This document shows positions 1-64,000 of a stretch of 64,000 nt of DNA, one piece after another. Positions within the stretch are counted from its first letter, which is position 1. Every line of letters starts with the position of its first letter. The stretch is from positions 212,357,741 through 212,421,740 of the forward strand of contig CM041465.1 of assembly GCA_023213395.1 (NCBI GenBank), written 5' to 3'. A model generated the notes under the pieces. That model was not told the DNA's origin. It searched no databases and saw only the letters and a list, made by a program, of their open reading frames with translations. A program made the position numbers and the translations under genes. This DNA is from Cycas panzhihuaensis (lineage: Eukaryota > Plantae > Cycadophyta).

Positions 1-131
1 CTTAGGGATGATGTAGAAGTTAAGAAAATACTTAATAGAGTGCAAATAAAAATATTTTTGTAAGAATATTTCAAACATAAAATATAGATATTATACAATA
101 TTGAATCTGAGTTATTTTAATTAGATTAAGT

Positions 132-1533
132 TGTTACTTTTCCATTCAATTTGGATCACCCAAGGTGAACTTCATAATTAAAACTATAAAAAATGGCATA
201 TTTCTCTTTGAAAATTGGCTTCTATATACATTTAGGGGTTTATTCTTTAAATTTGCTCACTATAAATACCTCTCCCTTAGGTCTATTTAGTCTTAAGAGG
301 TCTTTAGGTCTAAAACCCTAAAGTAACCCTCATCTCTTATTTGCTTATGCTTAAATAAGATATATATTAACTTGATTTTTGATATGTTATTACTTCTAGA
401 TTGAGGATTAATGTATCCCATATTCATTGTGATCACAATTTTAGAATATTTTTATTATTTTTGTCACCTTTTTACCATATCATATTTGTTCACTTTATAT
501 AGTGTGTTTGTTACTATGTCCATATTATATCTATTCTCTATTATCTACAACATCAATTATTCTCAAACTACATACTATTTACTACACATTTGCGATATCA
601 TCATGCTTATCTATGCAATACCACATCTCTTTTTATAACATTTCTAGTATCATTGTATGTTTTCTATATATTTCTATGGTATTTCCCATCTCTTTACAAC
701 ATCTATGATATTACTATAAATCTCCTTTGTATCTTCTATTATAATACTTTTTCATGCAATGTATCTCTTTGCATTTGTAACATTGCCAATAATGTTTTGT
801 TATTCTAGTATAGTATTACTTGTTCCTGTGATGTGTGTTGATCAACTTATTTTTATTATTTTACTATTTATCTTTTGTTTATATTTTTTTCTACTCTCAC
901 ACAATTATTCACTTGTTTCTTCTACTTATCTTATTTTCTTCTCTCACTATATTGATTTGGAAGAGCTCCCAAGTTATTTATTCACCCAACTTATATATAA
1001 TATCATAACTAAATGAAACAACTCTTAATTTTCTTTCTACTTAATATTTAACTTTCTTTAATAGATAGTAGATGCATTGTAGTTTTCTTTATTATGTTTT
1101 GCAAGTTGAAAGAAGCTTGGAAAAGGAAGAAATACTCACACTCCCATTCATCATCAAGTGGAAGCACCTCTTAAGCAATAAATTAGGTGATAGCCTTTAT
1201 TTCTTATTTGATTTATTTTATGTCTTTTATTTGATTGGTCTAGTAAGGAAAATAATAATAAGAAACATGTTAGTTTATTTTGAGAGAATATACACAATGA
1301 ATTAATGTAGTAAAAGAACATAGAGCCCCTCATAAGAGACATTTATTGTACTCTATAAATATACTTACCCTCTTTTATTTTGATATAATTAGTGGCCATA
1401 CACATACAAATATGGTCACTCACAAGAACAGTGTTCATTATAGGAGTGAGATTTATTAATTTCTTATAAGGATTATCTTAACTCTAAGCATTTCCTTAGA
1501 TTAAAAGAATAAGGCCCCCTTCTCAAATAAATA
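132..1533 (+). repeat. Probable 5' LTR of an ancient Ty3/gypsy (Athila/Tat-like) element; left boundary uncertain
   Basis: About 170-1405 aligns by eye with about 10195-11564, and about 1405-1533 aligns with 32378-32510. Followed at 1537-1554 by TAGTGATTATATCGGAGA, a possible decayed tRNA-Asp-type PBS (TGGCGACTC..TGGGGA). Confidence 0.6.
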
Positions 1534-4216
1534 TTTTAGTGATTATATCGGAGAACCATCACCTCTTTTATTATTCCCTTTGCTTTATTCTATGATATGA
1601 TTTTCATGTAGACTTAGAGGTCTTACTTAGAGTTTTCTATTATTACAATGGAGGGTGGCCCTCGCTCCTTTGGTCTTTCAAAAAAGAATGTCTTCATAAG
1701 AGACATTCTTAAGTATGAAGTAGCCTCATAACTCTTAGCACTTTGTCATCCAACTTCATATCCTTTGGAATGAGATATAGTTTCATCCTCTTATCCTTCC
1801 ATTAGGCCTTTAACTATGATTTAGTCACCTATTATCTTTCACATACAAACCTCTTCAACTAGTTCTTCATCCTTAACTTAATCTATACTAGCCTTTAGCT
1901 CTACTACCTAAAATCTTATATATGCTTTAAGTTATAATATCCTTATATCTAAATTCTTAGGTTCCACATGAATACACTCTTTCCTTTAATTAGACTAGTT
2001 ATACTCCTATGTTATAGGAACTTGAGTTACTAATCTCTCTTCTTCTACTTCTCTCCCTTTCACATAAAGCTCACCTTTTGTATCATTAGGGGTACTTCCA
2101 TCAATCTCTTAATAAGTTTCAATACTAATTGCCACTACAATTTCTCTTGGTTTAGCTTAAATACCTCAAGACCTTAAAGCTCTTGTTGCTATGCTAAATC
2201 ATAAAATAAATCCTCAATCTTTAACTTTAAGGTATTAAAAACCTCAAATTAATATTAAGTCACTTCTTAAACCACTATTGTCATCACTTAATAATCTAAC
2301 TTCTCAAGTGGACCCCCCTTCTCATTTTAGATCAGGGCCTTCTTCTTTACTTACCCTGTCATAAAATATTTTCTCATAAAATCCCATAGAAGCATTAAAC
2401 CCCATGGGGGAAACTAGCTTTTAAGTACCTTTGTATGCTTTTGCTAACCTGTAACCTTATAAAATCCCTCAAACCCTATCTCAATTTAGTTCATTAGCTC
2501 AATTTGGTCCTACTTTTCTACCCCCATAGTTTAACTAGTTCTTAAACCCTTTTATATAAACTATTCAACCTAATTGGTCTATTGTGAGAGTCACACAACC
2601 CACTTTTACTTAATAAAATATCCCTCATAGGTTTTCTCTATTTAGAATTAATTTAGTTGTACTACATATTTCTTATCTTACCATGGGCTTGATAGTCCTC
2701 ACCCAAGGATTTTATAGGTCCTATATGGATTATATGAATAACTCTTCTACTAGAAATATTCAAATATCTCCTTATTCCCTTCTTATCCCTTCATTACCTT
2801 ATTTTAAAAGTACATAGGGAGAGAAAGCTCAAAATCATGTTCATGCCTTTTATTTAACATGTTCATAATGGCAACAAAATAATAATGTTCTTTGCCTTAT
2901 TTCCTCATATACACTTTTTCTATAGCCATATAGCCTAATTTTTTAATCTCATAAATTGACTAAGTGAATTTGAGAGGTATTTAAAAGATTCACTTATCAA
3001 CTTCCAATAATTAAAACTTAGATATCTAGCATCCTATTTTAAAATTTTTATTTTTGCTTCTATATATATTTTTAAGATCTCTACATTTATATATAAACTT
3101 CCAAGAAAGGAAGACTAATAATGGTTCTTTTTCCTCTAAGCTAGATTAAATGTATGACATAAAGACCCAATGGTATCCAAACTTAAATACCCATTCAAAA
3201 TGGAGGATGTGAGTAAAGAATAAGTCCTAAGCCATACTATTACAATCCTTAATAAAGCCAATACTTAAAACTCTATTATATTGTAGAAAACACTATGTTA
3301 CTAGTTATAAATCATCATTAACTCCATTAACACCACATCTAATAAATTAGTTAGTATTAGCAGGTCCTAACGATATGAGTATAGATGGTAAGATTACAAG
3401 TTTTGGCAGCAAAACTTAAGATAAAAATTAACAAAATGGAATTGACCATAGTTATCAAATCAACCAATATCAAGTAGGATGTCCCAATGAAGGACTTCAA
3501 AAATATCTAAATGACTATAAAAATCTAATACCTAAAGAATAAAAGGTCATAGGATTTCAATTATATTTCAACTACTTGCAATCTATGTACTTGTAAAAGG
3601 AGAATTTTTTTTTAAATAGCAATGCAATACCTCAAATTGTAGTAAATATCACACGAGATGAGGGTCTAGATTTAGTAAATGAAGCAGCATTTTCAACTAA
3701 TAAAAGTAGACAATAATGAGTAAGCTTGAGTGGCCATATTACACTTAAATAGCATAGTATATGAATGGTAGTAGTATATGAAATAGACTAGATATAAATT
3801 CTAACCTCCATCATAGGATATATTTTGTAATTTTATTCCTTAAATGATTTGAGACTATCGTATAAAGTTTAGAAAATTAAACATATAGATTTGGTAGAGG
3901 AGTATGACATGGTCTTTACCAAATTAACTTACATACTTGAGGATATACTTAAAATAATTAAATTATATATCAACAACTTAACCATATAGATTTAAGCAAA
4001 TATCTTGACATAAGAACCATTAACCCTAAATAAAGTTATGCAATTGGCTCACATATATGAGGATAAGGTTAAGTCCTTAAGCAAAGTTAGGTCTAGGATT
4101 TATATCCCCTCTTTTGCTTAGATAAGCATAATAGTACCTTTCCAAGTAACATGGTGAAGGAAGAGGCATATAGTCTTTAATAAATCTCTTAATCTAACTA
4201 ACATACTTATTAACTT

Positions 4217-4750
4217 TGTTGGAATATTAGATTTCATAAATCTTAATATAATGTTTAATTAGTGGATGAGTTGTCATTAGTCAATGTATAAAGGTTCTTA
4301 CATATGGCCTTATTGGTCAATTTATTAATATGATATCATTAATTGGTGATGTACTTATATCCTATTGGATATATATGAGGTGATGGATCTATAAATATGT
4401 ACATATATTAAAAGCATATTTAAGATGAGATAATAAAAGAGACCTAAGCTCCACCTATCTCTTGTGGGATTTTCCTTCTAACATTTTCCACATATAAATC
4501 TAGTGTCTTATAATAGTATCCTTCCTATGTGTGAATATTATTATATTAATATGTATATATCTTCATTTAATATACTTGATGATTATCTTAAACACCTCAT
4601 GAATGATTTATATTTTATTTATTATTCATATAAATTTTATGTTAATATGAATACTCCATACAATCTTACCTACTTAGATTATATAAGTTACTATCAAAAT
4701 TTTAATTATGTATTAGAACCTATACAAGAATTTTAGTATGGTATCAGAGC
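4217..4750 (+). mobile_element. LTR-like segment followed by tRNA-iMet primer-binding site
   Basis: Starts TGTTGG at 4217; perfect TGGTATCAGAGC at 4739-4750. Partner LTR not found. Confidence 0.5.
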
Positions 4751-5299
4751 CTAAGTTGAAGGTCCTAAGGAGACATCATATCAAAGTGGTGCAACAAAAG
4801 TCAAATAAAGCTAACTAAAGTGGGATGTCGAAGATCACACACATATGGTGATAATCTTTGCCATCCAAGGATGATCCATATGTGCATTGTATGAGCTAAT
4901 ATCGATGGTAGTATGAGCCAATATTAGGAGGCAGTATAGAGAGATCATTTGATGAGCTAAAAGCTAAATGACTATGTATCAAGGGCATGAGGATAATATT
5001 AAAGTTTAAAATAATGGTGAGGATTTGATTATTAATTTTATGTGTACATTATTCACATATGTTACTAACATACTCTTGAGACATGTAGGTTCTCTAAAGA
5101 GTCTACATAAGGTTGATAAGGAAGAAGGTTATTATTTCTTTCATTCATTGATATAGGCCTTTAAAGTGGATAAAAGTATAATATATAGATATCTATGTAC
5201 TACAAGCATCATGTCACATATTATGGATTGTATTTATAAAGGATATTACAAGCATCCCAATGGAAATTTTCTACTATGTCGCACCATTATTCTTCAAGT

Positions 5300-7384
5300 T
5301 TAAGTGAAATATTCACCATTAAATTATTAATAAATCATGATGTTGACAAGTATATTTTAGTAAGAAGTTAGGGTTTTATAAAGATTTTTTAAGAAACAAT
5401 GACAATTTTGATAAATTAATGGGTGAGAAACTAAGATTTGAAAGAATTCTATAGTATGTTTAGATTTGAAAGATATTATTATGAGGGCATATTTATAGTG
5501 AAATGATAGTAAGTAATGACTCCTATCATCTCTAATCCACTTACCATTAAATGTGATACATCTGAGACAAGATTAAGAGCATTTCTTCTGCAAGAATAAA
5601 GAGCAATCACCTTGAAAAGTAGAAAATTAAATAATCATGAATAACTCAAATCTCCATATGACAAATAAATTTTAGCCATAATAAATGCCCTATAAAAATG
5701 GTGACAATACCTTTTGGGTGGTAAATTCATAGTTAAAACATACTATAATAACTTGTAGTACATCTTAAATAAAAGAGAACTATCTTCAAAACAATAAAAG
5801 TAAATAAGCAAATTATAGGCATTCAATTTCAAGATAGTATATAATAAAAGGAATCTCAATATGGTCAGAGACATCCTATCTTGAAAGGAGGTGGAACCGT
5901 AGCTCCACACTGTTTCTATGGCATTTTATGAGTTGGATAGAAGATACTTAAGTAGAATATGCTAAGAATATAGAGGTTTAATAGCTTCTAGTTGAGATAC
6001 AATAATGTAAATAAGATAACTTTGAATAAAATAATAATACCATATGGTATAAAGGAAGAATATTTTTATGTCTTGATTCTAAGTTTTATAAGAAGATTAT
6101 GGAAGAGGGGCATTCAATTCCAATGGCAAGCCATAAAAGATTATTTAAGATGTATCTTTAAGTCAAGCAATCATTTTACTTGAGGGGGATAAAAAAAGAA
6201 ATCTAAAAATTTATGGCCAAATGCCTAATATATCAAACAACCAAGTATAAATACAAAACTTCATTAGGACTCCTTTAACCCTCACTTATTCCTCAACAAA
6301 AATGGGAAAGTATTAATATGGATTTCATAATTAGCATACCAAAATTAAAGGGCAAAGATACAATCTATGTAGTTGTCAATTACCTAACTAAATTTACATA
6401 CATTATGGCAATACAATCCATATATAAGGCCTTTAAAATAGTTGTAATATTTATGAAATAAGCTCATTACCTATATAGATTTTTATAAGTTATCATAAGT
6501 AATAAATATCCTAAATTCTTGAGTCATTTTTGGTAAGAGTAATTTAAATGTGTGAGAGCCACATTAACCATAAGTACTGGTTACCATCTAAAAACCAATG
6601 GATAGATAAAAGTTATAAATAAATACCTAGAAGGTTACTCAAAGAATTATGTGATAGACAAGTATAATACTTAGGTCATATAGTTACACCTCATAGAAGC
6701 ATGGTGTAATTCCACATTCCAAATAACCATTTAGATGTTACCTTTTAGTGCATTGTATGGTTATAACTTAAACAAACTAAAATATTAGGTGATTAAGGAT
6801 ATTTATGTTCTAAAAATTAGGGGTTATTTATAGGACACTTAGGACACCATTAATATCTTGAAAAATCACTTAACATGAGCCTAGAATCAAATAAAGTAAT
6901 AGGCAACTAAGCATTGCATAGAATATGAATATACAAAAGGAGTTTGGCTCTATGTCTGATTGTAACCCTATAAACATGCCTCACTCAAAAGAATATAATA
7001 GGAAAAGTTAATTCTTAGATACTATGGACCCAATTAGATGAAAGAACAAACTTATAACATTACTTACAACTTAGAGCTTATATTATTTAGTTATATATAC
7101 AATGTTTTTTTACATCTCCTATTTGAAGAAGAAGATTAGGGAACTCACTCTAATGTGTATTTAGATTCCTCTCTTAGGTGAAGAGGGGAAGTTAATCCTA
7201 ATTCTTGAATCCATATTACAATCTCATGATAACTAATTATGTACTAAGATGATTCAGGAGTATCTCATTAAATGGAAGCAATTACCAGCAAAAAATGCAA
7301 TATAAGAGCCAATAATAATCTTTGAATAGTTTCTAAAACTGTGACCATGGTATTTGAGAACAAACCATCTTAAAGGGGAGGACT
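5300..7384 (+). mobile_element. Degenerate chromovirus-type Ty3/gypsy pol (RNase H, integrase, chromodomain) and PPT
   Basis: RNase H-like KW.QYLLGGKFIVKT (about 5695-5740); integrase PQQKWESINMDFIISIPKLKGKDTIYVVV (about 6290-6380); chromodomain IQEYLIKWKQLPAKNA (about 7250-7300); purine tract AAAGGGGAGGA at about 7372-7382. Multiple stops and frameshifts. Confidence 0.8.
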
Positions 7385-10194
7385 TATTATGGACTAACTT
7401 ATAAAACTTAATTAATTAGGATTTTATATTAATTAGATAGGGAAAAGTCATATCCTTTAGGGGAAAAAAAACCCTTCTAACCAATATAAATACCTAATTA
7501 TATAATGACTTTGTCATCATATTTTATTAACATCATTTATTGAAGTTTCTATATTATTCTTAGCATTCTACTATGTAATTTTTTATCTTGTTTATTAAGT
7601 TCTCTAGTATTTAGACTACAGTTCCATTTAGAAGTGTTGAAGATGAACCCCTCTTATGATCAGGATGCCCTTAATAATGTTCTTGTATATAAGATATTCA
7701 AAATCCAAGCTAGCATTAAGTCTCTTCCAAAGCCTCTTGGCTACAAATAAGATAAACCTAAACCTTCTAATAAACTTAAATCAATCACATAAGCCAAAAT
7801 ATTAGACCTATTTATTTTGGCTCTTTGTAACTAAGAACATAAATTGAGTGTCCCTAAAACTAATACTAGAAACAACTCATAAGCAGAGGAATCTTCTAGA
7901 ACTACTACTCTTGTTAAAATATGCATCCCTCTACTTAAAGGTTATACTAGACGATGGTGCTCTCTACATAAAATAAAGAGTCATACTAATATTGAGTGTT
8001 GGACTTTAAGTAAAATAAAATTTCAAGCCCATACTTAAAATCAATCCAAACTTAATTTGGATCAGCCCACTCATAATGATAATAACAACAATAAGAGAGA
8101 CAAAACAATGATACTAAATTGCTCAAATTTGATACTTCTTCTCAATCTTTCAAAGAATATAACCCTTTGTCCAACAAGGGGCAATTTATTCCTTCTAAAA
8201 TAGATCTTCTCCTCATAGATAAAGGAAAAGTATAATTAATTTTATTCTCCCTTATACATCTTCCTAAGAAGTAAATCATTTACTTAGCTATAAGCAAATG
8301 GTTCTTTCTAAAGAAGATCTTCCCCTTTTGAGCATAAGAAAAAGGTTAATTAATTGAGATTTTCTTAAACTATTATTTATACAATGAGGATAAACTACAA
8401 CTTTGAAAGTTTAAACTACTAAGGATCCTAAACTATAGTAAGCCACATTTATATACTCTAATACAAGTAGAAATTAAGTTCATATTTTTTTAGCCATTAG
8501 TTTAATATTCTTTTGCTCTTATTACATATACCTATATGATCTCTTATAATTCCTATAGTATAAAATTTGCTTGAGCTACTTAATTATACCCTGATATTTT
8601 TCTCACATATATATATATATATCAGTACCCTTGACCCAAATTAGAAATTAACATCTAATTAGCACTCTTAAAATTTCTCATAGTTTGGTCTATAAGACAA
8701 CACTTTGATCATGTTAGTCTTTATATTTTGTTAAATGCATTATGCAGTTAGGTATACATCCTTAAAATGATTGATTTCTCCTCATTTATATGTAAAGATA
8801 ATTATGATATCTTGAGTCCCTTAGGCTTGATTAGATGAGGTTATTATGTTATTTACAAGTTTAATAGTGGTTAGGTTTCTCTAGTTTTACATAGCCATTC
8901 ACTAAACCATAAATCTATATAATAGGAGGTGGGGGGGATTATAAGATTTAACACACCCTCCTCCCCCCACCCAAGAAAAAACAGAAATAAAAAAGAAGGC
9001 TTTATCACATATATTGGCATACTCATGAGTTCAATTTTGACCAGATCATGAATTTTCACATAGTCATTCATTAAACTATAGACTTATTCCATCTCACATA
9101 TATACATAATCTTGACCGATAAGTTCAGTGGTGTTTAGTTCATATGGCTTCACATTATCATTTGCTAGACCATGGGCTAGATTGGTATACACAAAAAAGA
9201 TGTTATAACTATATGGAGTGAGATATAAAAATTGTCATTCTTGGATATCACATCTTGAGTTAACTTTTATTAGGGCATAGAGATTCTGTATTACTATACT
9301 ATTTTCCTTATTAACTGATTTCCTCATGCTCCCATATTTATTAAATTATCCTTTTCCATGTAGGCCTTAGATTACTACTTCCATTTATTATGGTATTATT
9401 CATTCACATGTATGGAATAAGTTGAGGAAATATTGATCTTCCTACTATTATTTAGATCACTTAAGATCACACTAGTAGTTTGATGTTTTATGTAAGGTTA
9501 TTCATCTTTACCATACTCAAAAAATTGTAAAACTAAAACATTCTAGATTCAATCCCTAGTATGTCACTTACATATAACCTTAGTATAAAATATTAATAAT
9601 ATTGTATATACATATATAAGACATGATATTAATAATATTCTCTCTTTATTACGTGAGTTCCACTAAGCTCCATTATTAAGTAAGTAAATTATTTCTTTAA
9701 TTTTGGGCCCCTTACCCAAACTCAAAGCATATTAACTATAATTTCTTTTCTCATGCAATAAATGTATGTTTTCCACTTATCATTTACTTGATGTTGCATT
9801 CGATTACTTACATTTACTTGACATTTGTCTTACATTATATTTGATTGAGCTTTTCTTTTTAGCTATGCAGATTTATATTTCTCATAATGATTATATCTTC
9901 AATAATGTAGTGTGTTATTGAAGTACAATAATAAAATAAGTCGATACTCATGAAAATCATCATTTCATCCATTGTGATATATTTTTTTATTACTTTCACT
10001 AACATCTATCTTTATTTAAATTTTTTTACCTTAATTTTCAATGAAATTGCCTCTCTTACATAGCCCATTACATAGATCTCCTTAAGTAGATATGAATTAT
10101 TTGGTCATAGATAAAAAATAAATAATGTATGAGGAAGTTATACTACTTTATATTTCTATTTTCTCCCATTAACCTAGTTTCATAATTCTTAAGG

Positions 10195-10957
10195 CTAACT
10201 CCATAATTAAAACTCTAAAATATAACATATTTCTCTCACAATTTAACTTTTATATGGTTCTAATGGTTTATTCTCTAAATTTACTAACTATAAACACCTT
10301 TTCCTTAAGTTTATTTGGTCCTAAGAGGTATTTAGATCTAAAACCATAAAGCAACCCTCATCCCTTATTTGTTTACACTTAAATAAGGTAGTTCTCTAAA
10401 TTTTCTCATTATAAATACTTCTTCCTTAAGTTTATTTAGTCCTAAAAGGTCTTTAGGTCTAGAATCATAAAGCAATCCTCATCCCTCGTTTGTTTATGCT
10501 AAAAAAAGACATATATTTACTTGATTTCTAATATGTTATTATTGTTGTATCAAGAATATACACATGCCTTATTTTTTATGATCATGATTTCATAATATAC
10601 TTATTATTTCTATTGTATTTTCTACCATACTATGTTTATTTACTCTATACCATGCATTTGTACCTATGAATATATTATGTTTATTCTTTTATTATTTATG
10701 CGGCATCAGTTATTCTAATACCATATATTATTTACTGAACATCTGTAGTATCACAACACTTATCTCTATAGTACTACATCTCTCTTTACAACATTTACAG
10801 TACCACTATAGGTTTTCCACATATTTCTATAATGTTACTTTTTCGTATCATGTATCTCTTTGCATCTATAGCATCGTCACAACTCTTCTATTATTCTGTT
10901 ACAGTATTACTTATTCCTATGACATATATTGATTAGTTTATTTTTATTATTTCATTA

Positions 10958-11039
<82 letters not shown>

Positions 11040-11564
11040 TTTATTTTGCTCTTGCATAATTATTCACTTGATTATTCTACTTATCTTGTTTTCTTATCTC
11101 ATTATATTACTTTGGAAGAGATCCCAAGGCATTTATTTGTACGACTTATATATAATCTAATCATTAGATGATGCAACTCCTAATTTCCTTTTAATTTAAG
11201 ATATAATTCTTTTTTAATAAATAACATGTACCTTGTAGTTATCTTTAGCATTATTTATTAGGTTGAAAGAAGATTAGATAAGGAAGGAATACCTACACTC
11301 TCACTCACTATCAACCAAAAGTACCTCATAAATAATAAACTAGGTAAGAGCCAATATGCCTTGTTTGATTTGTTTTGAGTCATTTGTTAGATTAATCTAG
11401 TAAAGGAAATAATAATAAGGGACATATTAGTTAATTTTAGAAAAGTATATAAAATAAATTAAAGTGGTAAAAGAACTGAGAGCCACTCATAAAATATATC
11501 CGTTACACTCTACAAACACACTCATATTGTTATATTTTAATATAATCAGTGACCATACATACAC
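10195..11564 (+). repeat. Probable 3' LTR of the ancient gypsy element, left part (continues at 32378-32510)
   Basis: Homologous to about 170-1405; contains a roughly 120-bp tandem duplication (10271-10510) and an (AT)n run at 10961-11036. Confidence 0.65.
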
Positions 11565-14500
11565 TATTATGAACTAAAGTTTATGACTTGAGGATAGAAG
11601 CATGATCATAGGAGGAAAAAAGCACGAGTACAAGAATTATATAAAATTGTTCAATGGTTAAAGACCAAGTAATAGATTAATAAATGAATGATGATACACG
11701 TTACAATGGTCTCATAAATATGTACATGATATAATGTCCTTTAACAAATAAGTGTAACCATTCAAATCTGCCTCTTGATAATAATTAGATAAATAATCAT
11801 TATTAATTAGGGTTATAATAATACCCCTTTCTTGAAATGCTTCATCCATGAAGCATATTTTAAAATGACATCTTGATGTTACCTCTTACTAATAAGAGGA
11901 TGCCATAATCATCTTATGTGTGGCATCCAGATGTAATTATCTGAGCTTTAAACAAATAACAAATACACAAATAGGGATAATCTTAGACAAGTTAATATTG
12001 TTATCAATTAGTTAGAATCCTTTGATAAATGCTAACTCAAATATTGTTGGATTTCTCTTTGGTCTATTGTGTTATCGAAAGATCATTACTAAATTATCTT
12101 CTATTTGACTTTGACTTCAAATTCTAAATCAATATTAGGTTATGAATAATCACCATTTTCAAAATCATTAAATATATTTTTCTAAAAAGTCATTATTAGT
12201 GTTATTAATTGATGGTATCATTTCAATGTATAAGATTTTATACTACATTTTAGATTTTGCTTAGGTTGATTAGAACATGAGTTTATTATTACTTGTAGTA
12301 GTAAGTTCTACTCAATTTAATTAAGAGATGAGAGCATTACCATTAATATAAATGATTTTTTTGATATACATTCAATAACTTTTTTTTAATCATGAATTAT
12401 TATATATTTTTTTAGGAATAGCACAAGGCTTTCGTCCTCATCAACTATCAATATTTCATCCTTATTTTCCTTTTGTTTATTATCTTTTTCTTTCCATGTG
12501 ATCAAATTATATATTGGAATAATGATTTTCCTTATGAATTGCTTACAATTTATAGACCATTTTTTTGTTTATGTTGCATGATCTTGTACTCAATTATCTT
12601 TTAATATAGGTATGTTATTGTCATCCACTTGCCTTACAAATTTATCTATATGTTCTTCATGACTTTTAATTGAGTTTTTTCTAATGTAAGTTTTGTAACC
12701 TTCTTAATTGCTCTTTTAATTTTTTATCTAATACTAATAAGAGTATCATTGAGGCTTACCAATGTTGAAGAATACTCCAAGCAATTGAATGATCTTTGGT
12801 GAAAGAATTCATCATCATTTCCATCTTTATATATAAACTTATGCTTGGCTTCCATAATGCTTCCTAGCTAAGGATTCTCCTACTATATAAGAAATAATAT
12901 ATTAACACTCCACGTATGTTTGGTGTTAGTTTGGGTCAGGTTAAGTCTAACTTATGGGAAAAGCATTCTTTTACAATCTTCTTGGATGCATAGATAGTGA
13001 ATCTTGTTACTTCATATCTTTGAATCATTGGTGAAATTTTTTATGTAATGAAGGCTAATGATTTACATAATACATCTAATATCTTGAGTTATTCAGAAAG
13101 CATCAAGGATTGTAAGCTTAATATAACACTTGGTCATGTAGGGTTGTTGGGAATGCTTACAACTAATGATCCTTATTAGTTTCACCATTGACCATAACTA
13201 TCACTATAGTTTTGTATGTAACTTTTAAAGTGTAATAGAAGTGATATTATATAGAAGGGATAAAAGAATGTTGGATGGAAGGAAAAAATGCAGAAGGGGT
13301 CAGAAACACAGGTGGAAAATAGACAGACAGATAGATGGGCTACACGTTTGAATATAGACGCAAATCTACAATACATGACATATGCATGTCTTTAGGGACT
13401 ATAAAAGGCCATAATAGTTTAGGCACCAATGTAGATCTATGGTGGCATCTCTTATTTTAATAATTTCTATCAAATGTTGAAGTTGGTCTATTCCAAAAAT
13501 AAAAAACTTTTATAGAGACCATAGATTTCTAGAAGCTTCAGGACTTTTTGGATGCCATCCTTCCTCTGATTATTTTTCTCCCAAGGCTTTGTAGGGATTT
13601 TTTTTGTTTAGTCTATAGATCATTCTGGTTAGCCAGTGGAGTTGGTGTTGGATGAGGATCTTTTGTTGTTCATCTTCTTTCAATAAGGGTACATGCTTTT
13701 ACTCATAGTTTCATGTGCTAATTTCAGATAGATCTTCTTAAAAGTCCTTGCTTTAGACCTTTGTTCCTGAATCCTTTATTCTTTTAGGGTCATGTGCTAT
13801 TTCATGTTTACGCATGAAGTTGCATGTGACATTAATATATAGATCCACCATTAGAAACCTTGAATCTAAGGTAAGATCCTTGTTGTCTCAATATTTCTTC
13901 TCTTTAGAAAAGCATAGAGTCAAATTTTGTTATTTTTTTGTGTGAGCTTTATAGAGGAGTTCTCATCCCAATTTAAAATATTAGGTAGGATATCTGGCCT
14001 CAATCTATATAGGCTTTAGAATCACTCTGAGATCTCCTTATGAAGAAATGTGCTTAGCTTGGCTTATCAACCATGGAACATAATAGTCTCCTAAATTAAG
14101 TTCATGACCTTTTTCTTTTCAATCCACAAGTTCTAGCTTCCGAGGCTTGGGTCCCACAACATGATAATCAAGAAAATTCTACTAATAAGGATCTCCTTAA
14201 CACACTATCAAGAATGATGGATTATAAAACTAATACCATTACCTTCCTAGTTGAGGATGTTAAGAGTATTAATATGGAGCTTTAGGCAAAAACTCTCATT
14301 GGTAAATTTAATAATCTCTATCCTCCTACATAGTCCTTAGAATAATGGGTAAAAATAGTTTAGGGCCCCTTTCTCTCGAGTCAAGTTATCTTTAAACTAA
14401 AAGGGAAAGGCTTCTTCAATATTTTCTTCTCTAATATAATAGATCTAGAAAAAGTTTTATATGGAGGTCCTTGGTTTATGAGAAATTCAGGTGTAGCTCT

Positions 14501-17500
14501 TCAACAGTGATCCCCCATATTCAACCTAAGTAACCCAGGCCTCTAAAAATTCCTATTTGGATTTGGATATCTTTTTTACTAGATGAATTTAGAGAATGAG
14601 AATAGTTAATCAAAATAAGATCTATGATAGGCAAGGTCATCAAGTTAGACTCAAACACTTTAGACCATACTACTAAGGGGTGGCTAAAGTGTGTGTCAAG
14701 TTAGATATGACTAAGCTGCTAAAAGAGCCTTTTTTTATTAAAGTTGTAAATATGTCCATTTAAATTAACCTAGACTACAAGAGAGTTCCCTTTAGATGGT
14801 CTGCATATCATAATATTAGGCATGTTCATAAAGTTTTCTATTTATTCTAGGCCTCTCTTAATTTAGACCCTTGGAGAGATGAAGATGTCCTAGACTAAAG
14901 GCCCCCCTCTTAGTCAAATATTAGTGAGGTCAATAAGAAAAAGGAGTATCTGGTACGAAACAACCCCATTAATATTGAAGAAACAATATAGTCTCACACA
15001 GAAATGACCACCCATTGTCAGCATATAACTGTTCCTTAGGAAAGAGAAGGAGGAAGGTGGATACTAGTCACCAATTAGATGCGAAACAAAGGAAAAGGCC
15101 ATTTTATGAGTACTCAATTCCTGCATTTAGATTTTAATGATTCTAGAGATCAATTAAAGAAAAGGATGAAGGTAGCTTCGCATACCTAAGGACAAGCACA
15201 TGAAGTAGTTGTTATGCCCAACTCTGGAAATTCTTAAGAGAATTTAGATGACATGCTCATGGAGGAAGCAAATTTGTTGAAGCATGTACTAGAAACTCAA
15301 TGGTTAAAACCTTCTAAGGAGAATTCTCATCAAACTTAACAACATGTACCCAATAATGAAGATGCCCCACACCATACCTAATTTAAATCTTTAGCTCATA
15401 TAAATTCCTCTCGACCAAATAGACAAAAATAGCATTTTAGTAATAACTTAGAATATTAGGGGTATCGATGCTCCCCACTTTCACAAACATTTGGAGATAA
15501 AGTGTATAGTTTGACATCGTCATCCTCATTTTTTGGTTTTGATAGAAACTCATATAGTATCCAATAATGACATAAGGCACACCACTCATAGTATATAGCC
15601 TTCGACTCAATGTAAATCAATTATTTCATGCCAATCCATCAGAGATCTATGTATTTTCTAAAACAACCAGTGGAGGATGCTCCAGTATATTACAAGTCCT
15701 TTTCAACATTGGTTATGCTTGAAATTGAAAAAGGATCAAGATCATTTTGTTTGTTGGTTTATTAGAGTTTATGCCTCTACTAATGTTCAGGTCAAATACA
15801 ACTCTTGGCAAGTTCTAGTAAATACCCTTCATAACTATTAAGCTAAACATGACCAGATTTTACTTTTGGGAGATTTCAATTTTATGGAATATCCTAATGA
15901 TAAATAGGTGGTAAGTTCAAAAGACCTTATCAGAAGGATAATTTGATTTTTTTTTTAACTTAAAGATTTTTTAGGTCTTTCTGAACTTCCTTGAAAGGCC
16001 CCCCTGAGGTTTCTCTAGACCAATAATTAAGAAGGGAGCAGCCGCATTATGGAAAGACTAGATAAAGCTTATATTTCCAATTCGCTCACCCATTTAATTG
16101 CCTAGTATCAATATATTTTGGTGAATGTAATTATGATATCTGATTATATTTCCATTAAGATCCATCTATTCTCTAGAGTTAATTATCTCGTTATAGAATG
16201 ATAGTTTTTAAATTTAACATAAACTTACTCAATCTAGAGGATTTTAGGAGAGCCCTTCAACATTTGTCCAAAGAACTATATACTAACATATATACTATAG
16301 ATAGTCCCGATGCTCGATTGATGATGATTATGAAGAGCCTTAAATCTCATATTAAGATGTTTGGCAAAAACTACAAATATTATTTTAAATATCCCAAGGA
16401 TTTCTTACTTACTATTATTCGAGATTTGTGAAAGTAGTTTGAAGAAGATAAAGGTCCAACTAAGCTTTAATCAAGGCTTGCAAATTTAATAATTTTTGCT
16501 CATGCAAAAGTAGGAAGATGGAAAATAGAAAACATGGTTAAACATTCAATGGAAACTTCATGTAGATCAGAACTCAAAAACTTTTAACCACTATGCAAAA
16601 GTAATGCAACATTAATAGTCATTGAAGTTCTTGTAGGTCCCCCCTTTGGAAATTATGTATTCTCATCATAGAATCCAATCTGAGTTTTACCATCATGTCA
16701 AAAGACCGTGGACCACTCAGGGATTCTCTCTAAACAAATCTAGAGTTATTCAAATTGTTCTCTCAAATATGAATCCTATTTTGGAGGAGTGTCATAGAAA
16801 CCTCAATGCTTCTCTTACTAGATCGATCACTAAGGAGGAGGTCCACAAAATTATGTTGAAGCTTCCTAAAGGCAAATTTTAGGGTCCAAATGGAATGCAT
16901 GTTGAGCTCTTATTAGCTATAGATTCTAAAGAGGTTCCACATCTATTAGTAAAAGTAGTAGAAGAGGTTCATCAAATAGGTAGAATGAACTCAACTATCG
17001 ATGCAACCATGGTTTCTTTGATTCCTAAAAGTAGTATTCCTTCCACCATCAATTAGTAGAGACACATAAGCCTTTGTAATTCCTCATATAAGATTATAAC
17101 TAAAGTTCTAGCAAATCAGCTTAAAGAGTTCCTTCCTTAGGTTGTTAATGAGAATCAAACAACCTTTATAAGAGGTCATCATATAGCAAATAATATAATT
17201 ATGATCATTAGCCTCTTCATACTATATGTATAAAGAAGCAACAAGCTACTATACTCAAATTAGACATCAATAAATCTTATGACACTGTGGAATGGGATTT
17301 CCTTCTTGTTATTCTCACTCAAAAAGGTCTTCAATCAGACCACATTAATTAAATCAAAGCTATGATCTCTTTGGTTTCAATGGCTATAGAAATTAATGGC
17401 TCAACTAATGGCCTTATTTACATGAGTAGAGGAATTTGTCAAGGCTATCCCTTATTGCCTTATCTTTTTCTAATTGCTATGGAAGGCCTCTCTTCTCTTC

Positions 17501-18849
17501 TTTTATGGCTCAAGTCAATAGATCTTCTCTAAGGAGTCTCTATTGATGGATCTGAGATTACAATGCACCAGATTTTTGTAGATGATACCATTTTGTTAGG
17601 GCACACTTTGTATATAGAAATTGGTGCCTAGAGCTAAGTGCTTAAGGTTTTTGACCTTGTAGCAGGGATGATAATTAAACATAGTAAATCTAGCATTATT
17701 TTCAATGAAGTAGAAATATAGATACAATCCACTTTGGCATTGCCTCTTGGCATTCCTATTACTCCAAGATCCACTCTTTTCAAATATCTAAGCATTCTTA
17801 TGGGCCTCTCAAGATTAAAATTTTTTTACTAATGACCTTATATTTTGAAAATTAAAAAGAAGTTGGATGTTTGGCCTACCAGATCCCTTAATTTAGCCAA
17901 TCATCAGAGTTTTAATAGAATTAACTCTTTTCTAACTGCCAAATTACCTAATGTCCATTATTCAAGGTCCCAAAGTTGTATTATTAATAATTTGAAGTCT
18001 TCTAATAAGATTTCTTTAGAAACCATGGTCTGTTAATTTGAAGACCTTTCACCCTATGAAATAGAGTACAGTGTCAAATTATAAAGGTTAAGGCAGCCTT
18101 GGTGTTAAATATCCATTTATTTTAGTAAAGGTGAGAGGAGCTAAGCATCTATGAGACCTTGGGAATAAGGAAAATGATAAATGGACCTATATTATTAGGA
18201 GGAATTATTATTTTACAAACTCTACTAAATAGTAGTTAGCTACAACTAACTATCTCAATAAGGGATCCTCTATTTGGAATTATATGTTGGTAGCCTGGGA
18301 TAACTTACACTATAATACTCTTTTTTCTCTATGAGAATAGGCATATGCATAATGTAATCACAAAATCATAAAGTATGTAATCATATGTAACAAGATAACA
18401 CTGCACATGTACACAGATTGACAAGTGGAAAACCCCTTCTAGGGAAGAAAAACCACCTCCTAAAGTTCTAGTTTTATTAAGAATTGTTATAAACTGAAAA
18501 GCAAATACGTAAACCACCTAACACCTAAACCATCCTTTGAAAAGGCATCAAGACAGCCCTCCTAGATTCATGGAACTAACTCCTTGAATCTAGGAGATGA
18601 ATATATATAATGAAAGGTTCGTTGAAATGCAGTTCTGCATTTCAACCACCTTTCACATAAGATAAATTAATAAACATTAAAGTTTAAACATTAAAATAAC
18701 TTAAATATATATTTAGACATGTGACTAAAATATAACCTTTCAAAAGAACATAAAGATTACATTAACATTCTAACATCCCCCTTTAATGTAAACTTTTGTG
18801 CTGTAGAAAAAGAAGGTCTTCATCACGATGATCCTCCTTTGATGGAGAC

Positions 18850-21800
18850 TTCTTTTATCTACAACAGATATCTGAGATTTAAAAACTTTGCTTCAGTTAA
18901 AGACTTCGTAAGAATGTCAACAATTTATAAATCTGTAGAACAATAAGACAAAGAAACTAGATTATCAGTAACTAAATTATGAATAAAATGTTGATGTAAT
19001 TCAATATGCTTAGTCCTAGAATATAGAACTGGATTTGTAGCTATAGTAATTGCACCTTGATTATCAACTTTAATTTCAATGGAAGAGTTTAGAGACAGAC
19101 CAATTTCATTTAGTAAAGATTTTAGCCAAAGTGCTTCTTTACCAGCTTCAACAAGTACACGATATTCTGCTTCAGTTGTAGATAAAGCAAGTACCTACAG
19201 TTTCTTACTAGACTAGGTAATAGGTGAGGAATCTATAAAAAATACATAACCTGAAGTAGATTTATGATCAGCTATATCACCTGCCTAATCAGAATCAGTA
19301 TATCCAGTTAACGTTAGTGGTTTATTACAAAAATTATAAGTTAAACTATAAAACACAGTATGCTTTAGATAATGTAAGATACGTTTAGTGGCTTTCCAAT
19401 GAGATTCATGTGGTTATTGCATATAACAGAACATAAAGTAATAGCATAAGAAATATCGTGGTGGGTGTGAGTTAGATAGATAAGACTAGCAATTAGTTAT
19501 CTATATAGTGTAGGATCACATAAAGGTGATGAACAATCAGTAGATAGCTTAACTCCTGATTGTAGCAGATTAGATATAGGTTTAGTATTTTCCATGTTAA
19601 TGCAATGAATTAAGTCTAGAATATACTTAGGTTGAGATATTGTTATATTTGAATGATTTTGATAAACTTGTAAACCAAGAAAGTAATGTAATAGATTTAA
19701 ATCGGTCATTTCAATTTATTTATTAAAGTAGATTTTAGATGATGAATACTATGTATTGATGATCCAAGAATGATAATATCATCAACATAGAGGATTAGAA
19801 TAGTAAGATTTTTATTTTCACGCTTAAAATAAAGATTTGGATCACTAATACATCTAGTGTATACAATGTGAATTAAATAATCATTGACTTTAGTATACCA
19901 AGCTCAAGGAGCTTGTTTTAAACTGTAAATAGATTTTTTAAGTTTGCAGACTAAATTAGGATTTTCAATAAATCCATGTGGTCAGTAACATATAGATCAC
20001 TTCCTTGAGATCATTATTCAAGAAAGCACTCTTAATGTCCATTTGGTGGATTTTCCAACTCAACTTGTCGCAAGGGCAATAATTATCTTGATTGTATTCA
20101 TCTTTGCAATAGGGGCAAAGGTTTTATTATAATCAATACCATCTATTTGAGAAAATCCTTTTGCAACAAGGCGAGCTTTATATTTTTTAACTGTGCCTAT
20201 TGAGTTATATTTAATCCTATAGACCTATTTATAGTCGATGATATTTTTCTCAAGTGGGAGAGGAACAAGATCCTAGGTTGAATTTTTATTTAAGGCATCA
20301 AATTCAGTCTGCATAGCATCATACCATACTAGATTGTTGCTAGCTTGTTTAAATATTTTGGGATCATTGTTGTCTATTATTTTTGGCATTAAGTAAAATT
20401 AGCATATAATTTTACGCATGTGTATATCCGGTATCGATGGGTTTACCTACATCGGATCCGATCGTAAGCATTTTGGTTGCCCAAATAGGTTACCTATGAT
20501 TAACTGTATCTGAAGATACAAGTGGATTAGATGAACTAGCCTGAAGAGAAGGATCTATTTCAGTGGGTTCAGATAGAGTCCAATTTTGGACTTGAGTTGA
20601 TAAAGATTCTATAACTTTTGAATCAGCTTGTTTTTCAGAAGGGTTAACCAAATAAGTGTTGGTTAACAAATTTTCAACAGGAAGTTCTACATAAGTAGAT
20701 ATTGAAGAAGATTCTTCTTCATCAAATATTACATCACGCAAAATAGAAATATTATGCATGACTGGATCTAACAGTCTATAAGCTTTAGTCTCTTCACTGT
20801 AACCAACGAAGATGTATTTTTGACTTTTTTGTCTAACTTTTTACGTTTTTCGTGAGGGATATGTCCCCACGCAATACAGCCAAAGATTCATAAATGATTG
20901 ACAGATAGTTTTCTTCTAGACCATTTTTGTTCTAGAGTAATGTTCTGTAGACATTTACTAGGTAAATGATTTAATAAATAATTAGAGCAGTTAATTGCTT
21001 CTGCCTATAATTTTAAATCTATATTCTTTATATGTAACATGCAATGAGTTATCTCAACCAAAGTATAATTTTTGCATTCAAAGAACATTGTTTTATTGAG
21101 GTGTATATGCAATGGAATGTTGGAACCGAATTCCGTGTGATTTGCATAAAGAAGTAAATTTTCCACTTAAATATTCCTTAGCATTATCAGATTGAAATAT
21201 TTTGATTTTTAAATTTAATTGATTTTCAACTAACGTTTTATATTCAACGAAAATGTCAAACACTTGACTATGTGTTTTGAGCATGTAAACCCAACATTTT
21301 CTTGAATAATCATCTATAAATGTAACAAAATAACGAGAACATGAGTATGATGTTACATAAAAAGGTCTACATATGTCGAGTGAGCGGTTGCTCGAATTGA
21401 GTTTTATTTGGAAATAGATCCATGTGTTGTTTACCTATCACACGTGCTTTACAAACATCATAAAGATTGAAGGGTGGTAAACCATGAACCATTTCATGCT
21501 TCTTTAAATATTGTAATTTATCATAACTTGTATAGCCAAATCTTGCATGCCAAAGTTTGCTAACCGAGTCGATTGGTAATAAAGGTACTAAAAGATTTTG
21601 TTTTGTTATTTTGAAGACTTGTTAGACTATAGAGACATGTTATGATCAATGTGTCCTAAGACAATACGTCGAATTTATTTAATGGTTCCTTAATGATAAA
21701 TTTATTTTTCTAGAATTCGGTGATAAGGTCTTTCTGGCAGATTTGATAGACAGAGAGTAGGTTTTGTAACAAACTGTGCACGTAAAAGATGTCCTTGATT

Positions 21801-22999
21801 GAACCATCTTTTAAAATAATGTCACTTGATCCTTTAACTTTAAGTTGATTATCGCTTAGAAAGAAATCTCTTCTTCAAAGTTCGTGTCAGTTGATAAGTG
21901 GTTAAATTTTTACGATGTCCGGTCATATGATGGGATGCACTAGAGTCAAGGATCCACCGTGGTGGATTATTTGAAGGGCCAACAAATGCGAAGTTGTTCT
22001 TTGTTAAAGGGCGATTATGGGATTGACAATTTTGGGTTCGTGATTGAGAATGGGATTGAGGTTTATTTTGCAACCTCGAAGCTTTCCATGCTTCTGAAGC
22101 TATTCTACTTCTATAGATATCAATACTATGGCCTATTTTATGACAGTAGGCACAACTAGTATTCGAGAAGAAGTTACGTTGTTCCTATTATGAAAGAATT
22201 GATTACGAGTATTCGGTATTTAGTTGGACCGTAATATTTTACATTGTATTGTGAATTAGACGGTGAACCTCTATGAGGTTTTTGAAACTTTGGATTACTA
22301 TAAAAATTGTTCTATTATTTATTTTAAATTATGACTTAGTTTTAGAAAATAAAACCCGTGAAGGATCTTTTAATGCTTTGTTTGAATTAACATTGTCTGA
22401 TGTTCAATCAGCTGATTTGTCAACTGATTGAATGTTGTAAGTGGGTTGTTAGCTTGTTGTCCGCGGTTTGTAGAGATTAAAGTATTTTGGTAGTTTGTTT
22501 ACTGCAAGACGTATGAGTGTGTCGTCATCTTTAGCATGCGTAGTTATTTTTTCAACATTATCTTCTTTGGTTTTAAACTTGATAGAGTTATCTAGATCTT
22601 TATTAATTAATTAAATTTTAGTTAAAAATCCTTAACATTAGAAAATCATCAAAAGTAAGTTTATATAATTGCTATTCTAAGATAGACACTTAATGTGTAT
22701 CTACCTTATCATATTTTTCTTGCAAGGTTTTCTAAACAAAGGCTAAGTCATCTATTCGTAAACCGACCGATTTCTAGTGAGAGTGAGTTTAATATAGTGC
22801 CTAAGGCGGATCTCGATTCATCGATATACCATATAACTCTCTATAGCATCCGCTTTTAGTTTTAAAATTCACATGTCATATATTGCCATATCTTTTCTTT
22901 GTTTAGGCGATGGGATATGCGATCCCTTCAGTCGGCATAGTTTAAGCTGGTTAATACTGGAATTGGGATGCAGGTGATTGTCCCTAACATTAATGCCAT
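18850..22999 (-). pseudogene. Copia gag-pol (gag, protease, integrase, RT, RNase H), disrupted
   Basis: Probable gag start MALMLGTITCIPIPVLTSLNYAD at 22999; CAYCHKIGH knuckle; WILDSSASHHMTG protease; FQSDNAKEY...HSIAYTPQ integrase; YKARLVAKGFSQ, HQMDIKSAFLN and MTDLNLLHYFLGLQV RT; TKHIELHQHFI RNase H; many TAG/TAA stops. Confidence 0.93.
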
Positions 23000-23582
23000 A
23001 TTAGAAGTGTTGAGATTTGATTGTAGATTGAAGATTTATGAAGGTGATTGGAAAAATAATCACTTAGTAAAAAGTACTATTCATGTTAATAGATATAATT
23101 CAAGAAAGTATTCTCGTATGTATTAATTGAATTTAAGATAAAAAATCATATGTTTGTAGATAGATGAATAAACAAATGACCTCTTAAAACATTGCCTTAA
23201 GCAATCCCTTTTGATAAACAGTCCTCTTTGAAGTCCTCTTTGATAAATAGTCCCCCTGTGATAAACAAATTAGTTGCCCTTACTCTGAACAAATGAAAAG
23301 TCCCCCCTTAATTAAAACAGTTCTAATAAAAAAATTCCCTTTAAAAAATAAATGTTTGCTAAAAAAGGTTTAAATTCTAAGAATATGAAATTAAAGCACT
23401 TAATTATATGTTGTAATTGATTTAGTTAAATGCATTAAGATGGCAATAACTTTGAAGATATCAAACTAATTTTTAAGATATTAATTGACCTTAAATAATT
23501 AAGCTTTATTATGAAAAAAAAGAGTATATAAATATAAATTAAAAGGTATTGAATTTAATATCATAGAGTTTTAATAATCTAG

Positions 23583-23650
23583 GTATCAGATATTAAACTG
23601 ATAAGAATAGATGCTACATTTGATCTTAGCTAAAAAACTAAGAAAGGTAT
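23583..23650 (-). ncRNA. U2: U2 snRNA 5' fragment (about nt 1-68), degenerate, inside the copia leader
   Basis: Minus strand reads ATACCTTTCTTAGTTTTTTAGCTAAGATCAAATGTAGCATCTATTCTTATCAGTTTAATATCTGATAC versus recalled plant U2 ATACCTTTCTCGGCCTTTTGGCTAAGATCAAGTGTAGTATCTGTTCTTATCAGTTTAATATCTGATA. Differences are transitions. No Sm site or 3' half. Confidence 0.9.
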
Positions 23651-23681
23651 ATATATAATCTTATAATGAGTGTTTTAAAGG

Positions 23682-23733
23682 TTATATATACCTTATATAT
23701 AACATATAAACAAATAGAATATATAAGTAAGAT
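23682..23733 (-). promoter_or_regulatory. Possible decayed plant snRNA Pol II promoter (USE plus TATA) upstream of the U2 fragment
   Basis: ATCTTACTTAT at -83 to -73 (USE consensus RTCCCACATCG) and TATATATAA at -40 to -32, separated by 32 bp. Poor match in AT-rich sequence. Confidence 0.3.
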
Positions 23734-23859
23734 ATTAGTTAGGGGGGAATAGTTTACTTTGATTTTATAAATAAATGTGATACTATATAAGGAGGGAAAG
23801 ATTTTGTAATGACTAATTAAATGCCATACATTAAAGCAATGTTGATTTTAAGTACTAAA

Positions 23860-24125
23860 GGTTAATTGAAAGAGGGGGAGATATAAATTTTGATTTGTAA
23901 ATGAGAGTTTATAATGTAAAAGGGGGGTTTATATCTTAATGTAATAAGGGATTATGTGATTTGTTTAAATCAAAATATGACAAGGGGGGCAGGGGGGGGG
24001 GGGGAGAGGAGGAGGGGCATATGTTTCATTTAAATCAAAATTTGCTAAAAGGGGGGGTTAGGTTTTATTTAAATTAAAGTATGATAAAAGGAGGGGGGGC
24101 TAATGTTTTATTTAAATCGAAATTA
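23860..24125. repeat. Degenerate tandem repeats of about 40-45 bp with G runs
   Basis: Recurring AAAAGGGGGGG...GTTTTATTTAAATCAAAAT-like units. Confidence 0.65.
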
Positions 24126-24909
24126 AAAAATAAAAAATAAAAAACCTAAACCTAAACCGATGGACGAACCCGATGGAATTGTTGATTTTAGAAAACAAAA
24201 TCAAATTGGAAGATGTATTGGGGTCCGAGGGGGGTAAGGACGAAAGATACCCTACTTGTCAACAAGAGTTGCAGAGGTGGTGATGGCATTCTTCCTTCAT
24301 TGTTTATAGGTGAGACGATGGAGAATGACGATCAAATCAATCTGTTCAAGGTTGGAGAGGTAACCACTCTCACTCCTTTCAGTGTCTCTCTTCTTCTGTT
24401 ATTCGGTTCTCGCTGGCTTGGCTTGTCTGGTCTCTTCAGTGATGGATGTAGGGCACTTCCCTGAGGCAATCTCTCTTTTGATGGTGGTTCTTTGCCTTTG
24501 GCCATGTGTGACTACAGTTCCTCTTCATCCGTTGCGGGTTAATAGTGATGGAGCGCCATGGATGGTTTCTTTGGAACGACGACTCTCGATCTTCCTCCGA
24601 TGGAATCACCATGCTTTTGGCATTCTCGAATTTTATTTGGATTGCAATGGTCTAGTTCTTACCCTAGCCGTTATCTTTGCTTCCCAAAGATGAGGGTTAT
24701 GCCCTAGTTTCCTAGTCTCTTCTTCAAAGATGATGGTTTAAAGCGGCACGTCTAGTTGCAGATTCAGAATCTGGAAGGGCACCTTGAATTTCCTTTTAAT
24801 GGCACATATACTCTGCGTGACATCTCTAGGTTGTATTGAGGATTTCAAAATAAGAGGCACTAATGGCATTTCAGGGCTATACTGCATCATATTTGGCAGC
24901 AGTGTGGTG

Positions 24910-25337
24910 TCAGAAGTACATAAACTGGGTTCTTATTAATATCCATCATCATGAGAAAATCGTCCTAAAACTTGGCTGATTCTATGGCAGGTAATCTTCT
25001 CAGGAGACTGGAAACTTACCGTAACAATGAATTTTCATATGGGATTTCTCCTCTTTGCATAGCCAATAGGAAGTGATGCAAAACTTTAATGCGACTGTTC
25101 AGCATTTTGATGGCACTATGAATGCTTATTAGGTGCGCAGCCAATTGAGTAGTTGTTGAGCCTCCATCTGAGGGTTTGAGGTGTGCTACATGATCCACAA
25201 AAATTTGCTCTTCCTCCACGGTCTCTATAGAATAGTTTGACCTAACAAATATTAGACATGGTACTCCATCAATAACATGCAATTCACTCTTATATATTGT
25301 TATTTGCAAATTCTTCTAGGTATGGTTGATTGCGGTG
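24910..25337 (-). pseudogene. CSN6: Captured, intronless, circularly permuted COP9 signalosome subunit 6 fragment
   Basis: Translates AINHT*KNLQITIYKSELHVIDGVPCLIFVRSNYSIETVEEEQIFVDHVAHLKPSDGGSTTTQLAAHLISIHSAIKMLNSRIKVLHHFLLAMQRGEIPYENSLLR*VSSLLRRLPAIESAKF*DDFLM then MMDINKNPVYVLL. Closely matches plant CSN6 as recalled (VDHVAHLKPSDGGSAATQLAAHLTGIHSAIKMLNSRI). Three CAG/CAA-derived stops. Confidence 0.93.
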
Positions 25338-27410
25338 GTTCAAACAGTTTGTGCAAAAGACCCGAAATGCTTCTCCAGACATCAAATGCTTCTTGGCTGA
25401 GTTAGGAGGTTTCAAGCTTGAGACAACAGTCCTTTACACAGCTTAGGGCATTTCACACATCTGCCAATGAGTTGTGAGACATCTCTATAGGTTCACATTT
25501 CTGTGAGGAGTGTGCAGTATTTTGAGAACAATATGCAAGCAATTTTTGTATGTCCTGAAGAAGGGAAAGGATCTAGATTAAGCTCAAGCTCTGATACCAT
25601 GTGAGAATGGGCACATGCACAATGTAATCATAGAATCATATAGTATGCAATCATAGGTAACAAGATAACACTGCACATGTACACAGATTGACAGGTGAAA
25701 AACCCTTCTGGGGAAGAAAAGCCACCTCCTAAAGTTCTAGTTTTATTAAGAATTACTGTAAACAAAAAAATGACACGTAAACCACCTAACACTTAAACCA
25801 ACCTTTGAAAAGGCATGAAGATAGCCCTCTTAGATTCATGGAACCAACTCCTTGAATCTAGGAGATGAATTTATATAATGAAAGGTTCATTGAAATGCAG
25901 TTCTGCATTTCAACCACCTTTCACATAAGATAAATTAATAAACATTAAAGTTTAAACATTAGGATAACTTAAATATACATTTAGATATGTGACTAAAATA
26001 TAACCTTTAAAAAGAACATAAACATTACATTAACATTCTAACATTCTCCTAGTTTAACTAGCCATCATATCAATTTTTGAAATAGCAAGTGGCTACCTAT
26101 AGGGTTTCCTCCCTTAGGTAGTTAAGAGGATTTTGTTCCTTTAGCTCATTTTCTTAGTTCCCACAATTGCTTTACTATGGCTCAATTTCATGATTTTGAT
26201 TAGCTCTATTAGAAGGATTTTATCAGTCTTTTAATAGAGTTCAACCCTCAGCCTAAAACTTCTCTTTCATAGATGGTAGAAAAGCTTAATTTTTTCACGA
26301 GGTAAGTTGATCCTCTTCTTGCCTCTCAGGAGTTAGAGAAAGAGGAAGGTACAAGGTTTCTCTCTAGGGGTCATGTGTTTAAATCCACTCAATTTTAATA
26401 CTTGATTGATAGTCAACAATTTTGTCATACTTAGCTCTAAGTTGAATGGGGATGGATTTGGTGGAAATAAGCTCAATCCAAATACAATGTGCTTCAATGG
26501 AGGATATTGTATAAGGCCTTTATTTTCCAAGACACTTGGGATCACTGAAATGTAGGTCACTAATCATATTGCATAGTATGTGGTGCCCAGGAGGATAGTT
26601 TTGATCACATTTGGTGGCATTGTCCTTCTATCTAAGATATTTTGTACATTGTCTTTTAAAATTTCAGTTTGGACCAAGGTTTCGTTGAAATTTATAATGG
26701 CAACTTACTTCTCCATCCTTGGTTAATCAAAGGGAGCTAGGTTGCGACTTATATTTGGTTTGCAACTTGTCGACACTTAATAGACCTTTGGTTTCTATTT
26801 CTTAAGACCACATTGCATGACATTTAGAAAATCCATACTACAACTTATTTACAAAAAGTAGTTTTGTCCTTTAATCAAATTCTTAGGTGCATAAGAAAGG
26901 ATATTTTATTATAGTTATCTCACAATCCTCGCTTCATCCCTCTTCAAAAAAAGTTCAAGAAAAATTTACATTATGATTTTGTGATTTTGAGTGTTCTTCA
27001 TGTAAAAGAATGGATAAGTATGGCTATTTAATTTTTGGGTTTTCCCAGCTCTTTATATTGTAATTAAGACTATAATTCAATGATATCTATTTTTTCACCT
27101 TCATACACATACACATACATAACACTTAAGGTATTGATTAATATTATGGTATATATTATTATATTATTATTGAATTATGTATTATTGCTATTACACATAC
27201 AACCTGGTGCTATATTATTCTTCGATGCAGTGTGCTTTTGCTATGAAACTATATGATATTATTGGGTTGACTCTAGGCACATATAATAACTCTCAATAAT
27301 ATATTTCTCCACCTATAATAATATTTTAAGGCTAGCTCATATCAATAGAGTTTAGAGGTATGTGGGACTAATATTCACCATAGGTGACTTATATATTATT
27401 AAACCTTGTT

Positions 27411-28595
<1,185 letters not shown>

Positions 28596-28999
28596 TTTTC
28601 TTCATTATAGATATAAGAATCTTTCTTAAGCAATAAAAAATTATGTACGATGTCAAATTAAGGTGCAAATAGATATTATATTCTAAATGAAGGTGCATAT
28701 AACTATTATATCTACAATATAAGCAATATTCATCTCATATGACTTAGCAAGACTTGGGTAATCAGATGCACATATCTTTTGCTAATTATTGCTTTAAACT
28801 TAACTTGTAGGTCTTGTTTATTTCATGACTATTTCATAGGTCTCATTTGTGACTATCAATGTTATAACATTTGATGATTGTGGAATCACCCTCTAACGAA
28901 TGTGAGATGTCATTAGTTTATACTTTCCATATTGATGCTAAAGTAAGTTAATATAAGTAATCTTACTGATTTCAGAATATGTGATGTGTGTGTGTTTGT

Positions 29000-29039
<40 letters not shown>

Positions 29040-29053
<14 letters not shown>

Positions 29054-29235
29054 AGAGAGAGAGAGAGAGAGATAGGACATGGTATGTATATATATAGAGC
29101 GAGAGAGAGATAGGACATGATATGTATATACGGAAAGGTTCAGTTGCAATGCTAATACATACATATATAGAATGAGAGAGAGATAGGACATGATATGTAT
29201 ATACAGAAAGTTTCAACTGCAATGCTAATACATAC
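29040..29235. repeat. Short tandem repeat GAGAGAGATAGGACATGATATGTATATA, 3 copies with variable extension
   Basis: Three copies at about 29060, 29100 and 29175. Confidence 0.8.
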
Positions 29236-29550
29236 ATAGTTTGTTTCTGATGTCAATACATGCATAAGTAGGCTTATTTTGACGTAGGGGTACAATATGA
29301 CTGTGACATCTATGTAGTCTTTTTTTTTAACAATACATATTCATACTACATGGTACAACTTTAACATTAGCTCAATTTTAATTATATATATACACTACAT
29401 GGGTTGTGTTGTTTAGGTTAATTTAGATGGTTTAATAATATATATTTGCACTATAAAACTACAAAGCTAGGTCAATTAAGATAGCTGATATAAATACAAT
29501 GATCAAAGATATATATGCATCTAGAGATTTGATGTATAAGATGCCAAGGC

Positions 29551-29551
29551 C

Positions 29552-29602
<51 letters not shown>

Positions 29603-29805
29603 ACATATATATACATACATACATACACATCTATATATGTATATATACATATATATGTATGTATATATACATATGTATATATGTATATACATATGTATAT
29701 ACATATATATATATATGTATATACATATATATATATGTATATATGTATGTATGTATATATATATGTATGTATATATATATATAGATAGATAGATATATAT
29801 ATGTG

Positions 29806-29859
<54 letters not shown>

Positions 29860-29903
29860 CACATATCTATATATATATGTATATGTATATATATGAATAC
29901 ATC

Positions 29904-29957
<54 letters not shown>

Positions 29958-29982
29958 TATACATATGTATATATATATGTAT

Positions 29983-30035
<53 letters not shown>

Positions 30036-30037
30036 TA

Positions 30038-30073
<36 letters not shown>

Positions 30074-30116
30074 TGTATGTATATGTATGTATGCATATGT
30101 GTATATATATATATGT

Positions 30117-30205
<89 letters not shown>

Positions 30206-30261
30206 CACATGTATATATATATATACATACACATGTATATATATATATACACATACACATG

Positions 30262-30354
<93 letters not shown>

Positions 30355-30640
30355 ATATATATGTATGTATATATATATGTATGTATGTATATATGTATGT
30401 ATGTATATATGTATGTATGTATATATGTATGTATATATATATGTATGTATATATATAGATATATATATATATATATATATATGTATATGTATATATATAT
30501 GTATGTATATATGTATATCTATATGTAAATGTATATATATATCTATATATAGATATATATATACATATAGATATACATATACACATACATACATATATAC
30601 ACATATATATATATACATACATACATACATATATATATAC

Positions 30641-30675
<35 letters not shown>

Positions 30676-30816
30676 CATACATATATATATGTACATACAT
30701 ATATATATACATACATATATATGTATATATGTATATATATATATATACATATATATATATACATATATATACATATATATATATACATACATACATACAT
30801 ATACATATACATATAC

Positions 30817-30849
<33 letters not shown>

Positions 30850-30867
30850 TATATATATATATATAGA

Positions 30868-30899
<32 letters not shown>

Positions 30900-30900
30900 G

Positions 30901-30931
<31 letters not shown>

Positions 30932-31079
30932 CACACACATACACACACACATACACACATACACACACATACACACATACATACATATACATATATATAT
31001 ACATATACATATACATATATATATGTATATGTATATGTATATATATATGTATATGTATATGTATATATATATGTATATG

Positions 31080-31124
<45 letters not shown>

Positions 31125-31194
31125 GTATCTATATATATATATATATATATACATATATATCTATCTATATATACATATATATCTATCTATATAT

Positions 31195-31245
<51 letters not shown>

Positions 31246-31292
31246 TACATATATATATATATGCATATATATACATACATACATATATATGC

Positions 31293-31370
<78 letters not shown>

Positions 31371-31483
31371 ATATATATATATACATACATATATATATAT
31401 ATATATACATACATATATATATATATATATACATACATATATATATATATATACATACATATATATATATATAGATATATATA

Positions 31484-31517
<34 letters not shown>

Positions 31518-31518
31518 C

Positions 31519-31599
<81 letters not shown>

Positions 31600-31859
31600 C
31601 ATACATACATATATATATATATACATACATATATATATATATATAGATATATATGTATGTATGTATGTATACATATATGTTTATATATATACATATACAT
31701 GTATGTATATACATATACATATATGTATATGTATATATATATATGTGTATATATATACATATATATATATACATATACATATATGTATATATATATATAT
31801 ACATATATGTACGTATGTATATATATATATACATACATATATACATATATGTACGTATG

Positions 31860-31900
<41 letters not shown>

Positions 31901-31907
31901 GCATATG

Positions 31908-31938
<31 letters not shown>

Positions 31939-31991
31939 GTGTGTGTGTGTATATATATATATATGTATATATGTGTATGTATGTATGTATG

Positions 31992-32035
<44 letters not shown>
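29551..32035. repeat. Compound microsatellite (TA/TACA/TATACA/CA)n, about 2.5 kb
   Basis: Directly visible. Confidence 0.98.
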
Positions 32036-33502
32036 TAGTTAATATAAGACAGAGGTAAGAAGAGGAGACAATTATGAGTTTATTACCATAGAGTGGGATT
32101 AATGCTTTGATACTAATTATTATGAATCAAAGTTTATAATTTGAGGACATAATCACAATCATAGAAGAAAAATATATATGCACATAAATTACTTTGAATT
32201 ATTTAATGGTTAAAGGCCAAGTAATAAATTAATGAATGAACAATAATACATGTTACAATGGTCACACAAACATATACATGATATAATGTTTATTGACAAA
32301 TGGGTGCAACCATTCAAATATGTCTTTTAATAATAATTAGATAATTAATCATTATTAATTAGAGTCATAACATACACACAAATATTCTTTCATTATTCGC
32401 AAAGACAATATTCCTTATAGAAGTGAGTTTTATTCATTTATTCTAAGGATTATCTCAGCTTTAAGTATTTCCTTAAATTAAAAGAGTAAGGCCCCCTTCT
32501 CAAGTAAACACCCTACTTGCCTTATTTTAACAATTTTCATATATATAAATGTTTCCACTATCTTTTTTTTTTATTAACTTCTTGGTGGATAATTATAAAA
32601 TCATATGTAACAGTAAGTGTTATACCTCATAAATACATTTTCTTATCACCTTATTGATAGATATAAGGTGATGTATAAACCTTTTCATAAACCTTGTATA
32701 TTCAATATAAGGACATCCCAAAAGAGGAGGGGACTTAACCACTATACAATATATCTTATTTTACTACTTGCCATCCCCCATTTTTGTTTTATGCATTAGT
32801 TATCCCAAACAAAGGGTAAGCATTAACACCATGCAAATCTTGTTTTACCACTTGATTCTCCTGCCCTCTCTACTCTTAAGGTGATTATATAAAGTTTTCC
32901 TATATTCCAAGAAAAAATTCATTATGCAACATATCTTGTTTTACTATTAATTACCTCTCATTTCTATTCCATGCATTGATCACCTCAAAGAATTCACTTT
33001 ATATTAATTTTCTTTCACTGTTTACACCCTTTTAGGAGTCCAAATAAAGAAACGTAAATATAATGCATCTACCATTCAAGAGTTCTTTTTTTTTGTTTTT
33101 GATTTACAATGAGACATTTCTATCAATTGACATAAACAATTGCCTTCAATATACTCTCTCATATGCCTTCATAGAACTATGGAATGGGTGGGATACTACA
33201 GAGCAAGAAAGGAAATTTTAAATTATGTGCTCTAACATCTAAATTTTAAATGCATAAATGAAAAAAATTATGTCGAGTGATTGTAAAGGTCTATGGACTT
33301 TCAAAAAAAAAAAAAAAGAAAAGAAAAGAAAACAAAACAAAACAAAAGAAAAGAAAAGGAGGGAAAGGCCACGGAATCTGCCAGCTCTATGTGCTTTTCT
33401 GTTTTTGGATTTATACTTTGTGATGGCCGAATATGACCCAAATCACAAGTCGAATGTAAATTCTATACAAAATGCGTTGCCAGAGGAATGCCGTAAATTT
33501 CA

Positions 33503-33827
33503 ATGAAAATGTACGGGGCTTTATCTAAGCTACCCACCGTGGAGGAAAAACAGCGCAAGCAGACCAAATTGGACACGACAGTGGAAATGGATATACGACC
33601 AGTGAATTTCTCAGATGCAGGAGGAGGTGAACTAGCCGAGGATGATGTTAAAGAAGAGGAACTTGAGCAATTAGAGGCAGAGGTGAAGGGCTTGGCTGAT
33701 AAAATACTTCATCTGAGAAGAACAGTGCCTTCTACATTTAGGGCAAAGTTGGAGTCTTTATTGGTCGGTATGAGGCCTGTATTTCCACATCTACAACAAC
33801 ATTCTTTCGACAAGACCACATCTTCAG
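33503..33827 (+). CDS. Exon 1 of an uncharacterised plant coiled-coil protein (copy 1, apparently intact; about 193 aa spliced; start codon uncertain)
   Basis: EEELEQLEAEVKGLADKILHLRRTVPSTFRAKLESLLVGMRP resembles a conserved plant family of unknown function; donor CAG|GTATTC at 33827/33828, phase 1. Confidence 0.8.
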
Positions 33828-34929
33828 GTATTCCTTCCCTCTATATCCTGCACTTTTTATTGTCTTAGACAGAGCTCCATGGTTTCGGATTGCTCTCATC
33901 TGTAAAAATATACCGAAGGGAAAGAAGAACGGGGAAGAGAGAGACCCACATTGCCCTTGTCCTTACACAGTTTGATGTTTTCAGGCGCAGGCCTGGTCCT
34001 GGAGAAACCCACTTGTGAGTAACTATTATATCTGTTTAAAGGGTCAGCAATTTCTCTTCTCTAGGGCTGTCATCCATCCGCTCGGTCTGTTTGGCTGTCC
34101 ATATATTTCATTTGAATTCCTTTATGGGTGGGTATATTCAGTTTGTATGGATATGATGTGGGTGAGGAGACAAAAGAGAAAGGAAAAACCCCCTTTCCTC
34201 AAGGGCGTATGCTCCCCTTCAAGCTTCCCCTGGCCTCCAGATCTTGACATAAATGGATAACACCCCAGGTATATTTTTGTTTCGGGTTTCCAGTCAGAGC
34301 AGCAAACAGTTAAAACAAAACGAAACTTGACTGAGGAAAATGGAATTTGGTTGTCTGTTTGGAGCCTATGAAGGCATATAATAATCCTTCAAACGAGCTG
34401 GAAATTAGAAGAAATCAAACACATTGTTCTTATATGAATGGGTTACTTCATCTGTGTTTTTCTTTTTTCTGTGTTGGATGTATTTTCCCCCTTTTTCTAT
34501 CTATTGTTTTTTTTTTCTGATCATTATAGGATGTTGAATTTTGAGGGTTCATGCACTCAACCTATGATTGAATTTCCAGCAAATTTGGCAAGCTTTGTTG
34601 CCCGTTCCCAAATGGAGGGGGACTCAGTAACTATGTTTAGTTCATCTGGTATGCGATGTGGAAACTTCATCTTAGCAATTTACCCCAAGTTTTCTCTGGT
34701 GACAAGATATGCAAAATGTTGCTGACTTTGGTTATTGTGATTATTAATTTTTCTAGGTTGCTGGGAGCAAAATGCCTGTTGGCTTGAGAAGCCACTAATA
34801 AATCTATTCCTTCCCCCCCGGTTCTACCTGCCCCACCATAATCATATTTTTGAGAGAAATTGAGCATGTGGCTACTATTTTTGGTTAAGTTTTGAGAGTG
34901 AAAAAAATTTCGTTTTCATCTATTGGCAG

Positions 34930-35186
34930 AGGATGGATCACACAAGAGACAAGGAGCATCGACATTGTTTGCAGCACTAGGAGGAGGAGAAGGAGGAGAA
35001 GAAGAAGAGGATCAAGAGACTGCAGCACAGATAGCCCTGCTGAAGTCTAAGATTGCCGCCAATGTTGCTTCCATGCCTGCTCTTTTGGATAGGATGAAAT
35101 TATGTGTAGAGAAGATGAACAAACTGGATCAATATAAGGGTAACATTCACTATGCATTCACAAGGAAACTGCCTTCAGATGGATGA
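34930..35186 (+). CDS. Exon 2 of the same protein (copy 1)
   Basis: Acceptor ...TTGGCAG| is phase-compatible with exon 1; EEDQETAAQIALLKSKIAANVASMPALLDRMKLCVEKMNKLDQYKGNIHYAFTRK then TGA. Confidence 0.8.
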
Positions 35187-36625
35187 ATGCACTGTTTGAT
35201 GATGCTTGCATGCTTTTTTATTCATCTAGATATGTTTGCTTGGTTTACAGAAAACATGAAGTTCTGTTTTTGCCATGTAATTTTTTCTTTTTGTTATAAT
35301 GAAAACAACCACATTGTGTATGCGATTTGTTTCAGCAGAATAGCCTAGGACTCCAGGCCTGTGAATTTCTTTTATGCTTACTGGAGGCAGATGATTCTTT
35401 AATTGTCCATTGAGGCATGCCTGATAATATGTAGTTTGCCTTTAAACTTTGTCCTTTCATGATTAGGAAAAGGACTTTGCTATCACAAGCTCACGTGTTT
35501 GAGATTTGTTTCTCCCAATACCTTCAGGGGTGGCTTGAAATATGATTTTGTTGCAACCATTCATTGCTTTGTTATATGACTTTTCCAGTTTGAGCTCATA
35601 GACTTCAATGCTTGTTTGTAATTATTAGTTTAATGTGATTTTTAGGGGCTCCCAATGGAAAAGGCCCTTTTTTCTTTTTGCTTTTAATTGTTGTAAGTGT
35701 TTTATAACAAGTGGATCTTCTTCCTCCCTTTGTTTTCTTTTAAAGGTTTGATTCATTTGGTTTAAGTGGGCTGATTCACTTGGATTGGATTAAATGTCCT
35801 TTTCCCCCATGATTAGGTATTGTTCAACTATTATGGCTCAATGGATTTCAACTGCTTGTATAAAACTGTTATACAAAGGATAAAAAGTTGTGTATTACAC
35901 ACTATTTTGCCCTTGGCATTGAATATGTGAAATACTATGAAGCCTAATTTAGCCAATGACCAATCAAACTCTAGCTTTACATAAAGCTTGTGAATCTGTT
36001 TTGAAGTTTTTTCACCATTTTGGTTTTATGTCGATTGCATTTTATCGATGAAGTGAACTTCTTTGCTTAGACAACCTTTGTCATGTTTGGGCAATTACAA
36101 ACTTGAATTTTGTTCTTTGTGCATAGTGTTTGGAAAGTTAATAACAATGTGCTTTAGGATTTTTCAATGGATTTATCTATTTTGGATTTTCATTTTATTA
36201 TTCCCAAGGAGAATACATTTTATTGCACTTTATTGGGTAGTGCATTTTGTTGTGTTTATGTTACCAAAAACTCCATTTTCTATGATGGTTCTAGGCTTTC
36301 AAAACTCAAAAAATTTGAAATGCTTTAGAAACTCCAATGAGAATTCCCATAAATATTTTCAAGCCATTTTTCATTTTCCAAAAATGTTTCCTAGGCATTT
36401 CTGATAGGAAAGCACATTTTTAATTACATTTCTAGGTAAATGTTTTTATCAGTTGGGGCCTTTATGGTAGGTAGGTTCCACCTGCTACCAACCTTAATTA
36501 ATAAGTATTAAAATAACATATAATAATTTGAAAAATTAATAAAGTTAATGATTGAGTTTATTTTAAGTTGCATGTTTTATAACGTGTATGTAATTTGATT
36601 TGGAAAATTAATAGGGAAAATTATA

Positions 36626-37529
36626 TGTTAGTACCACAAAAAAGAGGAGAGAGGGTGCAAATTCCCACTAACCTCATGGGTAAGCAAAGTGTAAAAAATG
36701 GGCAGTACAAATATCTCAAGTCTTAATACATAGCCCAAAAAATTGAAGACAATGGCTAAGATCAAATGACTTGCAACATAATATCATGAGATTCATTACA
36801 CTACAAGAGGCATGGGAGGGGTACCTCAACCATCATCCCTTTATCTGGGTGGTTTTCTCTTAGTGACTATCCCTTATAAGAGTTGGAATCAACATTGTGC
36901 TTGCAAGGCTTGGGGTGAGGTAGCTTTTATTCCCTATTATCGAGGTTGAGAAGGTGGAGATGGTGATTTGCATTTCTTAGTGAAACACTTGTTTTTAGAG
37001 TCTCTCCTTAACATTCTTGATCTATATGCCCTCTATTGTGCTTTCATTGGGCCAAGTTTGATGAATGTGTATCATTTGGGGACAATGAAGGACTAGACTA
37101 AGATGATTAGCATCAATTCTAAACTAGAAATGAACAAGCATATAAGCACAATAAGAAGTGGAAGAGGGGGAATTGATCTTAGCTCCAACAAGATTAACTT
37201 GTATTAAACTTAGCAGCATAATAGTACATCTCACTCTCATTATACATACATGAGAAAATGGTTTCATATATATAGGTGAGAAAGTACCACTTTGGGTTGT
37301 TGTATGTTTGATAAGTGTCAAATATGCATAAAGGTACCTTGCATATTGGCCAGTTGTCCAACCATGCATGCATATGCGCAAATATGCAAAAAAATGGTAT
37401 AAGGTACATTGACCCATAAGTTACAACATAATACAAGCTAGAGAAGTGTGTGTACATATTTTACATATTAAGTGAAAAAATACTTTTACGTAATACATAA
37501 CATAATCGTAAAACATAAAAGTTCTAACA
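36626..37529 (-). repeat. Duplicated LTR-like segment of the copia at the window end (other copies about 49465-50369 and 62656-63568); left boundary tentative
   Basis: Plus strand ends TTCTAACA followed by a C run (minus strand: PPT then TGTTAGAA); in unit 3 it adjoins copia RNase H. Confidence 0.6.
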
Positions 37530-38190
37530 CCCCCTTTTTGTATATATTTATGTTAGTTTTCTTGCAAAGGTAAGAATATTTCCCAAGCAATAATAATCTA
37601 TGTTTGATGCTGAAATAAGGTGCAGATAGATATTATATCTTGAATTAAGGTGCACATACATATTATATTTACAATATAAGCAATATTGATCTCTTATGGC
37701 TTACCATTGCAAAGGTGAGCATATGCACATATCTCTTGCCAATTACGACTTTGAATTTAACTTACAGGGCTCTTTCATTTTATGATTGTCTTGCAAGTCT
37801 CATTTGTGACTATTTTAATGTTCTAACATTCGACAATTGTGGAATCACCCTCCAACGATTGTGGGATGTTATTTGTTTATTCTTTCCACGTTGACGTTAA
37901 AGAAAGTTAATATAAGAATGTTATTGATTTCGTAATATGCAGTTTATATATACGCGAAAGGGAAGACATAGTTTGTGATGTGAATGTATGCAACCAGTTT
38001 GCACCATGAATATATGCAATCTATTTGCAAAGGTAGGACACAATCATTTTGCAACATAAATATATATTGTCAGTTTTTTGTATGAATAATGTAGTTAGTT
38101 TGCAACAAGAATATATATGGTCAATTAGTTGAGATAGGACATAGTCAATTTTATTTATATTTTGGCAATTCATCATGGAGATAGGACATG

Positions 38191-38221
<31 letters not shown>

Positions 38222-40063
38222 CACACACACACACACATGGAAAGTTTTACTTGCAACGTCAACGCATCCATAGTCTATTTGTGATGTCAATAAATATGCA
38301 AGTCAGTCTAATTCAATGCAGGGGTAGGACACAACTGTGACATCTATGTAGCCTTTTTATTTTTAACAATATATGTTCACACTACATGACATGACTCCAA
38401 CATAATCTCAAGAGTCAATTTAATAATATATATTCACACACATGGGTTGCCATGTTTAGGTTAATTTAGATGGCTTAATAATATATATTTGCATGACGCA
38501 AACTCAAAACTAGGTCAATCAAGACATTGATATAAATGTAATGATCAAAGATATATATACATCGAGTAATTTGATGGCTGAAATATTAAGGTCAATACAC
38601 ACACACACACACAAAGTTAATGCAAGATGGAGGTAAGAAGAGGACATAATTATGCACTTATTACCACAAAGTGAGATTAATGTTTTGATCCTACTTGTTA
38701 TGAATCAAAGTTCAAAACTTGAGGAGAGGCACAATCACAAGAGGAATATATATAAGCACATGAATTACTCTAAATTGTTAGGTTAATAAATGAATGATGT
38801 TATATGTTACAATGTTTATGCAAATGTATATGTGATACAATGTTCCTTGACGAATGGGTGCAATCATTCAAATGTGTCATTTGACAATAATTAGATAATT
38901 GATTATTATTAATTAAGGTCATAACACACACAAATATTTTTTCATTGCTCATAGGGACAGTGTTCCTTATAGGAGTTAAGTTTTATTTCTTTATTCTAAG
39001 GATTATCTTAGTTCTAAATATTTCCTTAAACTAAAAGAGTAAAGCCCCCTTCTCAAGTAGGCACCCTACTTGCCTTATTTCAACATCTTTCATATACATA
39101 AATGTTTCCATTACTTTTTCTTTTATTAACTTCTTAGTGGATAATTATAAAATCATACATAACATTAAGTGTCATCCCTCATAAGTACATTTTCTTATCA
39201 CCTTATTAATAGATATAAGGTGATGTATAAACCTTTCATTTACTTCTCAACTATACATATAAACATTTATATCCCATATAAGGACACCCCAAAAGAGGAG
39301 TGGACTTCACCATTGTACAACATATTTTGTTTACTATTCATTGTTCCCCATTTTTATTCCATGCATTAGTTATCCCAAACAAAGAACAAGCATCAGTACC
39401 ATGGAAATCTCGTTTTACTACTTGATCCTCCCACCCCCTTTGCTCTTAAGGTGATATATAAAGTTTTCTTCTACTTCCTAACCATATAGTTGGACATTTA
39501 TATCCCAAACGAGGATATCCTAAGAAAGAATTCACTATGCAACACATCTTGTTTTACTACTAATTACCCCCCAATTTTATTTCATACATTGATCACCTCA
39601 AATAATTCACTTTATGTTGATCTTCTTTCACTATTTGCATTCCCTTAGTAGTCGAAATAAAAGAACCTAAGTATACCCATATTGTTTCCCTCAACTCTAA
39701 AACGTTGTTTACCATTTAGAAGTTTTTTGTTTTGATTTACAATGATACATTTATATCAATTGACATAAGCAATTGCCTTCAATAGACTTTCTCATTTGCC
39801 TTCATAGAGATGTGGAGGGTGGGGTGTCGTAGACTTTAAGATCTAAATTTTAAATGCATAAATCAAAATGTATATTGAGTAATTGGACTTGGGAAAGGGA
39901 GTATAGCCCACATATCCGATTGACAACTCTCTATTTTTCGGTTTATGCTATTGTAATGGCCAGATATGATCCAAATCACAAATCGAATGTAAATTTGATA
40001 CAAAATGTATTGCCAGAGGAATGCACTAAATACATCATTGATTTGTATTGATGGGTTTCAATA

Positions 40064-40454
40064 ATGAAAATGCATAGGGCTTAATTTAAGTGACTCACCA
40101 TGGAGGAGGAATAATGCAAAAAGACCAAATTGGACACAATGGAAGTGGAGGAGGCGAACCACCTAAGGATGATGTTAAAGAAGAAGAACTTGGGCAATTG
40201 GAGGTAGAGGTGAAGGGCTTGGTTGATAAAATAGTTCATCTGAGAAGAACATTGCCTTCTGCATTTAGGCTAAAGTTGGAGTCTTTATTGGTTAGTATGA
40301 GGCTTGTATTTCCACATCTACAACATTCTTTCGACAAGATCACATCTTCGGGTATACTTTCTCTCTATATCTTGCCCTTTTTATTGTCTTACACAAAGCT
40401 CCATGGCCCTAGATTGTTCTCATCTATAAAAATATATTGAAGGGAAAGTAGAAT

Positions 40455-40485
<31 letters not shown>

Positions 40486-41791
40486 AAGACCTACATTGCC
40501 CTTGTCCTTCCATAGTTTGATGTTTTGAAACATAGGCCTAGTCCTGGAGAAACCCACTTTTGAGTATCTATTCTATCTGTTTAAAGAATTTCTCTTTTGT
40601 AGCGTCATTATCCATTGGCTTGGTTTGTTTGTCTCTCCATATATTTCATTTGAATTCTCTTATGGGTGGACATATTTAGTTTGTATGGATATGGTGTGGG
40701 TGAGGAAATGAAAGAGAAAGGAAAAACCCATTTTCCTCAAGGGTGTATGTGCCCTTTCCATAGGTCCATGTTTATTGGGTTTGGATTTGATGAAAAATCG
40801 GTTAAATAGAAATCCATTAGGGAAACAAAAAGTTCTTTGTCACAAAATCTGTAGGGTCTCACCCCTGAATCTTTCCCTGGGCTCCAAAATGGATAACACC
40901 CTAGGCATATTTTTGTTTCCGGTTTCCAGTCAGAACAACAAATAATTAAAACAAAACAAAACTTGATTGAGGAATTGGAATTTGGTTGTCTATTTGGAGC
41001 CTGTGCAGGCACAGAATAATCCTTCAAACAAGTTAGAAATTAGAAGAAATCAAATACATCGTTCTTATATGAATGGGTTACTTCATTTGTGTTTTCCTTT
41101 TTCTTTTTCTTTTTTCCTTTCCGATGATTATAGGATGTTGAATTTTGAGGGTCCATGTAGTCAACCTATGATTGAATTTCCAACAAATTTGGCAAGCTCG
41201 ATTGCCTGTTCCGAAATGAGGGGGACTTAGTTTAGTTCATCTGGTATGCGATGCGAGAATTTCATCCTAGCAATTTGCCCCAAGTTTTCTTTGGTGATAA
41301 GATATGCAAAATGTTGTTGATTTTGGTTATTGTGATTATTAATTTTTCTAAGTTGCTTGGAGCAAATTGTTTGTTGGCTTGAGAAGCTAGTAATGAGTCT
41401 ATTCCTTTCCTTGCTAGTACTATTGGCTCCACCATAGTCATATTTTTTATTACATTAATGGGATTTCTTCTTTTTGTGAGTGCTTAAGGGAATTTGAGCA
41501 GAGTGAAAAAAATTTGGTTTTCATCTATCAACAGAGGATGGATCACAAAAGAGACAAGAAGCATCGACATTGTTTGTGGCAGTAGGAGGAGGAGGAGAAG
41601 AAGAAGAAGAAGAAAAGGATCAAGACTATAGCATAAATAGCCCTATTGAAGTCTAAGATTTCCACCAATGTCACTTCCATGCCTGCTCTTTTGAATAGGA
41701 TGAAATTATGTGTAGAGAAATGAACAAACTGGATCAATATAAGGGTAACATTCACTATGCATTCACAAGGAAATTGCCTTCAGATGGATGA
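40064..41791 (+). pseudogene. Copy 2 of the coiled-coil gene, pseudogenised (exons about 40064-40351 and 41535-41791)
   Basis: Early TAA after MKMHRA; deletion in exon 1; CAG>TAA at about 41634; 1-nt deletion near 41720 (GAGAAATGAAC versus GAGAAGATGAAC in copy 1). Confidence 0.85.
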
Positions 41792-42936
41792 ATCTACCGT
41801 TTGATGATGTTTTCATGCATTTGTATTCATCTAGATATGCTTGCTTGGTTTACAGAAAGCATGAAATTTTGTTTTGTCATGTAACTTTTTCATTTTGTTA
41901 TAATGAAAGCAACCACATAGTGTATGTGATTTGTATTAGTGGAATGGCATAGGGCTCCATGCCTATGATTTTATTTTATGTTTATTGGAGGCAGATGATT
42001 CTCTAATTGTCCATTGAGGCATGCTTGGTAATATGTAGTTTGCCTTCTTGTTTTGTCATTTTATGATTAGGAAAAGGACTTTGCTATCACAAGTTCACTT
42101 GTTTTGAGATTTGTTTCTCCCAATACCTTCAAGGGTGGCTTGAAATATGATTTTGTTGTAGCCATTGACTGTTTTGTTATATGATTTTTCCAATGTGAGC
42201 TCATAGACTTCAATGTATGTTTGTAATTATTAGTTTAATGTGATTTTTAGCAGCTCCTAATGGAAAAGGGCCTTTTTCCTTTTGTTTTTAATTAGTTTAG
42301 TACTAAGTGCTTTATAGCAACTGAATCTTCTCCCTCTCTCTCTCTTTTCTTTAAAGGCTTGATTCATTTGGTTTAAGTGGGCTGATTTACTTGGATTAGA
42401 TTAGATGGCCTTTTCCCTCATGGTTGGGCATTGTTCAACTATTGTGGCTCAATGGATTTCAACCGCTCATATAAAACTGTTATACATAGGATAAAACATT
42501 ATGTATTACACCACTATTTTGCCCTTGGCATTGAATATGTGAAATATTATGAACCCTAATTTAGTCAATGATCAATCAAACTCTAGCTTTACATAAAGTT
42601 TGTGAATCCTTTTTGAAGTTTTTTTCTCCATTTTGGTTTTATGTTGATTGCATTTTATTGATGAAGTGAACTTCTTTGCTTAGACAATCTCTATCATGTT
42701 TGGGAGACTACAATCTTGAATTTTGTTCTTTCTACATAGTTTTTGGAAAGTTAGTAAAACTGTGCCTTTAGATTTTTCAATGGATTTATCTATGTTGGAT
42801 TTTCTTTTTATTATTCCCAATGAGAATACATTCAATTATGCACTTTATGGGGTAGTGCATCTTGTGTTGTTTATGTTACCAAAGACTCCACTTTCTATGA
42901 TGGTTATGGGCTTTTGAAACTCAAAAATTTTGAAAT

Positions 42937-45900
42937 TGTTAGCGTGGCAGTTAATTATTAAGCCACTTAATTAATGTTAATGTGGTTTAATTATGTGAAA
43001 AGGTGTGAGCGAAAAGGTGCGACTTATTCGAAGGGTCACAACCCTAATCGGGTGGCACCTCTTGGAGAGTATAAAAGCCTTGAGGCCTTGTATATTAATC
43101 ATCCAAGTTCATTGTGCAATAATAAACGATCCCTTGAGGATCCTTTTGTGATGGGTTTTTTTCCGAAAGAGTTTCCCACGTATATCTTGTGTTCTGTGCA
43201 TCTGTTTTTTGTATTTTCAATTTGTTGCTTGCTGTGTATGGTTAAAGATCCTGCGGTTGAGAACATCTGTGTATAATTTCATGTTCTCGAACATGGTATC
43301 AGAGTAGTAGGGCCCTCGTGACAAACAAGCTTAAGCTGGGAGATTGGATCGTTGGTCACGGGTGATGCCGCTTGATCTAAGACGAATCTTGAGGGTCCAT
43401 CAACTCTAGCATCATGTCAAGGTGCATAGAAAATCAGTGGTTGTTGGAGCAATGGAGATCACTATTCAACAAAATGTAAGGGTTATCGGAGTCAATATTC
43501 AGGTATGTAGAACACGTTCTGTTGGTGACTCGGCGATTTTGAGGACAACCTTCTTTGTATATAAGTAAGTTGATCAGAACACAATAAAACTCATAAGGAA
43601 AGAGCATTTTTTGGAGTCATCTACCTACAAGTCTGTATACGAGAGAGATTGGAGTCTTTTCTGGATCGTTTTCAGCCTGCTACACTTAGTTCAGGTGTTG
43701 TATCTAGCAGATCTTCATATTTTTTGAGTTGTTGTGCTTTTGTGACCCCTCTCCTTGGGTGAATTCACTGTATTGAGCTCGCACCTGTGTGTTAAGACAT
43801 TGCTAGGCTGTTTTGAAGACTTGTATACATAAAATAAGTGCTGTACAACACTAAAAACAACAGAGATATACAAAGCCAAAGTACAGATTGTGTTGGCTGG
43901 GCGCTTAATACTCATAGCTGGGCTATTTTTGGGCGTGCTTGAGTGACTCTAGAGGTGGCTGTCCATGTTTGAAGATTGGATTTCTGAAGGTTGTCTCCCA
44001 TTGTTGGTGTCCATTTCTCTTTCCTAGGCGATTTGTTGCAGTAGCTGAAGGCTTGTGAAGAGTGTTGGGTTGGATATACCAGCTTTCTCATCCGCAGACG
44101 GAGGTGTCAAGGTGAAAATCTCATGTATACAACCCGCGTAGTTCCGTTCTTATCCATGGTTCGTCTTTGAAGTCGTTTTTGCAGCAGCCATAGATCTCCT
44201 ATCATATTGGAGATACATTGGGTCGCATTCACTTCATTTCACTAAGTTTTTGGACTTAGGTGTTTTTTGGAAAATTAAAAAACATGTGGGTTAAGTTATA
44301 TGCGGGCGCCTCTTTGTGAAAAGTTCGATTTATAGGAATATGCCTTTTGGCATATTCCTCTCAACTTAAAATTATAAAAGTGACCCTTTACAAGATAATA
44401 CTTAGAGTATTGAAGCGTTGTTGACCCATTTCAAGCGTGGATCGAGGCGTTGTATGTGTATTTAAGACTTGTGACCATGCACCATCATCTTGTGGTACCT
44501 TCTTTGTACTAAAACGAGCATTTTTTGGTCATTTGGAGTGTCGGGTGTGACGTTTAATGACTATCTAAGGACGTTTGTTGACGGAAAAGGGAAGAAATAC
44601 AGTCAGTGGCTCAAGTGATGTGAGCATAATCTGTGTTAGGGTCATTTGGAAGTGTGCTCGTGAAGCAAAGGAAGGTCACTAGGGTGCATTTTTGTCCTTA
44701 ATACATCCGTTTGGTGTTGTGTACTTCATTTTGTAGCCAAATATTCGAGATGGAGAAGTTTATGCCGAAGGTTATCTTTAGTGGTAACAACTTCAGCGTA
44801 TGGAAGGCTAACATGGAGCTAATTCTGATGGTGAACCAACTCTGGGGAATCACCAAGGCGAAGCTTGAGTCAGTCCCACTTGACTATAAGGAGTGGATCA
44901 GACTTGAAGAGAAGCAATTTATGGCTATTGGGCTACTGAAACTTTCACTAGTGTCAGACCAGAGAGCCCTTGTTCACAATCTAGATGACCCAGCCGAGAT
45001 TTGGACGAAGTTGTGTGATACTTTTGAGAAGAAGAAGACAAATATGCGTCTTGCTCTGCTGTTGGAACTACTTAATTCAAAAGTCGAAGATGAGATCAAC
45101 ATCAGCTCTTACCTGAGCAAGATAGCTGACTTGAAGAACAAGTTAGAAGAGTTAAAGCAGAATTCGATCAATGATGCACTCCTGTTTGCGATAATCATGT
45201 CGAAGCTGCCAGCTGCATTCGCCACATTCCAGATCATATACAGTAGAGACAAAGGGATGGAGGCAGAAACTTTTGACGGGTTTAAAAACCTAATTCTAGC
45301 AGAGGATGTCAAGCTAAAACATCATGGTTTGCTTGGAGGATCTGGTTTAAGTCAGGCCTTAGCCATGAAAACTCAGTGGAAGGAGGCCCCGAAGGAGGAG
45401 AAGATCACACGACGGTCTGGAGAAAGCTCCCAAGACAAGAAGAAGTTTAATGGAAAGTGCAATTATTGCAAGAAGGATGGTCACCATGAGAAGAACTATT
45501 GGTTCAAGCGTCGTGACAAATGCAAAGGCAACCAGGATGATAAAGGAAAGGGTGTTGCTACCCATTGCATCCGAGCACAAACCTTGTCAGCTGAATCAAA
45601 TCGGAGAGACTATTGGGTACTAGATTCTGGAGCGCAGAAGCACATCTCTTACCAGAGGCATAACTTTGATAAGTTGAACTCAAATCAGAGTGGTGCTAAG
45701 ATCGTTCTTGGAGATACCAACATATTGCCAGTGGATGGTATCGGTGATGTTTCCATTGCAGGAGGCAAGTTTTCTAGGGTATACTATGTACCCAAGATGC
45801 AGTTGAACCTTCTGTCTGCTAGGGAGATATGCAAACAAGGTATGAAAGTGGAGCTCTATGAAGATAAGTGTCTGATTAAGGACCCAAAACAGAATTTTGC

Positions 45901-48900
45901 TGTCATAGCTACCGGAAAAGTCATGGACAACTTCTGGGTGTTTGAGAAGTTTCAATCTTCGAAGAAGTCCTATGCCTTTGTTGCCAGTGCGGATGACATG
46001 AGTAAACTGTGGCATAATCACCTTGGGCACCTTAATTACAGAAATATTGCACTGCTGAAGAGGTTGAAGATGGTGGATGGGTTGCCGTTACACCTTTCGG
46101 ATGGTGTATGCGAAGGATGCATGTATGGCAAGCATCATCGCTATCCTTTTGCTCGGGATAATGCTTGGAGAGCCAAGGAGAAGATGGAGCTTGTGCATTC
46201 AGACATAATGGGACCACTTCCTAATCCTTCAATATTAGGAGCTCGTTATACACTCGTGTTTGTGGACGATTATACCAGGAAAGCCTGGGTTTATTTTCTC
46301 AAAAACAAGTTAGATGTATTTGATCGCTTCTGTGATTGGAAAGCGATGGTTGAAAACGAAAGTGAAAAGAAAAGAAAAACTTTACGAAATGATAATGGTA
46401 AGGAATACGACAATCATGCGTTTAATCAGTTCTGCCGCAACCATGGTATAAAGCGGGAGTTTATGGTCTCGTATACCCCACAACAGAACGAAGTTGCTGA
46501 AAGAAAGAATCATACCATGATGGAGATGGCGAGGTGTATGGTGCATTCTAAAACCCGCTTGAAGTTTTGGGCGGTCGTGGAGATATTGTTTATATATTGA
46601 ACATGGTACCCACTGCATACGCGCAGATGACCCTCGAAGAGAAATGGACAGGTCGGAAGCCTACCATTAGTCATTTGAGAACGTTTGGGTATATAGCGTA
46701 CGCCCACATCCCTGATGATATCCGCAAGAATTTGGATTCGAAGACTCTGAAGTGCATATTCATGGGGTATTGCACGGAGAATAAAGCCTATAGACTATGG
46801 AATCCAGAGGGGGAGAAGATTGTGGTTAGTCGGGATGTTAAATTTGACGAGTCATCGACGTATCATGCTGAAAGAGCATCAGAGGAAGCTTTTTACCCTC
46901 CCCTTCTCCCATTCCCAGATTCTTCAAGCGAAGAGGACGATGAGCCGGTCATCAGAGCACCTGAGGAAGCAGGACCAAGTGGGACGCATAATAGTGAGGA
47001 ACCGCTACAAGTAGAAGTACCTCCAGCAACGGGTCCTTCTATACCTTTATGGGCAAGGAAAACTCTTAAAGATTCCAGTGTGGCGATGCAATCTCTTACT
47101 GATGATAGATAAACCAGAAGTCAGCATGTTAATCAAACTCTGCTGGTCGACACCAATGACTCAAGTGAGCCTGATTCATTTGCTGAAGCGAAAGGTGATC
47201 CATGATGGAGAGCTGCAATGGAGGAAGAATATGGTTCTCTGATGAAGAACGATATGTGGGATTTGGTTCCACTACCTCCATCGAAGAATCTTGTTAGATG
47301 CAAGTGGGTCTATAAGACAAAGTTCCGTTCCGATAGAGAGGTGGACAAGTATAAGGCCAGACTTGTTGCGCAGGGATTCAAGCATAAAGAAGGATTTGAC
47401 TACGAGGAGACGTTTGCACCAGTCTCTAGAATGACAATGGTCCAATTACTTATTTCCTTAGTAGCTGCATTAAATTGGGAGTTACACCAGATGGACATTA
47501 AGTCCGCATTCCTTAATGGGGATCTAAAGGAGGAGATATACATGTCGCAACCTCTGGGATTAATTAAGGATGGCCAGAAGCATCTTGTTTGCCGTTTGAA
47601 GAAATCAATCTATGGTCTGAAACAAGCACCCCGTGCTTGGTATAAGAAGATGGATGCCAAGTTGAAGGTTGAAGGTTTCAAAATTTTTGAACTCGATTCA
47701 AATCTGTATGTAAAACGAAGAGGGACTTCCGTAGTTGCTTGCGTGGTGTATATGGATGATCTAATCATCGGCAGTAATCGTAGCAAGGCTATAGTTGAAG
47801 TCAAGTCTAATTTGGGAACTTCGTTCGACATGATGGATCTTGGGAAACTTTACTATTTCTTGGGCATCTAGATCAGGCAGATGGAAGATAAGATCGTGTT
47901 GTTGCAATCTCAGTATGTGAAGAACTTATTAGAGAGATTTGGAATGTAACACTGCAAACCTGTTGCAACACCATGTGTCAAAAGTGCAAGGTTGCAGAAG
48001 GATATGGCCAAACCTTCTGTAGATGGCACAACGTATCGTCAGTTGGTAGGGAGTCTCATTTATTTGACTCATACCAGGCTAGATATCGCATACGCTATTG
48101 GATTGGTTTTCTGCTACATGCAGAATCCACAGGAGCCTCATTTGGTGGCAGCAGAACAGATTTTGAAATATCTAAAGGGGACAATCAATTTTGGTCTTGA
48201 ATATCGCAGATGTGAGAAGATCAGGTTGCATGGCTATACAAATGTTGATTGGGGAGGAGATTCCGATGATTGGAAGTCCACTGCTGGATACCTGTTTAGT
48301 ATTGGCAATGGATTTGTTTCGTGGCAGTCGAAGAAGCAGCAAACAGTGGCACTATCTTCTACAGAAGCAGAATATGAAGGACTCAGTGTTGGTGCGAAAG
48401 AAGTAGTATGGTTGCAAGGTCTCTTAGAATTTCTTGGTGTTTCCAATGGACATCCGATTCTCTTTGTTGATAATCAGAGTACCATTCGTCTGTCGAAGAA
48501 TCCAGAGTTTCATGCGTGTACAAAGCATATTGAGATTCAACACCATTACATTCGTGAGCTGATCAAGTCAGAAAAACTGCAGGTAGACTATTGTCCGAGT
48601 GAATTACAACTTGCAGACGTGTTTACCAAGCATTTCACTGAAGACCATTTCATAAAGATGCGTACCAGATTAGGACTCATCGATGTTATCCTTGAGGGGG
48701 GATTTATCAACAAGGATAAAGAAGCTGCAGGATAGTCCCAGCCTTCGTGATAACTAAACTGCTGCACGTTGCAGATTCCCCACATTCACATTAAGGGGGG
48801 ATGTTAGCGTGGCAGTTAATTATTAAGCCACTTAATTAATGTTAATGTGGTTTAATTATGTGAAAAGGTGTGAGTGAAAATGTGCGACTTATTCGGAGGG

Positions 48901-49155
48901 TCACAACCCTAATCGGGTGGCACCTCTTGGAGAGTATAAAAGCCTTGAGGCCTTGTATATTAATCATCCAAGTTCATTGTATAATAATAAATAATCCCTT
49001 GAGGATCCTTTTGTGGTGGGTTTTTTCCCGAAAGGGTTTCCCACGTATATCCTGTGTTCTGTGCATCTTTTCAGATTTTCAATTTATTGCTTGCTGTGTA
49101 TGGTTAAAGATCCTGCGGTTGAGAACATCTGTGTATGATTTCATGTTCTCAAACA
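42937..49155 (+). mobile_element. Full-length Ty1/copia LTR retrotransposon, the least decayed in the window
   Basis: LTRs 42937-43293 and 48802-49155 (TG...CA); TSD GAAAT at 42932-42936 and 49156-49160; PBS TGGTATCAGAG at 43294-43304; PPT AAGGGGGGA ending at 48801. Confidence 0.97.
44750..48735 (+). pseudogene. Copia gag-pol polyprotein with a frameshift near 46570 and several stops
   Basis: MEKFMPKVIFSGNNFSVWK; CNYCKKDGH; WVLDSGAQKH; LWHNHLGHLN..CEGC; LVHSDIMGP and RNDNGKEY; YKARLVAQGF, HQMDIKSAFLNG, VYMDDLII; TKHIEIQHHYIRE. Stops at about 47110, 47869 and 47947. Confidence 0.95.
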
Positions 49156-52100
49156 GAAATGCTTTAGAAACTTGAACAAAAATTCCCATGAATATTTTCA
49201 AGCCATTTTTCATTTTCCAAAAATATTTCCTAGGCATTTTTGGTAGGAAAATACATTTTTAATTGCATTTTTAGGTAAAAATTTTTATCTGTTTGGGCCT
49301 TTATGGTAGGTAAGTTTCACCTACTACCAACCTTAATTAATAAGTATTAAAATAACATTTAAAATTTTGAAAAATTAATATAGTTAATGATTGAGTTTAT
49401 ATCATGTTACATGTTTTATAATGTGTATGTAATTTGATTTGGAAAATTAATAGGAAAAATTATATGTTGTTACAACAAAAAAGATGAGAGAGAGTGCAAT
49501 TTCCCACTAACCTCATGGGTGAGCAAAGTGAAAAAAAGGGGTTGTACAAATATCTTAAGTCCAAATATATAGTCAAAAAATTGAAGACAGTGTGGCCAAG
49601 ATCAAATGACTTGCAACATAATAGCACAAGATTCATTGAACTACAAGAGGCATTGTAGGGGTACTTCAACCATCATCCCTATTATCTGGGTAGTTTTCTC
49701 TTAGTGACTATCCCTTATAAGAGTTGGAATCAACTAATTGTGCTTGCACGACTCAGTAGGAGGTAGCTTTCATTCCCTATTATTGAGGTTGAAAAGGTGG
49801 AGATGGTGATTTGCTCTTCTTAGGGAAACACTTGTTTTTAGAATCTCTCCTTCACGTGCTTGATCTATATGCCCTCTACTATGCTTTCATTGGGTTAGGC
49901 TTGATGAATGTGGATCACTTGGGGACAATGAAGGGCTAGACTAAAATGGTTAGTATCAACACTAAATTAGAAATGAGCAAGCACATAAGCACAATAAGAA
50001 GTGGAGGAGGAGGAATTGATCTTAGCTCCAATAAGATTACCTTGTATTTAACTCAACATTATAGTATATCTCACTCTCACTATACATACATGAGAATATG
50101 GTTATATATATATAGGTGAGAAAGCCCCCTTTTGAGGTGTAGCATGTTTTAGAAGTGTCAAACATGTATAAAAATACCTTGCATATTGGTCAATTGTCCA
50201 ACCGTGTATGAATATGTGCAAATATGTAAAGAAAGGGTAAAGGGTCCATTAACCCATAAGTTACAACATAATACAAACTAGAGAAGTGTGGGTGTGTACT
50301 TTACACAATAAGCCAAGAAATACTTTTACGTAATACATAACTTAATAATAGAACATAAGTGTTCTAACACCCCCCGTTCTATATATACTTATGTTGAGTT
50401 TTCTTGCAGAGGTAATAATCTTTCTCAAGCAATAAGAATCTATGTATGATGCTAAATTAAGGTGTAGATAGATATTATATCCCAAATTAAGGTGCATATA
50501 GATATTATATCTACAATATAAGCAATATTAATCTCCTATGACTTGGAAGTGCAGAGGTAAGTGTATGCACATATCTCTTGCCAATTATAGCTTTGAATTT
50601 AAGTTGCAGGTCTCATTTATTTCATGACTATCTCACAGGTCTCATTCATGACTATATTATTGTTCTAACATTCAACGATTATGGAATCACCCTTCGATGG
50701 CTATGGGGTGTCATTCGTCTATTCTTTCCACATTGACGCTAAAGTAAGTTAATATAAGTAGTCTTATTGATTTCACAATATGCGATATATATACACAGAA
50801 GGGAAGAAACAATCGATTTACAATGTGAATGTATACAACTGGTTTGTACCATGAATATATGTAGTCCATTTACGAAGGTAGGACACAGTTTGCAACATGA
50901 AGATATACTGTTAGTTTGTGGCATGAATATATGCAGTCAAATTGCAATAGGAATATATGTAGTCAGTTTGCCGAGATAGGACATAGTTTTATTTATATTT
51001 TGACAACTTGGCATGGAGGTAAAACATGATATATATATGCAAAAAGATTCAGTTGTGATGTCGATACATGCGCAAGTCAGTTTAATTCGACACAGGGGTA
51101 GGACACAATTATGCTATTTATGCAGTGTTTTTATATTTTCTTAACAATATATATTTACATTATATAGCATGCTTTTGACATTAGCTTAAGAGTTAATTTT
51201 AATAATATGTATTTATACTACATGAGTTGCAATGCTTAGGCCAATTTAGATGCTTTAATAATATATATTTGCACTATGCAAATTCAAAACCATGTCAATC
51301 AAAACATTGATATAAATGTAATGATCAAAGATGTATAAATGTAATGAACAAAGATATAAATATATGTATGTATTTATATATAGAGTTAATGTAAGAGAGA
51401 GGTAAGAAGAGGAGAGGATTGTGAACTTATTACTAGAGAGTGAGATTAATGATTTGATACCAATTGTTATGAATCAAAGTTTATAACTTGAGGAGAGGCA
51501 CAATCACAGGAGGAAAATCTATGAGCACACGAACTACTCATAATTGTTAAATTAATAAATGAATGATGACACATGTTACAATGGTAATGCAAATATATAT
51601 GTGATATAATGTTCCTTGATGAATGGGTGCAATCATTCAAATGTGTCTTTTGACAATATTTAGATAATTAATCATTATTAATTAAGGTCATAATACACAT
51701 ATTCTTTCATTGCTCACAGGGATAGTGTTCCTTATAGGAGTAAGTTTTATTCTTTTATTCTAAGGATTATTTTAGTTCTAGGTGTTTCCTCAAATTAAAA
51801 AAGTAAGCCCCCCCTTCTTAAGTAGACACCCTACTTCCCTTATTTTAACATCTTTCATATCTATCTATCTATCTATCTATCTATATATATATTTCCTCTA
51901 TCTTTTCTTTTATTAACTTTTCCATAGATAATTATAAAGTCATATGCAACATTAAGTGTCATCCCTCATAAATACATTTTCTTATCACCTTATTAATAGA
52001 TGTAAGGTGATATATAAACCTTTCATTTACTTCTCAACCATACATATAAGATTTATATCCCATATGAGAACATCCCAAAAGAGGAGTGAACTTCACCACC

Positions 52101-52627
52101 ATAAAATCTATTTTGTTTTACTATTTCTTGTCCACCATTTTTATTCCCTGCATTAGTTATCCCAAACAACGATCTTACATTAGTACCATGCAAATCATGT
52201 TTTACTACTTGATCCTCATACCTCTCTGCTCTTAAGGTAATATATAAAGTTTTCCTTTGCTTCTCAACCATACATTTGGACATTTATATCCCAATCGAGG
52301 ATATCCCAAGAAAGAATTCACTATATGACATATCTTGTTTTACTACCAATTACAGCCTATTTTTATTCCATGCATTGATCACCCTAAAGAATTCACTTTA
52401 CGTTGATCTTCTTTCACTATTTGCACCTCCTTAGCAACCCAAATAAAAAAATCTAAGTGTACCCATATTATTTCCATCAACTTTGGGATGTTATCTACCA
52501 TTTAGGAGCCTTTTTGTTTTGATTTACAATGATACATTTCTATCAATTAACATAAGCAATTGCCTTTAATAGACTTTCTCATTTGCTTTCATGGGGTTGT
52601 GGCGCGTGGGGGGGTGGGGGGGTGGGG

Positions 52628-55600
52628 TGTTAGTGACCATGGTTAAGATTAATGCATGGTAGAGTTAATGTTTCATATGGCAAGAAGTAGTGGAAACTAG
52701 GAACGAGATGTAGAGAGTCACAAGTATCGAGATTTGAAGGGACACAAAGGATTAAGATACAAAGGGGCACAACTATTAAAGTTCGACAAGGCACAACCAT
52801 CCAAAAGAGTCTTGAACCTTTTAGAAGAGTCATGACTCTTCATGTTTGTACCCTTTGGATCATTTATAATAGATCCGAGATAGAGTAGAATGGAAGTGAG
52901 AAGAAAACAATGTAATCATTAGTGCATCTAATAAATTATCAACTATTATTTCATGTGTGGGTTTTTCTTCCGAAAGGGTTTCCCATGTTAAAATTTATCT
53001 ATTCTATGTTTGTTCTTCTGTTTGATTTTTATATATGCTATAAAAAATTGGTAAAGTTTTGGCAGGAATTCTACATGGTATCAGGGTAAGCTTGAGTATG
53101 TCTACATTCTTACATGGTATCAGAGCTATCCAGAAGTGCATAGCATCGTGAAGTTGTTCAAAATTAGATCTGGCCATTAACAAGGTTGGTGACAAAACCA
53201 TAGTTAATAAAATCGACCTTGATCATTTCAACAACTTATGGAAGCATCATTTGGATGTGAGAGCTCATGTTTGAGCTGCATATGGATGAGTTTGACTAAT
53301 ATCTAATCTCTAGAGAAATTTTGAATCATTTTGTTAGCAAGAGGTTGAAAAATATAGATTTTTTAAATTATTTGGAGAGGTTTTTTGCTCGTTTCAAGTT
53401 GTTGGGAGTTCGTTTGTCAAAACTAGAGGCCGCTTGGTGTCTATTGTGGAGCTACAATGATTCTAAAAGAGATTTGGACCTCAATCTACCTTCAGATGGG
53501 ATGTTGGGCACCACACAAAGGATTTGAGACCATTTTTGACCAAATTGGTGAGTTTTCTCTTCGTTTTTTACCAATTGCATCCATTTTTTGGCTTCAATTT
53601 TCCCTGTAGATGTTGCTAGACATTATCCAGGGTTGTTAGCAAGACGAAGACTGAGTTATTTGGTGAATCTAAGCCTTCATTTGGGTTAATAGAGTCGCAC
53701 AACCATGTTGGAGGGGCGATGACATTATATGTAATGTTATATCTTTTAAAAAAATCAAATTAAGTTGACAATTAATAATTTATTGAGTCGCTTAATGTTT
53801 AAGGCATTAGACAGATGATTTTTATCAATTAAAAGTAAGTGATTTAATTTAAAACGAAAGTCATAAAAGCATTTTGGAGGGTGGTGACTATTGGGAGTCT
53901 GCAATGCTCCAACAGATACAAATATACAATCATTAGATCATTTTAAAGATCGAAAACATAGTGCATAATGATTCTACGTTTATTGTGATTATTTCCAAGC
54001 CTTTTGCACTCGCGTTTTAAAAAAAGAGCATTATTTTGGCTTTTTTTTTTTGTCATTTTTTAATATTTCTTTATGTTGTAAAGTGTGTTGGGTGTGCATG
54101 GAGAGCTATAAGAAAGTTGGTGTAGCATTGTGATTAGGATTATCAACTGTAAAAGAGTAGAACATGGAGTTTCATAGCCATTTAATGCCAAAATAAGCCT
54201 TTTTTTTTTGGTATTTTGAAGACTTTTTTGAGCTATTGGAGGGTACTCAATTTGTTATTTTTTAATTGGCCCATGTTTGTTGCTTGAATATGGAAATAAA
54301 CCTGTTGAGCATCATGTAGAAGCATTTTTTTGATGAAGCAAGCCACATTAGATGTTGTTTTGTCAATTTTAAACTTATTTTAGGCCAATTATTCCTTGTT
54401 GAGACCATTTCAGTTCGTAGTGGGTTATGAAAAGAGGTCGTGGAAGTATGTTTATTTGTGGGGGGCACATTTGACAAGTGTGTGAGCCACATTCATTTGG
54501 ATTGAAGTGTTATTTTTAGTGACTTGATTTGTGGGGTGTTTGTTGGAGCTGCATCTTTAGTATTCAAAATGGAGAAGTTACCGCCTGTAATCTTTAACGA
54601 GAACAACTTCAGTGAATGGAAGACTACCATATAGTTACATCAGATGGTAAATCAATTTTGGATGATCACCAAGGATTTGATTGTTATGATTCCCCTGGAT
54701 GAAGAGAAAAGAAATCGATTGGAGGAGAAGAAGTTCATGTCAATTGGTTTGCTGATTCTATCTCTTGCTCTAGATCAAAGGGCACTAGTTCATGACCTCT
54801 AGTTGCTAAATGAAATATGGTCAAAAATGTTAGAGACCTATGAATTGAAAAAATCAAATTGACGTCTTGCTTTGTTAATGGAGTTATTAAATACTGTTAT
54901 TGAAGATGAGAATAATATTAATGCTTACCTTAACAAAGTAACAAATTTAAGAAATAAACTAGAAGCTATTAAATTAGGATCCATTGATAAGGAGTTACTT
55001 TTTGCTCTTATCGTGTGGAAATTACTAGCTTTGTTTACTACATTTCAGACCCTCTATGTGAATGATACTTCTATAGAGAAAATGAAGTTTGAGGAGTTGA
55101 AGAACTTGATTTTGGATGAGGATGTTAAGTTGAAGCATCATGGTTTGCTTTGGAATTCTGAATCCAATCATGCCTTCATAGTGAAAACACAAAGTCTGGG
55201 AGGTAATTAGCAAGATAAAAGTCAATAGAAGGCTAGTTCTTCAAAAAATCAAGAGTTGAAAAAGAAGAAGAGGTTCACTGAAACTTGTAACTGCTGCAAG
55301 AAGGTAGGCCATAAAGAAGACAATTGTTATCAAAAGAAGTAGGAATCACACAAGAAAAAGAGAAAGTATATTAAAGTCCATTGTGTAAAGCTTAGATCTT
55401 CATTGTGAAAAGTTAGGTGGATTCTTGATTCAAGAGCACAACAGCATATAACTTTCTTTAAGGAGATGTTTATAGCATGGTGTTATGATCCCTATGATTC
55501 TCAAATTATTCTTGGTGATGCATGTGCTATACTGGTTAAGGGTGTTAGAACTGTAAATCTTGTAAGGGGGGTTTTCGATAAGGTGTACTATGCATCAAAG

Positions 55601-58600
55601 ATGACTGAAAACCTCTTGTCAGCTTGGGAGATTTGTAAAAGGGATTTAAAGATTGAGATTTACAAGGGTAAATGCCTAATTAAGGATCTAGAGAGGTGCT
55701 TTTCTATCATTGTGGCTAGCAAAGTAGAGAATAATTTTTGGGTGTTTGAGAAATTTCAAAATCCAAACTATTCATTTGCTGTCATAGCCAGTGTAGATGA
55801 AAGTAGTCATTTGTAGCATGAAAGGCTAGGGCATCTTAATTATGGCAGTATATCGTTGATGAACAAGTTGAAGATGGTGGAAGGGTTGCCACATATTTCA
55901 TGTTCATATAGCATTTGTGAAGGTTGTGTGTATGGTAAACATCACAGATATCCATTTGCTTGGAATAAAAGCCTGGAGAGCTAAGGAGAAACTACATTTT
56001 GTACACTTAGATGTGATGGGTCCACTCATAATTCCTTCTTTAGGAGGAGCTCAATATACCTTAATATTTGTAAATGATTATACTAGGAAAACTTAGGTGT
56101 ATTTTTTAAAGAAGAAGTTAGAAGTGTTTGATTGATTTCAAGAATGGAAAGTGATAAATGAATAAAAATTTTGAGGAGTGATAATGGAAAGGAATATGAC
56201 AATCATGCCTTTAATAAGTTTTGTCTTAATCATGATATCAGACGGGAACTAATAGTCCCATATACCCCACAACAAAATAGTGTTACATTGTGGATGAATC
56301 ACAATATGATGGAGATGACTCGTTGTATGGTGCATGCATGAAATTTACCATAGAATTTTTGTGCAAAATCTATTGGGACTGCTGTTAATGTGTTGAACTA
56401 TGTATCTACCAAAGCAGTTAGTGGAATGATGCCAAAAGAAAATTAGATCGATCGGAAGCCTTCCGTTGATTATTTTAAAGTCTTTAGGTGCATTGTATAT
56501 GCACACATCCTTGACGATAAATGCAAGAAGATGATTGCAAGAGTCGAAAGTATGTCCTCATGGGGTATTTGAATCAAAACAAGGCCTATTGATGGTGGGA
56601 TCTATAATTGAATAAGCTTAAGGTTTGTTAGGATGTTTGATTTGATGAGTCGATGACGTATCATATTGCAAGTGTTGAATCTAAGAAACTTCTAGATTTG
56701 CTATTGTTGTAGAATCATTCTTGGTCAGATGATGAGAATTCGAGTGAAGATGGTCAAATTAGTGCAGATGTCATAGAGGAACAGTCACCTGAGGAGGTGG
56801 TAGTGACACCAAGATCCTCGAGACCCTTATGGGTAGAGAAGATGACTAAAATTTCTGGTATGAATGTAGACCCATCAGATACTCAAAGGACTAGAAGTCA
56901 ATATGTCATTCATGCTCTTATGGTAAATATCGTATTCCTTTATAGGCTGGATTCTTTTGTTGAAGTAGAGAAGAATCCTTAATGGCAAGCTACAATGGAG
57001 GCGGAGTATTATTCTATTTTGAAGAACAACACTTGGGATCTAGTTCTATTACCTCAAAGAAAAGACTTAGTTGGATATAAGCGGGTCTATAAAACAAAGT
57101 TCAAAGCCAATGGCAAAGTTAAAAAGCTTAAGGTTAGACTTTTCGTCCATGATTTTAAATAGAAAGAAGGGACAGATTATGATGAGATTTTTGCACCAGT
57201 CTCAAAGATGACTATGGTCATATTGGTCTATGCAGTTGTAACTAAATTTGGATGAGACATACATCAAATGGGTGTAAAGTCTACATTCCTTAATAGTGCA
57301 TTGAAGGAGGAGATTTACATGGTATAACCTCTTGGTTTTATTGAGGAAGGATGCGGAAAGTTTGTGTTCTATTTTAAGAAATCTTTATATGGTCTAAAGC
57401 AAGCACCTTGGGTATGGTTTATGAAAATTGATGTGACCTTGAAGGATAAAGGATTTGTTATAACAAACTTGAAGTGAAAATTATATATCAAGAAGACTGC
57501 TTTACCTATTGTGGGGATTATTTTATATGTCGATGATTTGATCATTATAGGGAGTTATCATGAGGAGATTATGGTGATGAAAGCACACCTATAAGAGAAT
57601 TTTGATATGACATACATGGAGCTCATTCATTACTTTTTGGGTATTGAAATAAGGCAACTAAAAGATAAGATATCGGTGTCATAGAGGAAGTATGTTGAAT
57701 TATTTCTCGAGAAGTTCACGATGAAGGATTGCAAGCCTGCAAGAACATTAGTTGTCAAAGGCTAAAACTTTTGAAAGATATACAAAAGCTTGTAGTTGAT
57801 GGAACACCATATAGAAGTGTTATAGGGAGTTTGATTTATTTGACTCATATTAGACCCGATATTTCTTATGATATTAGATTGGTCTCTCGATATATGCAGA
57901 ATCCTCAAGAGCCACATTAGGCTGCAACCAAAAGGATTATGAGATATTTAAAAGGTTCTTTGAATCTTGGTTTGGGTATCTGAGAGATGGTTATTTACGA
58001 TTACATAAATACACTGATGCTGATTGGGATGGTGACTCCGATGACAGAAAATCTACTGCAAGATACATGTATGGTATTAGTGGTGGACTAGTGTCATGGT
58101 AATCAAAGAAATAACAGACTGTTGCACTATCTTCTAGAAAAGTAGAGCACCAGGAACTCTTAATGGGTGCTCATGAAGCAGTTTGGTTGAAAGGAATATT
58201 AGAAGTTCTTGACATTTGAAGTAGCATAACAACTATCTTTGTGGATAATCAAAGTACTATTCGATTGTCAAAGAATCCTAAGTTTCATGCCAAAACCAAA
58301 CATATTGAGAATCAACACCACTATATTAGGGAGATGGTCAAAATAGGGAAGTTGATTATGGAATATTATTTGAGTAAAGAACAACTAGTAGATATTTTCA
58401 CAATGTCATTTATTGAAGATTATTTCAAAAGAATTTATGTAAAATTGGGGCTACACAAGGTTTCCCTTTAGGGGGGATAAATTTGCAAGGTCAATACTCA
58501 CTCCCCTTGAAGGTTATTTGTAATACAATAGTTTTCTGTAATCATATGTTGATTCCTTGACCCACATTTGCATTAAGGGGGGATGTTAACGACCATGGTT

Positions 58601-59070
58601 AAGATTAATGCATGACAGAGTTAATGTTTCATGTGGTAGTAAGTAGTGGAAATCGAGAACAAGATACAAAGAGTCACAAGTATCAAGGTTTGAAGGGACA
58701 TAGAGGAATGAGATACAAAAGGGAATGAGTATTAAAGTTTGACGGGGGGCAACCACTCAAATGAGTCTTGAACCTTTTTGAAGAGTCACAACTCTTTATG
58801 TTTGTACCCTTTGTATCATTTATAATGGATCCAAGATAGGGTAGAATGGAAGTGAGAAGAAAATAATGTAATCATGGGTGCATCTAATCAATCATTAACT
58901 ATTACTTCATGTGTGGGTTTTTCTTTTAAAAGGGTTTTCTATGTTAAAACCTGTGTATTATGTGTTTGTTCTTCTGTTTGATTTCCATATATACTGCACA
59001 AAACTGGTAAAGATTTGGCAGGAATTCTACATGGCATCAAGGCAAGCCTAAGCATGTCTACATTCTCACA
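52628..59070 (+). mobile_element. Full-length, older Ty1/copia element related to 42937-49155
   Basis: 487-bp LTRs at 52628-53114 and 58584-59070; PBS TGGTATCAGAGC at 53115-53126; PPT AAGGGGGGA ending at 58583; TSD degenerate (GTGGGG versus ATGGAG). Confidence 0.93.
54569..58471 (+). pseudogene. Copia gag-pol, heavily disrupted
   Basis: MEKLPPVIFNENNFSEWK; LKNLILDEDVKLKHHGLL; NNFWVFEKFQ; LYVDDLII; DNQSTIRLSKNPKFHAKTKHIE. Homologous throughout to 44750-48735. Confidence 0.92.
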
Positions 59071-59371
59071 ATGGAGTGTCGTAGAGTCAAAAGGGAATTC
59101 TAAATTCCTTGTTTTAAGATCTAAATTTTAAATGAATAAATCAAAAAGTATATTGAGTAATTAGACTTGGGAAAAGAGGGGAAAGCCCATGGTTGGTAGC
59201 TCTCCATTTTTCAATTTATGCTTTGTAATGGTCAAAGATGACCCAAATCACAAGTTGAATATAAATTTGATACAAAATAAATTACCAGAGAAATGTAATA
59301 AATGCATCATTGATTTGTTTTGATGGGTTTTAATAATGAAAATACATAGGGCTTAATCTAAGCCATCCACC

Positions 59372-61291
59372 ATGGAGGAGGAACAATGCAAGAAGACCAA
59401 ATTGGACATAGTGGAAATGGATATACAACTAGCAAATTCCTTAGAGGTAGGAGGAGGTGAAGCACTTGAGGACAATGTTAAAGAAGAAGAACTTGAGCAA
59501 TTGGATGCAAAGGTGAAGAGCTCATATGATAAAATACTTCATCTAAGAAGAATAATGCCTTATGCATTTAGGGTAAAGTTGGAGTCTTTATTGGTTAGTA
59601 TGAGGCCTACATTTCCACATCTACAACAATATTCTTTCAACAAGACCACTTCTTTGGGTATGCTTTCCCTCTACATCCTATCCTTTTTATTGTCTTACAT
59701 AGAGCTCTATGGCTTCATATTGCTCTCATCTACAAAAGTATACTAAAGGAAAAGAAGAGTTGTTGGGGTGGGGGGGGGGGGGAGAGAGAGAGAGAGAGGG
59801 AGAGACCTATATTACCCTTGTACTTACACTATTTGATGTTCTCATGCATATGCCTAGTCCTAGAGAAACCCACTTTTGGCTATCTATTATATCTGTTTAA
59901 AGGGTCAACAATTTCTCTTCTCTAGGGTTGTTATCCATTGGCTCAGTCTATTTGGTTGTCCATATATTTCATTTGAATTCCCTTATGGATGGATATATTC
60001 AATTTGCATGGATATGTTGTGGGTGAGGAGATGAAAATTAAAGGAAAAACCCTCTTTCCTCAAGGGTGTATGCTCCTCTTCCATGGGTCCATGTTTATTA
60101 GGTTTGGATTTAACGAAAAATTAGTCAAATAGAGATCCATAAGGGAAACAAAGAGTTCTTCCTCACAAAATTTGTAGGGACTTACCCCTGAATCTTCCCT
60201 TGCCCTCTAGATCTCTGACCTAAAATGGACAACACCATAGGTATATTTTTGTTTTTGGTTTTAAGTCAAAGCAACGGATAGTTAAAACAAAATAAAACTT
60301 GATTGAGGAAAATGGAATTTGGTTGTTTATTTAGAGCCTATGAAGGCACATAATAGTCCTTTAAATGAGTTGGAAATTAGAAGAAATCAAACACATCGTT
60401 CTTATATGAATGGTTATTTCATCTATGTTTTTTTGTCTTCTATGTTGGATGTATTTTCCCCCTTTTTCTATTTATTGGATTTTTTTTTTTTTTTCTGTTG
60501 ATTATAGGATGTTGAATTTTGAAGGTTCATGCAGTCAACCTATGATTGAATTTCCAACAAATTTGGCAAGCTTGGTTCCCTATTCCCAAATAAGGGGGAC
60601 TCAATAACTATGTTTAGTTCATTTGGTATGCAATGTGGGAACTTCATCTTAGAAATTTACCCCTAGTTTTCTCGAGGGATAAGATATGCAAAATGTTGTT
60701 GATTTTTCTTATTATGATTATAAATTTTGTTAGGTTGCTTGGATAAAAAGGTTTGTTGGCTTGGGAAGCCACTGATGAATCTATTCATTTCCTCTAGAGT
60801 TCCACCTACCTAACCATAGTCATATTTTTTATTACATCAATGGGATTTCTTCCTTTTGTGAGTTCTTGAGGGAATTTGAGCATGTGGCTTCCATTTTTTT
60901 TTGAATTTTGAGAGTAAAAAAATTTAATTTTCATCTATTTGCAGGAGATGGATCATAAAACAGACAAGGAACATCGATGTTATTCATAGTAGTAGTAGTA
61001 GTAGGAGGACAAGGAGAAGAAGATCAAGAGATTGTAGCACAGATAACCCTATTAAAGTCTAAGATTGCCACCAATGTTGCTTCTGTGCCTACTCTTTTGA
61101 ATAGGATGGCATTATGTGTAGAGAAGATGAACAAACAAGATCAGTATAAAGGTAACATTCACTATGCATTCGTAAGGAAATTGCCTTTAGATGGATGGAT
61201 GCACAGTTTGATGACATTTACATGTGTTTTTATTCATCTAGATATGTTTTCTTGGTTTACAAAAAACATGAAATTCAATTTTGTCATGTAA
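59372..61291 (+). pseudogene. Copy 3 of the coiled-coil gene, probable pseudogene (exons 59372-59657 and 60945 to about 61200)
   Basis: Upstream ATG (59337) followed by TAA; in-frame TAA at 60956-60958 just inside exon 2; ancestral stop TGA changed to TGG, giving read-through to 61291. Confidence 0.8.
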
Positions 61292-63568
61292 CTTTTTCTT
61301 TTTGTTATAATGAAAACAACGATATTATGTATGCGATTTGTATAAGTAGAATGACCTTGGTCTCCAAGCCTATGATTTTCTTTTGTATTTATTGGAGGTA
61401 GATGATTGTCTAATTGTCCATTGAGGCATGCCTGATAATATGGAGTTTGCCTTTTTATTTTGTCCTTTCATGATTAGGAAAGGTCTTTGCTATCACAAGC
61501 TCACTTATTTTGAGATTTGTTTCTCTAAATACCTTCAAGGGTGGCTTGAAATATGATTTTGTTACAATCGTTCACTACTTTGTTATATGATTTTTCTAGT
61601 TTGAGCTCATAGACTTCAATGTTTGTTTGTAATTATTAATTTAATGTTATTTTTGGGGGATCCTAATGGAAAAGGCCCTTTTTTCCTTTCGTTTTAATTA
61701 ATTTAGCACTAAGTCCATTACAACAAGTGGATCTTCTCCCTCTCTCTCTTTTTTTATTTCATGTTTTTTAAAGTCTTGATTCATTTGCTCTAAGTGGTCT
61801 GATTTACTTAGATTGGATTAAATGGCCTTTTACCCCATGATTGGGCATTGTTCAACTATTGTGGCTCAATGGATTTCAATTTCTTATATAAAATTGTTAT
61901 ACAAAGGGTAAAAGCTTATGTATTTCACATTATTTTGCCCTTGGCATTGAATATGTGAAATACTATGAACCCTAATTTAGTCAATGACCAATCAAACTCT
62001 AGCTTTACATAAAGTTTGTGAATCTTTTTTGAAGATTTTTCATCATTTTGGTTTTATGTTGATTGCATTTTATTGATGAAGTGAACTTCTTTGCTTAGAC
62101 AATATCTATCATATTTGGGGGACTACAATATTGAATTTTGTTCTTCATGCATAGTGTTTGGAAATTTAGTAATAATATGCCTTAGGATTTTTCAATAGAT
62201 TTATCTATTTTGGATTTTCTTTTTATTATTCCCAATGAGAATACATTCTATTGTGCACTCTATTGGGTAGTGTATTTTGTTTTGTTTATGTGACCAAATT
62301 TCCACTTTCCATGATGGTTATAGGGTTTTGAAACTCAAAAGCTTTGAAATGCTTTAGAAACTCCAATGAAAATTACCATAAATGTTTTCAAGCCATTTTT
62401 CATTTTCCAAAAATGTTTCCTAGGCATTTTTGATAGATAAGCACATTTTTAATTTTATTTCTAAGTAAAAAAAATTATCAGTTGGTGCCTTCATAGTAGG
62501 TGAGTTCCACCTGCTACTAACCCTGATAAATACGTATTAAAAATAACATATAAAAATTTGAAAAATAAATAAAGTTCATGATTGAGTTTATTTTATGTTG
62601 CATGTTTTATAATATGCATATAATTTGATTTGGAAAGTTAATAGAAAAAATTATATGTTGTTATAACAAATGAGAGGAGAGAGAGTATAAATTCCCACTA
62701 ACCTCACGGGTAAGCAAAGTGAAAAAAAAGGGCAATACAGATATCTTAAGTCCAAATACGTAGCCCAAAAAATAAAAGACAGTGGCTAATATCAAATGAC
62801 TTATAGCATAATGACATGAGATTCATTGAACTATAAGAGGCATGGTAGGGGTGCCTCAACCATCATCCCTATTATTTGGGTAATTTTCTCTTAGTGACTA
62901 TCCCTTATAAGAATTGGAGTCAACATTGTGCTTGTAAGGCTCGAGACGAGGTAGTTTTTATTCCCTATTATTGAGGTTGAGAAGATGGAAATGGTGATTT
63001 GTCTTTCTTAGGGAAAACCTTAATTTTAGAGTCTCTCCTTCACTTGCTTAATTCATATGTCCTCTATTGTGATTTCATTGGGCCAAGCTTGATGAATGTG
63101 GATTATTTGGAAACAATGGAGGACTAGACCAATATGATTAGCATTGATACTAAACTAGAAATAAGCTAGCACATAAGCAGAATAAGAAGTGGAGGAGAAG
63201 GAATTGATCTTAGCTCTAATAAAATTAGCTTGTATTCAACTCAGTAACATAATAGTACATCTCACTCTCACTATACATACATGAGAAAATGGTCTCATAT
63301 ATATATATATATAGGTGAGAAAGTACCTCTTTGTAATGTTGCATGTTTGACAAGTGTCAAACATGCATAAAGGTACCTTGCATATTGGTAAACTATCCAA
63401 CCATGCATGCATATATGCAAATATATAAAAAATGAGTGAAGGGTCCATTGACCTATAAGTTATAACATAATATATACTAGAGAAGTGTGGGTGCATACTT
63501 TACATATTAAGTGAAAAAATACCTTTATGTAATATATAACTTAATAATAGAACGTACATTTTCTAACA

Positions 63569-64000
63569 CATCCCCTCCAACCTTAATGTTTATGTTGTTA
63601 GGTCTAATTCTAAGGTTATGTTTGAAAAGTTCAGACTTCTCTCTACTAAGTGATTTGGTAAAGATATAAGCCAATTATTGATCTATTGACTTGTAGATAA
63701 GATCAATTTCATTGTTTTGCATATGCTCTCTGATGAAGTGGTGATATACTTCGATATGTATTCTTAGTCATCTTGAGCACACTTTAGTTGTTGTAGTATA
63801 AAATTGTGGGGTGTGATTGCTCATGTCCTAGCTTATTAAGAATCCTCTTTAGTTATATAATTTTGTATGTTGCATTGATTGCAATTTTATATTCTACTTT
63901 CATGGAGGGTAGAGTAATATTTGGTTTCTTCTTGTAACTCCACGAGACAATAGTTGACTCAATGTTAAAATAATAACCAGAGGTAGATCTCCAACTATCT
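63569..64000 (-). mobile_element. 3' end of a degenerate copia element (RNase H and PPT) running off the window
   Basis: Minus strand reads HIEVYHHFIREHMQNNEIDLIYKSIDQ*LAYIFTKSLSREK; purine tract GGAGGGGA next to LTR start TGTTAGAA at 63568. Confidence 0.85.

What the first reader, a model, noticed from the sequence alone, without database searches (positions are those of the whole stretch)
24906..25337. One full turn of a probable back-spliced CSN6 circRNA fixed inside a copia retrotransposon
Seen: on the minus strand the CSN6 fragment starts at AINH.., runs without introns to ..KF*DDFLM, and is followed in frame (junction 24950/24949) by (M)MDINKNPVYVLL. Known: in plant CSN6, LMDINESPVYVLL lies immediately upstream of NPAINHAQKDLP, so the copy is circularly permuted. 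Recalled Arabidopsis CSN6 has 143 codons (429 nt) from LMDIN to FLM; the insert between its CACC direct repeats is 428 nt, almost exactly one revolution. Inference: the FLM|LMDIN joint is an exon back-splice junction, and the template was a multi-exon circRNA co-packaged with and copied by the element. This would be a heritable DNA fossil of a circRNA carried by an LTR retrotransposon, which I am not aware of being described in plants.
Basis: partly seen in the sequence, partly recalled or inferred. Interest (0 to 1): 0.95.

Follow-up and report, generated by a model that had tools for sequence, protein, structure and literature searches.

The report
Circular-RNA-derived CSN6 copy inside copia
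A decayed plant copia retrotransposon carries in its leader an intron-free copy of five CSN6 exons joined last-to-first exactly at their splice sites, which is best read as a DNA copy of a circular RNA; this is known from mouse but, as far as the held literature shows, not reported in plants.

Summary
On the minus strand, 25343-24903 holds an intronless CSN6 piece in permuted order: residues 138-268, then 126-140.

In genomic CSN6 contigs from moss-like to legume-, crucifer- and grass-like plants, an acceptor lies exactly before L126 (cag|CTG ATG GAT). A donor lies exactly after M268 (TTG ATG|gtgagt). Four introns lie between them. The joint 24950|24949 therefore joins the end of exon 7 to the start of exon 3, a back-splice junction of a 429-nt, five-exon circle. 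Nothing from outside the circle is present, and there is no poly(A).

The CACC repeats and the 428-nt period are private to this copy. Sister copies in three organisms lack base 25336 and carry 12 more bases at 24902. The original insert was about 1.05 turns, with NPAINH at both ends.

The carrier is a true copia (LTRs, PBS, PPT, TSD TTCTC). The chimera exists in several diverged copies.

The closest precedent is the mouse circRFWD2-derived pseudogenes inside an ERVK element. The scan has noted similar permuted fragments of other genes elsewhere in this genome; those notes are mostly unchecked.

The host's own CSN6 gene and RNA could not be examined.

The parts
18325..18329 (.). Target-site duplication TTCTC (left)
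   Evidence: Identical 5-mer at 26044-26048, directly outside both LTR ends
18330..18775 (-). 3' LTR of the copia element
   Evidence: Direct repeat of 25600-26043. 93.2% identity without gaps
18776..18784 (-). Polypurine tract (AAAGGGGGA on the minus strand)
   Evidence: Read directly next to the 3' LTR
18785..22999 (-). Decayed gag-protease-integrase-RT (copia order)
   Evidence: Pfam: Pol_BBD at 21852-22073, rve at 21096-21284, RVT_2 at 19500-19709. All three score below Pfam's curated cut-offs because the ORFs are broken. Gag N-terminus from about 22999 and a CCHC-like knuckle near 22130. Many stops
23000..25587 (-). Oversized 5' leader (about 2.6 kb) holding foreign pieces
   Evidence: Lies between the PBS and the gag start
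23563..23650 (-). U2 snRNA 5' part, same sense as the element
   Evidence: Rfam RF00004, 66.7 bits, E 9e-12
24903..25343 (-). Whole CSN6 insert: LNPAINH...FLM | (L>M)MDIN...VYVLL(NP..), with 3 in-frame stops and 1 frameshift
25285..25343 (-). 3' part of CSN6 exon 3 (L138..S156 plus 1 nt)
   Evidence: Exon border AGT G|gt in genomic loci. Coordinates
25223..25284 (-). Exon 4 (E157..E177)
25144..25222 (-). Exon 5 (T178..Q203 plus 1 nt)
25051..25143 (-). Exon 6 (L204..first base of G235)
24950..25050 (-). Exon 7 (G235..M268), ending at the donor position
   Evidence: Donor ATG|gt(g/a)(a/t)gt directly after M268 in L010, L018, L024, L028, L034, L035, L036, L037 and L041
24949..24950 (-). Back-splice-type joint: end of exon 7 to start of exon 3
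   Evidence: Exon-7 matches end at 24950 and exon-3 matches restart at 24949/24948. Acceptor cag| lies directly before L126 in L018, L020, L024, L027 and L028
24903..24949 (-). 5' part of exon 3 (L126..about P140). Sister copies run on 12 nt further, through AINH
   Evidence: (12 nt put in behind 24902)
25588..25599 (-). Primer-binding site TGGTATCAGAGC (initiator tRNA-Met type)
   Evidence: Read directly. The tRNA assignment is from general knowledge of copia elements
25600..26043 (-). 5' LTR
26044..26048 (.). Target-site duplication TTCTC (right)

Best explanation
A 429-nt exonic circular RNA was made by back-splicing CSN6 exon 7 to exon 3 (five exons, L126-M268). It served as a template for a copia reverse transcriptase. 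During minus-strand DNA synthesis through the leader, the enzyme left the element RNA, ran about 1.05 times round the circle, and returned to the element RNA. It entered near H144 and left near L138. This fixed a sense-oriented, permuted, intron-free copy about 245 nt downstream of the PBS. The chimeric element then transposed further as a family. The copy in this window is one old, dead member: TSD intact, LTRs 93% alike, three stops and a frameshift in the insert. Shown: the permuted intronless order; the joint exactly on conserved splice sites; circle-only content; no poly(A); a complete element with TSD; several diverged copies sharing both borders. Inferred: that the splice-made junction came from a circle rather than another scrambled-exon RNA; that capture happened by template switching inside a virus-like particle; the direction and order of the switches.
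For: Splice sites. The acceptor ..cag|CTG/TTG ATG GAT lies before L126, the donor ..TG ATG|gtgagt/gtatgt lies after M268, and the next exon starts ..cag|GAG TAT. This is seen in moss-like (L024), conifer-like (L034), legume-, crucifer- and grass-like genomic contigs. Intron read-through protein models say the same. Exon-wise nucleotide matches break at 25285/84, 25223/22, 25144/43, about 25051/50 and 24950/49. The match to a cDNA is gap-free over 384 nt, so all four internal introns were removed precisely. The joint keeps 'LM|xM' with no length change. The chance that both breakpoints fall exactly on exon borders is about 7e-5. Only residues 126-268 occur in the whole window, with no poly(A). 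Sister copies restore LNPAINH in frame at the 5' end and extend the 3' end through NPAINH, so the copy is longer than one turn. Contigs 85-98% alike from organisms A, B and C cross both borders (X4 record 22; X1 record 4; X2 records 11 and 12; X4 record 21). Up to 6-8 distinct contigs cover single insert positions, so the chimera is multi-copy. The element is complete: LTRs, PBS, PPT, TSD, copia domain order. A U2 snRNA piece in the same leader and the same sense shows other host RNAs were copied in too. Precedent: PMC4897178. Template-switch model: PMC5131818.
Against: No RNA data: no RNA run holds the stretch, and no CSN6 circRNA was found in the literature searched. A gene or paralog with a tandem duplication of exons 3-7 is therefore not excluded. 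The first codon after the joint is ATG, not a Leu codon, which needs 1-2 substitutions. The two sites share TGATG, which could also guide a template switch. No insert-free sister element was recovered as a joint. Similarity between the two ends of the insert is not significant by itself (386 of 2000 shuffles reach it). It becomes convincing only against the cDNA.
Confidence: 0.75

Rival explanations
1. The template was a linear RNA that already carried exon 7 spliced to exon 3. It came either from a host CSN6 gene or paralog with a tandem genomic duplication of exons 3-7, or from trans-splicing (exon repetition). The element captured a 450-nt stretch across that junction by two ordinary template switches.
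For: It gives the same splice-exact joint and the same intron loss. Both borders are phase 0, so such an mRNA would stay in frame. The captured length (about 1.05 units) is not special under either model. The host gene could not be inspected.
Against: None of the 303 CSN6 proteins fetched from across land plants shows a duplicated or permuted block. The longest full-length models are intron read-throughs. Nothing outside the circle (residues 1-125, 269-313) is present although a linear mRNA would offer it. The scan's notes list permuted fragments of at least five other genes in copia elements of this genome (mostly unchecked). That fits a general source such as circRNAs better than six separate exon duplications.
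Confidence: 0.13
2. No splicing-made junction existed. Reverse transcriptase jumped between two linear CSN6 mRNAs at the shared microhomology (C/T)TGATG. That motif happens to end exon 7 and to start exon 3. The ATG triplet later expanded to give FLM-M-MDIN.
For: Exon 7 ends ..TG ATG and exon 3 starts CTG/TTG ATG in most plants. LTR-element RTs switch at microsimilarities of about 6 bp (PMC5131818). The codon after the joint is ATG, not Leu.
Against: A microhomology switch leaves one LM unit. The copy has two, and its length is exactly what end-to-end exon joining predicts. Six bases would have to be added by slippage from a single ATG. The model also needs three or more switches on one gene, with start and end overlapping by about 21 nt by accident.
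Confidence: 0.05
3. The order arose at the DNA level after capture of an ordinary linear retrocopy (tandem duplication followed by two deletions, or a circular DNA intermediate), or it is an assembly error.
For: The leader is a rearranged mosaic with variable segments (joints at 24301-24641). This copy has small indels at both insert ends.
Against: The breakpoint is splice-exact on both sides. The same borders and joint region are covered by independent contigs from three organisms. Two independent deletions would have to end within about 21 nt of each other.
Confidence: 0.03

Closest known systems
Mouse circRFWD2-derived pseudogenes (Dong et al. 2016, Cell Res, PMC4897178)
   Same: A genomic, intron-free copy of a multi-exon block with the back-splice junction (there exon 6-exon 2). 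Only circle-resident exons, no real poly(A), many copies. Flanked by internal sequence of an LTR retrotransposon (MMERVK10C-int).
   Different: This case is a plant Ty1/copia element, not a mammalian ERVK. The carrier can be read whole here (TSD, LTRs, PBS, PPT), with the insert in sense in the leader. Sister copies show more than one turn with terminal redundancy. The mouse circRNA is known to be expressed, whereas no RNA evidence exists here. Dong et al. call the mechanism 'mysterious'.
LTR-mediated retroposition and gene capture by template switching (Tan et al. 2016, PMC5131818; maize Bs1; plant review PMC13317346)
   Same: A partial, intron-free host transcript sits inside an LTR element. 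[quoted passage not shown]
   Different: Those cases use linear mRNAs and keep exon order. Microsimilarity at the switch points, a hallmark there, could not be shown here. The 2026 plant review mentions neither circRNA nor snRNA.
Carnation small viroid-like RNA (CarSV) retroviroid DNA (reviewed in PMC11722881)
   Same: A plant circular RNA is copied into DNA by a retroelement's reverse transcriptase and fused to that element's sequence by template switching at short homologies.
   Different: CarSV is a ribozyme-bearing viroid-like RNA and the RT is from a pararetrovirus. The product is not a host exon circle and is not part of an LTR retrotransposon family.
Retrozymes (reviewed in PMC11722881)
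   Same: Plant circular RNAs that are templates for LTR-retrotransposon reverse transcriptase.
   Different: Retrozymes circularise by hammerhead ribozymes and tRNA ligase and are themselves the mobile element. Here a spliceosomal exon circle is a passive passenger. No hammerhead ribozyme was reported by Rfam in the element.

Membership tests
circRNA-derived pseudogene (criteria of Dong et al. 2016) | Non-colinear exon-exon junction identical to a back-splice junction (downstream donor joined to upstream acceptor) | tested here: met
   Joint 24950|24949 is the donor after M268 joined to the acceptor before L126. Splice sites were read in genomic CSN6 of nine or more contigs from moss-like to angiosperm plants.
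circRNA-derived pseudogene (criteria of Dong et al. 2016) | Only exons that lie inside the circle are present | tested here: met
   tblastn of full CSN6 against the whole window finds only residues 126-268.
circRNA-derived pseudogene (criteria of Dong et al. 2016) | Processed (introns removed) and without a poly(A) tail | tested here: met
   Gap-free 384-nt match to a cDNA across four exon junctions. No A-run after the 3' end.
circRNA-derived pseudogene (criteria of Dong et al. 2016) | The matching circRNA is expressed from the parent gene | not testable with these tools
   No RNA run holds the stretch. The host CSN6 locus is unavailable. No CSN6 circRNA was found in the literature search.
Ty1/copia LTR retrotransposon | Two LTRs, 5-bp TSD, PBS next to the 5' LTR, PPT next to the 3' LTR | tested here: met
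   LTRs 18330-18775 and 25600-26043 (93.2%), TSD TTCTC, PBS TGGTATCAGAGC, PPT AAAGGGGGA.
Ty1/copia LTR retrotransposon | Domain order gag-protease-integrase-reverse transcriptase, with an RVT_2-type RT | tested here: met
   On the minus strand: gag from about 22999, Pol_BBD 22073-21852, rve 21284-21096, RVT_2 19709-19500. The scores are below Pfam's cut-offs because the ORFs are broken.
LTR-mediated retroposition by template switch (Tan et al. 2016) | Microsimilarity between element and captured RNA at both switch points | tested here: inconclusive
   The CACC repeat is private to this copy. A 9/13 match after the 3' end is weak. No insert-free element was available to read the original site.
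LTR-mediated retroposition by template switch (Tan et al. 2016) | Secondary retroposition: several copies sharing the same switch points | tested here: met
   Diverged contigs (85-90%) from organisms A, B and C cross both borders. Several distinct contigs cover each insert position.
CSN6 (COP9 signalosome subunit 6, MPN/MitMem_reg) | Sequence membership of the captured fragment | tested here: met
   Pfam MitMem_reg 2e-11. Up to 82% identity to named plant CSN6 proteins.
Retrozyme / viroid-like circular RNA | Hammerhead or other self-cleaving ribozyme motifs | tested here: not met
   An Rfam E-value scan of 17500-27000 found only U2.

The most novel reading that the evidence does not exclude
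In this very large plant genome, copia virus-like particles regularly take up host exonic circular RNAs, copy them by going round the circle, and fix them in their leaders. On this reading the leaders form a heritable archive of ancient circRNA isoforms, with this CSN6 exon 3-7 circle as one clean entry. The same process supplies multi-copy genomic 'back-splice junctions' that will mimic circRNAs in RNA-seq.
Probability: 0.45. Interest if true: 0.8.

Novelty: new member of a known kind. Interest (0 to 1): 0.68.

Why it matters
It would carry circRNA-derived retrocopies from mammals into plants. The carrier here can be read end to end, which supports a concrete route for a process the mammalian work left 'mysterious': template switching by an LTR-element reverse transcriptase onto a circle, more than one turn, then back.

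It also records that a particular five-exon CSN6 circle existed in the ancestor of at least three sampled organisms.

In practice, genomes holding several copies of such a junction will yield false circRNA calls for the parent gene whenever the element is transcribed. If the other permuted fragments noted in this genome hold up, circRNA capture would be a regular side product of copia replication in plants with giant genomes.

Tried and rejected
No plant gene model, and not the host's CSN6, could be fetched that way. Exon borders came from plant DNA in metagenome contigs instead.

2. The look-up of sequencing runs gave DNA contig runs only, none with half the words and none RNA. Expression and a live back-splice could not be tested.

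3. Read laying (one call, 24200-25800) showed no joint that skips the insert, so no clean 'empty' element was found. The U2 part of the leader was left out of that call on purpose, because it is conserved with human U2.

5. The shared stop in LLR*VSS between the window and the intron-bearing contig L034 looked like a clue to the parent gene. It is TAA here and TAG there, so these are parallel C>T changes, and L034 is only 82% alike.

6. Direct alignment of the two insert ends is not significant by shuffling. The redundancy rests on the alignment to a cDNA.

7. ORFs of the rest of the leader (24216-24890) have no Pfam match.

8. The search of earlier findings by sequence was blank.

Only existing proteins and loci were used. 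The only typed letters were the 12 bases printed.

Full report
WHAT IS THERE

On the minus strand the window holds a complete but dead Ty1/copia element, 18330-26043.
- The LTRs are 18330-18775 and 25600-26043. They are 93.2% alike when gaps are excluded.
- A perfect 5-bp target-site duplication, TTCTC, lies at 18325-18329 and 26044-26048.
- The primer-binding site TGGTATCAGAGC follows directly after the 5' LTR at 25599-25588.
- A polypurine tract lies next to the 3' LTR.
- Broken gag, protease, integrase and RVT_2-type reverse transcriptase occur in copia order.
- Gag starts near 22999, so the leader is about 2.6 kb, far longer than such elements need.
- The leader contains the CSN6 piece, unexplained sequence, a C-rich low-complexity stretch, and the 5' part of a U2 snRNA at 23650-23563 in the same sense as the element (Rfam U2, 66.7 bits).

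THE OBSERVATION

The minus strand of 25345-24880 translates to ..TTAINHT*KNLQITIYK...ENSLLR*VSSLLRRLPAIESAKF*DDFLM MM DINKNPVYVLL TPH.
- The middle part matches Pfam MitMem_reg and plant COP9 signalosome subunit 6. The best identity, 82%, is to seed-plant proteins.
- Against a CSN6 cDNA-like contig (L002), the insert matches 492-875 without any gap. Its last 37 bases then match 450-486, the stretch immediately upstream of 492.
- From L126 to M268 is 143 codons, or 429 nt.
- A full CSN6 protein finds nothing else in the 64-kb window: no residues 1-125 and none from 269-313. No poly(A) follows the insert.

THE DECISIVE TEST

Two other sources gave the exon borders.

First, mis-predicted protein models that read through introns break at fixed places. 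Examples are ..FFIQ|LMDVNES..LLQ|LTDINES..RRK|LMDINEC, FQDDFLM|VCTH.. and ..ENIQ|EYNDTLL.

Second, a scan of metagenome contigs returned plant genomic DNA with CSN6 and its introns. tblastn with the flanking bases shows the same structure in moss-like (L024), conifer-like (L034), legume-like (L010, L011, L018, L036, L037, L042), crucifer-like (L020) and grass-like (L035, L041) contigs:
- Exon 2 ends at A125 (GCT|gtaagt).
- Exon 3 starts exactly at L126 (..cag|CTG ATG GAT or ..cag|TTG ATG GAT).
- Introns follow S156 plus 1 nt, E177, Q203 plus 1 nt, and the first base of G235.
- Exon 7 ends exactly at M268 (TTG ATG|gtgagt, CTG ATG|gtatgt).
- Exon 8 starts at E269 (..cag|GAG TAT).

Exon-by-exon nucleotide matches of the insert to these loci break at window positions 25285/84, 25223/22, 25144/43 and about 25051/50. 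At 24950/49 the exon-7 matches stop and the exon-3 matches restart.

The joint 24950|24949 is therefore the exon-7 donor joined to the exon-3 acceptor. That is the back-splice junction of a five-exon, 429-nt circle, with both borders in phase 0. By my rough estimate, two random breakpoints would both fall exactly on exon borders with probability about 7e-5.

The borders are conserved from moss-like to flowering-plant contigs. By phylogenetic bracketing they should hold for the host, whatever land plant it is. That step is inference.

THE JOINT IN DETAIL

The sequence is ..gat ttt ctc atg | atg atg gat att aat.., that is FLM|MMDIN. Exon joining predicts FLM|LMDIN.

Homologues use CTG, TTG, CTT or CTC for L126. 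One or two substitutions in an already decayed copy therefore account for the ATG, and the length is exactly as predicted.

This matters because exon 7 ends, and exon 3 begins, with the same (C/T)TGATG. A reverse-transcriptase jump guided by that microhomology would leave a single LM. Both units are present.

WHAT THE SISTER COPIES ADD

All four public runs laid on 24200-25800 are DNA contig sets. I left the U2 part of the leader out of this call because it is conserved with human U2.
- Contigs from three organisms (A, B, C), 85-98% alike, cover the insert and cross both of its borders. Examples are X4 record 22 over 25271-25394; X1 record 4, X2 record 12 and X4 record 21 over the 3' border; and X2 record 11, 24769-24979, with only 4 differences.
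- Single positions inside the insert are covered by up to 6-8 different contigs in one run.
- The chimera is therefore a multi-copy family member that kept transposing after the capture. This copy's own TSD fits that.
- The sister copies lack base 25336. This turns the 5' end into TTG AAC CCC GCA ATC AAC CAT, which is LNPAINH in frame.
- They carry 12 more bases at 24902. With these the 3' end keeps following the CSN6 mRNA through NPAINH.
- The ancestral insert was therefore about 450 nt, or 1.05 turns, with roughly 21 nt present at both ends.
The companion note about entry and exit at one microhomology (s1-838466) is not supported.
- Organism D, with little data, has contigs for 24313-24491 and about 25354-25800 but none between. 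This may be an insert-free relative, but no bridging contig shows it.

HOW IT MOST LIKELY AROSE

The general model for LTR-element gene capture is switching of the reverse transcriptase between co-packaged RNAs (PMC5131818; PMC13317346). The leader is copied late in minus-strand synthesis. I infer the following steps:
1. The enzyme left the element RNA and landed on the circle near H144.
2. It copied backwards through exon 3, crossed the back-splice junction into exon 7, and continued through exons 6-4 into exon 3 again.
3. It returned to the element RNA.

This gives a sense-oriented insert, as seen. The U2 piece, also in sense, shows that other host RNAs entered the same leader. I put this reading at about 0.75.

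RIVALS
- About 0.13: a linear RNA with the same junction, from a tandem duplication of exons 3-7 in a host CSN6 gene or paralog, or from trans-splicing. I could not inspect the host gene. None of the 303 CSN6 proteins fetched shows such a duplication.
- About 0.05: a microhomology jump followed by ATG expansion.
- About 0.03: DNA-level rearrangement or assembly error.

COMPARISON WITH WHAT IS KNOWN
- Dong et al. 2016 (PMC4897178) described circRNA-derived pseudogenes in mouse and human. [quoted passage not shown] They are flanked by MMERVK10C-int LTR-retrotransposon sequence, and the authors call the mechanism 'mysterious'. This locus meets three of their four features. The fourth, an expressed circRNA, is untestable here.
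- On the plant side, the nearest cases are the CarSV retroviroid and retrozymes (PMC11722881). Both are ribozyme circles, not spliceosomal ones.
- A 2022 review of plant circRNAs never mentions pseudogenes.
- A 2026 review of gene capture by plant transposons never mentions circRNA.
- Three further searches found no plant report.

I therefore file this as a new member of a known kind. It appears to be the first plant case in the held literature, and it has an unusually readable carrier.

CONTEXT FROM THE SCAN

The scan's earlier notes say that copia leaders in this genome often hold mosaics of host RNA pieces. They also say that permuted fragments of FtsH7/9, VAC14, CDKB, APC1 and SelO sit in other copia elements. 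One of these (SelO) was followed up, with the same reading. So the scan has found this before on other DNA of the same genome. I could not check those loci, and they are leads only. If they hold, capture of circles is a regular process here.

A captured enkurin gene (note s1-822539), together with the seed-plant affinity of the fragment, hints at a cycad or Ginkgo host. This is inference only.

LIMITS
- There is no RNA evidence, no host CSN6 locus and no insert-free element.
- The copy-number statements rest on contigs, not reads.

Noticed in passing
window 23563-23650 (minus): The 5' part of a U2 snRNA (about the first 67 nt plus a short 3' remnant) lies in the same leader and in the same sense as the element. 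Rfam RF00004, 66.7 bits. The scan notes a U2 piece in another copia leader of this genome (s1-822547).
   Followed up: partly
window 24301-24641: This part of the leader is variable. Sister copies skip 24512-24640 (115-129 nt) and replace 24360-24430 with about 18 other bases (joints). The window copy has extra material here. ORFs in the region have no Pfam match.
   Followed up: partly
window 24524-25333 versus run X7 (organism D): Organism D has contigs for the leader on both sides (24313-24491 and about 25354-25800) but none over the CSN6 insert and the 380 nt after it. This may be an insert-free relative of the family. The run is small (285 Mb) and no bridging contig was seen.
   Followed up: no
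window 27290-32060: About 4.8 kb of (TA)n/(CA)n/(TG)n-type microsatellite lies directly beyond the element. It produces long spurious YIYI ORFs in all frames.
   Followed up: no
window 23700-24200 (minus): There is a run of similar units of the form 'ttaaataaaac..cccccc..tttt' (C-tracts in AT-rich context) between the unexplained leader part and the U2 piece. It may be a short tandem array of unknown origin.
   Followed up: no
L034:3887-4629: This conifer-like metagenome contig carries an intron-bearing CSN6 with two in-frame stops (GEIP*ENSLLR*VSS), so it is a genomic CSN6 pseudogene. Its stop at the Gln of LLRQVSS is TAG, while the window has TAA at the same codon. The two changes are parallel, not shared.
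   Followed up: yes
window 25016-25024 (minus): The Gln-to-stop change creates cgGTAAGTt, a perfect 5' splice-site consensus, inside exon 7 of the copy. It is probably chance.
   Followed up: no
proteins P0004, P0006, P0016, P0054, P0101, P0265: Public CSN6 gene models that read through or skip introns. They were useful here as indirect markers of intron positions, but they are mis-annotations in their source records.
   Followed up: partly
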